Part shown: positions 1 through 64,000 of the stretch, piece after piece
Position numbering within the stretch: position 1 is the stretch's first letter
How the letters are laid out: each line of letters begins with the position of its first letter
Source: Promethearchaeota archaeon
Lineage (GTDB): Archaea; Asgardarchaeota; Lokiarchaeia; Sigyniarchaeales; SOKP01
Assembly (NCBI GenBank): GCA_016840085.1
Contig: JAEOTA010000086.1
Location: 96,001-160,000 of the forward strand
Direction: 5' to 3'
Length of the DNA stretch: 64,000 nucleotides
Translations under genes and position numbers: made by a program
The notes under the pieces: model-generated
Databases searched by the model: none
The model's input: only the letters and a program-made list of their open reading frames with translations
What the model was told of the DNA's origin: nothing

Positions 1-434
1 TTATCTATTCCCTCTTTTCGGGCAATATTGTTAATTATTGGTGAGATTTCTATCCCGGTTACGGTTCCTTTTTCCATTAAATAAGGAATATAATATCCTG
101 TACATGATCCTATATCAAGTATACGTCCTTGTGCTAACTCAATAAGTTTTCTTTCCAAAGGAAAAAGTTCATCTAAACTTCTAAAATAGATCCCTAAATC
201 AAATTCCCATTTTATATCATTAAATTCCTTTTGTAAGCAGTACTGGTCTAATGTAAACTTAGATTTCATCTTGCTAGAATAAAATTCTCTTATTGCATCG
301 GCAAACAAATCCATTGAACGAGTGGTAGGGTGTAATGTGAAGAATGGTAACAATCTAAATAATTTCTCAAAATAGGGCACATATCTTGATAATATCTTAA
401 ATAATCGGAAGATATAATGGGAGAATATTGACAA
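1..434 (-). CDS. Class I SAM-dependent methyltransferase (3' end runs off the window)
   Basis: Manual translation gives MDLFADAIREFY...AQGRILDIGSCTGYYIPYLMEKGTVTGIEIS, containing motif I (LDIGxxxG) and an acidic motif II. Start is TTG at 434 or ATG at 314. Not in the ORF track. Confidence 0.8.
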   Translation of the reverse strand, partial: MSIFSHYIFRLFKILSRYVPYFEKLFRLLPFFTLHPTTRSMDLFADAIREFYSSKMKSKFTLDQYCLQKEFNDIKWEFDLGIYFRSLDELFPLERKLIELAQGRILDIGSCTGYYIPYLMEKGTVTGIEISPIINNIARKEGID

Positions 435-833
435 TTCTATCGATTTTTATCTTATTTAGTATATCAATATAACAATAAATAAAAATTCAATTTTTTTTAG
501 TGGTGTATAAATTACTATTTAGAAAATTAATATTATGTTCCGTGGTGGTCCCATAGTACCCTAGTTTATGTAATGGCTCTCGAGACATTAGCATCCTATT
601 TTATTTTTTTAACTAAGTTAAGTTTAACATTATTAGTTATCTAATAATGTTTAAAACTTAGGTAAAACTTAGGTTAAATGAGAATTTGTAATTTTTCTCA
701 AAGACTACGTATAGAAAATTATAAAAAAAGTTATTTTTAAATTTTTGGTTATCTTTCCATAGATTAACTGAGAATTAGAACTCTCAGCGGAGAATTTATA
801 CTTTATTTAATAAGTTAAAGAAATTGTATCTTT

Positions 834-1316
834 CTACTCAGATATAATTTCGAATACCATTTTCTCTATGATTGGTTTCTTGGTATACCGTTTGTCGTAA
901 TACCAGCCTACAAGGTGCGCTTTTTGTTCTTTTTCTGGAGCAGGTGGCACGACGATTATCATCACCCCGTTGGACAAGTACTTCAGGATTCTCTTGTCAA
1001 TAGCATGAAGCTTCTCATTTCCCGATGGATGAGAATGCCATTGCCAAACGATATCAACTCCAAGTTCTTGTTTAAACTTACGCATATTATAGATTTTCGA
1101 TTTTTTATACCTCATCCAACTGCGTGGTTTTACATGAACTTTCATTTTCCGTAAATCTGGATTCATGATAAACTGTGTGCAGATGCCAAAGTTCTCCTTA
1201 CGGTCGGCAAAGAGCCATCCATGAACAATATTAGGATATTCTTCTGCTGCTTTTTGTGTGATTTCCTTAAATAAGCTCTCAGGTATTAAGTAACGGAAGT
1301 CTTTTACCCCACTCAT
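834..1316 (-). CDS. JAB/MPN-domain protein with atypical JAMM motif
   Basis: WHSHPSG...D zinc-ligand motif and MPN-like N-terminus; GGTGA SD upstream of the ATG. Confidence 0.75.
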   Translation of the reverse strand: MSGVKDFRYLIPESLFKEITQKAAEEYPNIVHGWLFADRKENFGICTQFIMNPDLRKMKVHVKPRSWMRYKKSKIYNMRKFKQELGVDIVWQWHSHPSGNEKLHAIDKRILKYLSNGVMIIVVPPAPEKEQKAHLVGWYYDKRYTKKPIIEKMVFEIISE

Positions 1317-1506
1317 ATTCTCACCATCTCAATGAAGGGCAATGTAGCATAAAATTTATATTTTACTTATTTTAGCAAGAAAACCCTATAAAAGATTATA
1401 TTAAAACCAAGAAAATGAAAAAATAATATGTCTCTGTTGGTTTCTGATTCTCCTAATTTGTTATACTTATCTTCTTCTTTCCATAATGGTAACAGGAGTG
1501 TATAAA

Positions 1507-1612
1507 TGGTGGGCCAGGAGAGGTTTTCAAGAAAAGATGAGAAATCTTCTCTTATTGAACTCCCGACCTTCTCGGTGTAAGCGAGACGTCATAACCACTA
1601 GACTACTGGCCC
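1507..1612 (-). tRNA. tRNA-Val(TAC) with 30-nt intron at 59/60 (1524-1553); CCA encoded
   Basis: Acceptor GGGCCAG/CTGGCCC; anticodon arm TCTCG-CTTACAC-CGAGA; T arm GGGAG-TTCAAT^C-CTCTC restored after removing a BHB-flanked intron. Confidence 0.93.
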
Positions 1613-1621
1613 ATAACTAAG

Positions 1622-1704
1622 CGCAATCGGTGGGATTCGAACCCACGAGTCCGTTGGACACCGGTTTAGCAGACCGGCGCTCTACCAGGCTAAGCGACGA
1701 TTGC
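1622..1704 (-). tRNA. tRNA-Ser(GCT)
   Basis: Acceptor GCAATCG/CGATTGC; anticodon arm CCGGT-CTGCTAA-ACCGG; long variable arm; GTTCGAATC T loop; G discriminator. Confidence 0.95.
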
Positions 1705-2084
1705 AGATTTGATAAATATTTGATATAATACAATTTCAATATAACGATTCAAAATTTTAATATTTTATTATAAAATCTAGCTTCAAAAGATATATTTCAT
1801 TCCTTATGAAAGAAATTCTTATCAGATAAATGAAAAAAGCGAAATTAATTCGAAATTTTTGATTGCTTTTTCTTGGTATAATGAAAATAATAGATGACTA
1901 AAAATCGTGTAAAATTTAGCTTATTGTTAGTGTTTTTGACTCATTTATTTATTTATTTTTTTCTATTGATTTTTTTAAAATTATAAGAGAGCTTAATAGT
2001 AAGGAGGGGAAGAATAAAAAAAAATTTATTATAGTTAAAATAATCTAATTTAATAGCTAAGTATCTATAAATCAAATATATTGT

Positions 2085-2195
2085 GCAGACGTAGCCTAGC
2101 TGGTAAGACGCCGGCCTTGAGTGTTATAATGAAGATTCATAATATTGATAGCCGGTGCGCGTAAGCGCTCGGGGGTTCGAGTCCCTCCGTCTGCG
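2085..2195 (+). tRNA. tRNA-Ser(TGA) with 28-nt intron at 37/38 (2122-2149)
   Basis: Acceptor GCAGACG/CGTCTGC; anticodon arm CCGGC-CTTGAG^A-GCCGG; long variable arm GCGCGTAAGCGC; G discriminator. Confidence 0.9.
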
Positions 2196-2233
2196 CTAAA
2201 TTTATATTGGTAAAATTATTATTATATTTGAAA

Positions 2234-2307
2234 GGGCTATTGGCGCAGGCAGGTAGCGCAACCGGCTCTTAACCGGCAGGTCGGGGGTTCGAATCCCTCA
2301 TAGCCCG
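2234..2307 (+). tRNA. tRNA-Lys(CTT)
   Basis: Acceptor GGGCTAT/ATAGCCC; anticodon loop CTCTTAA; T arm GGGGG-TTCGAAT-CCCTC. Confidence 0.95.
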
Positions 2308-2356
2308 TCCCATCTCCACTATTTGCTTTCCTTGAGATTTTTCTCAAAGACACCAT

Positions 2357-3151
2357 TTACTCATTCTTAGTACGTAGTCTTTTTATTTTTTCTGGCCGTA
2401 ATGCGCTTAATTTACAATTCTCAAGCTCATTACCAATATGAGAAATGATTCCGGGAGCATCAGATCCCTCTTTTAATAAAACAAGGTTTTCTAAAAAACC
2501 AAATCTTTTAAAAGTAATTATATCTCGGAAATGCCCTTTTCTAGTAATAACTTTCTTGAATTGTCCTTTAGTTTCTCCACTTAAAAACACACCTTCGATA
2601 TTTTCCTCCAAAATTTTTCGAAAGAAATTTATAGTTTGTGGTGCTAACTTACCTAGCAATTTACTTTTTGCTAAATCTATCTCAGTAATATTAACAAATA
2701 CTGGAAAATGATCAATGAAATCATAAGCTTCAATAATTTCTTTTAATGATCTTTCTTTTCCTTCGCATAATTGTGTTCGCAAAGTGTGTAGATTTATAAG
2801 TACATCTGCTCGTGGATTAAGAATAGCACAATCAACAAATAAACCAAAACCTACTTTTCCCACATCTACAAGTGTTCCTCTGAACTCCTTTCCAACCTTA
2901 ATATCGTTGAATTCATTAGTAGATCCTATTTCTTTTTTTAATAGATTAAATACAAACTGTTCCTCTGGACCGCTAATGGAAATCTCAAATCTTTTATCAA
3001 AATCTCTTAGTTTTTTAATTTTTATAGAGGTATCTGAAAACCCCTTAACATGCTCTTTTAAATATTTGAAATATCTAAGATAAATATCCTCTTTCTTTAC
3101 TCGATTCGATATATCATAAATTTTATCAAATAAAACTAACTTTTCTACCAT
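2357..3151 (-). CDS. DUF2110-like archaeal protein
   Basis: Central GTLVDVGKVGFGLFVD and C-terminal DAPGII motifs resemble DUF2110. ATG at 3151 preferred over TTG at 3178. Confidence 0.65.
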   Translation of the reverse strand: MVEKLVLFDKIYDISNRVKKEDIYLRYFKYLKEHVKGFSDTSIKIKKLRDFDKRFEISISGPEEQFVFNLLKKEIGSTNEFNDIKVGKEFRGTLVDVGKVGFGLFVDCAILNPRADVLINLHTLRTQLCEGKERSLKEIIEAYDFIDHFPVFVNITEIDLAKSKLLGKLAPQTINFFRKILEENIEGVFLSGETKGQFKKVITRKGHFRDIITFKRFGFLENLVLLKEGSDAPGIISHIGNELENCKLSALRPEKIKRLRTKNE

Positions 3152-3325
3152 GAGAAGACAATTAAGAGCTAAAATCAATTAAAACTTAAGTAATTTAATA
3201 TCTTTTATGTAAAAAATTTTTCTCACATTTAATAAAAATCAATCTAAAGTGTAAAAAGATTTAAATTACAAAATTTTTATCTTTCAATAAAACTAAAAAT
3301 AGTATTTTGCGAAAGGTGAAGAATT

Positions 3326-3697
3326 ATAAAAGAACAAAGATTTAATATTCTGGTCGATTCACTAAATAGACAAGAAGGAGTTGAGGAAATTTTTCTTTTA
3401 AACAAAGAAGGAGATATCATTTTTAAATCTGGTGACTTTTCTTTATCGAATGACGAAGCTAAAGCACTACTAAATGCTTGGAAAACAAAAGAACCGTCTC
3501 TTACATATCAGAATTATCGATTTGCTATTTTAAAAAATGATGAAATCCAACTAGCAGCAAAAAATATAGCTGGTGGAAAAGGTAATATCGTTGGATCAAT
3601 TACAAAAGATGGAGATTATCTTATTGCTCATACTAGAGATGAAGGTATGATTCTGTTAGAATGGTCGATTTTTATTAATAAAGTTGCGTGGTCTTAG
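3326..3697 (+). CDS. Profilin-like protein (probable ATA start; absent from the ORF track)
   Basis: 123-codon open frame (I)KEQRFNILVDSLNRQEGVEEIFLLNKEGDIIFKSGDFSLS...SLTYQNYRFAILKNDEIQLAAKNIAGGKGNIVGS...YLIAH...; pattern matches Asgard profilins (SLxxxGxKYxIVxNxExxxxxxNxxGKG). GGTGA SD at 3315-3319. Confidence 0.75.
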   Translation: MKEQRFNILVDSLNRQEGVEEIFLLNKEGDIIFKSGDFSLSNDEAKALLNAWKTKEPSLTYQNYRFAILKNDEIQLAAKNIAGGKGNIVGSITKDGDYLIAHTRDEGMILLEWSIFINKVAWS

Positions 3698-4024
3698 AAT
3701 AATTCAATATAAAGATAAATGATATAAATCTAACCTATTTCCAGAAATTTTAAATTTTAATTTTTATTCTGTATAAAATTTTATACTTCTCGATAAAACA
3801 TTAAGTGAAAGCTCGATAAAAAACACCAAAAAAATCCAAAATTAGAAAAGATTCTTCGCACAATGAGAGTTTAACTTATGTTTATTTTATTTTTTTATTT
3901 TATTTAAACAAAATATTTATTTCAGTATTTATTACTACTTTTTAATTAAGTAAAACAAAAAAACTAAAAAATAATATAAAGAAAAGAATTAGTTAAAAAT
4001 TTAAAGTTAAGGAGGCTAACAAAA

Positions 4025-4744
4025 ATGTTTCAGCAAGCAGGTCGCGGCTATGATATGGCTATAACCCAATTTAGCCCTGAAGGACGACTCTTTCAAGTTG
4101 AATATGCTATTGAAGCCGTCCGAAGAGGTACAACGGCAATTGTATGTAAAAATAAAACCTCCGTTGTTTTTGCGGTGGAAAAAAAAGCATCTGAACTTCA
4201 AGAACAAAGTATAGGTTCAGAGAAAATATTTAAAATTGATGATCATATCGGTGTCGCTATAGCTGGACTTACTGCTGACGCTCGAGTTTTGATTGACAGA
4301 GCAAGAGTTCAGGCACAAGTCAATTTGCTGAATTATGATGAAAAAATCTCGGTAAAGGATAGCACTTTAAATATCTGTGAATATAAACAGGTATTCACCC
4401 AAAATGCAGGAGTAAGGCCGTTTGGTGTAAGCTTTTTAATTGCTGGGATTGATGCCAATGGAAAGCCTTCTTTATATTTAACTGACCCTTCAGGCGCGAT
4501 GTGGGGATATCTTGCATTTGCAATAGGATCCAATGCGACTGAAGCAAGGGTGTACCTTGAAGAACATTATAGTGAAGAGATAAGTGATGAGGATTTGAAA
4601 TCATTACCTTTAAGAGCTTTAAGGGAATTGATGGGTGATAATTTAAATAAGGATACATGTGATGTAGCTTTTATATTGAAAGAAGATAGAACTTTTAAGC
4701 TTTTAAGTTTAGAAGAAAAGGAAGAATTGTTAAGCAAATTATAA
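4025..4744 (+). CDS. psmA: Proteasome alpha subunit
   Basis: GYDMAITQFSPEGRLFQVEYA signature; RPFGVSFLIAG; AAGGAGG SD. Confidence 0.97.
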   Translation: MFQQAGRGYDMAITQFSPEGRLFQVEYAIEAVRRGTTAIVCKNKTSVVFAVEKKASELQEQSIGSEKIFKIDDHIGVAIAGLTADARVLIDRARVQAQVNLLNYDEKISVKDSTLNICEYKQVFTQNAGVRPFGVSFLIAGIDANGKPSLYLTDPSGAMWGYLAFAIGSNATEARVYLEEHYSEEISDEDLKSLPLRALRELMGDNLNKDTCDVAFILKEDRTFKLLSLEEKEELLSKL

Positions 4745-4870
4745 TCACCCTTAAATAATATATAATTTATCAAGGCTCCAGCTCTTTATATTTATCCATT
4801 AACGCAAAGACAAAAAATAGGAAAGGATAGAAAGCAAGGGAATCCAATTCATAAAATAAAAAGTGATATT

Positions 4871-5674
4871 ATGAGTGAGCGACCGACTGATAGGGCAAGA
4901 ATTGATTTAGGTGAGTTCATTATAGGACGGATTGAGAAATCAGGAAGAGCATTCGAAATGTTAATGGATCCAGAGAAAGCTTGGGAAGCAAAGAAGTTAA
5001 TTCGAGAGGAAATCAACAAACGTTTGAAAGAAGGTAAGGAAAAATCAAGACTTTCCGTTGATGAAATTCTAAATGATAATAAAATAGATCTTGAGCTAAT
5101 TTTTGAAAGTTATATGGTATTTGAAGATTTAAGGAGAGGAAAAAAGGCAACCGATGGCGATAAAGAGGTTGTATTCGATACTAACGATGGTATAAGAATT
5201 GCAGGACATATTTTACTTGAAGGAGATATACAATGGACAAAAGCTCAAAGAGAAGAAGAAAAAAATAAGAAATTAAAACAAATTATAACTATTATTAGTA
5301 AAAATGCAATAAATCCACAGAATAAAAAACCTCACCCTTATCAAAGAATTGAGAAAGCTATCGAAGAAGCAAATGTAAAAATTGATTTAATGAAAAGTGC
5401 TGAAGAACAAGTTGATGATATAGTTAAAAGTATACGAGCAATTATACCTATTCGAATGGAACAAGTAGAAATGGCAATTAAAATTCCATCAGCATTTACA
5501 GCAAAGGGTTATAATATTGTTGCTCAATATTCACAAATTAAAAAAGAAGAATGGCAATCTGATGGTTCATGGGTTTCAGTTATAAGTTTACCAGCAGGAC
5601 TGCAATTAGAATTAATTGATAAATTGAATAAATTAACGCATGGTAGGGTTCAAACTAAACTGTTAAAATCCTAA
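4871..5674 (+). CDS. Ribosome maturation factor SBDS/Sdo1
   Basis: INPQNKKPHPYQRIEKAIEEA and EWQSDGSW motifs; conserved position after psmA. Confidence 0.93.
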   Translation: MSERPTDRARIDLGEFIIGRIEKSGRAFEMLMDPEKAWEAKKLIREEINKRLKEGKEKSRLSVDEILNDNKIDLELIFESYMVFEDLRRGKKATDGDKEVVFDTNDGIRIAGHILLEGDIQWTKAQREEEKNKKLKQIITIISKNAINPQNKKPHPYQRIEKAIEEANVKIDLMKSAEEQVDDIVKSIRAIIPIRMEQVEMAIKIPSAFTAKGYNIVAQYSQIKKEEWQSDGSWVSVISLPAGLQLELIDKLNKLTHGRVQTKLLKS

Positions 5675-5767
5675 GTTAATAGTTTTTAATTAAGTTCTCG
5701 TTTATATTGTTTTTTATCTGATAGGGAAAAAATAAGAGTAGTTTTAAAACAGAAGTGAGTAATAATA

Positions 5768-6547
5768 ATGGAAGAAGAAGAAGAAACTAAACCTGAAGAC
5801 TTCGAAGATTTTGAAGATGATGAATCAACGAGAGATCTAGTTATCCCTGGAGAGGTTCTATCTGAAGATATTAAAAATTATTTACCCGGAAGGGGCACAA
5901 TATATAATAAAGATAAAACCAAAATAGTATCACTTAATATAGGATTAAAACAAATCACAAAAAATTATATAAATGTGATTCCTTTAAGAGGTTTTTATAC
6001 CCCGAGACCTGGAGATAAAGTTATAGCATTAATCGTTGATAAAAATCCCGTTAAATATAAATGTGATATAAATTCTAAAGATTTTGGGACATTAAAACCA
6101 AAGAATACAATTAAAAAAGGTAAGGTAAAAGGTTTTAGAGGATCTGGTTATTCTCAAGAACAACCGAATACTGAGAAATTTGAAATAGGGGATATTCTTG
6201 TTGTAAAAATTCTTTCAGCTGATCGTTTAAATAAACCTGAATTGACTACTGTAGGAAAATATCTTGGAAAAAAAAATGGTGGAATTGTTATTTCTATAGA
6301 CCCACCAAAAATACCAAGGGTTATCGGGCGAAATGGTTCTATGATTAAAATGCTAAAAAATTTAACAAATTGTAATATCTTTGTTACTCAAAATGGTCGT
6401 ATTTGGCTGAAAGGAAATGATATTGCTCATGAACGATTACTTATAGAATCAATTAAAAAAATAGCTAGTGAGGCACATACAGTTGGTTTAACAGACCGGA
6501 TGGAAGAATTTATAATAAATGAAAAAAAGAAAAGAGGGATTATATAA
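5768..6547 (+). CDS. rrp4: Exosome RNA-binding subunit Rrp4
   Basis: S1 domain YTPRPGDKVI; KH domain KIPRVIGRNGSMI, QNGRIW, EAHTVGLTD. Confidence 0.93.
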   Translation: MEEEEETKPEDFEDFEDDESTRDLVIPGEVLSEDIKNYLPGRGTIYNKDKTKIVSLNIGLKQITKNYINVIPLRGFYTPRPGDKVIALIVDKNPVKYKCDINSKDFGTLKPKNTIKKGKVKGFRGSGYSQEQPNTEKFEIGDILVVKILSADRLNKPELTTVGKYLGKKNGGIVISIDPPKIPRVIGRNGSMIKMLKNLTNCNIFVTQNGRIWLKGNDIAHERLLIESIKKIASEAHTVGLTDRMEEFIINEKKKRGII

Positions 6548-7333
6548 ATGCCATTAATTATTAAAGATGAGTATCCAGAGAAGTTATTTCGTGAAGATGG
6601 AAAAAGGTTGGATGGTCGTGATACAGATGAGTTAAGACCTATAAAAATGGAAGTGGGGATTATAAAAAATGCAGATGGTTCAGCATATCTTGAATGGGGT
6701 AATAATAAGATTTTTGCTGCTGTTTATGGACCAAGGGAAGTTCACCCCCATCATTTAGCTAAACCTGATCGTGGTATTTTAAGAGTATTCTATAGAATGG
6801 CTACATATTCTGTTTTCGATAGGAAAAGACCAGCTCCAGGACGTCGTGAAAAAGAAATATCAATGATAGTTGCAGATTGCCTAGAACCTGTTTTATTTCT
6901 TGAATTATATCCTGGTACGAGTTTTGAGGTTTTTATTGAAATAATAGATGCTGATGGTGGAACCAGATGTGCTAGCACAACAGTTGCAGCTTTAGCATTA
7001 GCTGATGCTGGAGTACCAATGAAAAGTTTAGTATCTGCAATAGCTGTAGGGAAAATAGATGGAAAAATAGTAGTCGATCTTTCTGGAGTTGAAGATAAAG
7101 CTGGAGAAGCAGATTTGCCATGTGCTATTACTTGGTATAACGAAGAAATATCACTGCTACAGTTTGATGGCAATATGGATTTAGATGAGATGAATGAATT
7201 TATGGACTTAGCTACAAAATCATTAAAAGAAATACATCAAATGCAATTGGATGCTTTAAAAAGTAAATATATTACTTTAAAAGAAGAAGAAACTAAAGAA
7301 AAAGAGGAAGAAGTTAAGGAAGGTGAAAAGTAA
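6548..7333 (+). CDS. rrp41: Exosome catalytic subunit Rrp41
   Basis: RNase PH motifs RLDGR, ADGSAYLEWG, VYGPRE, DGGTR, DLSGVED. Confidence 0.96.
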   Translation: MPLIIKDEYPEKLFREDGKRLDGRDTDELRPIKMEVGIIKNADGSAYLEWGNNKIFAAVYGPREVHPHHLAKPDRGILRVFYRMATYSVFDRKRPAPGRREKEISMIVADCLEPVLFLELYPGTSFEVFIEIIDADGGTRCASTTVAALALADAGVPMKSLVSAIAVGKIDGKIVVDLSGVEDKAGEADLPCAITWYNEEISLLQFDGNMDLDEMNEFMDLATKSLKEIHQMQLDALKSKYITLKEEETKEKEEEVKEGEK

Positions 7334-7335
7334 AA

Positions 7336-8163
7336 ATGATGGATGTTAAAAGAATAATCTCAAAGATTGAAAAAAGCTACATAACATCTAATTTAAAAAA
7401 GGGAGAAAGAATTGATGGAAGAGATATTTGGGAATACCGCGAATTTAATATAAAAAGTGATATTATTTCCTCAGCAGAAGGTTCTGCGGATGTTTCATTA
7501 GGAGATACAAGGATTATAACAGGGTTGAAATATGATGTCGGCGAACCATTCCCAGATTTACCAAACGAAGGAGTTTGTACTATCATGGCTGAATTACTTC
7601 CTATAGCATCTCCTTTATTTGAAAGAGGACCTCCAGATGAACAATCAATTGAATTAGCAAGAGTAGTGGATCGCGGAATTAGACATGCAGATTGTGTTCA
7701 AACTAAAAAACTTTGTATAAAAGAAAATAAAGCAGTTTATATACTATTTGTCGATATGTATGTAATAAATTATGACGGAAACTTAATTGATGCTGGAGGT
7801 GTGAGTGCATTAACCACATTAATTTCTGCGCATATCCCTGAAGGTAAAATTGGAGAAGATGGGCTTGAATGGACAGGAAATTATTTTACAGGAGAAACAA
7901 TAGTTAATGAATTACCTTTAGTGTTAACTTATGGTAAAATAGGTGATATTATATTTTTAGATCCTAATTTGGCTGAAGAATTGGTTTGTGATGGGAAAAT
8001 CTCAATATCTGCAACAGAAAATAAAATTACATCCATTCAAAAAAGTGGAGCTGCCACATTTTCAATAGAGGAAATTAAAATACTTGGTAAAAAATCAATT
8101 GATATTGGCAAGAAATTAAGAAAAGAATTAAACCTTTTACAGTACAAGACTGAGTACAAATAA
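7336..8163 (+). CDS. rrp42: Exosome subunit Rrp42
   Basis: RIDGR, AEGSADVSLGDT, PFPDLPNEG, ELARVVDRGIR, DGNLIDA. Confidence 0.96.
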   Translation: MMDVKRIISKIEKSYITSNLKKGERIDGRDIWEYREFNIKSDIISSAEGSADVSLGDTRIITGLKYDVGEPFPDLPNEGVCTIMAELLPIASPLFERGPPDEQSIELARVVDRGIRHADCVQTKKLCIKENKAVYILFVDMYVINYDGNLIDAGGVSALTTLISAHIPEGKIGEDGLEWTGNYFTGETIVNELPLVLTYGKIGDIIFLDPNLAEELVCDGKISISATENKITSIQKSGAATFSIEEIKILGKKSIDIGKKLRKELNLLQYKTEYK

Positions 8164-8253
8164 TTTTTTTAAATAAATTTTTTCTTATTATAATATATTT
8201 ATTCTCTTAATATTTAGATTAAAAACTTTAAAATTACTTATTCTTTCTAATCA

Positions 8254-9225
8254 TTAGTCGGTTCTAATTTTTCTAAGGGTTTCATAGGTTCCATAACCAC
8301 CTTTTACATCATCTAATTCAAAACTACCTAATGACTGCACAAGAATAGATTGCTTTCCTTCATTATCAGTAAAGGGCATTGGAATTATTGGCCCCACAAA
8401 AGCTTTTAATATATATTTTTGATTAGAATTATCCATCAATTCAAGCTTTGAACTAACGGGGAATACTCCATCTTCTCGAAATTGTTGGTTAAGAATTTTA
8501 ATTTTTTTTAAGGGTATGTTCTCTCCATTCCTAAACAAGAAACCTCCAGTTGATAAACGACCATCATCTGTGATTATTGCTGCAGGATTAACTGCCAAAT
8601 TTTCATTAAACCAAACAACATAATATAACCAATTACCCACTCCAATCCAATCACGAACACCATAGGTGTGATCTCTTTGACCCATGGTATTAGAAATCGA
8701 ATATTTTCTATCTCCTATAGTGATCTCTCCTTTTATATTACCAATTTGTTCCCAGTGTTTATCACCAGCTTTTTTTCCTATTTCTAATGATTCCGGAGTC
8801 ATATATTTACTATATTCATACACCTCATTAATCGGCTCAAAATCAAGATAGATTTCTACTGACTTTATTTCACTTATTAATTTCGGATTCTCGCGTACTT
8901 TTGGTAAAGTCTCTGAGTTTTGGACAATAATTATATTCCCGCTAAATTCATAATTCCATTTTCCATCAGGAAAAGAAAGATGTTTCATACCTTTAATTTG
9001 AAGATTTTTTGTATAATCTTTAATTTTAATTTCTTGATGATATCCCCCAGCAGAACCATCCGGCAAAAAAAGAAAGAAAAAAGTCATGCCCTCTTGTTTA
9101 TTAGGCTTGAATCCTATTCTTGAAACCCCTCCAATATTATAATCCTTATTAAAGAAAGCGAAATAATATGATTCATTCCATTCAGGATGAGCCGTGCAAA
9201 GATTAGAATGAGTCAAAGATTCCAC
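8254..9225 (-). CDS. AttH-like/tocopherol-cyclase-like beta-barrel protein
   Basis: WNESYYF at the N-terminus and HWEQxG...GQRDHTYGVRDW motif; GGTGA-N6-GTG start. Confidence 0.6.
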   Translation of the reverse strand: MESLTHSNLCTAHPEWNESYYFAFFNKDYNIGGVSRIGFKPNKQEGMTFFFLFLPDGSAGGYHQEIKIKDYTKNLQIKGMKHLSFPDGKWNYEFSGNIIIVQNSETLPKVRENPKLISEIKSVEIYLDFEPINEVYEYSKYMTPESLEIGKKAGDKHWEQIGNIKGEITIGDRKYSISNTMGQRDHTYGVRDWIGVGNWLYYVVWFNENLAVNPAAIITDDGRLSTGGFLFRNGENIPLKKIKILNQQFREDGVFPVSSKLELMDNSNQKYILKAFVGPIIPMPFTDNEGKQSILVQSLGSFELDDVKGGYGTYETLRKIRTD

Positions 9226-9243
9226 CTTTATTCACCTTAAACA

Positions 9244-11970
9244 TTATTTTTGTAATACGATAGTACCATTAAATCCATTAATTTTAAAAATTTGACCTGT
9301 TTTAAAGATTTTACACGCATTTATTATGTTTGTGACAGCAGGAATACCATATTCTCGCGAAACAACAGCGCCATGCGAAAGTATTCCACCCGTTTCAGTT
9401 ATTAAACCCCCTATTTTAGAAAAAACAGGAGTCCAGCCCGGATCTGTTCTAGGTACAACTAAAATCTCTCCTTTACGTACTGTAGAAATAAAGTCGATAT
9501 CTTGAAGAATACGGATAGGACCGGTGATAATTCCTTGACTTGCAGGTATACCGTGGAATATTTTACTCTTTTTATTGTATTTCAAAACATCATTAAATTC
9601 TCGTGAACCTAAAAGGAATTTTGGGGGTATTATATTTTCATGGTTTTTAAAATGATCATATCTCTTTTTAACTTCAGATGAGATTTTTTGAATTTCTTGA
9701 TTATTATATTTACCCAATCCTAAATTCTTAATTTCATGTTTAAAGAAGAAAAAGATTTTATTTGCATCTTCAATTATTCCACGTTTCATAAATATTTTCC
9801 CTATTTCTAAATATACATTTCTATTCCTTGTAATCCATCTATCGAGGTTGAATCGCTGATTTTCCCTAAATATTATATATTTCCTACTGTTCTTTAAAAT
9901 TGTGAAAAATAACTTCCATTTTAAAAATCCAAATCGTTGTGATCTTATCTTTTTTTCCACAATTTGTTCAATTTGCTGACGTTTTTGCAAACTCTTATTT
10001 TTTATTTTTTCAAGTCCTTGCCAATGATCCAGAACTAATGATTTTAAAATATCAAATACATTTTTCATTGGTGGTTGTCTCCAGCGAGGGTAATAAGTTT
10101 CTCTTGTGAAACCCCTATCTCCATATTTCTCTAAAAATTTTTCAAATTCACTTAGAAAGTTCTTAATGGAAGGATTACTTTCTGTCAATAGAATATTATA
10201 AATACTTCTTGATTCTTGATTAATTAATATGGATTTAAGTTCCGGAGAATTATTAATAAGGGAAGCTAAATAATGAATTTGATCATTTGTTTCTGTCAGT
10301 TTATGTTTGAGTCCAGAAACTAAAATTGGATAAAATTGTTGACATTCCTCTCTACTCAGAAAACGATTAAGTAAATATTGGATTAATAAATTCATTCCAA
10401 TGTTATGTACGGGAATCCCATATCGAACTAGTCGAAAATGAGCAATCATAGTTTTATCTAAATCTTCAGCTAAATTGATAAAATCCAGTAGTCCACCAGT
10501 TTTTATAAGTTTTTTTTGTTGTATATCAAATTTTTTACAATAAACATCAAATGTCTCTTGAGTCCACTTTTCATAAGTATCTGCAGTTTTAGACATTGCT
10601 CCATCTGGGTCATGAATTTTAATTCTAAGCTCAGCAACAATTCTTCTAATTAGATGAAATGGGAGATCTTTTGTTGTTTTTTTTCCATAAGAACCAGAAC
10701 CTTCTGGAAAATAATTTAAAACGTCTTCATTACGCAAGAATTTAGGTATTTCATATTCAACTTTCCTTTTTAACACATTGAGATTGAAATAAACATGAGC
10801 ATTATATAATTTTAATAATTGAATATCCATTTGTTTGTAGCCCATTATACTGTTTAGTTCCACATTAACTACCTTAACTAATTGATCACCTAAGAGTTCA
10901 AAATATAAAGGTGTCACATTATCATTCCAATAATCATCTGAATACCCTCTGCTCCATAGTATTTCAGTTGTTTTATCATCTGCTTTTATTACAGTAATAG
11001 GTCTGGTTTGTAAGATATTAATTTTATTATCTTGGCTTAGAGCCCATTCAATGTCTTGAGGTACATTTTTAAATATCCTTTCTATTTGGAGACCCATCTT
11101 AGCAAGTTTTATAATATCACTATCAGAAAGTGAAGATTGCTGATTTAAATCATCAGACAATTTTACATAATCAATACCTCCATTAATTTCTAAAGGTTTT
11201 GGATATACTGCTAATTTCTTTCTACCAATCTGTTTGTTCAGAATACTAACTGATCCTCTCTTTAGTTTTTGAATAAAAAATTGGTCTGGACTACTTTTTC
11301 CAGATACAATCGATTCTCCCAATCCAAAATTAGACTCAATTAGTAGTTCATTATTATTGAAAGTTAATGGATTTATTGTGAATAAAACACCAGCAGATTT
11401 CGATGGTACCATTTTTTGAATAATAACGGCAATTTTGACTTTATTATGTGGTATTTTGTTTTTGTATCGGTAAATAATTGCTCGGCTTGTCCATAAAGAT
11501 GCATAACATTGCTTTATATGTTGAAGTACTTGCTCTAAATCTTTTAAATTCAAATATGTATCATATTGTCCCGCAAACGAGGCTTTTAGTAAGTCTTCTG
11601 CTGTTGCAGAGGATCTAACAGCTACTCCGTATGAGGAAAATTTTTCATAATTGATTTTTATCTCATCAATTAATTTCCGTGGAAACTGATTTTTCTCGAT
11701 TGAATTGTGGATAATGTTAGCGGAGCTTTTAATCGACTCATAATCATTATAATCAATTGATTCTAATGTTTTTTGAATATGTTCTAAAAGATTGTTGCTA
11801 TCAAGAAAAAAATCATATGCTCTAGTTTTTACAACAAAACCATTAGGTACAGAAATTTTATTTTGAATTAAAATACCAAGATTGGCAGCTTTACTACCCA
11901 CTTCCTTACTATCATGATTAACTTCTGTTAATTCAACTATTAGTGAATCTTTTTCAATCATAGGATACAT
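9244..11970 (-). CDS. PEP-utilising ATP-grasp dikinase with rifampicin-phosphotransferase-like architecture
   Basis: N-terminal PPDK_N (GSKAANL, AVRSSATAED, SFAGQYDT, DIEWA, LQTRPIT); large helical middle; C-terminal swivel His domain (GGILSHGAVVSREYGIP). Confidence 0.85.
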   Translation of the reverse strand: MYPMIEKDSLIVELTEVNHDSKEVGSKAANLGILIQNKISVPNGFVVKTRAYDFFLDSNNLLEHIQKTLESIDYNDYESIKSSANIIHNSIEKNQFPRKLIDEIKINYEKFSSYGVAVRSSATAEDLLKASFAGQYDTYLNLKDLEQVLQHIKQCYASLWTSRAIIYRYKNKIPHNKVKIAVIIQKMVPSKSAGVLFTINPLTFNNNELLIESNFGLGESIVSGKSSPDQFFIQKLKRGSVSILNKQIGRKKLAVYPKPLEINGGIDYVKLSDDLNQQSSLSDSDIIKLAKMGLQIERIFKNVPQDIEWALSQDNKINILQTRPITVIKADDKTTEILWSRGYSDDYWNDNVTPLYFELLGDQLVKVVNVELNSIMGYKQMDIQLLKLYNAHVYFNLNVLKRKVEYEIPKFLRNEDVLNYFPEGSGSYGKKTTKDLPFHLIRRIVAELRIKIHDPDGAMSKTADTYEKWTQETFDVYCKKFDIQQKKLIKTGGLLDFINLAEDLDKTMIAHFRLVRYGIPVHNIGMNLLIQYLLNRFLSREECQQFYPILVSGLKHKLTETNDQIHYLASLINNSPELKSILINQESRSIYNILLTESNPSIKNFLSEFEKFLEKYGDRGFTRETYYPRWRQPPMKNVFDILKSLVLDHWQGLEKIKNKSLQKRQQIEQIVEKKIRSQRFGFLKWKLFFTILKNSRKYIIFRENQRFNLDRWITRNRNVYLEIGKIFMKRGIIEDANKIFFFFKHEIKNLGLGKYNNQEIQKISSEVKKRYDHFKNHENIIPPKFLLGSREFNDVLKYNKKSKIFHGIPASQGIITGPIRILQDIDFISTVRKGEILVVPRTDPGWTPVFSKIGGLITETGGILSHGAVVSREYGIPAVTNIINACKIFKTGQIFKINGFNGTIVLQK

Positions 11971-12166
11971 ATAGAATTGAAAACATAATTTTAATAAATT
12001 TATAATTTTATTTTTTAATTTTAGTAAATTTAAAAATTCTCTTATTTGGCTCTAAAATTTAGTCAGAAGAAAAACGATTAATGTAATTTTTTCTAATTTA
12101 GAAAAATTTATAGTTTATCGTAGGTTTTTATAAGACATTAATAATTCAATACTATTTTTGATTAAA

Positions 12167-12454
12167 ATGGGTAAAACTAAGAAAGTAGGAGTTACTGGCA
12201 CATTCGGTGCACGCTATGGAAGTACATTACGTAAGAGAACTCGATTAATTTTAGAAAAAATGAAGGGAAAAATTAAATGCCCTAGGTGTGAAACTAGAGG
12301 ATCTGTTCATCGAGTATCAACTGGTATTTGGTATTGTAGAAAATGTAATGCTCGATTTACTGGTGGTGCTTATTTCATAGAAACAGCTCGAGGTGCTGAA
12401 TCCTTTAGGGTTGCAAAACGTAAGCAAAGAGAATTGGAAATTACTGAAGAATAA
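12167..12454 (+). CDS. rpl37ae: 50S ribosomal protein L37Ae (eL43)
   Basis: FGARYGSTLRK, CPRC, GIWYCRKC, FTGGAY. Confidence 0.96.
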   Translation: MGKTKKVGVTGTFGARYGSTLRKRTRLILEKMKGKIKCPRCETRGSVHRVSTGIWYCRKCNARFTGGAYFIETARGAESFRVAKRKQRELEITEE

Positions 12455-12726
12455 TGAGTCATAAAAGCTTTTTTTCAATAAAATCAACAATAGAATTAAT
12501 ATTTAATGATCCCTCAAGTCGAGATATTTCATATAACTCTTTCATTCCAGAAATTAAGAAATTACAAACCAAACGTTCAAACCTTTCAATCGAAAAAAAA
12601 AATACTACTTCCTTATTTTTTAAGATTGAGAGTAATGATATTACAGCATTTAGAGCTTCTATAAATGAAATTACTTGTTTTGGGAAAATAATTGAAAATA
12701 CATTGAAAATAACTAATAAATCATAG
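12454..12726 (+). CDS. pcc1: KEOPS subunit Pcc1
   Basis: PE...RS...IESNDITAFRASIN motif; conserved position between L37Ae and prefoldin beta. Confidence 0.8.
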   Translation: MSHKSFFSIKSTIELIFNDPSSRDISYNSFIPEIKKLQTKRSNLSIEKKNTTSLFFKIESNDITAFRASINEITCFGKIIENTLKITNKS

Positions 12727-12785
12727 GAAAAAGATTTATTATTTATTACATAAAATAAAATATAGAAAAGCAAAGGTAAGTAATT

Positions 12786-13148
12786 ATGACGATAAATCTA
12801 GACGATTTAGACGAGGAGCAGAAAAAGAAAATATTGAATCTCCAAAATCTTCAGCAAACATATGAATTTATAACAACTCAAAAACTACAATTGGAATCTA
12901 CACTTAGAGAAACAGAATTAGCTATAGAAGAATTAGAAAAAATAAATCCAGACAATACAGTATATAAGAGTATTGGAGGAATACTAGTTAGAAGTGAAAA
13001 GAACAAATTATTAGATGAGAAAAAGAGTTTAAAAGTAACATTAGAAATGCGGCTAAAAACTTTAGACCAAAAGAAAGCAAGAATAGAAAATCAAATTACT
13101 ACATTACGAAATTCGATACAAGCTGATTTTCAAAATAAGAATCTTTAA
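12786..13148 (+). CDS. pfdB: Prefoldin beta subunit
   Basis: Coiled coils flanking a VYKSIGGILV hairpin. Confidence 0.92.
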   Translation: MTINLDDLDEEQKKKILNLQNLQQTYEFITTQKLQLESTLRETELAIEELEKINPDNTVYKSIGGILVRSEKNKLLDEKKSLKVTLEMRLKTLDQKKARIENQITTLRNSIQADFQNKNL

Positions 13149-13155
13149 TAGATTT

Positions 13156-14175
13156 ATGTTAAAAATTAAATTTAAAAATTTATTAACTTTTTTGAAGAAT
13201 AAAAGAATTTTAATTACTACACATAATCTAGTAGATATTGATGGATTTGTTTCGTGTTTTGCTTTAAAATTTTTCTTAATTCAATATTATAAAAACCAAA
13301 ATATATCTATTTATTTTCCAGAACTTCTAAAGTCAACTAAGAATTTTATAAATAACTTTAGTGAAAAATTCCCTAAATTTAAGTTTAAAACTAAAACCCA
13401 TTTAGATTTTTCTAAATTTGATGTATGTCTAATATTAGACACTAATAATCTTAGCCAATTAAAATTTGAAAACGATATAAATATTTCTCCACTCGAAATT
13501 CCTTATATTTTTATAGATCACCATTATCCAAACCTTAAAGCCGATGCTCAAAATTTAGAATCATTGAATTTAGTATTTGATAACTTTTCTTCCACATCAG
13601 AAATTATATTGACCTTATTTAAATACTATCAGCAAGATCTAATTCTCCCTTACAGAATTCTATTTATAGCTGCAATTCTAGCTGATTCTGGATTTTTTAA
13701 ATATGGAAATAATGAAACCATTAATAATGTGAGTGAGTTATTAGACGAAGATTTAGATATTCAAGAAATTCGATCACTACTTAAAGAAGATATCGAGATT
13801 TCAGAAAAGATTGCCAAAATAAAAGGATTACAGCGTGTAAAATTAATTCGTGAAGGAGATTATTTAATTGGAATTAGTAATGTTAGTAGTTTTGGAGCAA
13901 GTGTAGCATCTATGTTAATAGCTTGTGGCGTTGATATAAGCTTAGTCTATTCAAAAGCCAATACAGAATATAGGATTAATGCAAGAGCTAAAAAAGTAGT
14001 TTGTTTACAAACTGGAATACATTTAGGAAAAATTTTAAAAGAAATATCTGATAACTGCGAGGGAAATGGTGGTGGACACGATGGAGCAGCGTCTTTATCG
14101 TTTAATGCGGAATTTGATATAATTCTTGATAGAATTATTGAAAAAATAAAAGAATTTTTATCACCTAAGTTTTAA
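13156..14175 (+). CDS. DHH/DHHA1 family phosphoesterase
   Basis: HxxxDxDG, LDT, IDHH, GGGHDGAA motifs. Confidence 0.9.
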   Translation: MLKIKFKNLLTFLKNKRILITTHNLVDIDGFVSCFALKFFLIQYYKNQNISIYFPELLKSTKNFINNFSEKFPKFKFKTKTHLDFSKFDVCLILDTNNLSQLKFENDINISPLEIPYIFIDHHYPNLKADAQNLESLNLVFDNFSSTSEIILTLFKYYQQDLILPYRILFIAAILADSGFFKYGNNETINNVSELLDEDLDIQEIRSLLKEDIEISEKIAKIKGLQRVKLIREGDYLIGISNVSSFGASVASMLIACGVDISLVYSKANTEYRINARAKKVVCLQTGIHLGKILKEISDNCEGNGGGHDGAASLSFNAEFDIILDRIIEKIKEFLSPKF

Positions 14176-14226
14176 ATAACTAAAGATTATAATAAAGCAA
14201 TACTCTATTACTAAAAATAAATATAC

Positions 14227-15075
14227 ATGAATTTAATAAAATTCAATAACTTTTTTTTTCGTTATAAAGGAAATGAAGATTATGCCTTAAATAATATTAA
14301 TTTAAAAATAGGAGATAATAAATTTATATTACTCTGCGGAGAAACAGGATCAGGTAAAACCACATTAATTAGATGCATGAATGGTTTGATCCCACAATTT
14401 TATTCTGGTTTTTATAAAGGTAAAGTTGAAATTAATGGTAAAGATACCACTGAAACTTCAATAGCAAATTTATCAACTGAAGTTGGAATTGTATTTCAGA
14501 ATCCAGAAAACCAATTAATTGCAATGAATGTAGAACATGAAATCGCATTTGGATTAGAAAATTTAGGAATACCGCCTAATGAAATCTCTCGAAGAATAAA
14601 AGAAAGTGCATCTTTAACTGAAATTGAACATATTTTGGATAAGGCACCCTTTGAATTGAGTGGAGGTGAACAACAGCGAGTTGCGATTGCATCAATCTTG
14701 GTTTTAGAACCAAAATTACTAATATTAGATGAACCAACAGCTTTATTGGACCCCTATATGGCAAAAAAAATCATTAATTTATTAACTGAAATAAAGATAG
14801 AAAAAAAGATAACAATTTTAATTAGTGAACATCGATTGGATTTAATTCTCCCTTTTACTGAACAAATGATTTTAATGAAAGGTGGATATGTAATTGAGCA
14901 TGATATTCGTGAAAAAATCCTTAACGGAGATAATTTTAAAAATCTTAATTTGAATAAACCTGTTATTTATGCTATATTTAATAAATTAAGAATAGATGGC
15001 ATATTTCATGGGAAAATACCTGCCTCTATTCCAGATGCAATAAATTCTTTAAAACAGTTAAAATTAGGTGAATAA
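14227..15075 (+). CDS. ecfA: ECF transporter ATPase A
   Basis: GETGSGKT, FQNPENQ, LSGGEQQR, LDEPT. Confidence 0.9.
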   Translation: MNLIKFNNFFFRYKGNEDYALNNINLKIGDNKFILLCGETGSGKTTLIRCMNGLIPQFYSGFYKGKVEINGKDTTETSIANLSTEVGIVFQNPENQLIAMNVEHEIAFGLENLGIPPNEISRRIKESASLTEIEHILDKAPFELSGGEQQRVAIASILVLEPKLLILDEPTALLDPYMAKKIINLLTEIKIEKKITILISEHRLDLILPFTEQMILMKGGYVIEHDIREKILNGDNFKNLNLNKPVIYAIFNKLRIDGIFHGKIPASIPDAINSLKQLKLGE

Positions 15076-15076
15076 A

Positions 15077-15943
15077 ATGCTAGAAAGGTTACCTTTGATT
15101 ATCATTAAAGATTTATCCTACACATATCCTGATGGTACTCAAGCTTTGAAAAAAATCAATATAAGTATTAGGAGAGGGGAATCAATCGCAATAATGGGAA
15201 AAAATGGAGCAGGTAAGACAACCCTCATTCGTACGTTAAATGGATTAATAAGACCAACACGAGGGAATATCTATATTGCCAAAAAGAATATTAATTCAAG
15301 TAGTATAGCAACATTATCTAAAAATATAGGGATTATTTTTCAAAATCCATACCATCAACTTTTTGCGAATTCAGTAGAAGAAGAAATTAGTTTTTCTTTA
15401 AAAAGTTTAAACTTAAGTAAAGATACAATACAACGAAAAACAAATGAAGTTTTAAAAAATTTTGATCTTGAGAAATATCGAGAAAGATCACCTTTAAATT
15501 TATCAGGAGGAGAATCAAAAAAATTAGCTATAGCATCAATAGTATGCCGAGATCCAGGAATTTTAATATTTGATGAACCTACTCTTGGTCAAGATGCTAA
15601 AGAAATTGAATTTTTTATCAATTTAATCAATAACGAAAGGAAAAAAAGTAAGACTATAATAATTATAACTCATAATATTGAGTTTACTTTTAAATACATA
15701 CCAAGAACAATATTAATGGCTGATGGGAAAATCATAGCTGATGGACCTACAAAAAAAGTACTTAACAGTGAATTTCTTGTTGAGAAAGCATCATTAATTT
15801 TACCACAAACGCATCAATTTTGTTTAGCTTTACGACAAATAGGGATTCAGGATATAAGAGATGATATTTCAGAGAACGATATTATTAATTATTTAAAGAA
15901 ATTTTTAAAAGAGAAATCTATAAGCATTAAGGAGGAGGAATAA
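15077..15943 (+). CDS. ECF transporter ATPase A'
   Basis: GKNGAGKT, FQNPYHQ, LSGGE, FDEPT; ATG 5 nt after GGTGA. Confidence 0.9.
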   Translation: MLERLPLIIIKDLSYTYPDGTQALKKINISIRRGESIAIMGKNGAGKTTLIRTLNGLIRPTRGNIYIAKKNINSSSIATLSKNIGIIFQNPYHQLFANSVEEEISFSLKSLNLSKDTIQRKTNEVLKNFDLEKYRERSPLNLSGGESKKLAIASIVCRDPGILIFDEPTLGQDAKEIEFFINLINNERKKSKTIIIITHNIEFTFKYIPRTILMADGKIIADGPTKKVLNSEFLVEKASLILPQTHQFCLALRQIGIQDIRDDISENDIINYLKKFLKEKSISIKEEE

Positions 15944-15948
15944 AAAAA

Positions 15949-16716
15949 ATGTCATTAGAATTCCTTAACGCCTTTAAATTTATGAAAAAACAATCTTTTC
16001 TGCATAAAGTTGACCCAAGAACTAAATTAATATTAGCAATAGTATATACTATCAGTGCGTTATTATTCAATAAAATTATTCCTCTACTTTTTATCTTTTT
16101 AAGCTTAATTCCAATAGTGTTACTTGGAAAATTATTTAAAGAATGGATTAAAAGTATACGCGGTTTATCATTTTTAATTCTTTTTATAATTATGTTGAAT
16201 ACTCTTTTTTTATCTTTATCATTTGCTGTAGCAATGATATTACGTATATGTATTATGGTTTCTGCGTTCTCAATATTTTTTCTGACTGTAGATCCTAATG
16301 ATTTAGCCCTTTCTTTGATTTCAATGAAAATTCGTTATGAGTTTGCCTTTGCTTTTTCATTAGCTTTTCGATTTGTACCCACAATAGCATTAGAAGCTCA
16401 AAATATTATTGATGCTCAACAAAGTAGAGGTTATGAAATGCAAAAAAAAGGCATTATTAAGCAAATTAAAAATCTTTTTCCTTTATTAATTCCACTAATA
16501 ATCTGCTCAATTAAAAGAGCATTTAATGTAGCAGAAGCACTCGAATCTAGAGCATTTGGAAGTAAAAAACAACGATCTTATTATTATTCTATTCACTATT
16601 CACTTAGGGATTGGTTGTTTACAATATATTTGTTATTATTTTTAACATTTTTAATTATAATCAAAGTACAATTTTCTATTTTGCCAGAATTTTTAAATTG
16701 GAGATTGCCTGTTTGA
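15949..16716 (+). CDS. ecfT: ECF transporter transmembrane component T
   Basis: DPRTK, RFVP, QSRG and ESRA coupling-helix motifs. Confidence 0.9.
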   Translation: MSLEFLNAFKFMKKQSFLHKVDPRTKLILAIVYTISALLFNKIIPLLFIFLSLIPIVLLGKLFKEWIKSIRGLSFLILFIIMLNTLFLSLSFAVAMILRICIMVSAFSIFFLTVDPNDLALSLISMKIRYEFAFAFSLAFRFVPTIALEAQNIIDAQQSRGYEMQKKGIIKQIKNLFPLLIPLIICSIKRAFNVAEALESRAFGSKKQRSYYYSIHYSLRDWLFTIYLLLFLTFLIIIKVQFSILPEFLNWRLPV

Positions 16717-17417
16717 TAATAAAAAAATTCAATATCAAAGAAATTAGCTTAGAATATTTTGTAGGAATTAGTCAAATTAAATTCAATTTTAGTCAATTTC
16801 TACAATTATTCACAATAGATAATGAAGAGGAAGCCTTAAAACATCTTTTTCAATTAACACAAGAACTCCAAAATAGGAATAAGGGTTCAATGATCCAATT
16901 TATTAAAGATAAGTATCTTTTAAATGAAAATCATCTTTTTACAGCCTGTTATTATATGCAAAAAGCTTTCTATTATAATACTAACATTTCAAACAAAAAA
17001 AATATTGAATTTTTATTATACTTATCAGCAAATCGTCAAATCAGTAAAGGAATTGAGACCTTTGGCATAAATTTTAAGGATCTAAGGAAGGGAAATTTAT
17101 TATTTTGTATTATTTCACAATCTAATACTATTAGTAAAATAAATTCAGAAATATTAAGTATACTTAAAGTAAATGAAATAGAACGTGCGATAAACTCATT
17201 ATCAAATGAAAAGATAACTGTGATCAAAGAATACTATGGTATTTCTGATAATCAAATTTTCTCTATTTTAAATTCTTATGGGGTTAAATTAGTTGATAAT
17301 CAAATATCTAATATTGATTTAGATTCAATTTCTTTAGCGTTATACGATTTAATATGTGAAAAGATGGCTCTCTTGAATTTAGAAAAAATAAAAATTAGAT
17401 TAGCAAGATTCTTTTAA
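16713..17417 (+). CDS. cgi121: KEOPS subunit Cgi121-like
   Basis: EFLLYLSANRQISKGIETFGI and C-terminal EKMALL; TTG start overlapping the ecfT stop (TTGA). Confidence 0.8.
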   Translation: MIIKKFNIKEISLEYFVGISQIKFNFSQFLQLFTIDNEEEALKHLFQLTQELQNRNKGSMIQFIKDKYLLNENHLFTACYYMQKAFYYNTNISNKKNIEFLLYLSANRQISKGIETFGINFKDLRKGNLLFCIISQSNTISKINSEILSILKVNEIERAINSLSNEKITVIKEYYGISDNQIFSILNSYGVKLVDNQISNIDLDSISLALYDLICEKMALLNLEKIKIRLARFF

Positions 17418-17947
17418 TTATTTACCTTAATAATTCCGTTTTTTTTAATAAAAGATATACCACTAAAATTTCCTAAAATTTCTATCCTAATAATTTTATC
17501 AGGGTTTTCAAGCATAACTTTATTACTTAATAGTTCAGCAATTTGTTCAATAAGATGATTTCTTTCTATTTTCTCGTGTTTCCTCCGTTTTAATACTATT
17601 TTATACGTTTCTTCATCTTTAATGAAATCTTTATAGTGTTCCTTTATTAGTTTAACTATAAGTTTTGTATTACTTTCACATACAAAATCAATAGGAATTA
17701 CTTTAAGAATAAATTGAAAAAAGTTAGGATCTTTTTCTATTATTTTTTTAATTTTTCTTATAATTTTTTTCGCATCAATACTAGTTAATGCTGCTATCAA
17801 GCCTGAATGAGTTAATCTTGATATTATTGGATAATTATCGCCACATATTAATGAAGTAAACCATAATTCTGATTTTGCATTTGTTTCATTATATCGAGAA
17901 GTTGAGATTAATAGATTAAAATTCTTCGTATATATCACTCTTTTCAT
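17414..17947 (-). CDS. THUMP-domain RNA-binding protein
   Basis: KVIPID, TYKIVLKRR, VMLENPDKIIRIEILG; TAATG coupling with the upstream Sua5 stop. Confidence 0.85.
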   Translation of the reverse strand: MKRVIYTKNFNLLISTSRYNETNAKSELWFTSLICGDNYPIISRLTHSGLIAALTSIDAKKIIRKIKKIIEKDPNFFQFILKVIPIDFVCESNTKLIVKLIKEHYKDFIKDEETYKIVLKRRKHEKIERNHLIEQIAELLSNKVMLENPDKIIRIEILGNFSGISFIKKNGIIKVNN

Positions 17948-18603
17948 TATGATAAAAATTCCATAATTTCTTCTTCTGAAATTTTCCCAATTCGTAAAAA
18001 CTTTATCATTTGAGATGTGCAATCAACAATAGTAGTCGCAAGTCTTGATTTTGACTTACCACCATCAATAATTAAATCTATAGGACTTAATATCTTTTTA
18101 GTTACTTCTTCTCCACTTATAGAAGGAGTTTCTCCTGAATAATTTGCTGATGTACCAATTAACCCCCCAAAATGCTTTCTTTCCTTTAAAATCTTTAATA
18201 TATTTAAAAGGATTTCATTCTCAGGAACTCGTAAGCCTATTGTATTTTGAAAAGCGGTTACTTCTGGAGGTAGGATATTAGGCTCCTTTTTTTTTAATAT
18301 TAAAGTTAATTGACCTGGCCAATAATGATTTACCAATTTTTGGGCTATATCATTAAATTCAGCAATTTTAGTTGCTTCCTCAAAATCAGAAATTAATAAT
18401 AGAAATCCTTTCGTTCGATCCCTAAATTTAATATCATATATTCTGTTAATAACATTTAGATCTAATGGATTCCCTCCAATTCCATAAACTGAATTGGTAG
18501 GAAAGGCAATTACTTTACCTTCAATTATATTATCAACAGCAATATCAAGATAAAGCTTAATATCTTTTATATTTTTGCCAGCCAGCTTTATTAAAAATCC
18601 CAT
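17947..18603 (-). CDS. Threonylcarbamoyl-AMP synthase (Sua5/YrdC/TsaC family, short form)
   Basis: AFPTNSVYGIG, IKFR, WPGQLTLI, GLRVP, TSANYSG. Confidence 0.92.
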   Translation of the reverse strand: MGFLIKLAGKNIKDIKLYLDIAVDNIIEGKVIAFPTNSVYGIGGNPLDLNVINRIYDIKFRDRTKGFLLLISDFEEATKIAEFNDIAQKLVNHYWPGQLTLILKKKEPNILPPEVTAFQNTIGLRVPENEILLNILKILKERKHFGGLIGTSANYSGETPSISGEEVTKKILSPIDLIIDGGKSKSRLATTIVDCTSQMIKFLRIGKISEEEIMEFLS

Positions 18604-18663
18604 TTAAAATCTATTAGAATTTAATATTAATAATAAAAATTGAGCATAGAATAAATATAAATA

Positions 18664-19605
18664 TTATTTCGTGTATTGTTCTTGACAGCTTAATTCAACA
18701 GTTATGCGTTTCCAATTATGATCTAGTCTTTCTTGAAGTTCTATTAAATCTTTTTCAGAAATTTTTGAAAACCTCTTTTGTTTGGATAGGTAATCAACCA
18801 GAGGTGTTCTTTTCGTTGGATCTAATAATGATTTACTCTTTTTAGACAATCTCATAATACCATTTTCAATTTCAAACAATATCCATGAGCCTGTTTTTAC
18901 TGCTAATCGCGCTATTTCAATTGTTTCTTCTGAACCAAAACCCCACCCTGGTGCGCATGGCGCTAAAATATGGATATATTTACAACCCTTAATTGATTTA
19001 GCCTTCATAAATTTATCAAATAAATCAAGTGGCTCACTTATACTGCAAGTTGCAACATAAGGGATATCATGGGCAGCTAAAATTGCTGGAAGATTTTTTT
19101 TGTATCTTTCTTTCCCTTTTGTAGTTGTAGTAGTGATTGCGCCATGAGGAGTAGATGATGATCTCTGAATCCCTGTATTCATATAAGCTTCGTTATCATA
19201 ACATACATAAAGTATATTACTATTTCGCTCTGCGGCGCCTGAAAGGCCTTGAATTCCTATATCTGCTGTTCCTCCATCACCCGCAAATACCAATGCTGTT
19301 ATCTCATCCCATCCTTTATCAGGATATTTATATGCTTTGGCTTTAAAAGCGGCTTCCATACCCGTAGCAGCAGCAGCAGCAGCAGCAAATGCCATATTCG
19401 TAAAAGGAAAATTAGGTGCTGTTTTAGGCCATAAACCAATAACAACATTTAAACATGAAGCAGGGGTTACTAATGCTGTATTAGGTCCTAATGCTTTCAT
19501 TGCCCACCTAAGGGCTATCTCAAGACCACATCCGGCACAACAAGAATTTCCTGCAAGAAAATATTCTTCTTGGCATGATTCTAATACTTCTTTTAATTTA
19601 ACCAC
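18664..19605 (-). CDS. porB: Pyruvate/2-oxoacid:ferredoxin oxidoreductase beta subunit
   Basis: CAGCG, GDGGTADIG, YDNEAYMNTGIQRS TPP-binding motif. Confidence 0.92.
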   Translation of the reverse strand: MVKLKEVLESCQEEYFLAGNSCCAGCGLEIALRWAMKALGPNTALVTPASCLNVVIGLWPKTAPNFPFTNMAFAAAAAAATGMEAAFKAKAYKYPDKGWDEITALVFAGDGGTADIGIQGLSGAAERNSNILYVCYDNEAYMNTGIQRSSSTPHGAITTTTTKGKERYKKNLPAILAAHDIPYVATCSISEPLDLFDKFMKAKSIKGCKYIHILAPCAPGWGFGSEETIEIARLAVKTGSWILFEIENGIMRLSKKSKSLLDPTKRTPLVDYLSKQKRFSKISEKDLIELQERLDHNWKRITVELSCQEQYTK

Positions 19606-19608
19606 TTT

Positions 19609-20865
19609 TTAATCAACCTCTAATAGACCATCCCAAAGAGTTCCATGAATTATATCTTTAGGTAACTCTCCCGTTTCATTCAATTTTATTAACAATTTTA
19701 ATTGATTCTTTTGTTGTTCAAGAGAGACTTCTCTTCCACCTAAACCATTAATGATTGGTAAGACTTTAGTTTCGACTCCTGAATCAAATAAAGCAGATTT
19801 AACTTCGCAACTTACTGGTCCTCCGGTTTGTGACCCAAATGCTGTAGCTCTATCAATAACACCAATAAGATCAACTTTTTTAGCAGCATCGATGATATCT
19901 TCAACAGGAAATGGTCGAAAATGTCTTAGTTTTAACATTCCCACTTTATATCCTTCATCTCTTACATCATCAATTGCTTGTTCCATTTGTAATGCTAAAT
20001 CCCCGTAAATAACAACTCCAACTTTTGCATCATCCAATTTGTATTCTTGAATCAATCCATTTCCGTAATTCCTCCCAAAAATTTCTTCAAATTCTTTAGC
20101 AACGCTTTTAATATTTTCTTTTGCTCTTATATGAGCATCATGAATTTTCATTCTAAATTCATAATAAAATCCCGCAGGCATAATAAGATTTCCAAACATC
20201 ATCGGCCTTTTAGGATCAATCCATATGTGTGGCCACCCATCTTCACTTGGTAGTGCAGGTAAGAATTTATCTACAAGATCTTGATCTTCAATTATTACTG
20301 GTTTAGAAGTATGGGATAAAATAAATCCGCCATAAGCAACGAATTTAGGAAGTAGAACTTCATGGTTTTCACAAACTTTATAAGACATTAAAATTTCATC
20401 ATATATTTCTTGATGCGAAGCACAAAAAGAACTCAACCATCCTGTATCACGTTGACTGAGTACATCAGTAAAATCTGCCCATATATTCCAAGGAGGTGCC
20501 GGCCCCCTTGAAGCAATCGCAACAACAATAGGAAGTCTTGCACCTGCCGCCCAATGAATCATTTCATGGGCATAAAAAATACCCTGACCTGATGTTGCAG
20601 TGAAAGTTCTTGTTCCAGCTTTACTAGCTCCGATAACTGCAGCAAAAACACTGTGTTCAGATTCAAATTTTATATATTGCGTTCCAGGCATCTCATCATT
20701 ATCTGAAAATTCAGATAATTTCTCAACAACCGTCGTTTGTGGAGTTATTGGATATGCACTAATTACTTGAACTCGTGCAGATTTCGCAGCATATGCTACT
20801 GCTACATTTCCTTTAATAATTTTTGTTTCATGTTGCTGTATAAAATCTTTTTGAGCTTCAACCAT
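19609..20865 (-). CDS. porA: Pyruvate/2-oxoacid:ferredoxin oxidoreductase alpha subunit
   Basis: AYPITPQT, ESEHS, TATSGQG, RPFP, GLGGR. Confidence 0.92.
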   Translation of the reverse strand: MVEAQKDFIQQHETKIIKGNVAVAYAAKSARVQVISAYPITPQTTVVEKLSEFSDNDEMPGTQYIKFESEHSVFAAVIGASKAGTRTFTATSGQGIFYAHEMIHWAAGARLPIVVAIASRGPAPPWNIWADFTDVLSQRDTGWLSSFCASHQEIYDEILMSYKVCENHEVLLPKFVAYGGFILSHTSKPVIIEDQDLVDKFLPALPSEDGWPHIWIDPKRPMMFGNLIMPAGFYYEFRMKIHDAHIRAKENIKSVAKEFEEIFGRNYGNGLIQEYKLDDAKVGVVIYGDLALQMEQAIDDVRDEGYKVGMLKLRHFRPFPVEDIIDAAKKVDLIGVIDRATAFGSQTGGPVSCEVKSALFDSGVETKVLPIINGLGGREVSLEQQKNQLKLLIKLNETGELPKDIIHGTLWDGLLEVD

Positions 20866-21205
20866 CTTTTACATCACTTTCTCTAATCATCTCAATATTA
20901 TTTGAGGGACATTCTTTAGCACATATCCCACAACCTTTACAATATTTTAAGTCTATTTCAAAAGAACCATCTTCCTTTCTCTTAATTACACCTTCAGGAC
21001 AATACATCCAACAGATCCCGCATTGATTACATCCTTCCTTAATAACAGGTCTAAAAGTTCTCCAATCACCCGTTGTACCAATACTTCCATCTATAGGTAA
21101 TGATATTGGAATAGGAGGTAGTTCTTTCCAGTTTTTATATTCTTGAACTTTAGGACGTTCTTTTATCGATTTATTAATTTTTTTCCATTTTTCAGATTCA
21201 GACAT
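20858..21205 (-). CDS. porD: 2-oxoacid:ferredoxin oxidoreductase delta subunit (2x[4Fe-4S])
   Basis: TGDWRTFRP, CNQCGICWMYCP, CKGCGICAKECP. Confidence 0.92.
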   Translation of the reverse strand: MSESEKWKKINKSIKERPKVQEYKNWKELPPIPISLPIDGSIGTTGDWRTFRPVIKEGCNQCGICWMYCPEGVIKRKEDGSFEIDLKYCKGCGICAKECPSNNIEMIRESDVKDG

Positions 21206-21207
21206 TG

Positions 21208-21786
21208 TTAAACCTCTTTAACAGATTCATAAGCATCTCTAGCTACACTCATGTTATTATCCAATTTGCTTTCTCCAAATTCTTTTCTTATAACATTTTC
21301 CATTATCTCAAGATCATAATAACCTGTAATTTTTCCAAATGCTCCTAGCATAGGGATATTTAAAATAGGACCGCTAGCATGCATAAAATCTCTTTTGATA
21401 CAAATCCCTGTGGCATCGACTATAAAAATCTTAATATTTTTTGGAAGATCACGAGAATCAATAGGATCTGGACTATTAACTATGAGAGTAACACCATCTT
21501 TAATGGTGGCTTTAATTCTTGGTATTTTGATTAAAGAAGTATCAAATAATAGTAAATAATCAGGATATACTACGCTATCATAGGTTTTGATTGATTTATT
21601 CTTCGAAATTTTTGTAAATGCTTGTATAGGAGCCCCTCTACGTTCGGCTCCAACGATAGGGATTGCAATAGTATCTTTAAATCCCTTTTCAAATGCCATT
21701 TCTGCTAATAATTGACTTGCTGTTATACATGTTTGACCTCCCCTACAATGCATTGAGATTTCTACAATTTTTTGTTCTTGAGACAA
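21208..21786 (-). CDS. porC: 2-oxoacid:ferredoxin oxidoreductase gamma subunit
   Basis: RGGQ, GAERRGAP, NIPMLGA; first gene of the gamma-delta-alpha-beta operon. Confidence 0.88.
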   Translation of the reverse strand: MSQEQKIVEISMHCRGGQTCITASQLLAEMAFEKGFKDTIAIPIVGAERRGAPIQAFTKISKNKSIKTYDSVVYPDYLLLFDTSLIKIPRIKATIKDGVTLIVNSPDPIDSRDLPKNIKIFIVDATGICIKRDFMHASGPILNIPMLGAFGKITGYYDLEIMENVIRKEFGESKLDNNMSVARDAYESVKEV

Positions 21787-22026
21787 CTTTTTCCAATTTT
21801 TTATTATTTAATTCTTCTATAATATATTAATAATAGTCCTTTTGATTTTTCTCATATAATTGCAATATTAAACAATAATATAGAGTTTTTAATTATAATT
21901 ATTATAACTAAAAAAAAGTTCTAATAAATAGTTTATTTTCTAAATATCATTATTTTGAATTAATTTAAAGAAAATTAAAATAGAATCAGATTAATTTTGA
22001 GCTAATTTAAATTCTATATTGTTCTT

Positions 22027-22596
22027 ATGTCTGGAGAGAAGAGAAATAGCGAAATTGTATATTCATTTAAATGCCCTTCGTGCGAGACAGGCACTATTGA
22101 TATCGTTAAAAGCATATATGATCTACCTGATGGAGATAAAATGCTTATATTAAAATTCGAATGTGGAGATTGCAATTTTCACAAAAATGATATAATTCCT
22201 TTAACAACAAATATGGATCCAGGAATTATGACCTTGAAAGTTACCAATGAAAATGATCTTAAATCAAAAATTTATCGTTCGCCACTAGGAAAATTAGAAA
22301 TTCCTGAGCTAGAATTAATCGTGGAACCGGGACCAAGAGCTGATTTTTATTATACAAATGTAGAAGGCGTATTATATAGATTTGAAAATGCTGTTTCACT
22401 ATACAGAAAAAATCTCACGGAAGGCAACCCAGAATTAGATGAAATTGAGGATATTTTAAATAATTTGAGGGAAGCACTATTAGGAAATTTTGAGTTTACC
22501 TTAAAAATAACTGATTCTGGAGGAGGAAGTTATATAATTCCAAAAGATAAATCGACATATAAATTTGAAAAGCTTGAAAGAAAGAAATCAGAATAA
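22027..22596 (+). CDS. ZPR1-type zinc finger protein
   Basis: CPSC...CGDC, IPELELIVEPGP, TNVEGVL, DSGGGSYI. Confidence 0.9.
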   Translation: MSGEKRNSEIVYSFKCPSCETGTIDIVKSIYDLPDGDKMLILKFECGDCNFHKNDIIPLTTNMDPGIMTLKVTNENDLKSKIYRSPLGKLEIPELELIVEPGPRADFYYTNVEGVLYRFENAVSLYRKNLTEGNPELDEIEDILNNLREALLGNFEFTLKITDSGGGSYIIPKDKSTYKFEKLERKKSE

Positions 22597-22667
22597 ATAT
22601 AAAATATATTTTTAACATAATTGTTTATTATTAAACTAAATTCAAATTCTAAATATTGTGATCAGAT

Positions 22668-23822
22668 ATGGGAAATCAAATTAAAAAGATTGGAATTCTT
22701 ACTGGGGGAGGAGATTGTCCGGGTCTGAATTCTGTGATCTACGGTATTATGCTTAAAGCTTATGATGCTGGGGTTGAATGTATTGGAATCCTTAAAGGTT
22801 GGAAAGGCTTTTTGGAAAATCAAACAATTCCTCTTGACATCTCTGAACATGATGACTTACATACTGTTGGGGGAACTATCCTATATACAAGTAGAACTAA
22901 TCCATTTAAAGGTGTAAGTTCAAAAGAAGAAAAAGCAAAGGAATTAGCCAAAAAATTTGAAGAATTGGGAATAGATGCTTTAATTGCTATAGGGGGAGAT
23001 GATACATTAGGAGTAGCGGATAATATGTATAAATTTGCTAATTCTAAAGTTGTAGGCTGCCCTAAAACGATAGATAACGATTTAGCAGGAACACATTATA
23101 CGTTTGGATTCTGGAGTGCCGTACAGTTAGCCTCTAACGCAATGGATAATCTTACAACTACAGCTCGTTCACATCAAAGAGTATTTGTTGTCGAAGTTAT
23201 GGGGAGAGATGCCGGTTTTTTAACAATGTATAGTGGAATTTCTGCTGGAGCTGATATAATATTAATTCCTGAGACTCCGTTTGATTTAGAAAAGGACATC
23301 ATTGATATTTTGAAAAAAAGAGTTAATGCGGGCTATAAATATCAAATAATTGCTACATCAGAAGGAGCTTACCCAAATTCAGAATCTTTAAACCGAGATT
23401 TTAAAACCATATCGAAAGAAACAATTGATAAATTACCTAAAGATACATACGGTAACCCATTACTCGTAAAATTGAAAATGTCTCAAATTATTGTGGATGA
23501 ACTAAACTTAAGGGAAGATCTAAAACAGGAATTCCAGAAAAACGGAGTAGATTTTGAATGTAGAAGTGTAGTACTTGGTCACACAATGCGTGCTGGAACA
23601 CCTAATTCATTTGATAGAATCTTAGGATTAAGATTTGGCTTAGCGGCTATGAAACTTGTTCTTGAGGGAAAATTTGGAAATATGGTATCACTCCAAGGAA
23701 ACAAAATAAAAACTGTTCCTCTTTCAGAAGGAGTTAAAAAGAAATATATCACTCCAGAAAATGATAAAATGGAATTACGAGATTTATTAGTTAAAATTAG
23801 ATATTTATCAAAACAGAAATAA
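22668..23822 (+). CDS. PfkA-family phosphofructokinase, PPi-type signature
   Basis: TGGGDCPGLN, GGDDT, PKTIDND, EVMGRDAG. Confidence 0.92.
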   Translation: MGNQIKKIGILTGGGDCPGLNSVIYGIMLKAYDAGVECIGILKGWKGFLENQTIPLDISEHDDLHTVGGTILYTSRTNPFKGVSSKEEKAKELAKKFEELGIDALIAIGGDDTLGVADNMYKFANSKVVGCPKTIDNDLAGTHYTFGFWSAVQLASNAMDNLTTTARSHQRVFVVEVMGRDAGFLTMYSGISAGADIILIPETPFDLEKDIIDILKKRVNAGYKYQIIATSEGAYPNSESLNRDFKTISKETIDKLPKDTYGNPLLVKLKMSQIIVDELNLREDLKQEFQKNGVDFECRSVVLGHTMRAGTPNSFDRILGLRFGLAAMKLVLEGKFGNMVSLQGNKIKTVPLSEGVKKKYITPENDKMELRDLLVKIRYLSKQK

Positions 23823-23967
23823 ATATTTGAGTTTTTTTTTTATATATTTTTAGTTTAAAAAAGGAATTTTTCTGCACCAATGTTTTTATATTAAGTTTCT
23901 TGATAATATAAAATCAAGTAAAATAAAAGCAGAATTTTCTTAGAAGTTAATTATTATTCTAAATTAA

Positions 23968-25509
23968 ATGAAAATTATGAAATGGAAGAAAATTTTATTA
24001 TTAGTTGCAAATTACAAGACAACTGGTTATGATTTTTATGATTCCGCCTTTCCCCCTTTAGCTTTTGAATATCTTGCAGCTTATGTAGAAGATCTGGTAG
24101 AAGTGAGAATAATAGATTCAAAAGCTGCTAAATTAAATTTATCTCAAGTTAAGAAGGAAATTGAAAATTATCAACCTGATTTAGTAGGATTAACAGTTCC
24201 CGTTACAAGTGCAATAGATACTGTTTTACAACATGCAAAAATTGCTAAATTATATGGCTCAACAACTGTTATTGGTGGATGGCATCCAACTTTAGCAGTT
24301 GAGCAAACTTTATCTTCTCCATGGATAGATATTTTGGTTAGAGGTGAGGGTGAATTTACTTTCCGTGAATTAATTGAAAAGGAGTCTCCAGTAAATATAA
24401 GTGGTCTATCATATAAAATGAATGGAAAATTAATACATAATCCAGATAGACCATTTTTAAAAAACTTGGATGAGTTAAGGCCTCCGTCTCGCCATTTGGT
24501 AGGAAAATATAAATACAAGATATTTAATATGAATTGTGACGCGATTGAGACTTCTCGTGGGTGCCCACAAGCTTGCAAGTTCTGTAGTACTAATGTGGTC
24601 TATAATCAAACATGGAGATCTAGATCAGTTGAAAATATTATAAAGGAATTAGAAATAATATCAAAAAATAAAAAAATCAATGATGTTTTTTTTGTAGATG
24701 ATAATTTTCTTGTTAATATGAAACGCATTGGAAGATTATCCTTTGAAATTATAAAAGGCAAGAGAACAGGAAGAATACGAAAAAATTTATTTTTTTTCTT
24801 TCAAGGACGCTTAGATTCAATGGCGAGATACCCTAAAGTAGTTAAGTTAATGGCTAAGGCGGGTTTTTGGCTTGTTCTTGTAGGTGTTGAAGCAACCGAT
24901 AATAAAGGACTCAAAATAGTGGCTAAGGGATGTAATATGAATCAAATTAAAAAGGGTATAAAGGTTTTACATGAAAATGAAATTACAGTAATGGGAAATG
25001 TTATTATCGGAGCTAACCTAGAAGACTCTGTGGATGATGTTTTCACAACAATTAATAAAACAAGAGAATTAAGTTTAGATTTACCAAGTTTTACATTGCT
25101 AACGCCATTCCCAGCGACTAAATTTTACAATGAAATCATAGAAAAAGATCTACTTTTAACTGAAGAATATAGTAAATTTAATTGGCTTAACCCAGTGATA
25201 AAAACCCCAAATCTTAGTCCTGAAATTCTTAAAAAATTATTATTTCTTGGATTTTATTCAATTGGTTATTATGGTGGAAACTTGAGAAATAAGTTATATT
25301 TATACAATCGAACTGTTAAATCAAGAGGAATCTTTTATGTTATCAATCCCCTAAGATTTTACCTAGGGTTAAGCTCATATTTTAAATGGAAAAAAATTGT
25401 CCTTAAAAATTTAGATGGATTAAAAAAGAAAGTTGTGAAACAAATTAGATCAGGAAATCTAAACCGCATGGAAGATCTAAGAAATGCTATAAAAAATTGG
25501 GGGCCCTAA
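23968..25509 (+). CDS. B12-binding radical SAM protein
   Basis: Cobalamin-binding domain (GGWHPT, RGEGE); SRGCPQACKFC CxxxCxxC motif. Confidence 0.92.
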   Translation: MKIMKWKKILLLVANYKTTGYDFYDSAFPPLAFEYLAAYVEDLVEVRIIDSKAAKLNLSQVKKEIENYQPDLVGLTVPVTSAIDTVLQHAKIAKLYGSTTVIGGWHPTLAVEQTLSSPWIDILVRGEGEFTFRELIEKESPVNISGLSYKMNGKLIHNPDRPFLKNLDELRPPSRHLVGKYKYKIFNMNCDAIETSRGCPQACKFCSTNVVYNQTWRSRSVENIIKELEIISKNKKINDVFFVDDNFLVNMKRIGRLSFEIIKGKRTGRIRKNLFFFFQGRLDSMARYPKVVKLMAKAGFWLVLVGVEATDNKGLKIVAKGCNMNQIKKGIKVLHENEITVMGNVIIGANLEDSVDDVFTTINKTRELSLDLPSFTLLTPFPATKFYNEIIEKDLLLTEEYSKFNWLNPVIKTPNLSPEILKKLLFLGFYSIGYYGGNLRNKLYLYNRTVKSRGIFYVINPLRFYLGLSSYFKWKKIVLKNLDGLKKKVVKQIRSGNLNRMEDLRNAIKNWGP

Positions 25510-25513
25510 AGAA

Positions 25514-26983
25514 ATGGATTATCAAATTTTAAAAAATCATGATTTTACTTGGAAAAAAGTACTATTAATTAAACCAAATTATAGAACCACTGGCTTGGAC
25601 TATTATAATATGGATTTTCCTCCAATTAATCTGACATATATAGCTAGCTATTTAAATGATTTAAATGTAAATGTAGAAATCCTTGATACAAAATTAAAAA
25701 ATCTAAAGAGTAGTCAAATAAAGAAAAAGATAAAGAAATTTAACCCAAATATTGTTGGAATTTCTGTTTTTGTATCCGCTGCATTAAAAGCTTCAATTGA
25801 CATAGCAAAAATTGTGAAAGAGGTTAAACCAAATTGTATTGTGGTCTTTGGTGGGCGACATCCTACCTTTGAACCTGATTCAACGCTTAATATAGATGAA
25901 GTTGATATTTTAGTAAGAGGAGAAGGAGAGTTAACATTTAGAGAATTAATCATTAAAGGTACTCCTGATGGTGTAAAAGGGATTTCCTATAAATCTAATG
26001 GAAAAGTAATTCATAATCCTGATAGGCCATTATTAAAAGATATTGAGAACATTAAATTCCCTTTAAGAGAACTGACAAAGAAAAATAAATATCGGATGTT
26101 TACAGTGAGATTAGAAACGGTTGAAACCTCAAGAGGTTGTCCTTACACGTGCAAATTTTGTACGACTCATATTTTCAATAATCAATTATGGAGAGCACGA
26201 CCAGTCGAAAAAATTATAATAGAATTAAAATTCATCTCTAGAAATCGAAAAATTACAGATATTTTTTTTGTTGACGATAATTTAACTGTAAATACTAATA
26301 GAATTGAAAGACTATGCGATAGAATAATAGAATGCAAACAAAACAAAGAAATTAATGACTTTAAATTTTTTGCACAGATTAGAGCCGATTCAGTCGCAAA
26401 AGCTCCTCAAATGGTAAAAAAAATGGCTGAAGCGGGGTTCTGGGCAGTTTTTATTGGGATTGAGAGTGTTAATTAAGACTCTCTTAAAGAAATCAGAAAA
26501 GGTTTCAACTTTAAGAAAGTAGTTGAAGCACTTAAAATTTTACACGATAATAACATAATTGTAATTGGGAATTTGATAATTGGGGTTGATTTAAACGAAA
26601 CAGAGGAAGAAATTATTAAAGAAATCGAATTTATGAAAACTGTGGATGTTGATATAGTGAGCTTTGTGTTATTAACTCCATTTCCCGGAAGCGATACAAT
26701 GAAAGAATTAGAAGCACAGAATTTAGTTATTTCTAAGGATTGGGCTAAATACACAGTTTTTTATCCTGTTATCAAAACACACAAATTAAGCCCAACACAA
26801 TTATATAATCTATTATATTTTTCTTTTAGAGAACTTAAATATGTAAATAATTTGAAAGGGATAGGTTATCATGTACTAAAATCTCGAGGGTTACTATTTC
26901 TTTTAAATCCTATACGATTTTTATCCTTTATCAATTCTTTCCTAAAAGTAAGATGTTTATTCAAAGAATTCCAGAAAAGCTGA
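25514..26983 (+). pseudogene. Second B12-binding radical SAM paralog interrupted by an in-frame TAA (26474-26476)
   Basis: GGRHPT, SRGCPYTCKFC. The frame continues past TAA (GIESVN*DSLKEIRKG...GNLIIG...LTPFPG), collinear with the upstream paralog. Confidence 0.85.
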
Positions 26984-27067
26984 AATCTCTTTTGGTATTC
27001 GCTTATAGCATTGCTAACTTTTTTTACTAAACTTTTAATAATAAAATATAATTGAATTATTTAAACC

Positions 27068-27328
27068 ATGAATGAAATTAGAGGCACTCTTTTTGCTATT
27101 ATAAAGGGAAAGGGAACAAAATCGGAAGGACCTGAATATTTCATTAAACCATTGGATGATTACAAAGACAGATGGTCAGAAATACTCGTTAGGAAAAAAA
27201 CTCACATGTGGGAAAAAGATCCTGAATTGCATAAATTTTTAAATAAAAAAGTGTTGATAATCGGAGAGATAATCGAGACAAAGAGTATAATTACTGTTGA
27301 CTATTCAAAAGTAAAGCAGATAGAATGA
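27068..27328 (+). CDS. Small hypothetical protein (possibly OB-fold-like)
   Basis: 86 aa, GxGxKSE and DPEL...KKVLIIG pattern; own AT-rich upstream region. Confidence 0.6.
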   Translation: MNEIRGTLFAIIKGKGTKSEGPEYFIKPLDDYKDRWSEILVRKKTHMWEKDPELHKFLNKKVLIIGEIIETKSIITVDYSKVKQIE

Positions 27329-27352
27329 GGTATTGTTTAAATACTGTCCATC

Positions 27353-28597
27353 TTATCCATAGTGCTTTTCCTCCTCTTGGTCTGCATCGATTGCATCCAA
27401 TTCAATATCTCGACCAAGCCATTTTTCACTTAACATTTCCTTATAATATTCATGTTGGATTATTAGATTCATAATTTCTGTTGTTCCCGTCCAAATTTCA
27501 CCTATTCTGGCGTCTCGTAGTAATCTTTCAATTGGATAAACCGTTGTATAACCAATTCCCCCCATAATTTGCATGGAATTATTAATTACTTTCCAACATG
27601 ATTTAGTTGAAAATTTCTTCGATTCAGAAACTAATCTTCTCTGAAGGGCAGGTGGAGCTCCAGCATCAATACTTTTAGCAGTGTTATAAACAATAGATCG
27701 TGTTGCATCTAATAAAGTGATGCTATCTGCTATCAGAAAACTCACTCCCTGAAAATTTCTTATAGCTTGCCCGAAAGCTTTTCTTTTAGTGCTGTATTTT
27801 GTGGCAATTCGTAAACAAGCCCTTGCTAACCCAATAAATCCCGATGCTGTGGTTAAACGTTCAGGAACCATCATTTGATAGAATATTTTTCCACCAGCAC
27901 CCTCCTCAAGAATGATATTTTCTTCGGGAACTTTAACATTATTAAATTTTATTCTACCAGCACCACCACCTCTGGTCCCTAGTATACCATAAATATATTC
28001 AACAGCAACATCTTCAGTTCTATCTACTATGAATAAACTTAATTTTTTATGAGGATCTGCTTTTGGATCTAAATTGGTTTTCGCATACACTAAAAAGAAA
28101 TCTGCTCCCTCTGCCCCTACTACAAAACGTTTTTCCCCATTCAAGATATAATAATCACCTTCCTTCACCGCAGTAGATGTAGCTCCAAAGAAATCGGAAC
28201 CCCCTCTTGGTTCAGTTAAGGCTTCAGCAGTAAATTTTTTTCCTTCACACATAGGTTTAAGATATTTAAGTTTTTGCTCTTCTGTCCCAAAAATATTTAG
28301 AGCTTCCCCACAAATACTCGGTAAAGAAAATAAACATGCAAGTGAACTCCCCAACATACCTATTTCTTCTTGAGCAATAATTTCACTTTCCCAATTTAAC
28401 CCTCTTCCACAATATTCCTTAGGAAATCGTATTCCTATGAGATTTTGTTTTGCTAATGCATGTAACCATTCGCTTGGATATTGAACTTCATTGTTATCCA
28501 TTTTTCTTAATAATGAGGGAGAAACAGCTTCTTTAACGAATTGCTGCACTTCTTCTCTAAACTTTTTGTTTTCTTCACTTAGTAAATAATCATACAT
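27353..28597 (-). CDS. Acyl-CoA dehydrogenase
   Basis: [40 protein letters not shown]. Confidence 0.93.
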
Positions 28598-28819
28598 TTT
28601 TTCTTATCCCTAAATCATTTATATTGCAATTAAGTAATGATGAGTTTAATAAAAATAATGATTAGATCTAATTTTATTAGTTTACAATGATTTCTCAAAT
28701 TCATACTTCAATTATAGTTCAACAGTTTAAACTATAAATATCATTAACATTTTACACACATTAAAGCAACTTAATAGTTAAACTTTATACTATCAAACTC
28801 TAAAATAGGGGATTTACTT

Positions 28820-30088
28820 ATGTTCACAAAAATTAAACGTATATATAACGAATACCCCAAAGCGTTTAAAGTGCTGACTCTCGCCACTTTCATTGACATG
28901 CTAGGATCATTTTTATTGTATCCTTTTTACGCACTGTATATAACCGAGCATTTTGGGGTAGGGATGATTCAAGTAGGATTCCTATTTTCGATCTTTTCGG
29001 CAGGAAATATATTTGGTAGTATAATCGGAGGAGCTTTAGCCGATAAATATGGTCGTCGTGCGATGGTCATAATTGGGTTGGTTGCAAGTGGGATAGGAAG
29101 CATCCTAATGGGAATAGTCAATAATCTGAATATTTTTTACATAATCGCTGGACTTTTAGGTTTAGTAGGCAATTTTGGAGGTCCAGCACGACAAGCAATG
29201 GTAGCCGATTTACTTCCAAAGGAAAAACAAGCAGAAGGATTTGGAATTCTACGCGTGGCATTTAATCTTTCAGCAGTGATTGGTCCTCTTCTTGGTGGAT
29301 TTATAGTAACCCAATCCTATATGTTATTATTTATTGCGGATGCTGTGAGTAGCATAATTACTGCTGTTATTGTGTATGTTGTTATTCCAGAGACGAAACC
29401 TCAAATACAGGATGATCACTCAGAAGAAACAGTAATGAAAACTATTATTGGATACAAAGATGTGGTAAAGGATTGGAAATTTATGTTATTTCTATCTGTG
29501 TCCGCTATAACGGTTTTAGTATATATGCAAATGAATAGTACACTATCAGTATTCTTACGGGATGTTCATGGGTTCCCCGTGCAAGGCTTTGCTTTGTTGT
29601 TAAGTATGAATGCACTGATGGTAGTATTATTTCAATTCTGGATAACTAGGAAGATTTCAAAGTATGCTCCCATGAAGATGATGGCCTTTGGAGCTATGTT
29701 TCTTATGATTGGTTTTGGTATGTATGGTTTTATTTCTGAGCCATACCTGTTTTTCATCGCTATGGTTATTATTACAGTGGGGGAAATGATTGTATTCCCT
29801 ATTGGACAAGTTGCAGCTGCATCTTTTGCTCCTGAAGATAAACGAGGACGGTATATGGCAGTGTTTGCTTTTCAATGGGCGATCCCGAACCTGTTTGGAG
29901 TTTTAGCCGCTGGATTAATTATGGAGTATATTGGACCAAATTGGGTATGGTATTTAGCTGGTTTTCTATCTCTGATTTCAATAATAGGGTTTTGGCTGCT
30001 TCATGGGATCTCTAAGGAACGTTTTTCAAAAGAAAAAAAATCCATGAAAGAAGAATTTCTTGAATGTACCGTTCCTTCAATCGAATGA
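28820..30088 (+). CDS. MFS transporter
   Basis: Motif A GALADKYGRR; about 12 hydrophobic segments. Confidence 0.93.
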   Translation: MFTKIKRIYNEYPKAFKVLTLATFIDMLGSFLLYPFYALYITEHFGVGMIQVGFLFSIFSAGNIFGSIIGGALADKYGRRAMVIIGLVASGIGSILMGIVNNLNIFYIIAGLLGLVGNFGGPARQAMVADLLPKEKQAEGFGILRVAFNLSAVIGPLLGGFIVTQSYMLLFIADAVSSIITAVIVYVVIPETKPQIQDDHSEETVMKTIIGYKDVVKDWKFMLFLSVSAITVLVYMQMNSTLSVFLRDVHGFPVQGFALLLSMNALMVVLFQFWITRKISKYAPMKMMAFGAMFLMIGFGMYGFISEPYLFFIAMVIITVGEMIVFPIGQVAAASFAPEDKRGRYMAVFAFQWAIPNLFGVLAAGLIMEYIGPNWVWYLAGFLSLISIIGFWLLHGISKERFSKEKKSMKEEFLECTVPSIE

Positions 30089-30166
30089 GAGATTTTATAT
30101 TTTTTTTCTTATTAATAATTATGCATTTAATAACGAGTTAAGAGTTAAAATTTAATATTAATGATC

Positions 30167-30187
30167 GTGAAACGCATAATTTCACGA
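30167..30187. terminator. Inverted repeat between convergent genes (possible terminator)
   Basis: CGTGAAA-N7-TTTCACG between the MFS gene and 30213..31364. Confidence 0.3.
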
Positions 30188-30212
30188 AGATTTATATTAA
30201 AAAATTTATTCT

Positions 30213-31364
30213 TTAATTCTCAACCTCAAATACAATCTTAAGATATTCATACTTGGAATTAAGTAATTTTAGAACCCTTGCAGCAAAAATCTTTAGATTC
30301 TTTACGTGAAGGCTTTTATCATCTTTCTGTTCAAGTAGAAACTCATGTATCATGTTTCTAGTAGCATCAGGACCATTTTTTTCAAGATATTCCAACCAAT
30401 GAATTGATTTTCTACAAATCCTTTTTAAACTGTCATCGGGATATTCCTTTTTATTTAAGATTTTCTCATGATATTTACTTATAGCATTACTAACTTTTTC
30501 TAAATAATCAGCAATACCCAATGAATATCTACACAGACTAATTAGATTTGAAGTAATTCTAGTGTTTCTAGTATTAGTTGCTGCTTCAAAAGAAACCCAA
30601 GCATCATTCCACTCGTCCGTATTTTTACTTGATAAGCCATCATTATGTAAGGCTACATTAATCATATCACTCAGATCTACATCGTGACCTCTTTTTATTT
30701 TTTTATTAAAAATCTCTCCGAGCTTTGTTCCTTCTAGGTAACTCCCCGCTCCAAAATCGAGTAATTGATTCAGGTTATTTGCCGCACAAAGTGCTTCATA
30801 TCTCACTTCACCGGTATCGAGATTAATCCATTCCACTTTTTTTTCCCATTCACCAGTTTCTTTATTCTTTATCCAACCCATTTGCCTTAAAACGTGGTCC
30901 AACAAATGGATTTGAAAAGTCCAAAAATCAATGTCATCAGTGAATCTTTTTCTTCTCCAATCTCTAGTTGTATATTTTGCTAAATACAATTTCAGAGTTC
31001 CACGAACTAACCCAAATTTTCCATCCTTTAGTGTTTCACAAGCATCTTTATAATAAACATTATCGGGGTCTTTCGAAATTCCAACTATTCTATTAATTAT
31101 TTTTCTAGCTTCTCTGGCAACAATATCGCATGGAATAATCCCATCAGATGGATAAGCTCTTGATCCTCCATCTAAAAACTTTTTAAACAATTCAAAGTCA
31201 TTTTCAGGGATATTATACCAGGGATTATTAAATATAATCTTACTGAATACATAATGAGAGCAACCAAATTCATCCACTTCAGTTTTATCATATAAAGGAG
31301 AAACATCTCTTAATTGATCTCCTTTATGGACAGCATCAGCTTTAATATCCCAAATTGTATTCAT
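30213..31364 (-). CDS. Hypothetical protein with nucleotidyltransferase-like (AbiEii/Pol-beta superfamily) motifs
   Basis: LVRGTLKL...KRFTDDIDFW and KKIKRGHDVDLSD resemble the GG..R.T.DxD and K...R..D..D motifs. Confidence 0.55.
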   Translation of the reverse strand: MNTIWDIKADAVHKGDQLRDVSPLYDKTEVDEFGCSHYVFSKIIFNNPWYNIPENDFELFKKFLDGGSRAYPSDGIIPCDIVAREARKIINRIVGISKDPDNVYYKDACETLKDGKFGLVRGTLKLYLAKYTTRDWRRKRFTDDIDFWTFQIHLLDHVLRQMGWIKNKETGEWEKKVEWINLDTGEVRYEALCAANNLNQLLDFGAGSYLEGTKLGEIFNKKIKRGHDVDLSDMINVALHNDGLSSKNTDEWNDAWVSFEAATNTRNTRITSNLISLCRYSLGIADYLEKVSNAISKYHEKILNKKEYPDDSLKRICRKSIHWLEYLEKNGPDATRNMIHEFLLEQKDDKSLHVKNLKIFAARVLKLLNSKYEYLKIVFEVEN

Positions 31365-31451
31365 ACCAAATATAATATTGAATGCAGACTTTAAATATTT
31401 TCAATTATATATAATAAGAGATTTTTTATTAATTGACTCTATAGGTATTAT

Positions 31452-32123
31452 ATGACTGATTTTTTTACTGTGTTTGCATTAACTGATGCTTGGGATAATC
31501 TTAAAACATCTGAATTAACTAAAATACGAGTTATGTCCTTGAAAAGTATTTTTAAAACATATCCTGTTATAGAACCTGTCTTTTTTGACGACCTTAGCTC
31601 AAATGTGAATAATAATCATCATTATTCTTGGATTCAGAGCATAAAAAGAATAGTGGGTCCATCCAATAATGATTATGATATTCAAAATTGGAATTTCTTA
31701 TGGGCTTTTGATGTTCAAAATAGAATGTTTCAATTCTTATTTCAAAAAGAAGACGAGCAAGGAATTTTAGCAGGTATTGCTCCGCCAGAATTAGCTAAAT
31801 TATTTTCTGAGCATGGTAAAGAAGCGATATTACGAACACTCACTTTATTAAATAATCCTTCAAAGATAAAATTTTTAATGATACTTGCCCCTAAAGGGAA
31901 GTCTATTGCCCAAGAAAGACAGCTCTTCCAATTGAGTACACAACAATATGACAGAATTAAATTTATCGATATGTTAAGAAAACAACCTAATATTTCGGGT
32001 AGTTGGTACCTGCATCATACACCACGATGTCCAATATGTAATGAACCGATGATAGAGCTAAGTGGGTATGATGTGGTGTTTGGGGAGTTAATTTGTCCTC
32101 GGTGTGGGTATAGGAAAAGGTGA
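31452..32123 (+). CDS. Hypothetical protein with C-terminal Zn ribbon
   Basis: CPIC-x15-CPRC at the C-terminus. Confidence 0.7.
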   Translation: MTDFFTVFALTDAWDNLKTSELTKIRVMSLKSIFKTYPVIEPVFFDDLSSNVNNNHHYSWIQSIKRIVGPSNNDYDIQNWNFLWAFDVQNRMFQFLFQKEDEQGILAGIAPPELAKLFSEHGKEAILRTLTLLNNPSKIKFLMILAPKGKSIAQERQLFQLSTQQYDRIKFIDMLRKQPNISGSWYLHHTPRCPICNEPMIELSGYDVVFGELICPRCGYRKR

Positions 32124-32652
32124 TCTGATTGTGACTTTCGTATAATGTTACAAAGATACAGAGGGATTTTCGTGTCACGTTAACGGGGTTTCGTGATACG
32201 TTATTCTGGATGAATTTTAGATTATTGAAGACCTTTTTAAATTTGAGTGTTAAACTATTGTTATAGTTATTCTTTTTTATACCTTAGGACATTTTGTGAG
32301 CAGACCTCATGGGGAGAAAGAAAAAATTCGGGGAAGAATCGGGCTTTGTGAGTGTTCGTGTTCCCAAAAGCAAAAGAGGAGAATACAGAAACGCAATTAA
32401 AAAATTCGTAGAGGCTAAATTTGCTAGGAATAATCACCATCGAGAACAGAAATCAGAATAGTTAGGTTAGCACGCTTTCTTGTTTATATTTTTTTCTGTA
32501 ATAGTTCCTAATTTTTTCCACAGGATTGCCGTAGCATTTATTTATATATTTGTTTTGGTCATTTCACGTATTTTATTATACCTTATTAGTTAGTAATTTT
32601 CTATATTGGGGCAGAGGGCTGTCCTCGTTGTGGATATAAAAAGATCAAATAA
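32094..32652. mobile_element. Small insertion remnant bounded by a duplicated gene 3' end
   Basis: TGTCCTCG(G/T)TGTGG(G/A)TATA at 32094 and 32620 (17/19 identical), both encoding CPRCGY; internal small ORF and inverted repeats. Confidence 0.5.
32309..32461 (+). CDS. 50-aa basic protein, ribbon-helix-helix-like
   Basis: MGRKKKFGEESGFVSVRVPKSKRGEYRNAIKKFVEAKF...: basic arm, alternating beta strand, amphipathic helix. Below the ORF-track cutoff. Confidence 0.55.
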   Translation: MGRKKKFGEESGFVSVRVPKSKRGEYRNAIKKFVEAKFARNNHHREQKSE

Positions 32653-32841
32653 TGATTGGATGCAAACTTCAGTGATAAGAAAAAATGTCCTAGTATAAAT
32701 TTGATAAGTTTGACAAAAAATATAAAAATACTTCCATCTTAACTTACTAAGACATAAAATTGTCGACATTGAAATTTCAATGCCTAAGCCTCAATTACTT
32801 TGTAGGCATAGTAATTACAATATTTATTGGCTAAATAAGAG

Positions 32842-34410
32842 TTGAATAAAAAAATGAGACATAAAGTTAGATTCATAACTATTTTAATATATCTAATCTT
32901 TATTTATGGAGTCTTTTCGACAATTAAACTTGATATATCGGAACCTACATATAGTTATGATGGTTGCAGTGAAGTCTTTACTGTTAACACAAGTTCTTCG
33001 AAGTATGCCAATGCTACAGTGATTTCGGATGGATTTAGTGGTGTCTATTGGAATGATGATTATAGTGGGGAGCCTTCAATTGCCATTGATAATGGGGGAA
33101 CTGTCCATGTGGTATGGTGTGATGGAACTGATGGTCCATGGGGAACTGATTACGAGATAATGTATGCGAACTATTCTTCTTCAGGAGGGTGGTCTAATGC
33201 TACAGTGATTTCAGATGGATTTGGGGGAATCTATTGGAATGATGGTTATAGTGATTGGCCTTCAATTGCCATAGATATTATGGGCACTATCCATGTGGTA
33301 TGGTGTGATGGAACTGATGGTTCATGGGGATATGATGAGGAGATAATGTATGTGAACTATTCTTCTTCAGCGGGGTGGTCTAATGTGACAGTAATTTCGG
33401 ATGGATTTGGGGGAATCTATTGGAATGATGGGCCTAGTGAATTTCCTTCAATTGCCATAGATAATGATGGAAACGTTCATGTGGTATGGTATGATGGAAC
33501 TAATGGTTTATGGGGATATGATAGGGAGATAATGTATGTGAACTATTCTTCTTCAGCGGGGTGGTCTAACGTTACTGTGATTTCGGATGGATTTGGGGGA
33601 ATCTATTGGAATGATGGGCCTAGTGAATACCCTCAAATTGCCATAGATAATGATGGAAACGTTCATGTGGTGTGGGATGATTGGACTGAAGGTCCTTGGG
33701 GAACTGATAGCGAGATAATGTATACTTTCATCGATGATATAGCCCCATCTATTATCATAAATACGCCTTCTCCAAATGAATTTATTGGAAATGTAGCCCC
33801 TGACTTCAATATTTCCATTGTTGAACCGAAATTATACACTACATGGTATACTTTAGATGACGGAATAACCACTATTGTATTTAGCGGATTAACGGGAACA
33901 ATCAATCAAACAGAATGGGACAAGAAAGGAAATGGTACGGTGACCATTAGATTCTATGGGAGTGATACCTTAGGTAACGAGGGGTATGATGAAGTAGCTG
34001 TTCGTAAAGATACTATTGCGCCAAATTCATCGATATCATACATAGTCCATAAAGAACCTAATATGGTGAATAAATCGACTACATTTACATTAACCGCCGA
34101 TGATTGGAGTGGAGCTGGTGTGTCTGAGATTAAATATAAAATAGATGATTCGGAGTGGTTTGAGTATAGCACCCCCTTTGACTTAGCTCAATATACACAT
34201 GGTGATATTCTTATCTCGTATCAAGCAATCGATGAAGTAGGTAATATTGAGACAGCAAACACAGAACTGGTGAAATTGGTGCGACCTCCTTCTGAAGGCC
34301 CTCTCGTCATAATCCTTATTGCAATCTTGTCAACCGTAGCGGGAATAGCAGTAGTGACAGTTACAATAGTTCTATTGCGTAAAAAGAAACGAGCAATTCC
34401 AGAGGAATAA
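32842..34410 (+). CDS. Cell-surface glycoprotein: signal/TM, four beta-propeller-like repeats, Ig-like domains, C-terminal TM anchor
   Basis: Repeats NxTVISDGFGGIYWNDG..PSIAID..G.VHVVW.DGT.G.WG.D.EIMY; NxT/S sequons; DxxAP Ig-like starts; C-terminal TM followed by RKKKR. Confidence 0.85.
   Translation: MNKKMRHKVRFITILIYLIFIYGVFSTIKLDISEPTYSYDGCSEVFTVNTSSSKYANATVISDGFSGVYWNDDYSGEPSIAIDNGGTVHVVWCDGTDGPWGTDYEIMYANYSSSGGWSNATVISDGFGGIYWNDGYSDWPSIAIDIMGTIHVVWCDGTDGSWGYDEEIMYVNYSSSAGWSNVTVISDGFGGIYWNDGPSEFPSIAIDNDGNVHVVWYDGTNGLWGYDREIMYVNYSSSAGWSNVTVISDGFGGIYWNDGPSEYPQIAIDNDGNVHVVWDDWTEGPWGTDSEIMYTFIDDIAPSIIINTPSPNEFIGNVAPDFNISIVEPKLYTTWYTLDDGITTIVFSGLTGTINQTEWDKKGNGTVTIRFYGSDTLGNEGYDEVAVRKDTIAPNSSISYIVHKEPNMVNKSTTFTLTADDWSGAGVSEIKYKIDDSEWFEYSTPFDLAQYTHGDILISYQAIDEVGNIETANTELVKLVRPPSEGPLVIILIAILSTVAGIAVVTVTIVLLRKKKRAIPEE
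33010..33728 (+). repeat. About four tandem 186-bp (62-aa) coding repeats
   Basis: Units start near 33010, 33196, 33382 and 33568 (AAT/C G.. AC. GT. ATT TC. GAT GGA TTT) with high nucleotide identity. Confidence 0.9.
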
Positions 34411-34676
34411 ATATCTTATAAAATTCCAAGAATTAATTTAAATTAAACTTCATTTTTTTCTTTTTATCATCTCAAGGATTAATTTTCTTTCAGTATAATT
34501 ATTTTCATTCAAGCTATAATTAAGGTTTATAGAGGGAAAATTCGCATTCACCATTCCTTAGTATCACTTAACTTTGTAAGCACCCTAAATAATCTTTAAA
34601 TATGAACAATGTACTTTATTAAGACTTATAACCTTACTTTTAATATCAAACTCAATTATTAAGAGATTAAATAGAA

Positions 34677-36203
34677 ATGTTTGTTGCTGCATTAGATTTA
34701 GGAACTACAGGTTGTAGGACGTATATTTTTGATTTGACTGGCGCAATAATCGCCAGTGATTACCAAGAATGGCAAAGCTTTTATCCTTCACCATCATTTG
34801 TCGAGCAGGATGCTGATGTATGGTGGGAATCTATTAAAAAAACAATAGAAATAGCAATTAAAAAGAGTGGAATTGATAAGACGGAGATTGTAAGTCTTTC
34901 TGTCACCAATCAACGAGAAACAATAGTACCTGTAGATAAAGAAGGAAATCCTCTTCATAATGCTTTAGTCTGGCAAGATAGAAGAACTATAGATCAAGTA
35001 GAATATATAAAGAACAAGATTGGAATTGATAAAATTTATAAAACCACAGGATTAACTATTGATCCTTATTTCTCAGCAACAAAAATCTTATGGTTTAAAG
35101 ATAAAAAACCAGAGATCTATCAAAAAGCTCATAAATTTCTACTTGTTTCTGACTTTATAATCTATAAATTAACAGGGAAATTTTGTACAGATTATTCAAA
35201 TGCTTCACGCACAATGTTATTTGATATTAAGAAGTTAAGGTATTCGGATGAAATTGCTGCTGATTTAGAAATTGATTTAGATAAAATGCCAGAAACTATT
35301 GAGAGCGGAGTCGAAATTGGAGAGATTTTAACTGATGATACTTTATTTGACAAAAAAACTTTGGTTGTTTCAGGTGCGGGAGATCAACAAGCTGCAGCTT
35401 TAGGTGTAGGTGTAGTTTCTCCTGGAGAGATAAAATGCACAACAGGAACCGGAAGTTTCATTCTTGCCTACTTAGCTGAGCCAAATTTTGATCCTGGCAA
35501 ACGAGTATTATGTAGTTGCCACGCAGTACCAGGAACTTGGGTTCAAGAAGCAAGTATTTTTACAACTGGAGCAGTATTAAGGTGGTTTCGAGATCAAGTG
35601 GGAAATGCTGAATGTTCTATAGCAGAAACAAAAGGTCAAGATCCTTATGATATAATTACCACTGAAGCAGAGAAATCACCTATTGGAGCAAATGGATTAC
35701 TTCTTATTCCCCATTTCGTTGGTTCTGGCGCACCTCATTGGAATCCACTTGCAAAGGGAATAATTTTTGGATTAGCATTGGGACATGAACGCAAGGATCT
35801 TTATAGAGCTGTGCTTGAGGGAGTAGCCTTCGAAATACGAAAAAATATTGAAGTGTTTAAAGAATTGGGAATTGAACCAAAAGAATTAATGCTAACTGGT
35901 GGAGGATCTCGTTCTGATTTTTGGAATCAGATTTATGCTGACGTGTTAGGAATTACATGTGTTAGGAATATTATTGAAGAATCAGCGTCATTAGGAGCTG
36001 CGATATTAGCTGCTTCAGGAGCTGGAATTTTTTCGGACATTACAAAAGCAGCTGAGAATTTATGTAAAGTAGATAAAAAATGGCTTCCTAATAATGATCG
36101 ACATATACTTTATGAAAAACTATATAATTTTTCGTATGAAATGTATGAATATATTAAAAGTAAAAATTTGTATCAAAAATTCAATGATATAATTTTAAAA
36201 TAA
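34677..36203 (+). CDS. FGGY carbohydrate kinase (xylulokinase-like)
   Basis: DLGTTG, TNQRET, WQDRR, GDQQAA, GTGS, GGGSRS. Confidence 0.92.
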   Translation: MFVAALDLGTTGCRTYIFDLTGAIIASDYQEWQSFYPSPSFVEQDADVWWESIKKTIEIAIKKSGIDKTEIVSLSVTNQRETIVPVDKEGNPLHNALVWQDRRTIDQVEYIKNKIGIDKIYKTTGLTIDPYFSATKILWFKDKKPEIYQKAHKFLLVSDFIIYKLTGKFCTDYSNASRTMLFDIKKLRYSDEIAADLEIDLDKMPETIESGVEIGEILTDDTLFDKKTLVVSGAGDQQAAALGVGVVSPGEIKCTTGTGSFILAYLAEPNFDPGKRVLCSCHAVPGTWVQEASIFTTGAVLRWFRDQVGNAECSIAETKGQDPYDIITTEAEKSPIGANGLLLIPHFVGSGAPHWNPLAKGIIFGLALGHERKDLYRAVLEGVAFEIRKNIEVFKELGIEPKELMLTGGGSRSDFWNQIYADVLGITCVRNIIEESASLGAAILAASGAGIFSDITKAAENLCKVDKKWLPNNDRHILYEKLYNFSYEMYEYIKSKNLYQKFNDIILK

Positions 36204-36353
36204 AGATTGTAAATGAGGATAAGACATTCCTCAAAATAATCAATTTTATATATTTTAAATGTTATGTTTTCTATAATTAAAACTTCTTGGTACTATTTGG
36301 AGTAAAAGTGCTTTTGTAATACGGAAAGCAATAGAGAAGAAATTGAAAATAGT

Positions 36354-36971
36354 GTGAAAAAAATGGAAGATGATTCTGCAACTAGAGTTAAAGAGTTTAG
36401 TAAAAATCAAAAAATAATTTCTGCGATATTTTACGTATTTATAGTTATTGCTAGTTTAATTACAATAGGAGGCGTAGTCTGGACGCTAGCAGATATTTTC
36501 ATTAGTCCAACAGAAAAACTTGATTTATTTATACAATTGAATCTAGGATGGCAAATTGCAATAGTTGGTGGGTTTTTAGCAGGTTTATTTTTTTTATTAG
36601 TAGTCTTTTTTGGTTTATTCAAAAAAACATCTCGTTCTTTAATAAAATTTATTTATCGAAAGAGAGAACTTGAAGAAAAATATAAAAATCGTACTGATGT
36701 GAAAATTGCAGCTGGGGGATTATTAATCAGTTTAATTGTTATAATTGGTGGGGTTATATTTGCAATTTTCTATAATATTTTTACTAGTCCTTCAGGAGAT
36801 ACAACTAACCTAAGCAATCTTTTAGGAAGCACAGGTCCTTTGGTATTATTTATTGGACTTGCACTCTTTTTGATTGTTGGTATCGCTCTTTTTATGATTT
36901 ACTTTTGGAAAAATGGATATTATTTATTGTTAAAAATATTTGGTATCTTGGAAAAAGAAGAAAAAAATTAA
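36354..36971 (+). CDS. Four-TM membrane protein with apparent internal two-fold repeat
   Basis: Two similar hydrophobic hairpins (ITIGGVVW / VIIGGVIF). Confidence 0.7.
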   Translation: MKKMEDDSATRVKEFSKNQKIISAIFYVFIVIASLITIGGVVWTLADIFISPTEKLDLFIQLNLGWQIAIVGGFLAGLFFLLVVFFGLFKKTSRSLIKFIYRKRELEEKYKNRTDVKIAAGGLLISLIVIIGGVIFAIFYNIFTSPSGDTTNLSNLLGSTGPLVLFIGLALFLIVGIALFMIYFWKNGYYLLLKIFGILEKEEKN

Positions 36972-37093
36972 TATCCTCAATTTTTTTTGATTAAATCAGA
37001 AATTTTATGCTCTTATATTTTTTTTATGCCTAATTATTCTCTACTTAATTCAAACCGTTATTTTAATCGATTTAATAATTTCTATTTGAAAAT

Positions 37094-38611
37094 ATGGCAA
37101 TAAAGATCGGAACTGTATTCAATTACTTACAATTACCTGATGTATCAAATTTCCCTTTTGTTATTAAGAGAAGAAAAGACGGAATATTCGTGCAAAAAGG
37201 TTTGTTTGTTTATACGGAATCTATTGAGGGATATTTAATTGGAATTATTGAAAAAATAATACTACTAAATGAATATTTTACTGACGCATTGACGATTAAA
37301 GCTTATAATAACAATAATCCAAACATTTTAAAGGGACTTTTTCCAAGTGATGACTTTGAATTTGCAATAGCTATTGTAAAATGTTTGGGTGTGATAAGAT
37401 TCAACGATAAAAATAAGAAAAAAATTGATAGAATCCAAAGAATGACCTATCCAGCTAGTCCTGGAAGAGAGGTATACGTGGTAGATGAAGATGTTCTATA
37501 TAAATTTTTAGGATTTGATACTGAATTTGGGTTGAATGTAGGCGCCGTTAAGGTGACTAACGTGGAAGCGAAAATTAACATGAATCGATTGCTGAATAAA
37601 CATTTTGCGATTCTTTCAATTTCAGGAGGTGGAAAAAGTTATCTCACTTCAATTCTTATCGAGGAATTACTTACAAGAAGAGAGGAGTGTGGAACACCTG
37701 CTATTATATTATTTGATGTTCATGGAGAATACTCTTATTTGCAAAATATACCAGAGTTAAAAAATAAAGTTAAAATATTTGATATCTCGTATTTTCAGAT
37801 AGCTGTTCCGAAAATTTCTCTTTATTCTTTTAAAAAGTATCAAGATCAAATCTCAAATGTTCAAGTAAGAGAATTATCAAAGTATATTAAAAGATTAAAA
37901 AAGGAGAAAAAGAACCTTTATACTTTAAATGATGTTATTGAGTCAATTGAAAATGAATCTGATGGAAATAGAAATACAAAACAAGCATTAATTGGATGGT
38001 TGTCTGAACTAGAGCGTTTAACATTATTTGGTCCTCAAGAAAATCCTGTATTAGATAAGATGATAACTAAACAAGAGATAACTATTTTTAATCTTCAAAA
38101 AGAAATAAGCATTAGAAAAAAACAAATAATTTTAGATTATATAAGTAATCGTTTATTTAATCTTAGGAGATTAAATAAAATTCCACCATTTTTATTAATT
38201 ATTGAAGAAGCTCACCAATTTTCTCCTGAAGCAGCTCATTCTAAAGCTATTTCTAAGCCAATTATTGAAATGCTTGCAAGAGAAGGAAGAAAATTCATGG
38301 CATGTTTATGCTTGATTAGTCAAAGGCCAAAGAGATTAAGCACAACAGCTCTTTCCCAGTGTAATTCTAAAATGATTTTAAACATAAAAAATCCGTATGA
38401 TTTAAAACACCTTATGGATAGTTCTGAAGCTATCACGAAGGAATATGCAAATATGATATCTAGTTTGGGTGTTGGAGAAATGTTATTAATGGGAACAGTA
38501 GTAAATTATCCTGTATTTATAGATATAAGAGAAAGGAAATTTCAATCGAATATTGAAGAACTTTCTTTAGCACAAGTATGTATTGATTGGCAGAAAAAGC
38601 TATTAAGTTAA
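37094..38611 (+). CDS. HerA/FtsK-family ATPase (HAS barrel + DUF87)
   Basis: KHFAILSISGGGKS Walker A, FDVHGEY, IIEEAH, AREGRK, SQRP. Confidence 0.88.
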   Translation: MAIKIGTVFNYLQLPDVSNFPFVIKRRKDGIFVQKGLFVYTESIEGYLIGIIEKIILLNEYFTDALTIKAYNNNNPNILKGLFPSDDFEFAIAIVKCLGVIRFNDKNKKKIDRIQRMTYPASPGREVYVVDEDVLYKFLGFDTEFGLNVGAVKVTNVEAKINMNRLLNKHFAILSISGGGKSYLTSILIEELLTRREECGTPAIILFDVHGEYSYLQNIPELKNKVKIFDISYFQIAVPKISLYSFKKYQDQISNVQVRELSKYIKRLKKEKKNLYTLNDVIESIENESDGNRNTKQALIGWLSELERLTLFGPQENPVLDKMITKQEITIFNLQKEISIRKKQIILDYISNRLFNLRRLNKIPPFLLIIEEAHQFSPEAAHSKAISKPIIEMLAREGRKFMACLCLISQRPKRLSTTALSQCNSKMILNIKNPYDLKHLMDSSEAITKEYANMISSLGVGEMLLMGTVVNYPVFIDIRERKFQSNIEELSLAQVCIDWQKKLLS

Positions 38612-38875
38612 ATCAGTAATTACACCATTTCTAATGGATTGGGTATTTTTTTTAAAAACTATCATTTTCTTATTTTTTGAGACTCGAAAAACGTTAATAA
38701 TATTCATACTTTCTAATTTCATAAATATTTCTTCTAAAATCAAGGAGTTAACGAAAGGAAATTCCTTTTTTAAAAGTTCTTCAAGCCTTTTATCCAAAAT
38801 TTCTCCCTTATTTTTAATAAGTATATCGATAATTGAATTAATTACAGGTTTTTTATTCCAACGATGAGATTCTAT
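38603..38875 (-). CDS. Small winged-helix-like protein downstream of cdc48 (probable ATA start at 38875)
   Basis: Frame is open upstream of the listed TTG: (I)ESHRWNKKPVINSIIDILIKNKGEILDKRLEELL...FMKLESMNIINV; GGTGA SD 6 nt before the ATA. Confidence 0.65.
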   Translation of the reverse strand: MESHRWNKKPVINSIIDILIKNKGEILDKRLEELLKKEFPFVNSLILEEIFMKLESMNIINVFRVSKNKKMIVFKKNTQSIRNGVITDLT

Positions 38876-38961
38876 ATTATATCACCAAATATAACAATTG
38901 AGGATTAGAGATTTATTAACTAAAATAAATAATTTTTAATTTCTAAATAATCTTTTGGATT

Positions 38962-41205
38962 TCATACAAACAACCTATCTTCCTTTGATTCTTCTATTCT
39001 CCGACTTTTAAGTCTTTCACCAAATTTTTCATACCAATTAATTACTTCTGTAGTTAAAGTAGGATAAACAAGTTTTCTGGCTTCTTCAAAGTGAACCCGT
39101 GATACTTTTCTAGCTCTAATGTTCTCTCGTAATGCAATCATAGCGGCTTCACGACATAATGTTTCAATATCTGCTCCAGAAAAACCATCTATTAACTCCT
39201 TCAAAGATTCAAGTTCTATATTATTAGCTAAAGGCATATCTTTTGTAAATATTTTTAATATCTCCAATCTACCTTGTTCATCGGGAGATGTCACTAATAA
39301 TATTCTATCAATCCTCCCAGGTCTTATTAAAGCGGGATCTAAAATATCGGGACGATTTGTTGCAGCAATTACTACAATATCCTTATTTATTTCTAATCCA
39401 TCCAACTCCGTTAAAAACTGAGAAAGTACTTTTTCAGACACTCCAGAATCTGTCGTATGGCGACCTCTACTTGGAGCTATTGAATCAAATTCATCAAAAA
39501 AGATGATACAAGGAGCTGCCATTTTGGCTTTACGAAATACTTCTCTTATTGCCTTTTCACTCTCTCCAACCCACTTTGATAGAAGCTCTGGCCCTTTAAT
39601 TGAAATAAAGTTAGCTTTACTTTCAGTTGCTACTGCTCTTGCTAATAAAGTCTTACCGCATCCGGGAGGACCATAAAGTAAAATTCCTCTTGGAGGTCTT
39701 ATTCCCATACGTTTAAATATTGTTGGATGAGACAGCGGCCATTCTACTGCTTCGATCAATTTCTGTTTTAACTCATCTAATCCCCCTACTTGATCCCATT
39801 TCACATTTGGTACTTCTACAAACACTTCTCTTATTCCAGAAGGTAATACTTCTTTTAAAGCCTCACTAAAGTCGTTTCTATTCACTTCAATTTGTTCAAG
39901 TAATTCTGGATCAATTATTTCTGACTCCAAATCTATTTTAGGTAAATATCTTCGTAATGCAGACATTGCAGCTTCTCGGCATACAGCAGAAATATCAGCC
40001 CCTACAAATCCATGAGTTATTTGTGCATATTCCTTTAAGGATATCTTTTTATCAAGGGGCATATTTCGAGTATGTATTTGAAGAACTTCTAACCTACCTT
40101 TCTCATTCGGAACTTTTATCTCGATTTCACGGTCAAACCTTCCCGGTCTTCTTAAAGCGGGATCTAAACTGTTTGGTCGATTAGTAGCACCAATAACAAT
40201 AACTTTTCCTCTGCCATGTAATCCATCCATTAATGCTAGTAATTGAGCAACAACTCTACGTTCCACTTCTCCGGTAACAGTTTCTCTCTTTGGAGCAATT
40301 GCATCTATTTCATCTATAAAAATGATTGATGGACTTTTTTCATCGGCTTCCACAAAAAGCTTACGTAATTTTTTCTCGGATTCTCCATAAAATTTACTCA
40401 TAACTTCTGGTCCGTTAATCGAAATAAAATGTGCTTCACTCTCATTCGCAACAGCTTTGGCTAATAATGTTTTTCCGCAACCTGGAGGGCCTCTTAGTAA
40501 AACACCTTTTGGAGGATCAATTCCTAAACGTTTAAATAAAGAAGGATGACGTAAAGGTAATTCAACCATCTCTCTCACTCTTTGAATTTCTCTATCTAAC
40601 CCTCCAACATCTTCATAAGTTATATAATCCGCTCCTGTTTCGATATCTTCAGTAACTTTATCACTAATGTTAAGAACAGTCTCTTGTTTTATCATGCAAA
40701 CTCCGTTTGGTCTCATATTAATAACTTTAAAAGTAATTTCTCTACTGATGCCTATAGAAATAAAAATATAATCGTCAATTGTAATTGGGTAATTATTTAG
40801 TTTTCTTTTAACAAAACTTTCAAACCGTGGATTATTTCGTATTTTAACACTTGAAGGTGCTAAAACAACATTCTGAGCAACTTCTGCTTTAACTTTACGA
40901 ATTTCAAGAGTATCATCAATCCGAGTTCCAGTATTTTTTTGCAATCTGGAATCTACACGTACTATCCCTAGACCATTATCTTGAGGATAACTTGGCCAGG
41001 CAATTCCGGCACTTTGTTTCTTACCAATAACTTCAATAACGTCACCAGTTTCAATATTTAACTTTTCCATTGTATTTGGATCTATCCGAATGATATTACG
41101 CCCAATATCCCTTTTCTTAGCTTTTTGAACACGTAAAGTTACATTAGATATATTATTTTCGCGTTTATCATCAGTTTCTTTATCTTTATTGTCTTTCAAT
41201 GACAT
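38962..41205 (-). CDS. cdc48: CDC48/VCP/VAT AAA+ ATPase
   Basis: N domain plus two AAA modules (GPPGCGKT twice, DEID/DEFD, RPGRFD/RPGRID). Confidence 0.96.
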
Positions 41206-41294
41206 AATAATTCGATGATTTGCAACTATTCTTTCTTTAATATTTAAAAAAATTAACTTTGTAAAAATTTTTGCTTTTTTTCTTTAATACAAGT

Positions 41295-42350
41295 TTAATT
41301 TTTTTTGAAAAAATTATCCAACGAAACTTGAACTTTTCCATCTTTTAATTTCCTCAATCTTTCTAAAGCGTTTTCTACCCTTTGTTTTGAGAAATTGTGC
41401 TGCTCTATTAATAGTTCTTCTATTTTTTCCAAGTCAATTTTCTTGGATTTTGTTAGATGATAATCCTTATTAATATTAGGATTTAGAAAGATATTTTTAA
41501 TATTATTAGCTATCTCTAAATCCAGTGAAATCTCCTTACCTCCAACCTTAACCTTATTCTTTATAATATTTTCTATTGAGTCGTATTTCTTGATTAGATT
41601 TAAAGCTATTTTTTGACCAATGCCCTTGACGCCAGAGAAGAAATCTGTACCTATTAAAACACCCATCTCTATCAATTGTTCTCGGGTGATATCAAGATTT
41701 TTCAGAAATTTAGCTAATGAGACATATTCAATATCTAAAGTAACAGTAGTATCTTTTACTTTTTTACTCCTGCTAATGGCAAAATTTCGGATTAAACGCT
41801 TACCACCAAATAATAAGGTGTCATAATCTTGAGAAGCACATGCCCATGCATCCCCTCGATCAACCATGTAGGCTGCCTGAGCTTCTCCTTCAGTACTTGC
41901 TTGAACTATTGGAATTCCCATATATTTTATCAATTTCTTACTTTCTTCAATCATTCCAGCATCTAATTTTGAAGTTAACTGAGCATATTTTTTAGCTTGT
42001 TTAAAATCTTCAGCATCCTGAGCTTCAACCATTTTTTTAGTAGCATCATCTTTAATTTTTTTCCTTTCTCTTATTGTCTCTAATTTTAATTCTAAAGGTT
42101 CACCATCAAATACATAAATAGGTTTAATATCATGCTCTAAGAAGTTTATATTCCTATAGAACAATCCAGATAGATGAGAAGTTATATTTCCTTGATAATC
42201 TTTTAATGGAGTACCATCTCTTTGGCGAATTATTGCTAAAAATTGATAAATCGTATTAAATGCATCAATAGCTATGTTTTTTTTAAAAAGGTTTTCAAAA
42301 GTTATAGTTCTTTTAACTTCCTTTACTAATTCATTTATTTTTACGCCCAT
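41295..42350 (-). CDS. fen1: Flap endonuclease 1
   Basis: MGV, IDAFNTIYQFL, EGEAQAA, SQDYD, GTDF; PIP box QVSLDNFF. Confidence 0.96.
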   Translation of the reverse strand: MGVKINELVKEVKRTITFENLFKKNIAIDAFNTIYQFLAIIRQRDGTPLKDYQGNITSHLSGLFYRNINFLEHDIKPIYVFDGEPLELKLETIRERKKIKDDATKKMVEAQDAEDFKQAKKYAQLTSKLDAGMIEESKKLIKYMGIPIVQASTEGEAQAAYMVDRGDAWACASQDYDTLLFGGKRLIRNFAISRSKKVKDTTVTLDIEYVSLAKFLKNLDITREQLIEMGVLIGTDFFSGVKGIGQKIALNLIKKYDSIENIIKNKVKVGGKEISLDLEIANNIKNIFLNPNINKDYHLTKSKKIDLEKIEELLIEQHNFSKQRVENALERLRKLKDGKVQVSLDNFFKKN

Positions 42351-42416
42351 TTTCTCTTATATATCATTTTTTTGCCGTATCCACTAATATATATGATACA
42401 ACTTATATAATTTCCA

Positions 42417-42992
42417 CTAATATATGATATTATTTTTTGGGCGTCTTTTCAATTTAAGACCACAAATTTCACAAATTTTATTAAAATCTTCAGTTTTATG
42501 AATAGTTTTGCAATTTGGGCAATAAATTTCCCATATTATCTTTTTCTCAATCCCATCTTTATATAATGAAGTATATGGTATATTTAATTCAGAACATACA
42601 TTCTCAATTGAATAATCATTAGTATAAAGGTTTACTTTTTGATGATAATTCACAGATAATTCTAATGTTAATGCTATTAATCCTTTATCAACATTTGATA
42701 AAGCATTTAAATCACCTGTTATTTTAGATTTTTTATTTACATCTCGGATGTATTTAATACTAGGGATTTTTATCCTTAATTTTTCACTCTCGATAGCAGC
42801 GTAAATTTTATTTAATATATGTCTATTTTTTTCCATGTATTTACTGACTTTTACTTCTTCAATTACATATGGGGTGGTATATATGATGCTTTTAAATAGA
42901 TTAAAATCAATTCCCGTAAGGAATATATTTGTATCAAAAACAGCAATTTGATCTTTATCTTTTATATCGTCATTCTTCAGGTGAGTCATCAA
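42417..42992 (-). CDS. nob1: Nob1 endonuclease (PIN + Zn ribbon)
   Basis: VFDTN, LSNVD, TNDYSIENV, CPNC...CEICG. Confidence 0.88.
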   Translation of the reverse strand: MMTHLKNDDIKDKDQIAVFDTNIFLTGIDFNLFKSIIYTTPYVIEEVKVSKYMEKNRHILNKIYAAIESEKLRIKIPSIKYIRDVNKKSKITGDLNALSNVDKGLIALTLELSVNYHQKVNLYTNDYSIENVCSELNIPYTSLYKDGIEKKIIWEIYCPNCKTIHKTEDFNKICEICGLKLKRRPKNNIIY

Positions 42993-43866
42993 TGGGTACT
43001 CTCAATGTTCCTATAATTTTCTTCCTTAAACGAGAATAATAACTTCTACTAAATCGAATGAATTTTGTTTGAGATTTGGATTTACGAATTCTAATTTTAG
43101 TATTAGGAGGAATTTCTTTAATGGTTCTCTGACCATCTATAACAATTTTAGCATTTAATCGTGGTCGTAAAAGCTGGATCTCAATTTCTGAGTCTATCGG
43201 AACTATTATTGGTTTTAACCCAGATCCAGCAAAACTATTTAATGGAGTGATTTGCATAATTTCCAAATTTGGATTAACTATTGCCCCACCAGCACTTAAG
43301 TTATAAGCTGTAGATCCAACAGATGTAGAAATTATTACACCATCTAAATAGGATCGGTTTAAAAAGGCACCATTAATTTTTATTGATACTTGTAAAACTT
43401 TAGAGCTTTTAGAAGATACAATTAAAACTTCATTTAATGCACTGTTAAGTTTTACTTCTTCAGAGTTCTTAACTATATATGGTGTAATTTTCGAACATAC
43501 TTCACAATCATATTCACCACTTGAAGCTTTTATTAAATCTTTAAATACAGTTCTTTCATTTGATTCGTCTAAAAAGCCTATGGAACCAACATTGACTCCC
43601 AAAATAGGTGGTGGGTTTTTTTGAGATAAACCATTTGCCACTCTTAATATTGATCCATCACCACCTATTATAACAATAAATTCTATATTCTCAGTGGTCA
43701 TTTCTGCTAAATCCATACCATTATGTGCGAATATTTTAGGAGCGATCCTCGTTTCTAAATACACAACTTCTCCTTTTTGAATTAAAAATTCAAATATTCT
43801 CTTTGCTACTTTAATTGCTCTTTCAGAATCCAATCTGCAAGCTATAGCAATAGGTTTTTTTTCCAT
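42970..43866 (-). CDS. nadK: NAD kinase
   Basis: GGDG, GSIGFL, LNE, DGVIISTSVGSTAYNLSAGG. Confidence 0.93.
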   Translation of the reverse strand: MEKKPIAIACRLDSERAIKVAKRIFEFLIQKGEVVYLETRIAPKIFAHNGMDLAEMTTENIEFIVIIGGDGSILRVANGLSQKNPPPILGVNVGSIGFLDESNERTVFKDLIKASSGEYDCEVCSKITPYIVKNSEEVKLNSALNEVLIVSSKSSKVLQVSIKINGAFLNRSYLDGVIISTSVGSTAYNLSAGGAIVNPNLEIMQITPLNSFAGSGLKPIIVPIDSEIEIQLLRPRLNAKIVIDGQRTIKEIPPNTKIRIRKSKSQTKFIRFSRSYYSRLRKKIIGTLRVPIDDSPEE

Positions 43867-43986
43867 GGTTATATGTCATTCTTTAATAAGATCCTAACTA
43901 ATTAAATATTGTTTATTACAAAAATAAATAATTATATAAAAAATATAATTAATGATTAATGAAGCCGTAAAATGATTTAGGTGTGC

Positions 43987-44415
43987 CTAGTTTGTAAAAA
44001 CCCTATTAATAAGAGTTTTACCGGCTAATTGCCAAAATTCTACTTGCGTAGCTGAAATTTTATCAGGATTTGTTTGAAGATCTTTCAGTTTTTTAATTAA
44101 AACCTCATCACTGGGCCAATCAACATCAATTGATTCATAAGATTCTAAATTCATTATGTTGATCGAAGCAACTTCGATAAAATTAATTTGAGCATTTCCT
44201 TTGATAATTTCAGGAATTTCTACCATCGAACCACTTGGAAATGTTAAACTTCTCTTATTATTATCAAATACTCCTACACAAACGACTCTTACTTTTGCAT
44301 GACCATGCTTTCCACTCTTAGAACGCTCAGTGCTTTTAATAATGCAAGGTTCTTCATCATCCATAATATATTGCCCTGATTTTAACTTTTGTATCTCTGT
44401 TCTTCTAATAGACAA
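43987..44415 (-). CDS. eif5a: Translation factor aIF5A/eIF5A
   Basis: Hypusine loop SKSGKHGHAK; TTG start. Confidence 0.95.
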   Translation of the reverse strand: MSIRRTEIQKLKSGQYIMDDEEPCIIKSTERSKSGKHGHAKVRVVCVGVFDNNKRSLTFPSGSMVEIPEIIKGNAQINFIEVASINIMNLESYESIDVDWPSDEVLIKKLKDLQTNPDKISATQVEFWQLAGKTLINRVFTN

Positions 44416-44567
44416 TTACTTTTCCACCTTAGTTTATCAATTTTTATCCAAATATTTTTAATTTTGATATTTCTTTTAATTTATAATATAATATATTTAT
44501 TCAAAAAAAAATATTAGTTTTTGATTATTATCTCAAATAATTCAACTAAATCTTTAGCTGGGATTTA

Positions 44568-45941
44568 ATGGTTTTATCACAACTTGGTAGATCTTTAGAT
44601 AATGCAATTCGAAAAATTAGACGACTTCCTATCGTGGATAAAGATGCAATAAATGCTCTTATTCAGGACTTACAACGAAGTCTACTTAGTTCGGATGTAA
44701 AAGTGGAATTAGTCTTCCAGATGACAGAAAATATTAGAAAAGAAGCGACACGTACTAAACTTCAAAAAGCAAGAAGGAAAGATTTTGTAATTAAATTAGT
44801 ACATGATGAGCTAATAAATCTTTTAGGAGGGAAACCAGCTCCGATACGTATAAAACCAGGAAAGAAGAATGTAATTCTACTTGTTGGTATTCAAGGTTCA
44901 GGTAAGACAACCACAATTGCAAAATTAGCAAAGTATTATAAAAGTAAAGGATTTAAGGTTGCCACATTGACTACTGATACTTGGCGACCTGGAGCTTATG
45001 AACAACTTGTCCAATTGTCAGAGCAAGTGGGAATAAAATGTTATGGTAATCCTAATGAAAAAAATGCTATTAAGATTGCTATTCAAGAAACAAAAAGAGC
45101 AATAAATGATGGGAATGATCTTATTATCGCAGATACTGCAGGTAGACATAAAGAAGAAAAAGAACTAATGAAAGAAATGTCAGTTCTTGAAGAAAAATTA
45201 AAACCAAATGAAATTATTTTAGTAATTGATGGTACCTTAGGTCAACAAGCATTTAAACAAGCAGAGGCTTTTGCTCAGACAACTAATTTAGGCTCAATTA
45301 TAGTCACTAAATTAGATGGAACTGCTAAAGGTGGTGGTGCTTTATCAGCTTGTGCAGCAGCAAAGGTAGGTATTCGTTTCATAGGGACAGGAGAAAAAAT
45401 AGAAAATCTCGAAGAGTTTGAATCATCTAAATTTGTTGGAACATTACTTGGTATCCCTGATATCGAAAGTTTAATCCAAAAAGTACAAGAAGCAGAAGTC
45501 GTTCCAGATGATGAAACAGTCAGAAGGATGATGATGGGGAAATTTACTCTTGAAGATTTATATATACAACTTACGAATATAAAAAAAGTTGGAAAATTTA
45601 AACAGATTTTATCTATGATGGGTGGAGGTAATATCCCAGATGTATTAAAGGAAGATGCTGAAAGGAATCTCGAAAAATGGAGGATTGTGTTAGATTCGAT
45701 GACCCATGAAGAGAAGATCAATCCCAAAATCATTAAAAAAACACGAAAAAGAAGAATTGCTATTGGAAGTGGGACAGAATATGCAGTGATTAATCGAATG
45801 CTTGAACAATATTCACAAATGAAAAAATTTATGCGAAGATTCCTCCAAATGCAGAAAAAAGGGAAAGGAGTCCCGGGGTTGCCGGGAATTCCTGGGGGAA
45901 AAGCGGCAGCAGATTTTATGAAAAAATTAGGTAAGTTTTAG
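44568..45941 (+). CDS. srp54: Signal recognition particle protein SRP54
   Basis: GIQGSGKTTT, DTAGRH, TKLDG; Met-rich M domain with SMT...RRIAIGSG. Confidence 0.97.
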   Translation: MVLSQLGRSLDNAIRKIRRLPIVDKDAINALIQDLQRSLLSSDVKVELVFQMTENIRKEATRTKLQKARRKDFVIKLVHDELINLLGGKPAPIRIKPGKKNVILLVGIQGSGKTTTIAKLAKYYKSKGFKVATLTTDTWRPGAYEQLVQLSEQVGIKCYGNPNEKNAIKIAIQETKRAINDGNDLIIADTAGRHKEEKELMKEMSVLEEKLKPNEIILVIDGTLGQQAFKQAEAFAQTTNLGSIIVTKLDGTAKGGGALSACAAAKVGIRFIGTGEKIENLEEFESSKFVGTLLGIPDIESLIQKVQEAEVVPDDETVRRMMMGKFTLEDLYIQLTNIKKVGKFKQILSMMGGGNIPDVLKEDAERNLEKWRIVLDSMTHEEKINPKIIKKTRKRRIAIGSGTEYAVINRMLEQYSQMKKFMRRFLQMQKKGKGVPGLPGIPGGKAAADFMKKLGKF

Positions 45942-45963
45942 ATCAACAATTAGAGCCTTTTAT

Positions 45964-46620
45964 TTGATTAAATTGGTAAATTTTCTACTTCTATTAAAAA
46001 AGATTACCGACTATAGTAAAAAGGATATTGATAAAGGAAATATTCCTATTATTATTTATGAATTATGTTCATGTATAAGAGAGGCCTTCTGTTTATCTTA
46101 TTCTATAAGAAAGGATAATAATTTATACTTATATTTTGAAAAAGAGTATGTTTTAATTAGATTTAAAGGAAAAAGATTAAGATATTTAGGTCCTGATGAG
46201 AGATCTCAAGCAATACTTTTAGATAAGGCCTTAAATAAAGCAAGACAGATCATCTCTCCAGAAAGTGAAAGATGGGAGAAATCAACTCCAGGAATATATA
46301 TAAAAAAATACTCTGATAATAATTCTTTTATGAATTCTTTTTTTTCAAATAAAAAAGGAAAGATATATCTCATTTTAGATAATTTTAAAGAAAATAATAA
46401 AAAAATAGATATTCTTTCATTAGATAAGGACTTCTTAGCTATTTTGGATAATGATTTTTATATTATTCCGACTTATAATACTTTAAATGAAAATATGGAA
46501 TTTTTAGAATTATTCAAAACCTTAAAAAATATATTGAGATTATCCATTCCAAAAGCTAAAACAATAGAAAATAAAATTCTATATTTAAATTTTCGTAAGG
46601 ATCAACAAACAAATCTATAA
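45964..46620 (+). CDS. TrmY-like SPOUT protein (divergent)
   Basis: CIREAFCLSYSIRKD, LRYLGPDERS, STPGI match TrmY; C-terminal knot region is divergent. Confidence 0.65.
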   Translation: MIKLVNFLLLLKKITDYSKKDIDKGNIPIIIYELCSCIREAFCLSYSIRKDNNLYLYFEKEYVLIRFKGKRLRYLGPDERSQAILLDKALNKARQIISPESERWEKSTPGIYIKKYSDNNSFMNSFFSNKKGKIYLILDNFKENNKKIDILSLDKDFLAILDNDFYIIPTYNTLNENMEFLELFKTLKNILRLSIPKAKTIENKILYLNFRKDQQTNL

Positions 46621-46635
46621 TATTAAAACATAGAT

Positions 46636-48030
46636 ATGATTTTAAAAAACGCAAGAGTTTATTCTGATGGTTTAATTCATAATGGAGCTATTCTCATCAA
46701 TAATGGTATTATAAGTCAAATTAAATTTACCTCTAAAGCAGAAGAATTTAAAGAATTAACTGAAAAAAATCAAGATGGTAAAGAAATTGATTGTCAAAAT
46801 AAATTAATCTTGCCAGGGATAATCGATATTCATTCTCATTTGCGTGATATGGGACAAAAAGAAAAAGAAACATTCCTAACTGGTACGATGGCAGCTGCTT
46901 TTTCAGGGATAACAACCATATTTAATATGCCAAACACAAAACCACCAGCTATTACTGAAAAACAAGTTAAATCATGGATTAGAGAAGCCGAAAAAAATAT
47001 TTATGTAGATGTAGGATTTATAGCAGGGGTTCCTAATGAAATAAATGAAGCTGAAATAGAAAAAATCATTAATTTAGGCATTTTTGGTTTCAAGATTTAC
47101 CCTCTTAGTCCTTTAAATGATATAGATTGGAATAATGGTGTAAATATTCAAAAAATCCTAATTATCTCTTCTAAATACCAAGTTCCGATATTTATTCATG
47201 CTGCATTTCCTATCTCTGATTTTGAAAGAGAACAAATTACTGAAGAATTTAAAATTCAAAAAATTCCAATATTAGAATTTCATAATAGATTAAATCCAGT
47301 TAAAACAGAGGAAGAGTATATTAGCTTTATAATTGAAAGCTATAAAAAGCTTATTATAGAAGAGGAATTTAATCCAAAGAAATATCCAATCATTCATTTT
47401 TGTCATGTGAGTTGTATCGAAAGCTATTTAACTATTCAAAGAGCCTTAAAATCAGATGACGATTTAAAAATATCTTACGAGGTCACACCACATCATCTAC
47501 TATTGTCAAATAATCTAACTTTAACAAATGTTAATTATGGAAAAGTATTACCTCCTTTAAGAAAACTGGAGCATCAAAAATTCTTATTCAATGAGTTAAA
47601 AGAAGGGAAAATTGAAATAATAGGCACTGATCATGCACCCCACACAATAGAGGAAAAATCGTTAGAATATCTCAAAGCACCATCAGGGTTCCCCGGTTTT
47701 GAAACATATCCATTATTAATTCTTGATAAAATATTTAATTTCGAACTTCCATTAGAGAATTTTGTTAAGGCATCCTCTGAGAATCCCGCTAAGAAATTCA
47801 ATTTAAAAAGTAAAGGTTTTATTAAAGAAGGTTATGATGCTGATTTATTAATTGTTGATAAAGTACCCAAATACCAACTAAATCTAAACAATTTTAGGAC
47901 CAAAGCTAAATTTTCTCCTTTTGAAAATTTTAAAACTAGTGTTCAGATTTGGAAAGTATTTTTAAGGGGAATTGAAATAAATTATAATAATATTAACCCA
48001 AATGGAAAAATAATATATAGAAAGTTATAA
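46636..48030 (+). CDS. pyrC: Dihydroorotase
   Basis: PGIIDIHSHLR, MPNTKP, EVTPHHL, GTDHAPH, NPAK. Confidence 0.88.
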   Translation: MILKNARVYSDGLIHNGAILINNGIISQIKFTSKAEEFKELTEKNQDGKEIDCQNKLILPGIIDIHSHLRDMGQKEKETFLTGTMAAAFSGITTIFNMPNTKPPAITEKQVKSWIREAEKNIYVDVGFIAGVPNEINEAEIEKIINLGIFGFKIYPLSPLNDIDWNNGVNIQKILIISSKYQVPIFIHAAFPISDFEREQITEEFKIQKIPILEFHNRLNPVKTEEEYISFIIESYKKLIIEEEFNPKKYPIIHFCHVSCIESYLTIQRALKSDDDLKISYEVTPHHLLLSNNLTLTNVNYGKVLPPLRKLEHQKFLFNELKEGKIEIIGTDHAPHTIEEKSLEYLKAPSGFPGFETYPLLILDKIFNFELPLENFVKASSENPAKKFNLKSKGFIKEGYDADLLIVDKVPKYQLNLNNFRTKAKFSPFENFKTSVQIWKVFLRGIEINYNNINPNGKIIYRKL

Positions 48031-48090
48031 AGTATATATGCTAAAACAGTATAATTATATATAACTCATTTGAATGATAGGAGCTATAAC

Positions 48091-48720
48091 ATGTCTAAAA
48101 ATGATGAATTTAATTTAGAAGAAGGGAGAATACTATTAGAATTCGCTCGAAAAAATATTGAATTTTTTTTAGAAAACAATAGGAGAATTCCAGTACCAGA
48201 AGAAATAAAAGAAAAATTTCAAAGTAAATATGGTGCTTTTGTTACTTTAAATAAATTTAATGTTACAGGAAATCAATTAAGAGGATGTATTGGTTATATT
48301 GAACCTACATATCCATTGTATGACGTTATACACAGAGTCTCTATCAGTTCAGCTATAGAAGATCCACGATTTCCCTCCGTTTTACTAGAAGAAATGGATG
48401 AAATAATCATTGAATTATCGATATTAACACCACCCAAATTAATTAAAGTGGAAAATACAAATGGTTACTTCAATAAAATTGTAATTGGGAGAGATGGGCT
48501 TATAGCAGAGAGAGGGATGAGAAGAGGTTTACTTCTTCCTCAAGTACCTGTTGATCATGACAGAAATTGGGATGTAGAAACGTTTCTTTCACATACATGT
48601 AAAAAAGCGTGGTTACCAAAAGATGCATGGAAAGAAAAAGAGACAAAAATTTATTCTTTTCAAGCAATTCTATTTGAAGAGAAGACACCAAGAGGAGAAG
48701 TAATAAGAAAATATTTATGA
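48091..48720 (+). CDS. AMMECR1-domain protein
   Basis: GAFVTL, LRGCIG, DPRF, GLLLPQV. Confidence 0.92.
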   Translation: MSKNDEFNLEEGRILLEFARKNIEFFLENNRRIPVPEEIKEKFQSKYGAFVTLNKFNVTGNQLRGCIGYIEPTYPLYDVIHRVSISSAIEDPRFPSVLLEEMDEIIIELSILTPPKLIKVENTNGYFNKIVIGRDGLIAERGMRRGLLLPQVPVDHDRNWDVETFLSHTCKKAWLPKDAWKEKETKIYSFQAILFEEKTPRGEVIRKYL

Positions 48721-48829
48721 AAATAATTAATCTTTACTTTTAAGAAGGGAACTTAAAAAGATTTTACAAATTACTTTATCATTGAATTTAGATAAATTAG
48801 AAAATTAAAAAATAAGGATTACCTATTAA

Positions 48830-50338
48830 ATGGAAAGTTCTGATAATAAAATCCTAACAATTGATATATCTTCCAATAATATAAAAGTAGGTTTAGTTTC
48901 AGAAAAATTAGAATTAGAAGCTTACTCACTTCAACCTTATGAAATAATTAATGAAGATATCGATGGATTTGCAAAATCAATTGATATGACCAACCTTTGG
49001 AAACAAATTAATACAGGTATTAAAAATGTATTAAAAAGGGGAAAATTTGAAAGATTACTAGGAATATCTTCATGCGGACAAAGGATGGCAGTTGTTTTCT
49101 TAGATAAAGCAGGTAATGAAATTTATGGTGGTCCTAATACAGATATTAGGGGTATTGATTCTGCCTATCTTATAGAAGACCACTTCTCTGAAGAGGAATT
49201 ATTTAAAATTACTGGTCATAGCCCTTCTGTGATGTTTGTATTAGCTCGCTTATTATGGTTTCAAGAAGAAGAGGAGGATAAATTTAAACAAATTAGTAAA
49301 ATATTGATGCTTGATGATTGGATTGTATATAAACTCACTGGAGAATGTTATACTGACTATACATCTGTTGGTGAATCTCAACTTTTTGACGTGAATAAAA
49401 AAACATGGAGTTCAGAAATTATAGACGCATTTAATTTTGACAATGAAATATTTCCTGAAATTGTGAAATCTGGAACAGTTATAGGTAATTTGAAATCGGA
49501 ATTAATCAAAAAGTATGGAATAAAACAGATCGAGATTCCTGTTATCAAAGGTTGTGGGGATACCCAAGCAAATTTAATAGGTATGGGAGTAATTGAAGAT
49601 GGAAATATAGGAATAACTTTAGGTACAACAGCTCCAGTTCATTTAGTTGTAAATAAACCTATATTTGACACTGAATTAAATTTTTGGACAGAATGTCATA
49701 TAATTGATGATAAATGGCTAATTGAGGCAAATACTGGAAGTGCAGGTAGAGTCTATGATTGGTTTAAAGATGCATTTCTACATAATACCATAATAAATGG
49801 CGATGACTTAATGCAATCCTATTTGCATAAAAGTAAACCTGGAGCAGATTCAACTTATGCGTTTTTAGGACCTGAACTTATGGCAATTAAAGATATGACT
49901 TCAATTAAGAGGGGAGTCTTCACTTTTCAGCCTCCAAGCATGATTGGTGAAAGATTGCCAAAAATAGAAAACTTTGCTAGAAGTTCTATTGAAAATATAT
50001 GTTTTGGAGTATTAGAAAATGTTCAAGCTTTATGTAAATTTACCGATTCAGATGTGAAAATATTTACTTCAGGTGGAATGTCAAAGTCAAAGGAATTATG
50101 TAAAATTTTAGCAAATGTTTTGAATAAAAATTTGCATGTACCTTTGGTTAAAGAATCAGCATTTATAGGATGTGCTATGAACGTATTAGTAGGTTTGAAA
50201 TTATATTCTAATTATAAAATAATTTTAGATAAATTGGTAAATTTTGAAAAATTCCATGTTGATTCTTCTATTTCAGAGGATTACAAAAATATATATACTG
50301 AGTGGAAGAATTTAAAAAATAAATTAGATGATTTATAA
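48830..50338 (+). CDS. FGGY carbohydrate kinase (divergent)
   Basis: SSCGQR, DIRG, GDTQA, GTTAP, SGGMSKS. Confidence 0.85.
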   Translation: MESSDNKILTIDISSNNIKVGLVSEKLELEAYSLQPYEIINEDIDGFAKSIDMTNLWKQINTGIKNVLKRGKFERLLGISSCGQRMAVVFLDKAGNEIYGGPNTDIRGIDSAYLIEDHFSEEELFKITGHSPSVMFVLARLLWFQEEEEDKFKQISKILMLDDWIVYKLTGECYTDYTSVGESQLFDVNKKTWSSEIIDAFNFDNEIFPEIVKSGTVIGNLKSELIKKYGIKQIEIPVIKGCGDTQANLIGMGVIEDGNIGITLGTTAPVHLVVNKPIFDTELNFWTECHIIDDKWLIEANTGSAGRVYDWFKDAFLHNTIINGDDLMQSYLHKSKPGADSTYAFLGPELMAIKDMTSIKRGVFTFQPPSMIGERLPKIENFARSSIENICFGVLENVQALCKFTDSDVKIFTSGGMSKSKELCKILANVLNKNLHVPLVKESAFIGCAMNVLVGLKLYSNYKIILDKLVNFEKFHVDSSISEDYKNIYTEWKNLKNKLDDL

Positions 50339-50347
50339 ATACTTGTT

Positions 50348-51127
50348 TCATTTCTTTATAAACGGTTTTAGTTCTTTACCTTTTTTCCAATACCATTCAA
50401 ACAATTCCATAGACCATTTTATAAAAGTTTCAATGTTATCAAATAAACATTCACTATAGTCAATTTTTCCCTCTCTTCTTAAAAAAAGAATCGCTCCTTT
50501 ATCAGAAACTAAGAGAGAGAAATCAATTTGTGTCAAAACTCTAATATTCTCTGTTATATTTAACTTTTGGTAAAAAGCATGACGATCTTCTAATTTCTCA
50601 TAGCTTTTTGACTTTAAAACAGTTTCATCTACTAACGCTCGGATATCAAATGATATATTATTAATTTTTTTTTCTACTACAGGTAGAATTGAATCTTGAA
50701 ACTGATCTGAAATTGCTAAGATGTATTTTTCTGAATCTTTAATTAGATGCAACCATAATTCTATATTTTGCATTGTACCCTTGTTTATTCTGAGAGTTTT
50801 TAAATTTCCTAATTGCAAAATTAAATTCAATGGGAGATCATATATATTATGGTTATTAAAATAATTCTCATACTTTAATGATATTTTAAAAATATCTAAT
50901 GTTTGTAGGAAAAATCTACCTATATTTGTAATCTCATATTTATTATCTCTATCTTTTTTAACTAAATTTTTCGCGATAAGTCTCTTTAAATGACGGGAAA
51001 CTTCAGATCCTCGTATATCCAATTCTTTTTCTATTTGACTGTGTCGCTTACTTTCATTAAATAGACATTTAAATACCTTAAATCTCCCTTCATTTGAAAA
51101 TTCAAAAAACAATTCATTAATTCTCAA
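50348..51127 (-). CDS. Winged-helix transcriptional regulator with PLD-like C-terminal domain
   Basis: EVSRHLKRL HTH, YEITNIG, GKIDY...W..ELFEWYW pattern of archaeal DUF1724-type regulators. Confidence 0.8.
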   Translation of the reverse strand: MRINELFFEFSNEGRFKVFKCLFNESKRHSQIEKELDIRGSEVSRHLKRLIAKNLVKKDRDNKYEITNIGRFFLQTLDIFKISLKYENYFNNHNIYDLPLNLILQLGNLKTLRINKGTMQNIELWLHLIKDSEKYILAISDQFQDSILPVVEKKINNISFDIRALVDETVLKSKSYEKLEDRHAFYQKLNITENIRVLTQIDFSLLVSDKGAILFLRREGKIDYSECLFDNIETFIKWSMELFEWYWKKGKELKPFIKK

Positions 51128-51353
51128 AAGTATTCACTACGACAGTTTTTTTTGAAAATATAAGCTTAAAATCTTTAATATTATATTTGTTTAAATTAAT
51201 TAAAAATTATTTTCAATATTCAAAATATTTTTAGAACGAAAAAACAATTTTTAAAGTCATTAGAGGGTTTCTTTATTACATTTTATTCATTTATAATAAT
51301 TAACAAAATGAATTTAATATTGATTCATGAACAATTAAGAAAATGTGAAACTC

Positions 51354-51704
51354 ATGTCACAATTTGAAATAATAAATAATTGTTTAGAAGAAATCAAAAA
51401 TCGTTATAATAATAACGAAAAAATAAGAAAAAAATTAGCTAAGTATGAAGAACCTATTCAATTAACATTTCTAGATACCAATAGAAAAGTACTTATCCTA
51501 ATTAATAAAGATCAAGGGATTGAAATAAAAGATAACACCGGAGATGATACTGCAAATGTAAAAATTGAATTTGCAGGAGAACGAGTAATGATCAACTTAT
51601 TCAATAAGGAATTAGGAGCTGTTAAAGCATACTCTGATGGTAAAATTAAAGTTATTGAGGGTAATATACGAAGCTTAATAAAACTTCGAAGTTTAATATT
51701 CTAA
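51354..51704 (+). CDS. SCP2 sterol/lipid-binding domain protein
   Basis: C-terminal LGAVKAYSDGKIKV..G....LIKL SCP2 pattern. Confidence 0.7.
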   Translation: MSQFEIINNCLEEIKNRYNNNEKIRKKLAKYEEPIQLTFLDTNRKVLILINKDQGIEIKDNTGDDTANVKIEFAGERVMINLFNKELGAVKAYSDGKIKVIEGNIRSLIKLRSLIF

Positions 51705-51819
51705 CTAACTTCTTTAAAATAAGATTTTATGCAATTACATTTTTTAAATTTTAAATTACTACTACATTGGTGTAGTGTATAATAATAAAGATCTAATTAT
51801 TAAAAAAGGAATGGATGTA

Positions 51820-53502
51820 ATGAAAACTTTAATAACTGCAAAAATTACAGAAGAATGTTTGAAAGAGTTAAAGAAATTAATGGATATCACATATGAACCT
51901 TGGAGAGAAACGGGAGTTATATATTTTGATGTGAAAGAATTTGTAGAAAAATTAAAGGGTTATGATATTCTTATTACTGAAGTTGATGATATTAAAAAAT
52001 CAGAAATTTTTGGTCAAACAGAGCTAAAACTGATTGTATCCTGTAGAGGTGATCCATTTAATATTGATTTAACAACTGCAACTAAAAACAGAATACCAGT
52101 AATAAATACTCCATTAAGAAATGTTGATGCTGTTGCTGAAGCAACAATAGGTTTCATACTATCTTTAGCTAGAAAATTACATAAAGTTGATAGAGTACTG
52201 CATTCGGAAGATTTTGAAGTTTTTGATTTTGAAGATTGGGTGAAATACTTTAATCGATTTGAAGGTGTAGAATTAAAAGGAAAAACTATTGGAATAATAG
52301 GATTTGGACAAATTGGAAAAAGAGTTGCTGATAGATTAAAACCTTTTGGAGTCAATTTTCTTATATATGATCCTTATATTCCAGATGAAAACGCTGACGA
52401 TTACGGTAAGAAAGTAGATATTGATTTCCTAATGAGAGAATCTGATTTTATAACGATACATGCTGTAGCTACTGATGATAATGATAATCTTATTAATAAA
52501 GAACGTATTGATATGATGAAAAAAACTGCTTATATTATAAATACAGCTAAAGGAAGCCTAATTGATTATGATGCATTACATCAAGCTTTAGAAAAAAACA
52601 AAATTGCTGGAGCAGCACTTGATGTTTTCCCAATGGAACCTATTGATGAAGATAATATATTTTTAGAATTAGATAATGTTATTGTGTCTCCTCATATTGG
52701 AGGAAATACAATAGAAATCATAGAGCGCCAATCAAGGATGTTATTAGAAGATATAACATTATGGTTAAATGATAAGATACCAAAGCATATTTTAAATCCA
52801 GAAGTGTTCAAAGATAAAAAAAACTTAGATGTCATATCTAATGTGAGAATCAATAAGATGAGGGCTGAAATTGTTATGCTTTGTGAAAACCTACTAAAAG
52901 AAGGGCATGTAATCAGCTCAGCTGGAAATGTTAGCTTCAGAATGAAGAATAAGGAAAAAGAGATTGTATTAATCACTCCAAGCAATGTAAAATATGATGA
53001 AATGAGTTCTGATGATATCCTTATTATAGATATGGAAGGTAAAGTATTAGAGGGAAAAAGAAATCCTTCTGTAGAAAAAAAAATGCATTTAAGTATATAC
53101 AAAGAAAGGGAAGATGTAAATGCGATAATCCATGCTCATAGTATCTACTCAACTGTGCTAAGTGCTCTTAATCTCTCACTACCACCAATAATGGAAGAAT
53201 TAGTACCATATATAGGTGGAGAAGTTCTGTGTGCGGCATATGGAGAAGCGGGAACTGAAGAATTAGCAGAGGGTGTTATTGCGGCTTTGGAAGAGAGAAA
53301 TGCTGTTTTACTTGCTAACCATGGCAATCTGTGCTGTGGAAGCCACCTAGAAGGAGCATTCACTGTTTTACAATATCTTGAAAGAGGAGCAAAAACGTAT
53401 TATCTAGCCAAACTCATAAAAGATCCAAATCTATTACCCGAAGATACGATAGATTATGAAATGGAGATTTTTGACATATTCAAGGAATCTAAAAAGATTT
53501 AA
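51820..53502 (+). CDS. Fusion of D-2-hydroxyacid dehydrogenase and class II aldolase
   Basis: N-terminal part: GIIGFGQIG, INTAKG, LDVF..EP, SPHIGG. C-terminal part: GNVS, ITPS, PSVE..MH, HAH, NHG. ORF track starts at 51775. Confidence 0.88.
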   Translation: MKTLITAKITEECLKELKKLMDITYEPWRETGVIYFDVKEFVEKLKGYDILITEVDDIKKSEIFGQTELKLIVSCRGDPFNIDLTTATKNRIPVINTPLRNVDAVAEATIGFILSLARKLHKVDRVLHSEDFEVFDFEDWVKYFNRFEGVELKGKTIGIIGFGQIGKRVADRLKPFGVNFLIYDPYIPDENADDYGKKVDIDFLMRESDFITIHAVATDDNDNLINKERIDMMKKTAYIINTAKGSLIDYDALHQALEKNKIAGAALDVFPMEPIDEDNIFLELDNVIVSPHIGGNTIEIIERQSRMLLEDITLWLNDKIPKHILNPEVFKDKKNLDVISNVRINKMRAEIVMLCENLLKEGHVISSAGNVSFRMKNKEKEIVLITPSNVKYDEMSSDDILIIDMEGKVLEGKRNPSVEKKMHLSIYKEREDVNAIIHAHSIYSTVLSALNLSLPPIMEELVPYIGGEVLCAAYGEAGTEELAEGVIAALEERNAVLLANHGNLCCGSHLEGAFTVLQYLERGAKTYYLAKLIKDPNLLPEDTIDYEMEIFDIFKESKKI

Positions 53503-54254
53503 TCATACATTTCAAGACTTTTATTTTTTGAAGCAAAAGCGTTTAATGCGACTTTTGTAGAAATTTTAGCCTCCTCCTTAGTAACCATCCCTATTGTTAC
53601 AGCACTTATATTATGTTTTGAAATATATTCAAAAGCTTCTACTGGATCAAGATTTCCAGCTGCCAAAGTTTTCATGCCTATAAAATAATAACTACTTGGT
53701 TTATCAACTATATGTTCTAAACTCTTAACATTGCCCATGAATACACCAACTGCGTTAAAGGGAATTAGAAATGCTTTAACATTTAATGATTTATCAATAG
53801 TATATTTAATTGTAGGAATAGGTTCATGAGTTGCAATACCAGGAATTATTCCGTGAGAAACAATATCATCAAGAAGTCTTGACAATTCCTTTCCCTTATT
53901 GTCAGCTATCATCCCGTGCACAAATATTATTTTTGCTTCTGCTTTTATTAATAAGTCTATACTTGAATCCTTTCCAGGATAAGTTGATCCAGTTACAATA
54001 TAATCACTATGAATTTCACTCATTATACGAGAAGCATCCATAATTTTTCCTATTGGAATTGCTTCTATACCTCTTGCTCCGTATTGGTAACTAGTTTCTA
54101 AAATCTCAACCATTTTATCTGGATTATTTAAAAACTTTCTTCGCCATTCAAATGCTTTGAATCCAAATTGACCAGCGCCTATAAAAGGCGATGTACCGTT
54201 AGAAACTAATGGTAATTTCACATTTTCAATATAAAAAAATTTTTTAACCACCAT
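53499..54254 (-). CDS. Aldo/keto-reductase-like TIM barrel protein
   Basis: GTSPFIG, PGIATH, PFN..G, GMKTLAAG. Confidence 0.65.
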   Translation of the reverse strand: MVVKKFFYIENVKLPLVSNGTSPFIGAGQFGFKAFEWRRKFLNNPDKMVEILETSYQYGARGIEAIPIGKIMDASRIMSEIHSDYIVTGSTYPGKDSSIDLLIKAEAKIIFVHGMIADNKGKELSRLLDDIVSHGIIPGIATHEPIPTIKYTIDKSLNVKAFLIPFNAVGVFMGNVKSLEHIVDKPSSYYFIGMKTLAAGNLDPVEAFEYISKHNISAVTIGMVTKEEAKISTKVALNAFASKNKSLEMYD

Positions 54255-54426
54255 TATACCAATCTATCGAATTAATTTAAATTCCATAAGTGATTATTTA
54301 ATAAGAAAATTATAAAATTTTAAGTCTATTAAAATAATATTGTTCTATAAGAATATCCGAAATCGTAATAATTAGTATATCGCAGAAATTGGAGTTACCC
54401 CTTTTTTATTTAAAGAGGAAATAAAG

Positions 54427-56508
54427 ATGACACATGTTAACGGAGTTATTTGCAACACACTAACATTCTATAATAAGAACTATGAAATTGATAAAGAACT
54501 AAATTCATTATTAATCCGTCACATCCTTACGAATGATATTAATTCACTTCTTCTTTTTGGAAACACAGGGGAAGGCCAGATTTTTTCTGATAAAATTGAA
54601 GAAAAAATAAAACTCATTGATTTATCGTTTGAAATTACAAAACAAAAAACTCCTATTATTATTGGAATATATGGTGATGATGCAGATGATATTTTAAATC
54701 AGATAGAGACATTGGCGAAAAAATTTACTGCTCTTAATTTTATGATTACACCCCCAATTACTAAAAAACTGTCTAGCCAAGATATTAAATCCTATTTTGA
54801 AAATATTTTAAGTTCTATAGATCCTAAAAATCAGATTTATCTACATAATAACCCCGGACTGTTCGCTGGAAATGAAATTACACCAAATTTAATAGAAGAA
54901 TTATTAGAATTTTCCAATCTAAAAGGATTGAACGATTCTTTTTATAATATAAAGAATTGCAAATCTTTTATCCAATTATTAAACAAAAATTTCTCAGTTT
55001 GTTGTGGAATGGAGGAAAATTCTCAAGTATTTTTCCAATTAGTCCCAATAGAACAAAGAAAATATAGCGGAATTGTATCTAGCATAAGTAATTTAGTGAA
55101 TATGTTTTCTAAATTATTTCGATACGCATTAGAGGATAATATTTTAGAACTTCTTCAACTACAAGAGCAAATTAATGATATTAGAAATAAAATTTATTTT
55201 AAGCAAAATGAAAACTGTGAAAGTTTAAGTCTGAAATATGCATTTTTATATCTCTACAAAGACCTAATATCGAATTCTATAGAACATATTAATTTTATTA
55301 CTACAAAAGCACAAGACGATTTTGATTCTATAGTTAAAGAAAGAATTGAAGCTACTATGAATTATCTGGTTAACCAAAAACATATATACCACTTATATTC
55401 ATTAGGTAAAAAAGATATTTATCAATTCCATGATATTATTAAAACCTTTTCTAATATTGATATTTTAGTCAAACAAGGAAAGGTAAAAAAAATAAAGGGA
55501 CCTTATAAAGCTGATATAAATACACTTTATAAGGTAATTTTTGAAAATAGCAAATTAGTTTTCAGATTTCGAACAAGTGTATTTCTTCAATTAGAAAATA
55601 TAATCAATGAGAAACTTTTATTTCCATTTTTAGATAAGACTCTAAATCCTGAAGAGCTTGATTTAAGAAAGAAAGTAAAGCAAATCATCAATTCAAAAAC
55701 AGGTTCTTACATATTCAAGAAAGAAAACCCTTCAATTATTCCAGTAAGAAACTTAATTTATTATGATGAGACTAAAGAAATAATCCCTTATATATTCTCA
55801 GTACAAGAATATATTAGAGGAAAACCTTTATTTCAATTAATAAATCAGTATATTAATGAAGGTAAAAACTTAAATACCAGTAAATTTCTAAATTTATTTG
55901 AAAATTTAGGAGAACATTTAGGACATTTACATAGTATAAAATTTGACTCTTTTTATAGAAAAATTAGAGACATTGGGGGGAATAAAAAAATATCTCCTTC
56001 TGCATTTTTTACTAATGAATTAGAAAATAAGATACAAGAAGCAAAAAAAAATGGAGTGGATTTTGGAAATCAAATAAGGGCTTACTTCAACAATAATAAG
56101 ACATTAATTGAAGATGACAAAGAATATGTTTTAATACATAATGATTTTCAAAGTCAAAATATTATAGTTAAAGAAGAACTAGGCACCATTCAAATTAATG
56201 GATTTGTAGGCTTTGATAAATGGTGTGTTGGACACAGAGCTCAAGATTTTGTTAAAATGGATTATTGGATTTTAAAACCTCTGAATATTTCCTCATTTTA
56301 TGATGCTTTTTATAAGGCTTATTCAAAATATCATAAAGTTAATAATGATTTTAGAAAAAAAATTGAATTATATAAATTGTTATGGCTTTTAAATGAATAT
56401 AATTTTGAATCAGATTTAATAAGAAAGTCTAAGCAAATACCTATTATAAATACTGTTCCATCTTCATTGGAAAATTATTTATTTGAAATAAAAGCCATAA
56501 TTAGGTAA
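54427..56508 (+). CDS. Fusion of a DHDPS/NAL-family barrel and an APH/choline-kinase-like domain
   Basis: N-terminal GNTGEG, PP, HNNP, GLNDS; C-terminal QEYIRGK, LGHLH, LIHNDFQSQNIIV. Confidence 0.75.
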   Translation: MTHVNGVICNTLTFYNKNYEIDKELNSLLIRHILTNDINSLLLFGNTGEGQIFSDKIEEKIKLIDLSFEITKQKTPIIIGIYGDDADDILNQIETLAKKFTALNFMITPPITKKLSSQDIKSYFENILSSIDPKNQIYLHNNPGLFAGNEITPNLIEELLEFSNLKGLNDSFYNIKNCKSFIQLLNKNFSVCCGMEENSQVFFQLVPIEQRKYSGIVSSISNLVNMFSKLFRYALEDNILELLQLQEQINDIRNKIYFKQNENCESLSLKYAFLYLYKDLISNSIEHINFITTKAQDDFDSIVKERIEATMNYLVNQKHIYHLYSLGKKDIYQFHDIIKTFSNIDILVKQGKVKKIKGPYKADINTLYKVIFENSKLVFRFRTSVFLQLENIINEKLLFPFLDKTLNPEELDLRKKVKQIINSKTGSYIFKKENPSIIPVRNLIYYDETKEIIPYIFSVQEYIRGKPLFQLINQYINEGKNLNTSKFLNLFENLGEHLGHLHSIKFDSFYRKIRDIGGNKKISPSAFFTNELENKIQEAKKNGVDFGNQIRAYFNNNKTLIEDDKEYVLIHNDFQSQNIIVKEELGTIQINGFVGFDKWCVGHRAQDFVKMDYWILKPLNISSFYDAFYKAYSKYHKVNNDFRKKIELYKLLWLLNEYNFESDLIRKSKQIPIINTVPSSLENYLFEIKAIIR

Positions 56509-57598
56509 GAGAGACAGAAGCATAACTTAAAAGATTTGTTTGACGAGATTTAATATTTAATTCCAGGTTTGACAATTTAATCCCAACAAGTCTTATCTTT
56601 TTATTTATATCTGAGAATTCCCCATATAACTTTAAAATTTCATCCATTACAATATTTTTGTCCTGAATATGATATAAAAGCGTTATTGAGCGATTATATG
56701 TTAGATAACCTTCGAATCTTATTTTCAACGTTATAGTTTTGTAAGTTATATTCTTTTTTGTAACCGATTTATGTATTTTATTATTTATATCTTCCAGTTT
56801 TGATAATACCTCTTGAAAATCATCTGTATCCGCAAAGAATGTTCTTTCTGCACTAATGGATTTCCTCCCTTCATGAAATTCCTTTACTTTCCTATTATCA
56901 AGACCATTCACAACTTTCCAAATCCATTCTCCATTCTTACCAAATAAATTTATAAAATTAAATAAGGGTATTTTTAAAATGTCCCCTATCTTTTTAATGC
57001 CCTTTTTATTTAGATATGTTTTAGATTTTTTACCAATACCGGGGATTTTTGTAATATCTAAATCTTTCAGTTTTTCTTTAAAATTATTTGGTGTAAAAAC
57101 TGTTATTCCGTTTGGTTTATTAAAATCAGAAGCAATTTTGGCTAAAGATTTTGTTGGAGCACACCCAATTGAAATTGTTACCCCTAAGTTTTTATATATA
57201 TTATCTTGAATAATTTCTGCAATTTCTTTAACCGCTTCAAAATCTGAGCAAATTTCTGTAAGATCCAAATATGCCTCATCGGTTCCTGCTTGTTGGAAAT
57301 TATCCGAATATTTTTTTAGAATTTGCATAACCTGTTTAGACACTTTTCTATATTTTTCACCAGTTGGTCTTAAGTAAATCCCATGAGGGCATCTCTGGTA
57401 AGCTTGAGAGATGGGCATTCCCGAACAAAGACCAAATTCTCTTGCTTCATATGAACAAGTTGACACAACACCTCGACCCTTACCTTTTTTTGGGTCAGCA
57501 CCAATAATAACAGGCTTTCCTCTATATTGGGGATTATCTCTTATTTCAACTGCTGCATAAAAACAATCCAAATCACAGTGTATTATCAATCTTGTCAT
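56501..57598 (-). CDS. dinB: Y-family DNA polymerase IV
   Basis: HCDLDCFYAAVE, SYEAREFG, DEAYLD, KIASDFNKPNG, PGIG. Confidence 0.95.
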   Translation of the reverse strand: MTRLIIHCDLDCFYAAVEIRDNPQYRGKPVIIGADPKKGKGRGVVSTCSYEAREFGLCSGMPISQAYQRCPHGIYLRPTGEKYRKVSKQVMQILKKYSDNFQQAGTDEAYLDLTEICSDFEAVKEIAEIIQDNIYKNLGVTISIGCAPTKSLAKIASDFNKPNGITVFTPNNFKEKLKDLDITKIPGIGKKSKTYLNKKGIKKIGDILKIPLFNFINLFGKNGEWIWKVVNGLDNRKVKEFHEGRKSISAERTFFADTDDFQEVLSKLEDINNKIHKSVTKKNITYKTITLKIRFEGYLTYNRSITLLYHIQDKNIVMDEILKLYGEFSDINKKIRLVGIKLSNLELNIKSRQTNLLSYASVSLT

Positions 57599-57770
57599 TA
57601 TTGAGATTTATTTTTACTAAAGAGGGGTATAATATGTGGTACTTATGATATTTTTTATCTTAATTTAAAAAATGGGACTAATTAAAATTTTTAATAAATC
57701 TTGAATTGATAGTTCTTTTCTTATAAAAATTACATACTATATTTTTAATATACTCTTAATTATTTATACT

Positions 57771-58454
57771 ATGTCAATGAATAAAGAAGAACAACTTCGA
57801 TTAGAAGTAGTTAAAGCAGCAAAAGCTATTTTTGCAAAAGGATTAGTAGAAGCTGGAGAGGGTAATGTTAGTATAAGAAATGGTAAAAAAGAGGAACTTT
57901 TCATCACTCCTTCATTCAACCAATATACTACTTTAAAGAAAGACGAAATTGTCCATATGAATTTTGATGGTACTTCTTTAAGTAGTGGAAAATTGCCTTC
58001 GACAGAAGTAAAAATGCATATTGCTATTTACCAATCAAGACCAAAGGTACAAGCAGTAATTCATACTCATTCAATATATGCAACATTACTCTCAGTTGTC
58101 CAAAAAAATATTCCAATATTAATGGAAGAAATGTACATTTTCATAGGAGGTTCTATTGATGTATCTAGATTTGGAAAGGCTCACACAGAAGAAATAGGCA
58201 ATGTGGCTCTTAATGCATTAGGAATTAAAAATGCAGCTTTATTAGAAAATCATGGTGTTATTGTGTGTGGGAAATCCATAGATCATGCAGTAAAATTTGC
58301 AGAATTAGTGGAAAAATTAGCAAAAATTTATTGGGGAGCTTTACAGATAGGAGAACCAAAAGTTATTTCAGAAGAACATCTTGATAGATTTAAAAAACTC
58401 CATGAAAGCTTATTTGCTAATTATCCTCGAAGTATGCGAAAGAAAAAATTGTAA
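57771..58454 (+). CDS. Class II aldolase/adducin family protein (FucA-like)
   Basis: GNVS, PSTE..MH, HTH, NHG. Confidence 0.9.
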   Translation: MSMNKEEQLRLEVVKAAKAIFAKGLVEAGEGNVSIRNGKKEELFITPSFNQYTTLKKDEIVHMNFDGTSLSSGKLPSTEVKMHIAIYQSRPKVQAVIHTHSIYATLLSVVQKNIPILMEEMYIFIGGSIDVSRFGKAHTEEIGNVALNALGIKNAALLENHGVIVCGKSIDHAVKFAELVEKLAKIYWGALQIGEPKVISEEHLDRFKKLHESLFANYPRSMRKKKL

Positions 58455-58472
58455 TATAATAGTACATTTTAA

Positions 58473-59318
58473 GTGAAAAAAATGGAGATAGGTATAAGTT
58501 CTCTTGGACATCTTATAGATCTTGGGATTTCAGGTAATTTCAAAAGCTTAGACGACTTATTAATCAAAGCTACAAATAATTGTCTCAATTTTGCAGAAAA
58601 AAATGATATTAATGTCGTTGAGATAGTAATAGATCCTCCAACGATATTAAAAAGTGATAATTGGCAGCAATTCATTGATTTAATAAGGTCTTATTCAATT
58701 AAAATACAAATTCATGGTCCTTTTATTAATGTTAGTTTATGTTCTAACAATAAACTTATTTCAGAAGCGTCAATTAAATCTTATATTGAAGCAGCTAAAA
58801 TATCTAGAGAATTAGGGGCTAAAATTTTAACAATTCATCCAGGAGTTGGAGATTTTCTAATTAAATCTTTAAGAGAATTTAATAAAATCAATTTAATTGA
58901 TGCGCTTAATAAATTATTAGATTTTACTAACACTTTGGAAATAGCTCTTTGCATTGAGAATATGCCAAGTAAGACATATATGCTTTTAGATGAAAATGAA
59001 ATAGAAAGTTTATTTAATAGAATAAATCGCTCGGAATTATTCCTTACTTATGATACTAGTCACTTTTATACAACAGATGGAGATGTTACACTATTATGGG
59101 AAAAAATGTATAAAAAAATAAGAAACATTCATATAGTAGATAATTTTAGTAAAGAAACCGATACACACCCCCCTTTAGGAACCGGAAAAATAGGTTTCAA
59201 TGAAATCTTTAGTTTAATAGACCAATACAGCTATAATGGTGCATTGATCATTGAATTATCATCATCTAAACATTTAATTCAAAGTATTGATTTTGTCAAA
59301 AATTTTATTTGTAAATAA
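58473..59318 (+). CDS. Sugar phosphate isomerase/epimerase (xylose-isomerase-like TIM barrel)
   Basis: HGPF, IHPG, IENMP, DTSH, HIVD, H.PLGTG.I, IIE. Confidence 0.85.
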   Translation: MKKMEIGISSLGHLIDLGISGNFKSLDDLLIKATNNCLNFAEKNDINVVEIVIDPPTILKSDNWQQFIDLIRSYSIKIQIHGPFINVSLCSNNKLISEASIKSYIEAAKISRELGAKILTIHPGVGDFLIKSLREFNKINLIDALNKLLDFTNTLEIALCIENMPSKTYMLLDENEIESLFNRINRSELFLTYDTSHFYTTDGDVTLLWEKMYKKIRNIHIVDNFSKETDTHPPLGTGKIGFNEIFSLIDQYSYNGALIIELSSSKHLIQSIDFVKNFICK

Positions 59319-59388
59319 AAATAAAAAGCATTATTAAAATTAGTTTGAAAATAAATATTTAATTTAAAAAGCCAATTCAGAAGTTATT

Positions 59389-59781
59389 ATGCCAATAATA
59401 TCATTACAATTAACTGACGATCTACTAGAACGATTTGAAAAAGTTCGAAATTTAAGTGGGTTTACCTCTAAAAGTGAAGCTTTAAGAGATTCAATTGTAA
59501 GTTTTATTGAAAAACATGAGAAATTTGAAAAATTAGAAGGATATAAAATAATGACTATTAGTCTAGTCTATCCTTTTAAAGATATAATAATAGACCAGAT
59601 CTCTGATTTATATTCACAATTTCACCATATTATTAAAACAATTACGGATTGGCGGATTGCAGAAAAAAAAATAGAAATAATTCTTTTAGTCGGTGAAATT
59701 GAGGTTATAAAAGACCTTTATAAAAAATTAGCTAAGATTAAAGATATAATATGCTCAATTCGAGAAATTATAATTGACTAA
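59389..59781 (+). CDS. NikR-like RHH + ACT regulator
   Basis: IISLQL...GFTSKSEALRDSI RHH followed by an ACT-like domain. Confidence 0.75.
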   Translation: MPIISLQLTDDLLERFEKVRNLSGFTSKSEALRDSIVSFIEKHEKFEKLEGYKIMTISLVYPFKDIIIDQISDLYSQFHHIIKTITDWRIAEKKIEIILLVGEIEVIKDLYKKLAKIKDIICSIREIIID

Positions 59782-59788
59782 ACCATTT

Positions 59789-60640
59789 TTAATCAAATCT
59801 AAGTGAAAAATCCATAAATTCAGTAGGTCGTTGGGTTAATAATCCTAAACTTATAATATCTGGTTCTGCAATCAAAAAGTCAATTATGTTATCTTCAGAT
59901 ATACCTCCAGATATCTCAATAATTACTTGATCTCTCAAACTATTTTTTTTTAATAAATTAATGGCATCCTCAACCTTATCAGGACTAAAATTATCTAACA
60001 TGATAATATCTGCTCCATTCTTTGCAGCAATCAACACGTCGCTGACTTTTTCTACTTCAATTTCAATTTTTTTTGTAAAGCTCGCTTTTTTATTTATATT
60101 TTTTAAAAGTAATTCTACATCTCCATCATAATATTTCAAATGAGTGTCTTTCAAGAGAATCTCATCAAGTGAATATCGATGTGTGTCAGCTCCACCTAGT
60201 TCTACTGCTTTTTTTTCGAATATTCTGATACCTGGTGTTGTTTTACGAGTACAAGCGATCTTTACATTTTTTCCTGAATTTTTTATTATTTTTACGAATC
60301 TTTTAGTTGTTGAAGTTATATTACTCATATGTGTTATTAGATTCAGCCCTACCCTTTCTCCAAGTAAAATATCTCTTGCATTCCCTTTTAATTCTGCTAT
60401 AATATCTCCTTCTTTTACTTCTTCTCCATCTCTTTTTATAAAATTAGTTGAAACACCTAATATATCGAATAGAATTTTCAACTCTTCAAGTCCAGAAATG
60501 TATCCATTACTTTTCGTAGAAATCCTAGCTGATACTTTAGTATTTTGAGGTATACATACAGAACTAACATCAGCAAAACTACAATCTTCTTCTAAAAACT
60601 CACGTAATTTCTTCTCAATAATAATTTTATTATAACTCAT
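59789..60640 (-). CDS. nadC: Quinolinate phosphoribosyltransferase
   Basis: ER..LN, TRKTTPG, HR, LKDTH, EIEV, IMLDNF, SGGI. Confidence 0.94.
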   Translation of the reverse strand: MSYNKIIIEKKLREFLEEDCSFADVSSVCIPQNTKVSARISTKSNGYISGLEELKILFDILGVSTNFIKRDGEEVKEGDIIAELKGNARDILLGERVGLNLITHMSNITSTTKRFVKIIKNSGKNVKIACTRKTTPGIRIFEKKAVELGGADTHRYSLDEILLKDTHLKYYDGDVELLLKNINKKASFTKKIEIEVEKVSDVLIAAKNGADIIMLDNFSPDKVEDAINLLKKNSLRDQVIIEISGGISEDNIIDFLIAEPDIISLGLLTQRPTEFMDFSLRFD

Positions 60641-60695
60641 TATTTGCACAAATGTCTATAGTATAATTATTATAGGTTAAATATTAAATAAAATT

Positions 60696-61334
60696 ATGGT
60701 AGAAATTGATATACTATTCATTAATAATAATGAAATTAAGCTGGAAGCGGAATATTACCAATCAAGTTTACGTAATACAAGGCCATCTGTTTTAATTTGT
60801 CATCCGCATCCACAATTTGGTGGTAATATGCATAATAATATTGTTTCTGCGGTATTTAACAAATTAATCAATAGCAATATCTCTTGTTTAAGATTCAATT
60901 TTAGAGGTGTTGGAAGATCTTCTGGAAATCATTCAGATGGAATGGGTGAATTAAGTGATGTTAAGGCATCTGTAGATTTTTTAATTAATAATAAAAAATG
61001 TGAGAAAATCATTATTTGTGGCTATTCATATGGTGCTGTAATAGGGTGTTCAGCAGTTAATTATTCAGATAAGATAATTGGTTTTATCTCCATATCTTTT
61101 CCATGGGATTTTATGGGAGCGAAATTCAAAGAATTATCTCAAACTTCGAAAAAAAAACTATTTATTCAAGGAAATCGTGATACCGTTGCTCGTTATGAAA
61201 ATTTCTATGAAAATTTTAATTTATACTTAAATCCAAAAATAAGCAAAATTATCGATGGCGCAGATCACTTTTATGGGGGTTACGAAGAACAAGTTGCTAA
61301 TGCAATTCTAGATTTTTATTATTCCATTGTCTAA
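60696..61334 (+). CDS. Alpha/beta hydrolase
   Basis: HPHPQFGG, RFNFRGVG, GYSYG, QG.RD, ADHF. Confidence 0.92.
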   Translation: MVEIDILFINNNEIKLEAEYYQSSLRNTRPSVLICHPHPQFGGNMHNNIVSAVFNKLINSNISCLRFNFRGVGRSSGNHSDGMGELSDVKASVDFLINNKKCEKIIICGYSYGAVIGCSAVNYSDKIIGFISISFPWDFMGAKFKELSQTSKKKLFIQGNRDTVARYENFYENFNLYLNPKISKIIDGADHFYGGYEEQVANAILDFYYSIV

Positions 61335-61411
61335 GAGATTTGAAGTAAGATTTTACCAAATAGAAGTCTTGAAGGAAAAACTGATAAATAAAAAATAAGT
61401 AATAAATAATT

Positions 61412-61819
61412 TTAGAGTGATGAAAGTTTTTCTAGATCGGCTTTACTATTTTCTTCTGCCCAATCTAGAAGTTGATCCACATATTTCTCAATTTCTCCGG
61501 ATTCTGGTAATTTTGTTAATACTGCTAAAAGGAATTGGGTATTAGGATTAATAATTATATTTCTCATTATTATAAAGTCTTCTTTATATTTAATTTTCAT
61601 ACTCCTAACTTCTGATAAACCTATTTCTTCTGCTGCTTTATATGCTGCATCGCTCAGTAAAGATCCCATAGCTGCTACTGCACGTTCGTCAATCTTTTCC
61701 TCCTTTTGGGACGCTAATACTAATCCAGTTGATGTTGCAAAAAGTGATGCGCGAAAATTTCCATTATCATTAAGTTCTTTCAGTACTAATCCGAGTCTAC
61801 TAACCAAATTAACGCACAC
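61412..61819 (-). CDS. Roadblock/LC7-domain protein
   Basis: LxxL...ASLFATSTGLVLAS...VAAMGS...AAEEIG pattern. Confidence 0.85.
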   Translation of the reverse strand: MCVNLVSRLGLVLKELNDNGNFRASLFATSTGLVLASQKEEKIDERAVAAMGSLLSDAAYKAAEEIGLSEVRSMKIKYKEDFIIMRNIIINPNTQFLLAVLTKLPESGEIEKYVDQLLDWAEENSKADLEKLSSL

Positions 61820-62027
61820 TCTTATATAATTAATTTATAAATATCTTAAAGGAAATTTCCATATTATTTTATATCAATATTATTAAATTTAGATTCTTTA
61901 GCATAAAATTTCCTTGTATTTATTATATGAGTTAAATAATATTTAAAATTATTTGAAGTAGAATATTCAAAATATCTCATTTTTTCACTACTATTTCATC
62001 ATAATCAATTAAAAATTCAAAACCTCT

Positions 62028-62540
62028 CTAAATCTTTAGATTTATAATAAAAGTTGATAAAATATTATCCTCATCAATATTTAAAGTCATAACACTAGGT
62101 CTTGCTATAGGTGTTTTAAATCCAGGTTTTTTAAATGGGGCTTTTGGTTTTGTAGGAGAACCAGGATTTAAAAGAAGAACATTATACTCTGTTCCTTTTA
62201 TAAGTGGTCTATGAGTATGGCCATGAATTAATATATTTAAGTTATGCTTCTTTACAAATTCTTCAACATTCTCAGGTAATTTATGGATTACTCCTATATT
62301 ATAACGCCCTACTATGAATTTAATGAAATCTTCTAAATCTCTAATCTCATCAAAATATCCTTTTACACATCGAGTAGGAGCTATTTTATTTAGTTCATTT
62401 AGGAATATTTGAGAACAAACATCGCCAGCATGAATTATTTCATCAACATCTTTAAAAACATTCTTTAATTTTACGATAAATTTATTTATTTTATCCTCCT
62501 CTTCATTAAAATGGGTATCTGATATAATTCCGATTTTCAT
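62028..62540 (-). CDS. YfcE/Vps29-family metallophosphoesterase
   Basis: SDTH, HAGD, GHTH, LNPGS. Confidence 0.88.
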   Translation of the reverse strand: MKIGIISDTHFNEEEDKINKFIVKLKNVFKDVDEIIHAGDVCSQIFLNELNKIAPTRCVKGYFDEIRDLEDFIKFIVGRYNIGVIHKLPENVEEFVKKHNLNILIHGHTHRPLIKGTEYNVLLLNPGSPTKPKAPFKKPGFKTPIARPSVMTLNIDEDNILSTFIINLKI

Positions 62541-62555
62541 TTAAATAACACACCG

Positions 62556-63629
62556 TTATATAGCAACCAACATACTCATTAAAAAAATTAGGATACCCAT
62601 TATAATATCAATAAAATAACGGAAATATTTATCACCTTTAGTTTTCTCACTAGCTTCATCAATTTTAAAATAAGTTTTAAAAATTTGAAATCCTGTGTTA
62701 ACGCCATCTTTTATCTTGGGAAATTGCCAAACTAGTAGCACAATACCAATGACCAATAACGGACAATAAAGATAAAGTGCAACAAGAGTAAAATCATTCT
62801 CTTGAATAAAACTCCAGATTGTATGAGCAGCAACTATATTATTTAATGTATGGGCGATTATAGCAGGAAAAATCCACTTTTTTTTTAATATAAATAACGA
62901 GAGAATTATTCCTATTAATAAAGCTTGTAAAAACCAAACAAATGGATACCAAAAGGGATACAATCTACTTACAGGATCAAGAAAATAAGCAAAGTGCCCT
63001 AATCCAAAAAAAATTGATGATATCATCACTGCTGACATTATAAAAAAATATTCGCTACCTCTTTTTGCTATAAGGCCTCTGGAAATTGATTCTTCAGCAA
63101 TAGATACTGAAATCTGGATAATGATTACAGAAATTAAAAATACAAAATAATTACTGGACACCAGATATATATTAGTGTTTTTTAGACTTAAAGCCAATGC
63201 TTGATATTCAATCATTTCTGGAATTAATAAATAAGTAAAAAAGTCTATAGGTAGAAAAACTAAAAAGAAAATTAATAATCCATATAAAATTTGATATTTA
63301 TAATTTTTTTTTGTCATTTTAAATAACCTTAAATGCCCTATCGAAGGGGGGATATCTTCATCAATGATAACTTGCTTTTTTTGAGACTCAAATATTAAAT
63401 TTGATAAATATAAGGTAAGTGGAATACCTATGAAAATGAATATTGCCCTCAAACCATAAAATAAAATTCCATATAAAACTGATTCTTTATTTATAAGTAA
63501 GGGAACAACGAATATTGGAATAATTAACAGTAAAAATACAAAAATAAACATAAGCGCAACTTCATATATGAAAAATCTCAATCTATCAACTGCAATCTTT
63601 TTCTTTCCATAATAAACTCTAGAAACCAT
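62556..63629 (-). CDS. CPBP (Abi/Rce1) intramembrane metalloprotease
   Basis: EESISRG, FGLGH, HTLNN motifs; multiple TM segments; GGTGA-N6-ATG start. Confidence 0.88.
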   Translation of the reverse strand: MVSRVYYGKKKIAVDRLRFFIYEVALMFIFVFLLLIIPIFVVPLLINKESVLYGILFYGLRAIFIFIGIPLTLYLSNLIFESQKKQVIIDEDIPPSIGHLRLFKMTKKNYKYQILYGLLIFFLVFLPIDFFTYLLIPEMIEYQALALSLKNTNIYLVSSNYFVFLISVIIIQISVSIAEESISRGLIAKRGSEYFFIMSAVMISSIFFGLGHFAYFLDPVSRLYPFWYPFVWFLQALLIGIILSLFILKKKWIFPAIIAHTLNNIVAAHTIWSFIQENDFTLVALYLYCPLLVIGIVLLVWQFPKIKDGVNTGFQIFKTYFKIDEASEKTKGDKYFRYFIDIIMGILIFLMSMLVAI

Positions 63630-63689
63630 TAATATTCACCTAAATTTGAATAAAAAATTATAAAATTGAAAAATTATAAACTTTTTTAT

Positions 63690-64000
63690 TTAAAAATTTG
63701 AAATAGCTTCTTTTAATTCTTTAATATTAGGAATACCATTTCTTGCCCCTAACTCTTGAATACATTTACCAGCAACAAAATTTCCAATTTTTGTATTATA
63801 CCTAAGATTATTAAAATCGTACTTTAGGTTTTGTAAAAAACCATAAATAAATCCGGCGGAAAAAACATCTCCCGCTCCTGTTGTATCTACTATATTCTCA
63901 ATTTTAATTGAAGGAATTAACACAGAATTTGATCGAGTAAATAATGATGCCCCGCATTCTCCTCTCGTTACTACAATAACCTTTATTCCTAAATTAGTAA
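63690..64000 (-). CDS. PfkB family carbohydrate kinase (5' end outside the window)
   Basis: VVTRGECG and VDTTGAGDVFSAGF signature. Confidence 0.9.
   Translation of the reverse strand, partial: TNLGIKVIVVTRGECGASLFTRSNSVLIPSIKIENIVDTTGAGDVFSAGFIYGFLQNLKYDFNNLRYNTKIGNFVAGKCIQELGARNGIPNIKELKEAISNF

Follow-up and report, generated by a model that had tools for sequence, protein, structure and literature searches.

Probable Shine-Dalgarno-guided initiation at AUA and other near-cognate codons in a member of the Lokiarchaeia

Where does a gene begin when its reading frame stays open upstream of the first accepted start codon? The question is raised by a small gene directly downstream of a cdc48-type AAA ATPase gene (38962-41205, minus strand) and on the same strand, in the 64,000-nucleotide stretch of Promethearchaeota archaeon DNA analysed here (the window). 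A standard ORF caller starts it at a TTG (38795-38797), giving 64 amino acids up to the stop codon at 38605-38603. Ahead of this TTG, 26 codons are open and free of ATG, GTG and TTG, the first of them being an ATA (38873-38875). This ATA lies 6 nt (tataat) behind GGTGA (38882-38886), the core of a Shine-Dalgarno (SD) site, whose TGA (38884-38882) is itself an in-frame stop; about 75 nt separate the cdc48 stop from this GGTGA. Every element of the layout given in a preliminary description of the locus is thus present on the minus strand. With ATA as the proposed start, the gene spans 38603-38875 (90 codons and a stop), the TTG is an internal Leu codon (the L of GEILDKRL), and codons 2-26 (38798-38872) form an N-terminal extension that is lost with the TTG start. 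The gene order, with the small gene between cdc48 and a HerA-like ATPase gene that faces it, is kept in 20/20 genomes.

A second gene in the window, profilin-like and on the plus strand, had been said to share this geometry, and it does so to the nucleotide: GGTGA at 3315-3319 with its TGA in frame, a spacer of AGA ATT, and ATA at 3326-3328, opening 123 codons and a stop (3326-3697, stop 3695-3697). Its first in-frame ATG, GTG or TTG comes 107 codons after the ATA, and the gene is missing from the list of ORFs with canonical starts. The Pfam Profilin family (PF00235) matches residues 9-102 with 20.5 bits (E 5.6e-4), below the curated 25-bit cut-off, and a profile of 19 orthologues matches Odin profilin 5zza (E 2e-6), profilin 7pbh (7e-4) and Loki profilin 5yed (0.05). 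A structural model built with 19 close orthologues has a topology compatible with the profilin fold, and its top Foldseek matches are Loki profilins 1 and 2 and Odin profilin (E about 0.01); the mean pLDDT is only 60.9, so this low-confidence fold comparison is only suggestive.

Is the stretch upstream of the TTG translated at all? Among the genus orthologues of the small gene (about 20 genomes), mean pairwise differences at the first, second and third codon positions of the extension are 0.17/0.012/0.37, which resembles the gene downstream of it (0.18/0.08/0.42) and is unlike the upstream spacer (0.6/0.6/0.59), where codon periodicity is absent. The lack of conservation upstream of the TTG that had been feared did not occur: this stretch is conserved as protein, and homologues in four families all contain the segment, starting just before a conserved Trp. 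The Leu encoded by the TTG is invariant in 20 orthologues. The AlphaFold2 model of the small protein (mean pLDDT 80.7; means above 90 in blocks 11-70) has the topology H1-b1-H2-H3-b2-b3, with helices at residues 8-21, 28-38 and 44-56 and strands at 25-27, 60-66 and 69-74. The extension, earlier described as a plausible first helix, supplies helix 1 and strand 1 of this model. All Foldseek matches are winged-helix DNA binders (F93 of STIV, LmrR, MarR, Fur; TM about 0.6, best E about 4e-3), and a Pfam search at E up to 0.01 gave no family. We are confident in predicting a winged-helix (wHTH) fold; judged by substitution pattern and model together, the 26 codons upstream of the TTG are coding.

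The codon at the start position varies among relatives, and the SD site varies with it. At the aligned start of the small gene, the 20 genus genomes carry ATA in 7, ATC in 11 and ATG in 1 (L040), and in one further genome (L048) an ATG lies one codon upstream and the SD is missing. All 18 orthologues that bear ATH (ATA, ATT or ATC) retain GGTG(A/G), at a spacing of N6 in 17 and N5 in 1. In other families, homologues begin with ATG or GTG, 2-9 codons ahead of the conserved Trp named above. The profilin-like gene gives the complementary picture. ATA and GGTGA occur together only in the present genome and its closest relative (G024); in the 18 other genus orthologues (20 genomes), ATG stands at exactly the ATA codon, GGTG being absent in 17 of them (agatggag, agttggag or similar) and GGTGG present in 1. 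The suggestion that orthologues might carry ATG at the same codon thus holds for one genus member in the small gene, for 18/20 in the profilin-like gene, and at or near that codon in other families.

Whether this is a habit of the genome is a statistical matter. The pattern becomes significant only when ORF context is considered genome-wide; in the window alone, bare GGTGA-N6-ATA has 3 matches against 1.75 expected and reaches at least 3 in 32 of 100 shuffles, that is, not above chance. The match at 30799-30812 lies within a coding region and is irrelevant. We therefore scanned for GGTGA sites with an ORF of 80 codons or more running from their TGA and no canonical start among its first 10 codons. 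ATA, ATT or ATC stood exactly at N6 in 28/52 such ORFs; for all the remaining 5-mers that end in a stop, the proportion was 378/2834 (13%; odds ratio 7.6, Fisher p=1e-11). Only GGTGA+6, which corresponds to GGTG+6/7, shows this enrichment: different spacings, different 5-mers and the control codons AAA, AAT and TTA do not, and GAGG and GGAGG gave little or none; near-cognate starts go with the GGTG(A) portion of the SD. Canonical starts do use the same spacing, as had been pointed out from two minus-strand examples, both of them real: GGTGA-N6-GTG at 9223-9236 (GTG at 9225) ahead of a 323-codon gene, and GGTGA-N6-ATG at 63627-63640 (ATG at 63629) ahead of a 357-codon ORF. Of the GGTGA-N6 sites at the head of a long ORF, about half have a near-cognate codon instead.

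A broader count reached the same result. In 59 of 3900 gene-sized ORFs, GGTG is followed after 6-8 nt by an ATH that precedes the first canonical codon by 5 codons or more, whereas control spacings gave 9-26. The resulting excess, about 35-50 genes, is a minimum for one motif definition and should not be taken as a tally of verified starts. The extensions in this set score as coding, with 0.278 bits per codon; gene interiors score 0.264 and open 5' stretches 0.062 (p=0.008). All genomes compared are metagenome bins; the present one has 29.5% GC and an estimated contamination of 7.6%. On these sequence grounds, at least 1-1.5% of genes very probably use near-cognate starts (ATA, ATT and ATC, also CTG and ACG). 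SD-guided ATA initiation as a feature of the lineage, the idea put forward at the outset, is therefore supported in its SD-guided part and needs correcting in its restriction to ATA, since ATT and ATC occur about as often, with CTG and ACG among the starts as well.

Further genes place the domain boundary at the near-cognate codon itself. Counted from such a codon, Pfam domains cover residues 2-163 (Ras), 5-320 (OCD) and 11-71 (HMA); PIG-L covers 4-140 from a CTG and tRNA_bind 13-101 from an ACG. The first profile position of Ras falls on residue 2 and that of ThiF on residue 10, the ThiF domain covering 10-242 in a gene whose first canonical codon is codon 70. Seven further candidates, L004 (inositol-1-phosphate synthase), L030 (Arf/Roc), L008, L033, L011, L015 and L003, gave no Pfam family or a domain far from the N-terminus. 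In the ThiF gene, ATH stands behind GTGA-N6 in 21/21 genus orthologues, and 8 orthologues from other families have ATG and no GTGA. The OCD gene has ATC with GGTGA here and ATG with no SD in one close orthologue; the other members of that family are paralogues of about 35% identity, so OCD adds a single contrast only. The start codon of a zf-AN1 gene drifts among CTG, TTG, GTG, GTA, ATA and ACG, mostly 6 nt behind (G)GTGA. Across the orthologue sets, ATH copies always come with (G)GTGA or GGTGG and ATG copies mostly without; about five independent transitions of codon and SD are seen, all in the same direction.

The translation machinery of this genome is compatible with such a system. The 3' end of the 16S rRNA reads GGATCACCTCCT and is complementary to GGTGA. 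An initiator tRNA is present with A1:U72, the GGG/CCC anticodon stem and the normal CAU anticodon (CAT in the gene). An intron directly behind the anticodon loop interrupts its gene, which a strict pattern for the anticodon arm therefore missed and a relaxed one recovered. Aragorn reports 7-13 tRNAs in the bin and Rfam 21 matches, many with introns; with only 21, the tRNA set is incomplete, and the count of initiators stays at one or more.

We propose, with a probability of roughly 85%, that the small gene and the profilin-like gene are intact and translated from an AUA placed in the P site by a strong SD. GGUGA of the mRNA would pair with UCACC near the 3' end of the 16S rRNA, and this pairing would set the codon 6 nt downstream into the P site. 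The ordinary initiator Met-tRNA (CAU) would then be accepted despite mispairing at the third base of the codon, and Met would be the expected first residue; that ribosomes initiate at these codons, and do so with Met, is what we infer from the sequences. The habit would belong to the genome and the genus and would not be an accident of two genes. AUA, AUU and AUC, less often CUG and ACG, would serve as starts almost only with GGUG(A) 5-7 nt upstream, and most AUG genes would do without a GGUG(A) site. The SD would offset the weak codon, appearing as ATG turns into ATH and being lax or absent mostly where the codon is ATG.

Could the start be non-canonical in some other way? Either a neighbouring codon might be used, or an Ile-type or dedicated initiator tRNA might read AUA and leave an N-terminal Ile. 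In the profilin-like gene an ATT (3323-3325, N3 from GGTGA) immediately precedes the ATA, but the orthologous ATG aligns with the ATA and not with the ATT, and the genome-wide excess is sharp at N6, not N3. An Ile tRNA might hide in the incomplete tRNA set, and the three Ile codons are used interchangeably; against it stand the standard CAU initiator and the zf-AN1 site, where CTG, ACG and GTG/TTG alternate with ATA, which fits one mismatch-tolerant initiator and not an Ile-specific reader. We consider both versions unlikely.

It is very unlikely that the small gene truly starts at the TTG, the 26 upstream codons being an untranslated leader that is open by chance. TTG is an accepted archaeal start chosen by ORF callers, and from the stop-codon frequency we estimate that roughly 1/10 of AT-rich leaders would contain a 26-codon open run. 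Yet the extension substitutes like a reading frame, with second positions almost invariant (19 genomes), its helix and strand belong to a fold modelled with block means above 90 for residues 11-30, and its segment recurs in all four families from just before the Trp. Moreover, the TTG has no SD ahead of it, and the explanation is inapplicable to profilin, ThiF, Ras and OCD.

Sequencing or assembly errors, or recent mutations that inactivated an ATG and left pseudogenes, are scarcely credible as the origin of the ATA codons. G to A is the expected direction of mutation at 29.5% GC, and the predominance of ATG among profilin orthologues of the genus would agree with it. However, ATH recurs in independent assemblies (18 for the small gene, 21 for ThiF, 22 for aIF1), and its presence in about 20 independently assembled genomes means that these are no read errors. 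The downstream coding sequence is still under purifying selection, and in both sister genomes the change from ATG to ATA in profilin comes with a new GGTGA. Read-through or recoding of the TGA within GGTGA, with translation from further upstream, can be dismissed: at N6 the geometry always puts this TGA in frame, but Pfam boundaries coincide with the ATH codon (Ras, ThiF), ATG orthologues start at that same codon, the upstream sequence is AT-rich, aperiodic and holds further stops, and the same excess appears behind AGGTG at a spacing that gives no in-frame TGA.

How does SD-guided AUA initiation, if it occurs here, compare with known systems? NCBI translation table 11 lists ATT, ATC, ATA and CTG besides ATG, GTG and TTG, so these codons are formally allowed for bacteria and archaea; common gene finders skip them by default. 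Animal mitochondria use AUA and AUU as regular starts, likewise in an AT-rich genome, and have also reassigned AUA to Met, read by a modified tRNA-Met; here, by contrast, there is no sign of reassignment: within genes ATA is frequent at Ile positions, and an ordinary CAU tRNA is the initiator. The nearest parallel is in bacteria, where SD-led AUU or AUA starts are found in infC (IF3) of E. coli and in infC, cvfC1, ccpN and citZ of S. aureus (PMC13009471; PMC4705826); behind extended SDs, those of S. aureus reach 10-30% of AUG activity (PMC13009471). As in those genes, AUH would be the sole start of an intact gene, a strong and well-spaced SD would be needed, codon and SD are both conserved in relatives, and a fidelity factor gene carries such a codon. 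In bacteria, each genome has only a few such genes, all regulatory, with IF3 policing fidelity, whereas this Asgard archaeon has eukaryote-type aIF1 and aIF2 and would use near-cognate starts in the share of genes given above, housekeeping ones included. In archaea, GGUGA-N5-AUG is carried by aEF1A of P. abyssi (PMC6237735). Ribosome profiling in Haloferax volcanii placed about 30% of novel putative starts at near-cognate codons, which were set aside as possible false positives (PMC7261190); those sites are mostly alternative or internal and not, as proposed here, the sole start of conserved genes. A search of open-access papers and preprints found no paper on ATH starts in Lokiarchaeia or Asgard archaea.

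If these starts are used, ordinary gene finders shorten such proteins or miss them, in line with the systematic mis-annotation suspected from the locus. Public calls for the small-gene family start at the TTG, or at the GTG within the SD; one (P0032, MNK-IESNRW) equals the orthologue L052 with its N5 spacing, and all the public homologues are named 'hypothetical protein'. The TTG start deprives a small winged-helix protein of helix 1, and callers that start at a GTG within the ribosome-binding site pad the protein. Profilin, a flagship eukaryotic signature protein, is missed here by a canonical-start ORF finder. Such errors pass into protein databases, domain boundaries and the presence/absence tables used for inferences on eukaryogenesis.

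Asgard archaea possess eukaryote-type initiation factors, and the gene for one of them, aIF1, has itself a weak start. It begins with ATT in 22/22 genus genomes, the frame ahead of the zinc knuckle and the SUI1 domain being free of canonical codons, and homologues in other families (n=7) begin with ATA, GTG or TTG, never ATG; the ATT sits 9 nt behind GTGA, not 6. In vitro, aIF1 of S. solfataricus is reported to discriminate against AUU (PMC4705826), so efficient use of AUH would need compensation by the SD or a laxer factor here. In eukaryotes, near-cognate initiation is policed by eIF1, which is autoregulated via the poor context of its own start (PMC4705826). The likeness is that aIF1 is the eIF1 homologue and its own gene has a weak start, and this AUU suggests a possible feedback of the infC/eIF1 type; the difference is that starts here would be guided by the SD, with no part for scanning or a Kozak context. 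Lokiarchaea are reported to have few SD sites (PMC12993045), and our comparison suggests that the few strong ones are kept largely for the rescue of weak starts, with the aIF1 gene wired alike. The evolution of stringent AUG selection from a permissive, SD-guided system would thus be experimentally approachable in cultured Lokiarchaeia. A stronger version, which we hold only tentatively and think doubtful as a whole, is that the distance from the SD decides the start more than codon-anticodon identity does, so that at N6 a near-cognate codon of any kind (AUH, CUG, ACG, perhaps GUA) would be efficient, and that the genes concerned form a regulon that follows the level of aIF1 via the AUU feedback. 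The proposed members of such a regulon are profilin, the E1-like ThiF enzyme, small GTPases, uS10 and aIF1.

The small gene downstream of cdc48 is read on the minus strand and opens as the preliminary description had it: GGTGA (38886-38882), the spacer tataat and an ATA (38875-38873), 6 nt (N6) behind the motif. Because the TGA within GGTGA is in frame, the open frame starts two codons upstream of the ATA; the ATA is followed by 25 more codons, none of them ATG, GTG or TTG, before the first of these canonical codons, a TTG (38797-38795), and the stop lies at 38605-38603. Counted from the ATA, the gene has 90 codons; in the canonical-start ORF list it begins at the TTG and yields 64 residues. 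On the plus strand, the profilin-like gene is arranged alike, with GGTGA (3315-3319), then AGA ATT, the ATA (3326-3328) and a stop at 3695-3697. Its first in-frame canonical codon comes 107 codons after the ATA, so that this gene is wholly missed by the canonical ORF list. The canonical starts named for comparison, GTG at 9225 and ATG at 63629, both on the minus strand, do lie 6 nt behind GGTGA. The 16S rRNA 3' end is GGATCACCTCCT, which makes GGTGA the core of the expected Shine-Dalgarno (SD) sequence.

The region upstream of the TTG is conserved among orthologues. The small gene occupies the same place in 20 genus genomes, after cdc48 and convergent on a HerA-like ATPase gene, and conservation of the protein runs from residue 2 onwards. 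Mean pairwise differences by codon position are 0.17/0.012/0.374 in codons 2-26, a pattern akin to that of the undisputed part (0.18/0.08/0.42), and 0.61/0.60/0.59 in the upstream spacer. The AlphaFold2 model is a winged helix (mean pLDDT 80.7, blocks 11-70 above 90) with H1 (residues 8-21), b1 (25-27), H2 (28-38), H3 (44-56) and a b2-b3 wing; the first helix proposed for the extension corresponds to H1, and in this model a start at the TTG (residue 27) would delete both H1 and b1. Every Foldseek match of the model is a winged-helix DNA binder, and the protein has no family match in Pfam. In three other families of the order, the homologues have an ATG or GTG start that lies 2-9 codons ahead of the same conserved Trp. 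At its 3' end the small gene runs 9 nt (38603-38611) into the 3' end of the convergent HerA/DUF87-like ATPase gene (37094-38611, plus strand), an arrangement conserved in 20/20 genomes examined.

The window (C83:96001-160000) belongs to a 4.68-Mb bin of 89 contigs with 29.5% GC. Within the window alone, the bare GGTGA-N6-ATA pattern is not above chance; the controlled genome scan does yield an excess, of ATA, ATT or ATC (ATH). At 110 GGTGA sites of the genome the TGA opens an ORF of 80 codons or more; a canonical codon is at N6 in 24 of them and at N9 in 16. In 52, none of the first ten codons is canonical; ATH stands at N6 in 28 of these, compared with 12 for codon 1 and 6 for codon 2. The N6 fraction compares with 378/2834 for other stop-ending 5-mers (Fisher p=1e-11), and none of the other stop-ending 5-mers of the genome shows such an excess. 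ATG is spread over spacings 4-9, whereas the ATH excess is restricted to GGTGA+6, equivalent to GGTG+6/7. It is also seen behind AGGTG at a spacing without an in-frame TGA and is thus not a TGA effect. Our gene-sized set comprises 3900 non-overlapping ORFs of 100 codons or more. Of these, 59 carry GGTG-(6-8 nt)-ATH located 5 or more codons ahead of the first canonical one; at control spacings the number is 9-26, and control codons are under-represented at the 6-8 nt spacing. The excess amounts to about 35-50 genes, roughly 1-1.5% of gene-sized ORFs, a minimum estimate under a single SD definition. The extensions in the 59 ORFs have a coding score of 0.278 bits per codon (gene interiors, 0.264), against 0.062 for open 5' stretches that precede SD-led canonical starts (p=0.008).

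In the candidates, the Pfam domains already set in at the odd codon, well before any canonical codon is reached: ThiF (residues 10-242 on profile 1-236; first canonical codon at 70), Ras (2-163 on profile 1-161), OCD (5-320), HMA (11-71), Lactamase_B (33-226), an Ish1/Rho_N/HeH-type match (16-47), PIG-L behind CTG (4-140) and tRNA_bind behind ACG (13-101). The uS10 gene (L169, C88:53146-53451, plus strand) also appears to start at an ATA, 7 nt behind GGTGA and reading I-QKARIRL; its first canonical codon, a TTG 7 codons later, lies within the Ribosomal_S10 profile.

Start codon and SD covary among orthologues. In the small gene, 7 genomes have ATA as the aligned start codon, 11 have ATC and 1 has ATG, and in one more the ATG sits a codon upstream; GGTG(A/G) is kept in 18/18 ATH copies (17 at N6, one at N5), and the SD is lost in the genome with the shifted ATG. 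For profilin, both ATA and GGTGA are confined to the genome under study (G000) and its closest relative (G024), and in 18 other genomes this codon is ATG and follows an agatggag-like sequence, or GGTGG in one of them. The ThiF-type E1-like gene has ATT, ATC or ATA behind GTGA at N6 in 21/21 genus orthologues, and ATG without the GTGA-N6 motif in eight orthologues from other families. The ornithine cyclodeaminase-like gene pairs ATC with GGTGA in G000; its sole close orthologue starts with ATG and has no SD. These four sets comprise about five independent changes, in the same direction throughout. Read errors are ruled out, since the odd codons recur in many independent assemblies. An ATT (3323-3325) directly precedes the profilin ATA in G000 and G024, N3 from GGTGA; it is formally possible as an alternative start, though the orthologous ATG aligns with the ATA. 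One profilin orthologue (L077, G021:C29) opens ATG TAA CAA, with a stop as codon two, and is possibly a pseudogene, an assembly error or a gene restarting further on.

We favour SD-guided initiation by Met-tRNAi on a one-mismatch codon; initiation, N-terminal residue and efficiency are what we infer. Met-tRNAi would start at the near-cognate codon, and a strong, exactly spaced SD would offset the weaker codon-anticodon pairing. The proposal that SD-guided AUA initiation is a lineage feature thus gains from scan and orthologues, but must be widened beyond ATA to ATT, ATC, CTG and ACG. The initiator tRNA (C22:51652-51786, minus strand) combines A1:U72 and a GGG/CCC anticodon stem with an ordinary CAT anticodon; its gene, 135 nt long, is interrupted by an intron directly behind the anticodon loop and probably by another insertion ahead of the T arm. 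The single-copy aIF1 (SUI1) gene (L078/L079, C81:64195-64518, plus strand) has no in-frame ATG, GTG or TTG ahead of its zinc knuckle and SUI1 domain; 22/22 genus genomes keep an ATT two codons downstream of a TAA, with SD-like GTGAT (GGTTGTGAT) 8-9 nt upstream of the ATT, beyond the N6 optimum. In other families, seven homologues carry ATA, GTG or TTG at the start, never ATG. In vitro, aIF1 of S. solfataricus rejects AUU, and in bacterial infC AUU serves feedback (PMC4705826). In S. aureus, AUA and AUU behind extended SDs reach 10-30% of AUG efficiency (PMC13009471). Ribo-seq in H. volcanii detected near-cognate sites, left unpursued (PMC7261190), and SD sites are reported rare in Lokiarchaea (PMC12993045). 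AUH initiators are known in bacteria and listed in translation table 11, so the kind is already known; the present case differs in its host, an Asgard archaeon with eukaryote-type factors, and in scale, SD covariation and aIF1 involvement. Our search of open-access papers and preprints found none describing near-cognate ATH starts in Lokiarchaeia or Asgard archaea.

The expected mis-annotation is evident not only in the shortened small gene and the missed profilin but also in public records. Among the best 120 calls, the small-protein family spans 88-127 residues, with most calls at 90-94 and varied N-termini; source records label homologues at 79-91% identity as Promethearchaeota or Candidatus Lokiarchaeota archaeon. 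Some calls begin at the GTG within the SD where the spacing is N5. The public protein P0032 (MNK-IESNRW) is locus L052 (G023) read from aGGTGAacaaaATC, where the spacing of 5 instead of 6 puts the GTG of GGTGA in frame; its NCBI record therefore has three spurious residues (MNK) before the ATC-encoded one.

Among the genome-wide candidates (L001-L037), other codons at the GGTGA-N6 start position are GTT (2), GTA (2), TTA and CTC, in ORFs of 80 to about 490 codons, with domain support so far only for the GTA of zf-AN1. In this gene (L170, C83:70111-71058, minus strand, outside the window), the codon across 30 genus genomes is CTG in 18, TTG in 5, GTG in 3, GTA in 2 (G000 and G024), ATA in 1 and ACG in 1, 6 nt behind a (G)GTGA motif in most copies. 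Here the SD seems to set the start position while codon identity drifts; GTA is two positions off AUG, which makes it either a start of very low strength or a sign that the SD alone fixes the start. Just upstream of the profilin gene lie three tRNA matches (Rfam RF00005; 1622-1704 minus, 2085-2195 plus, 2234-2307 plus), one of which, at about 110 nt, probably contains an intron.
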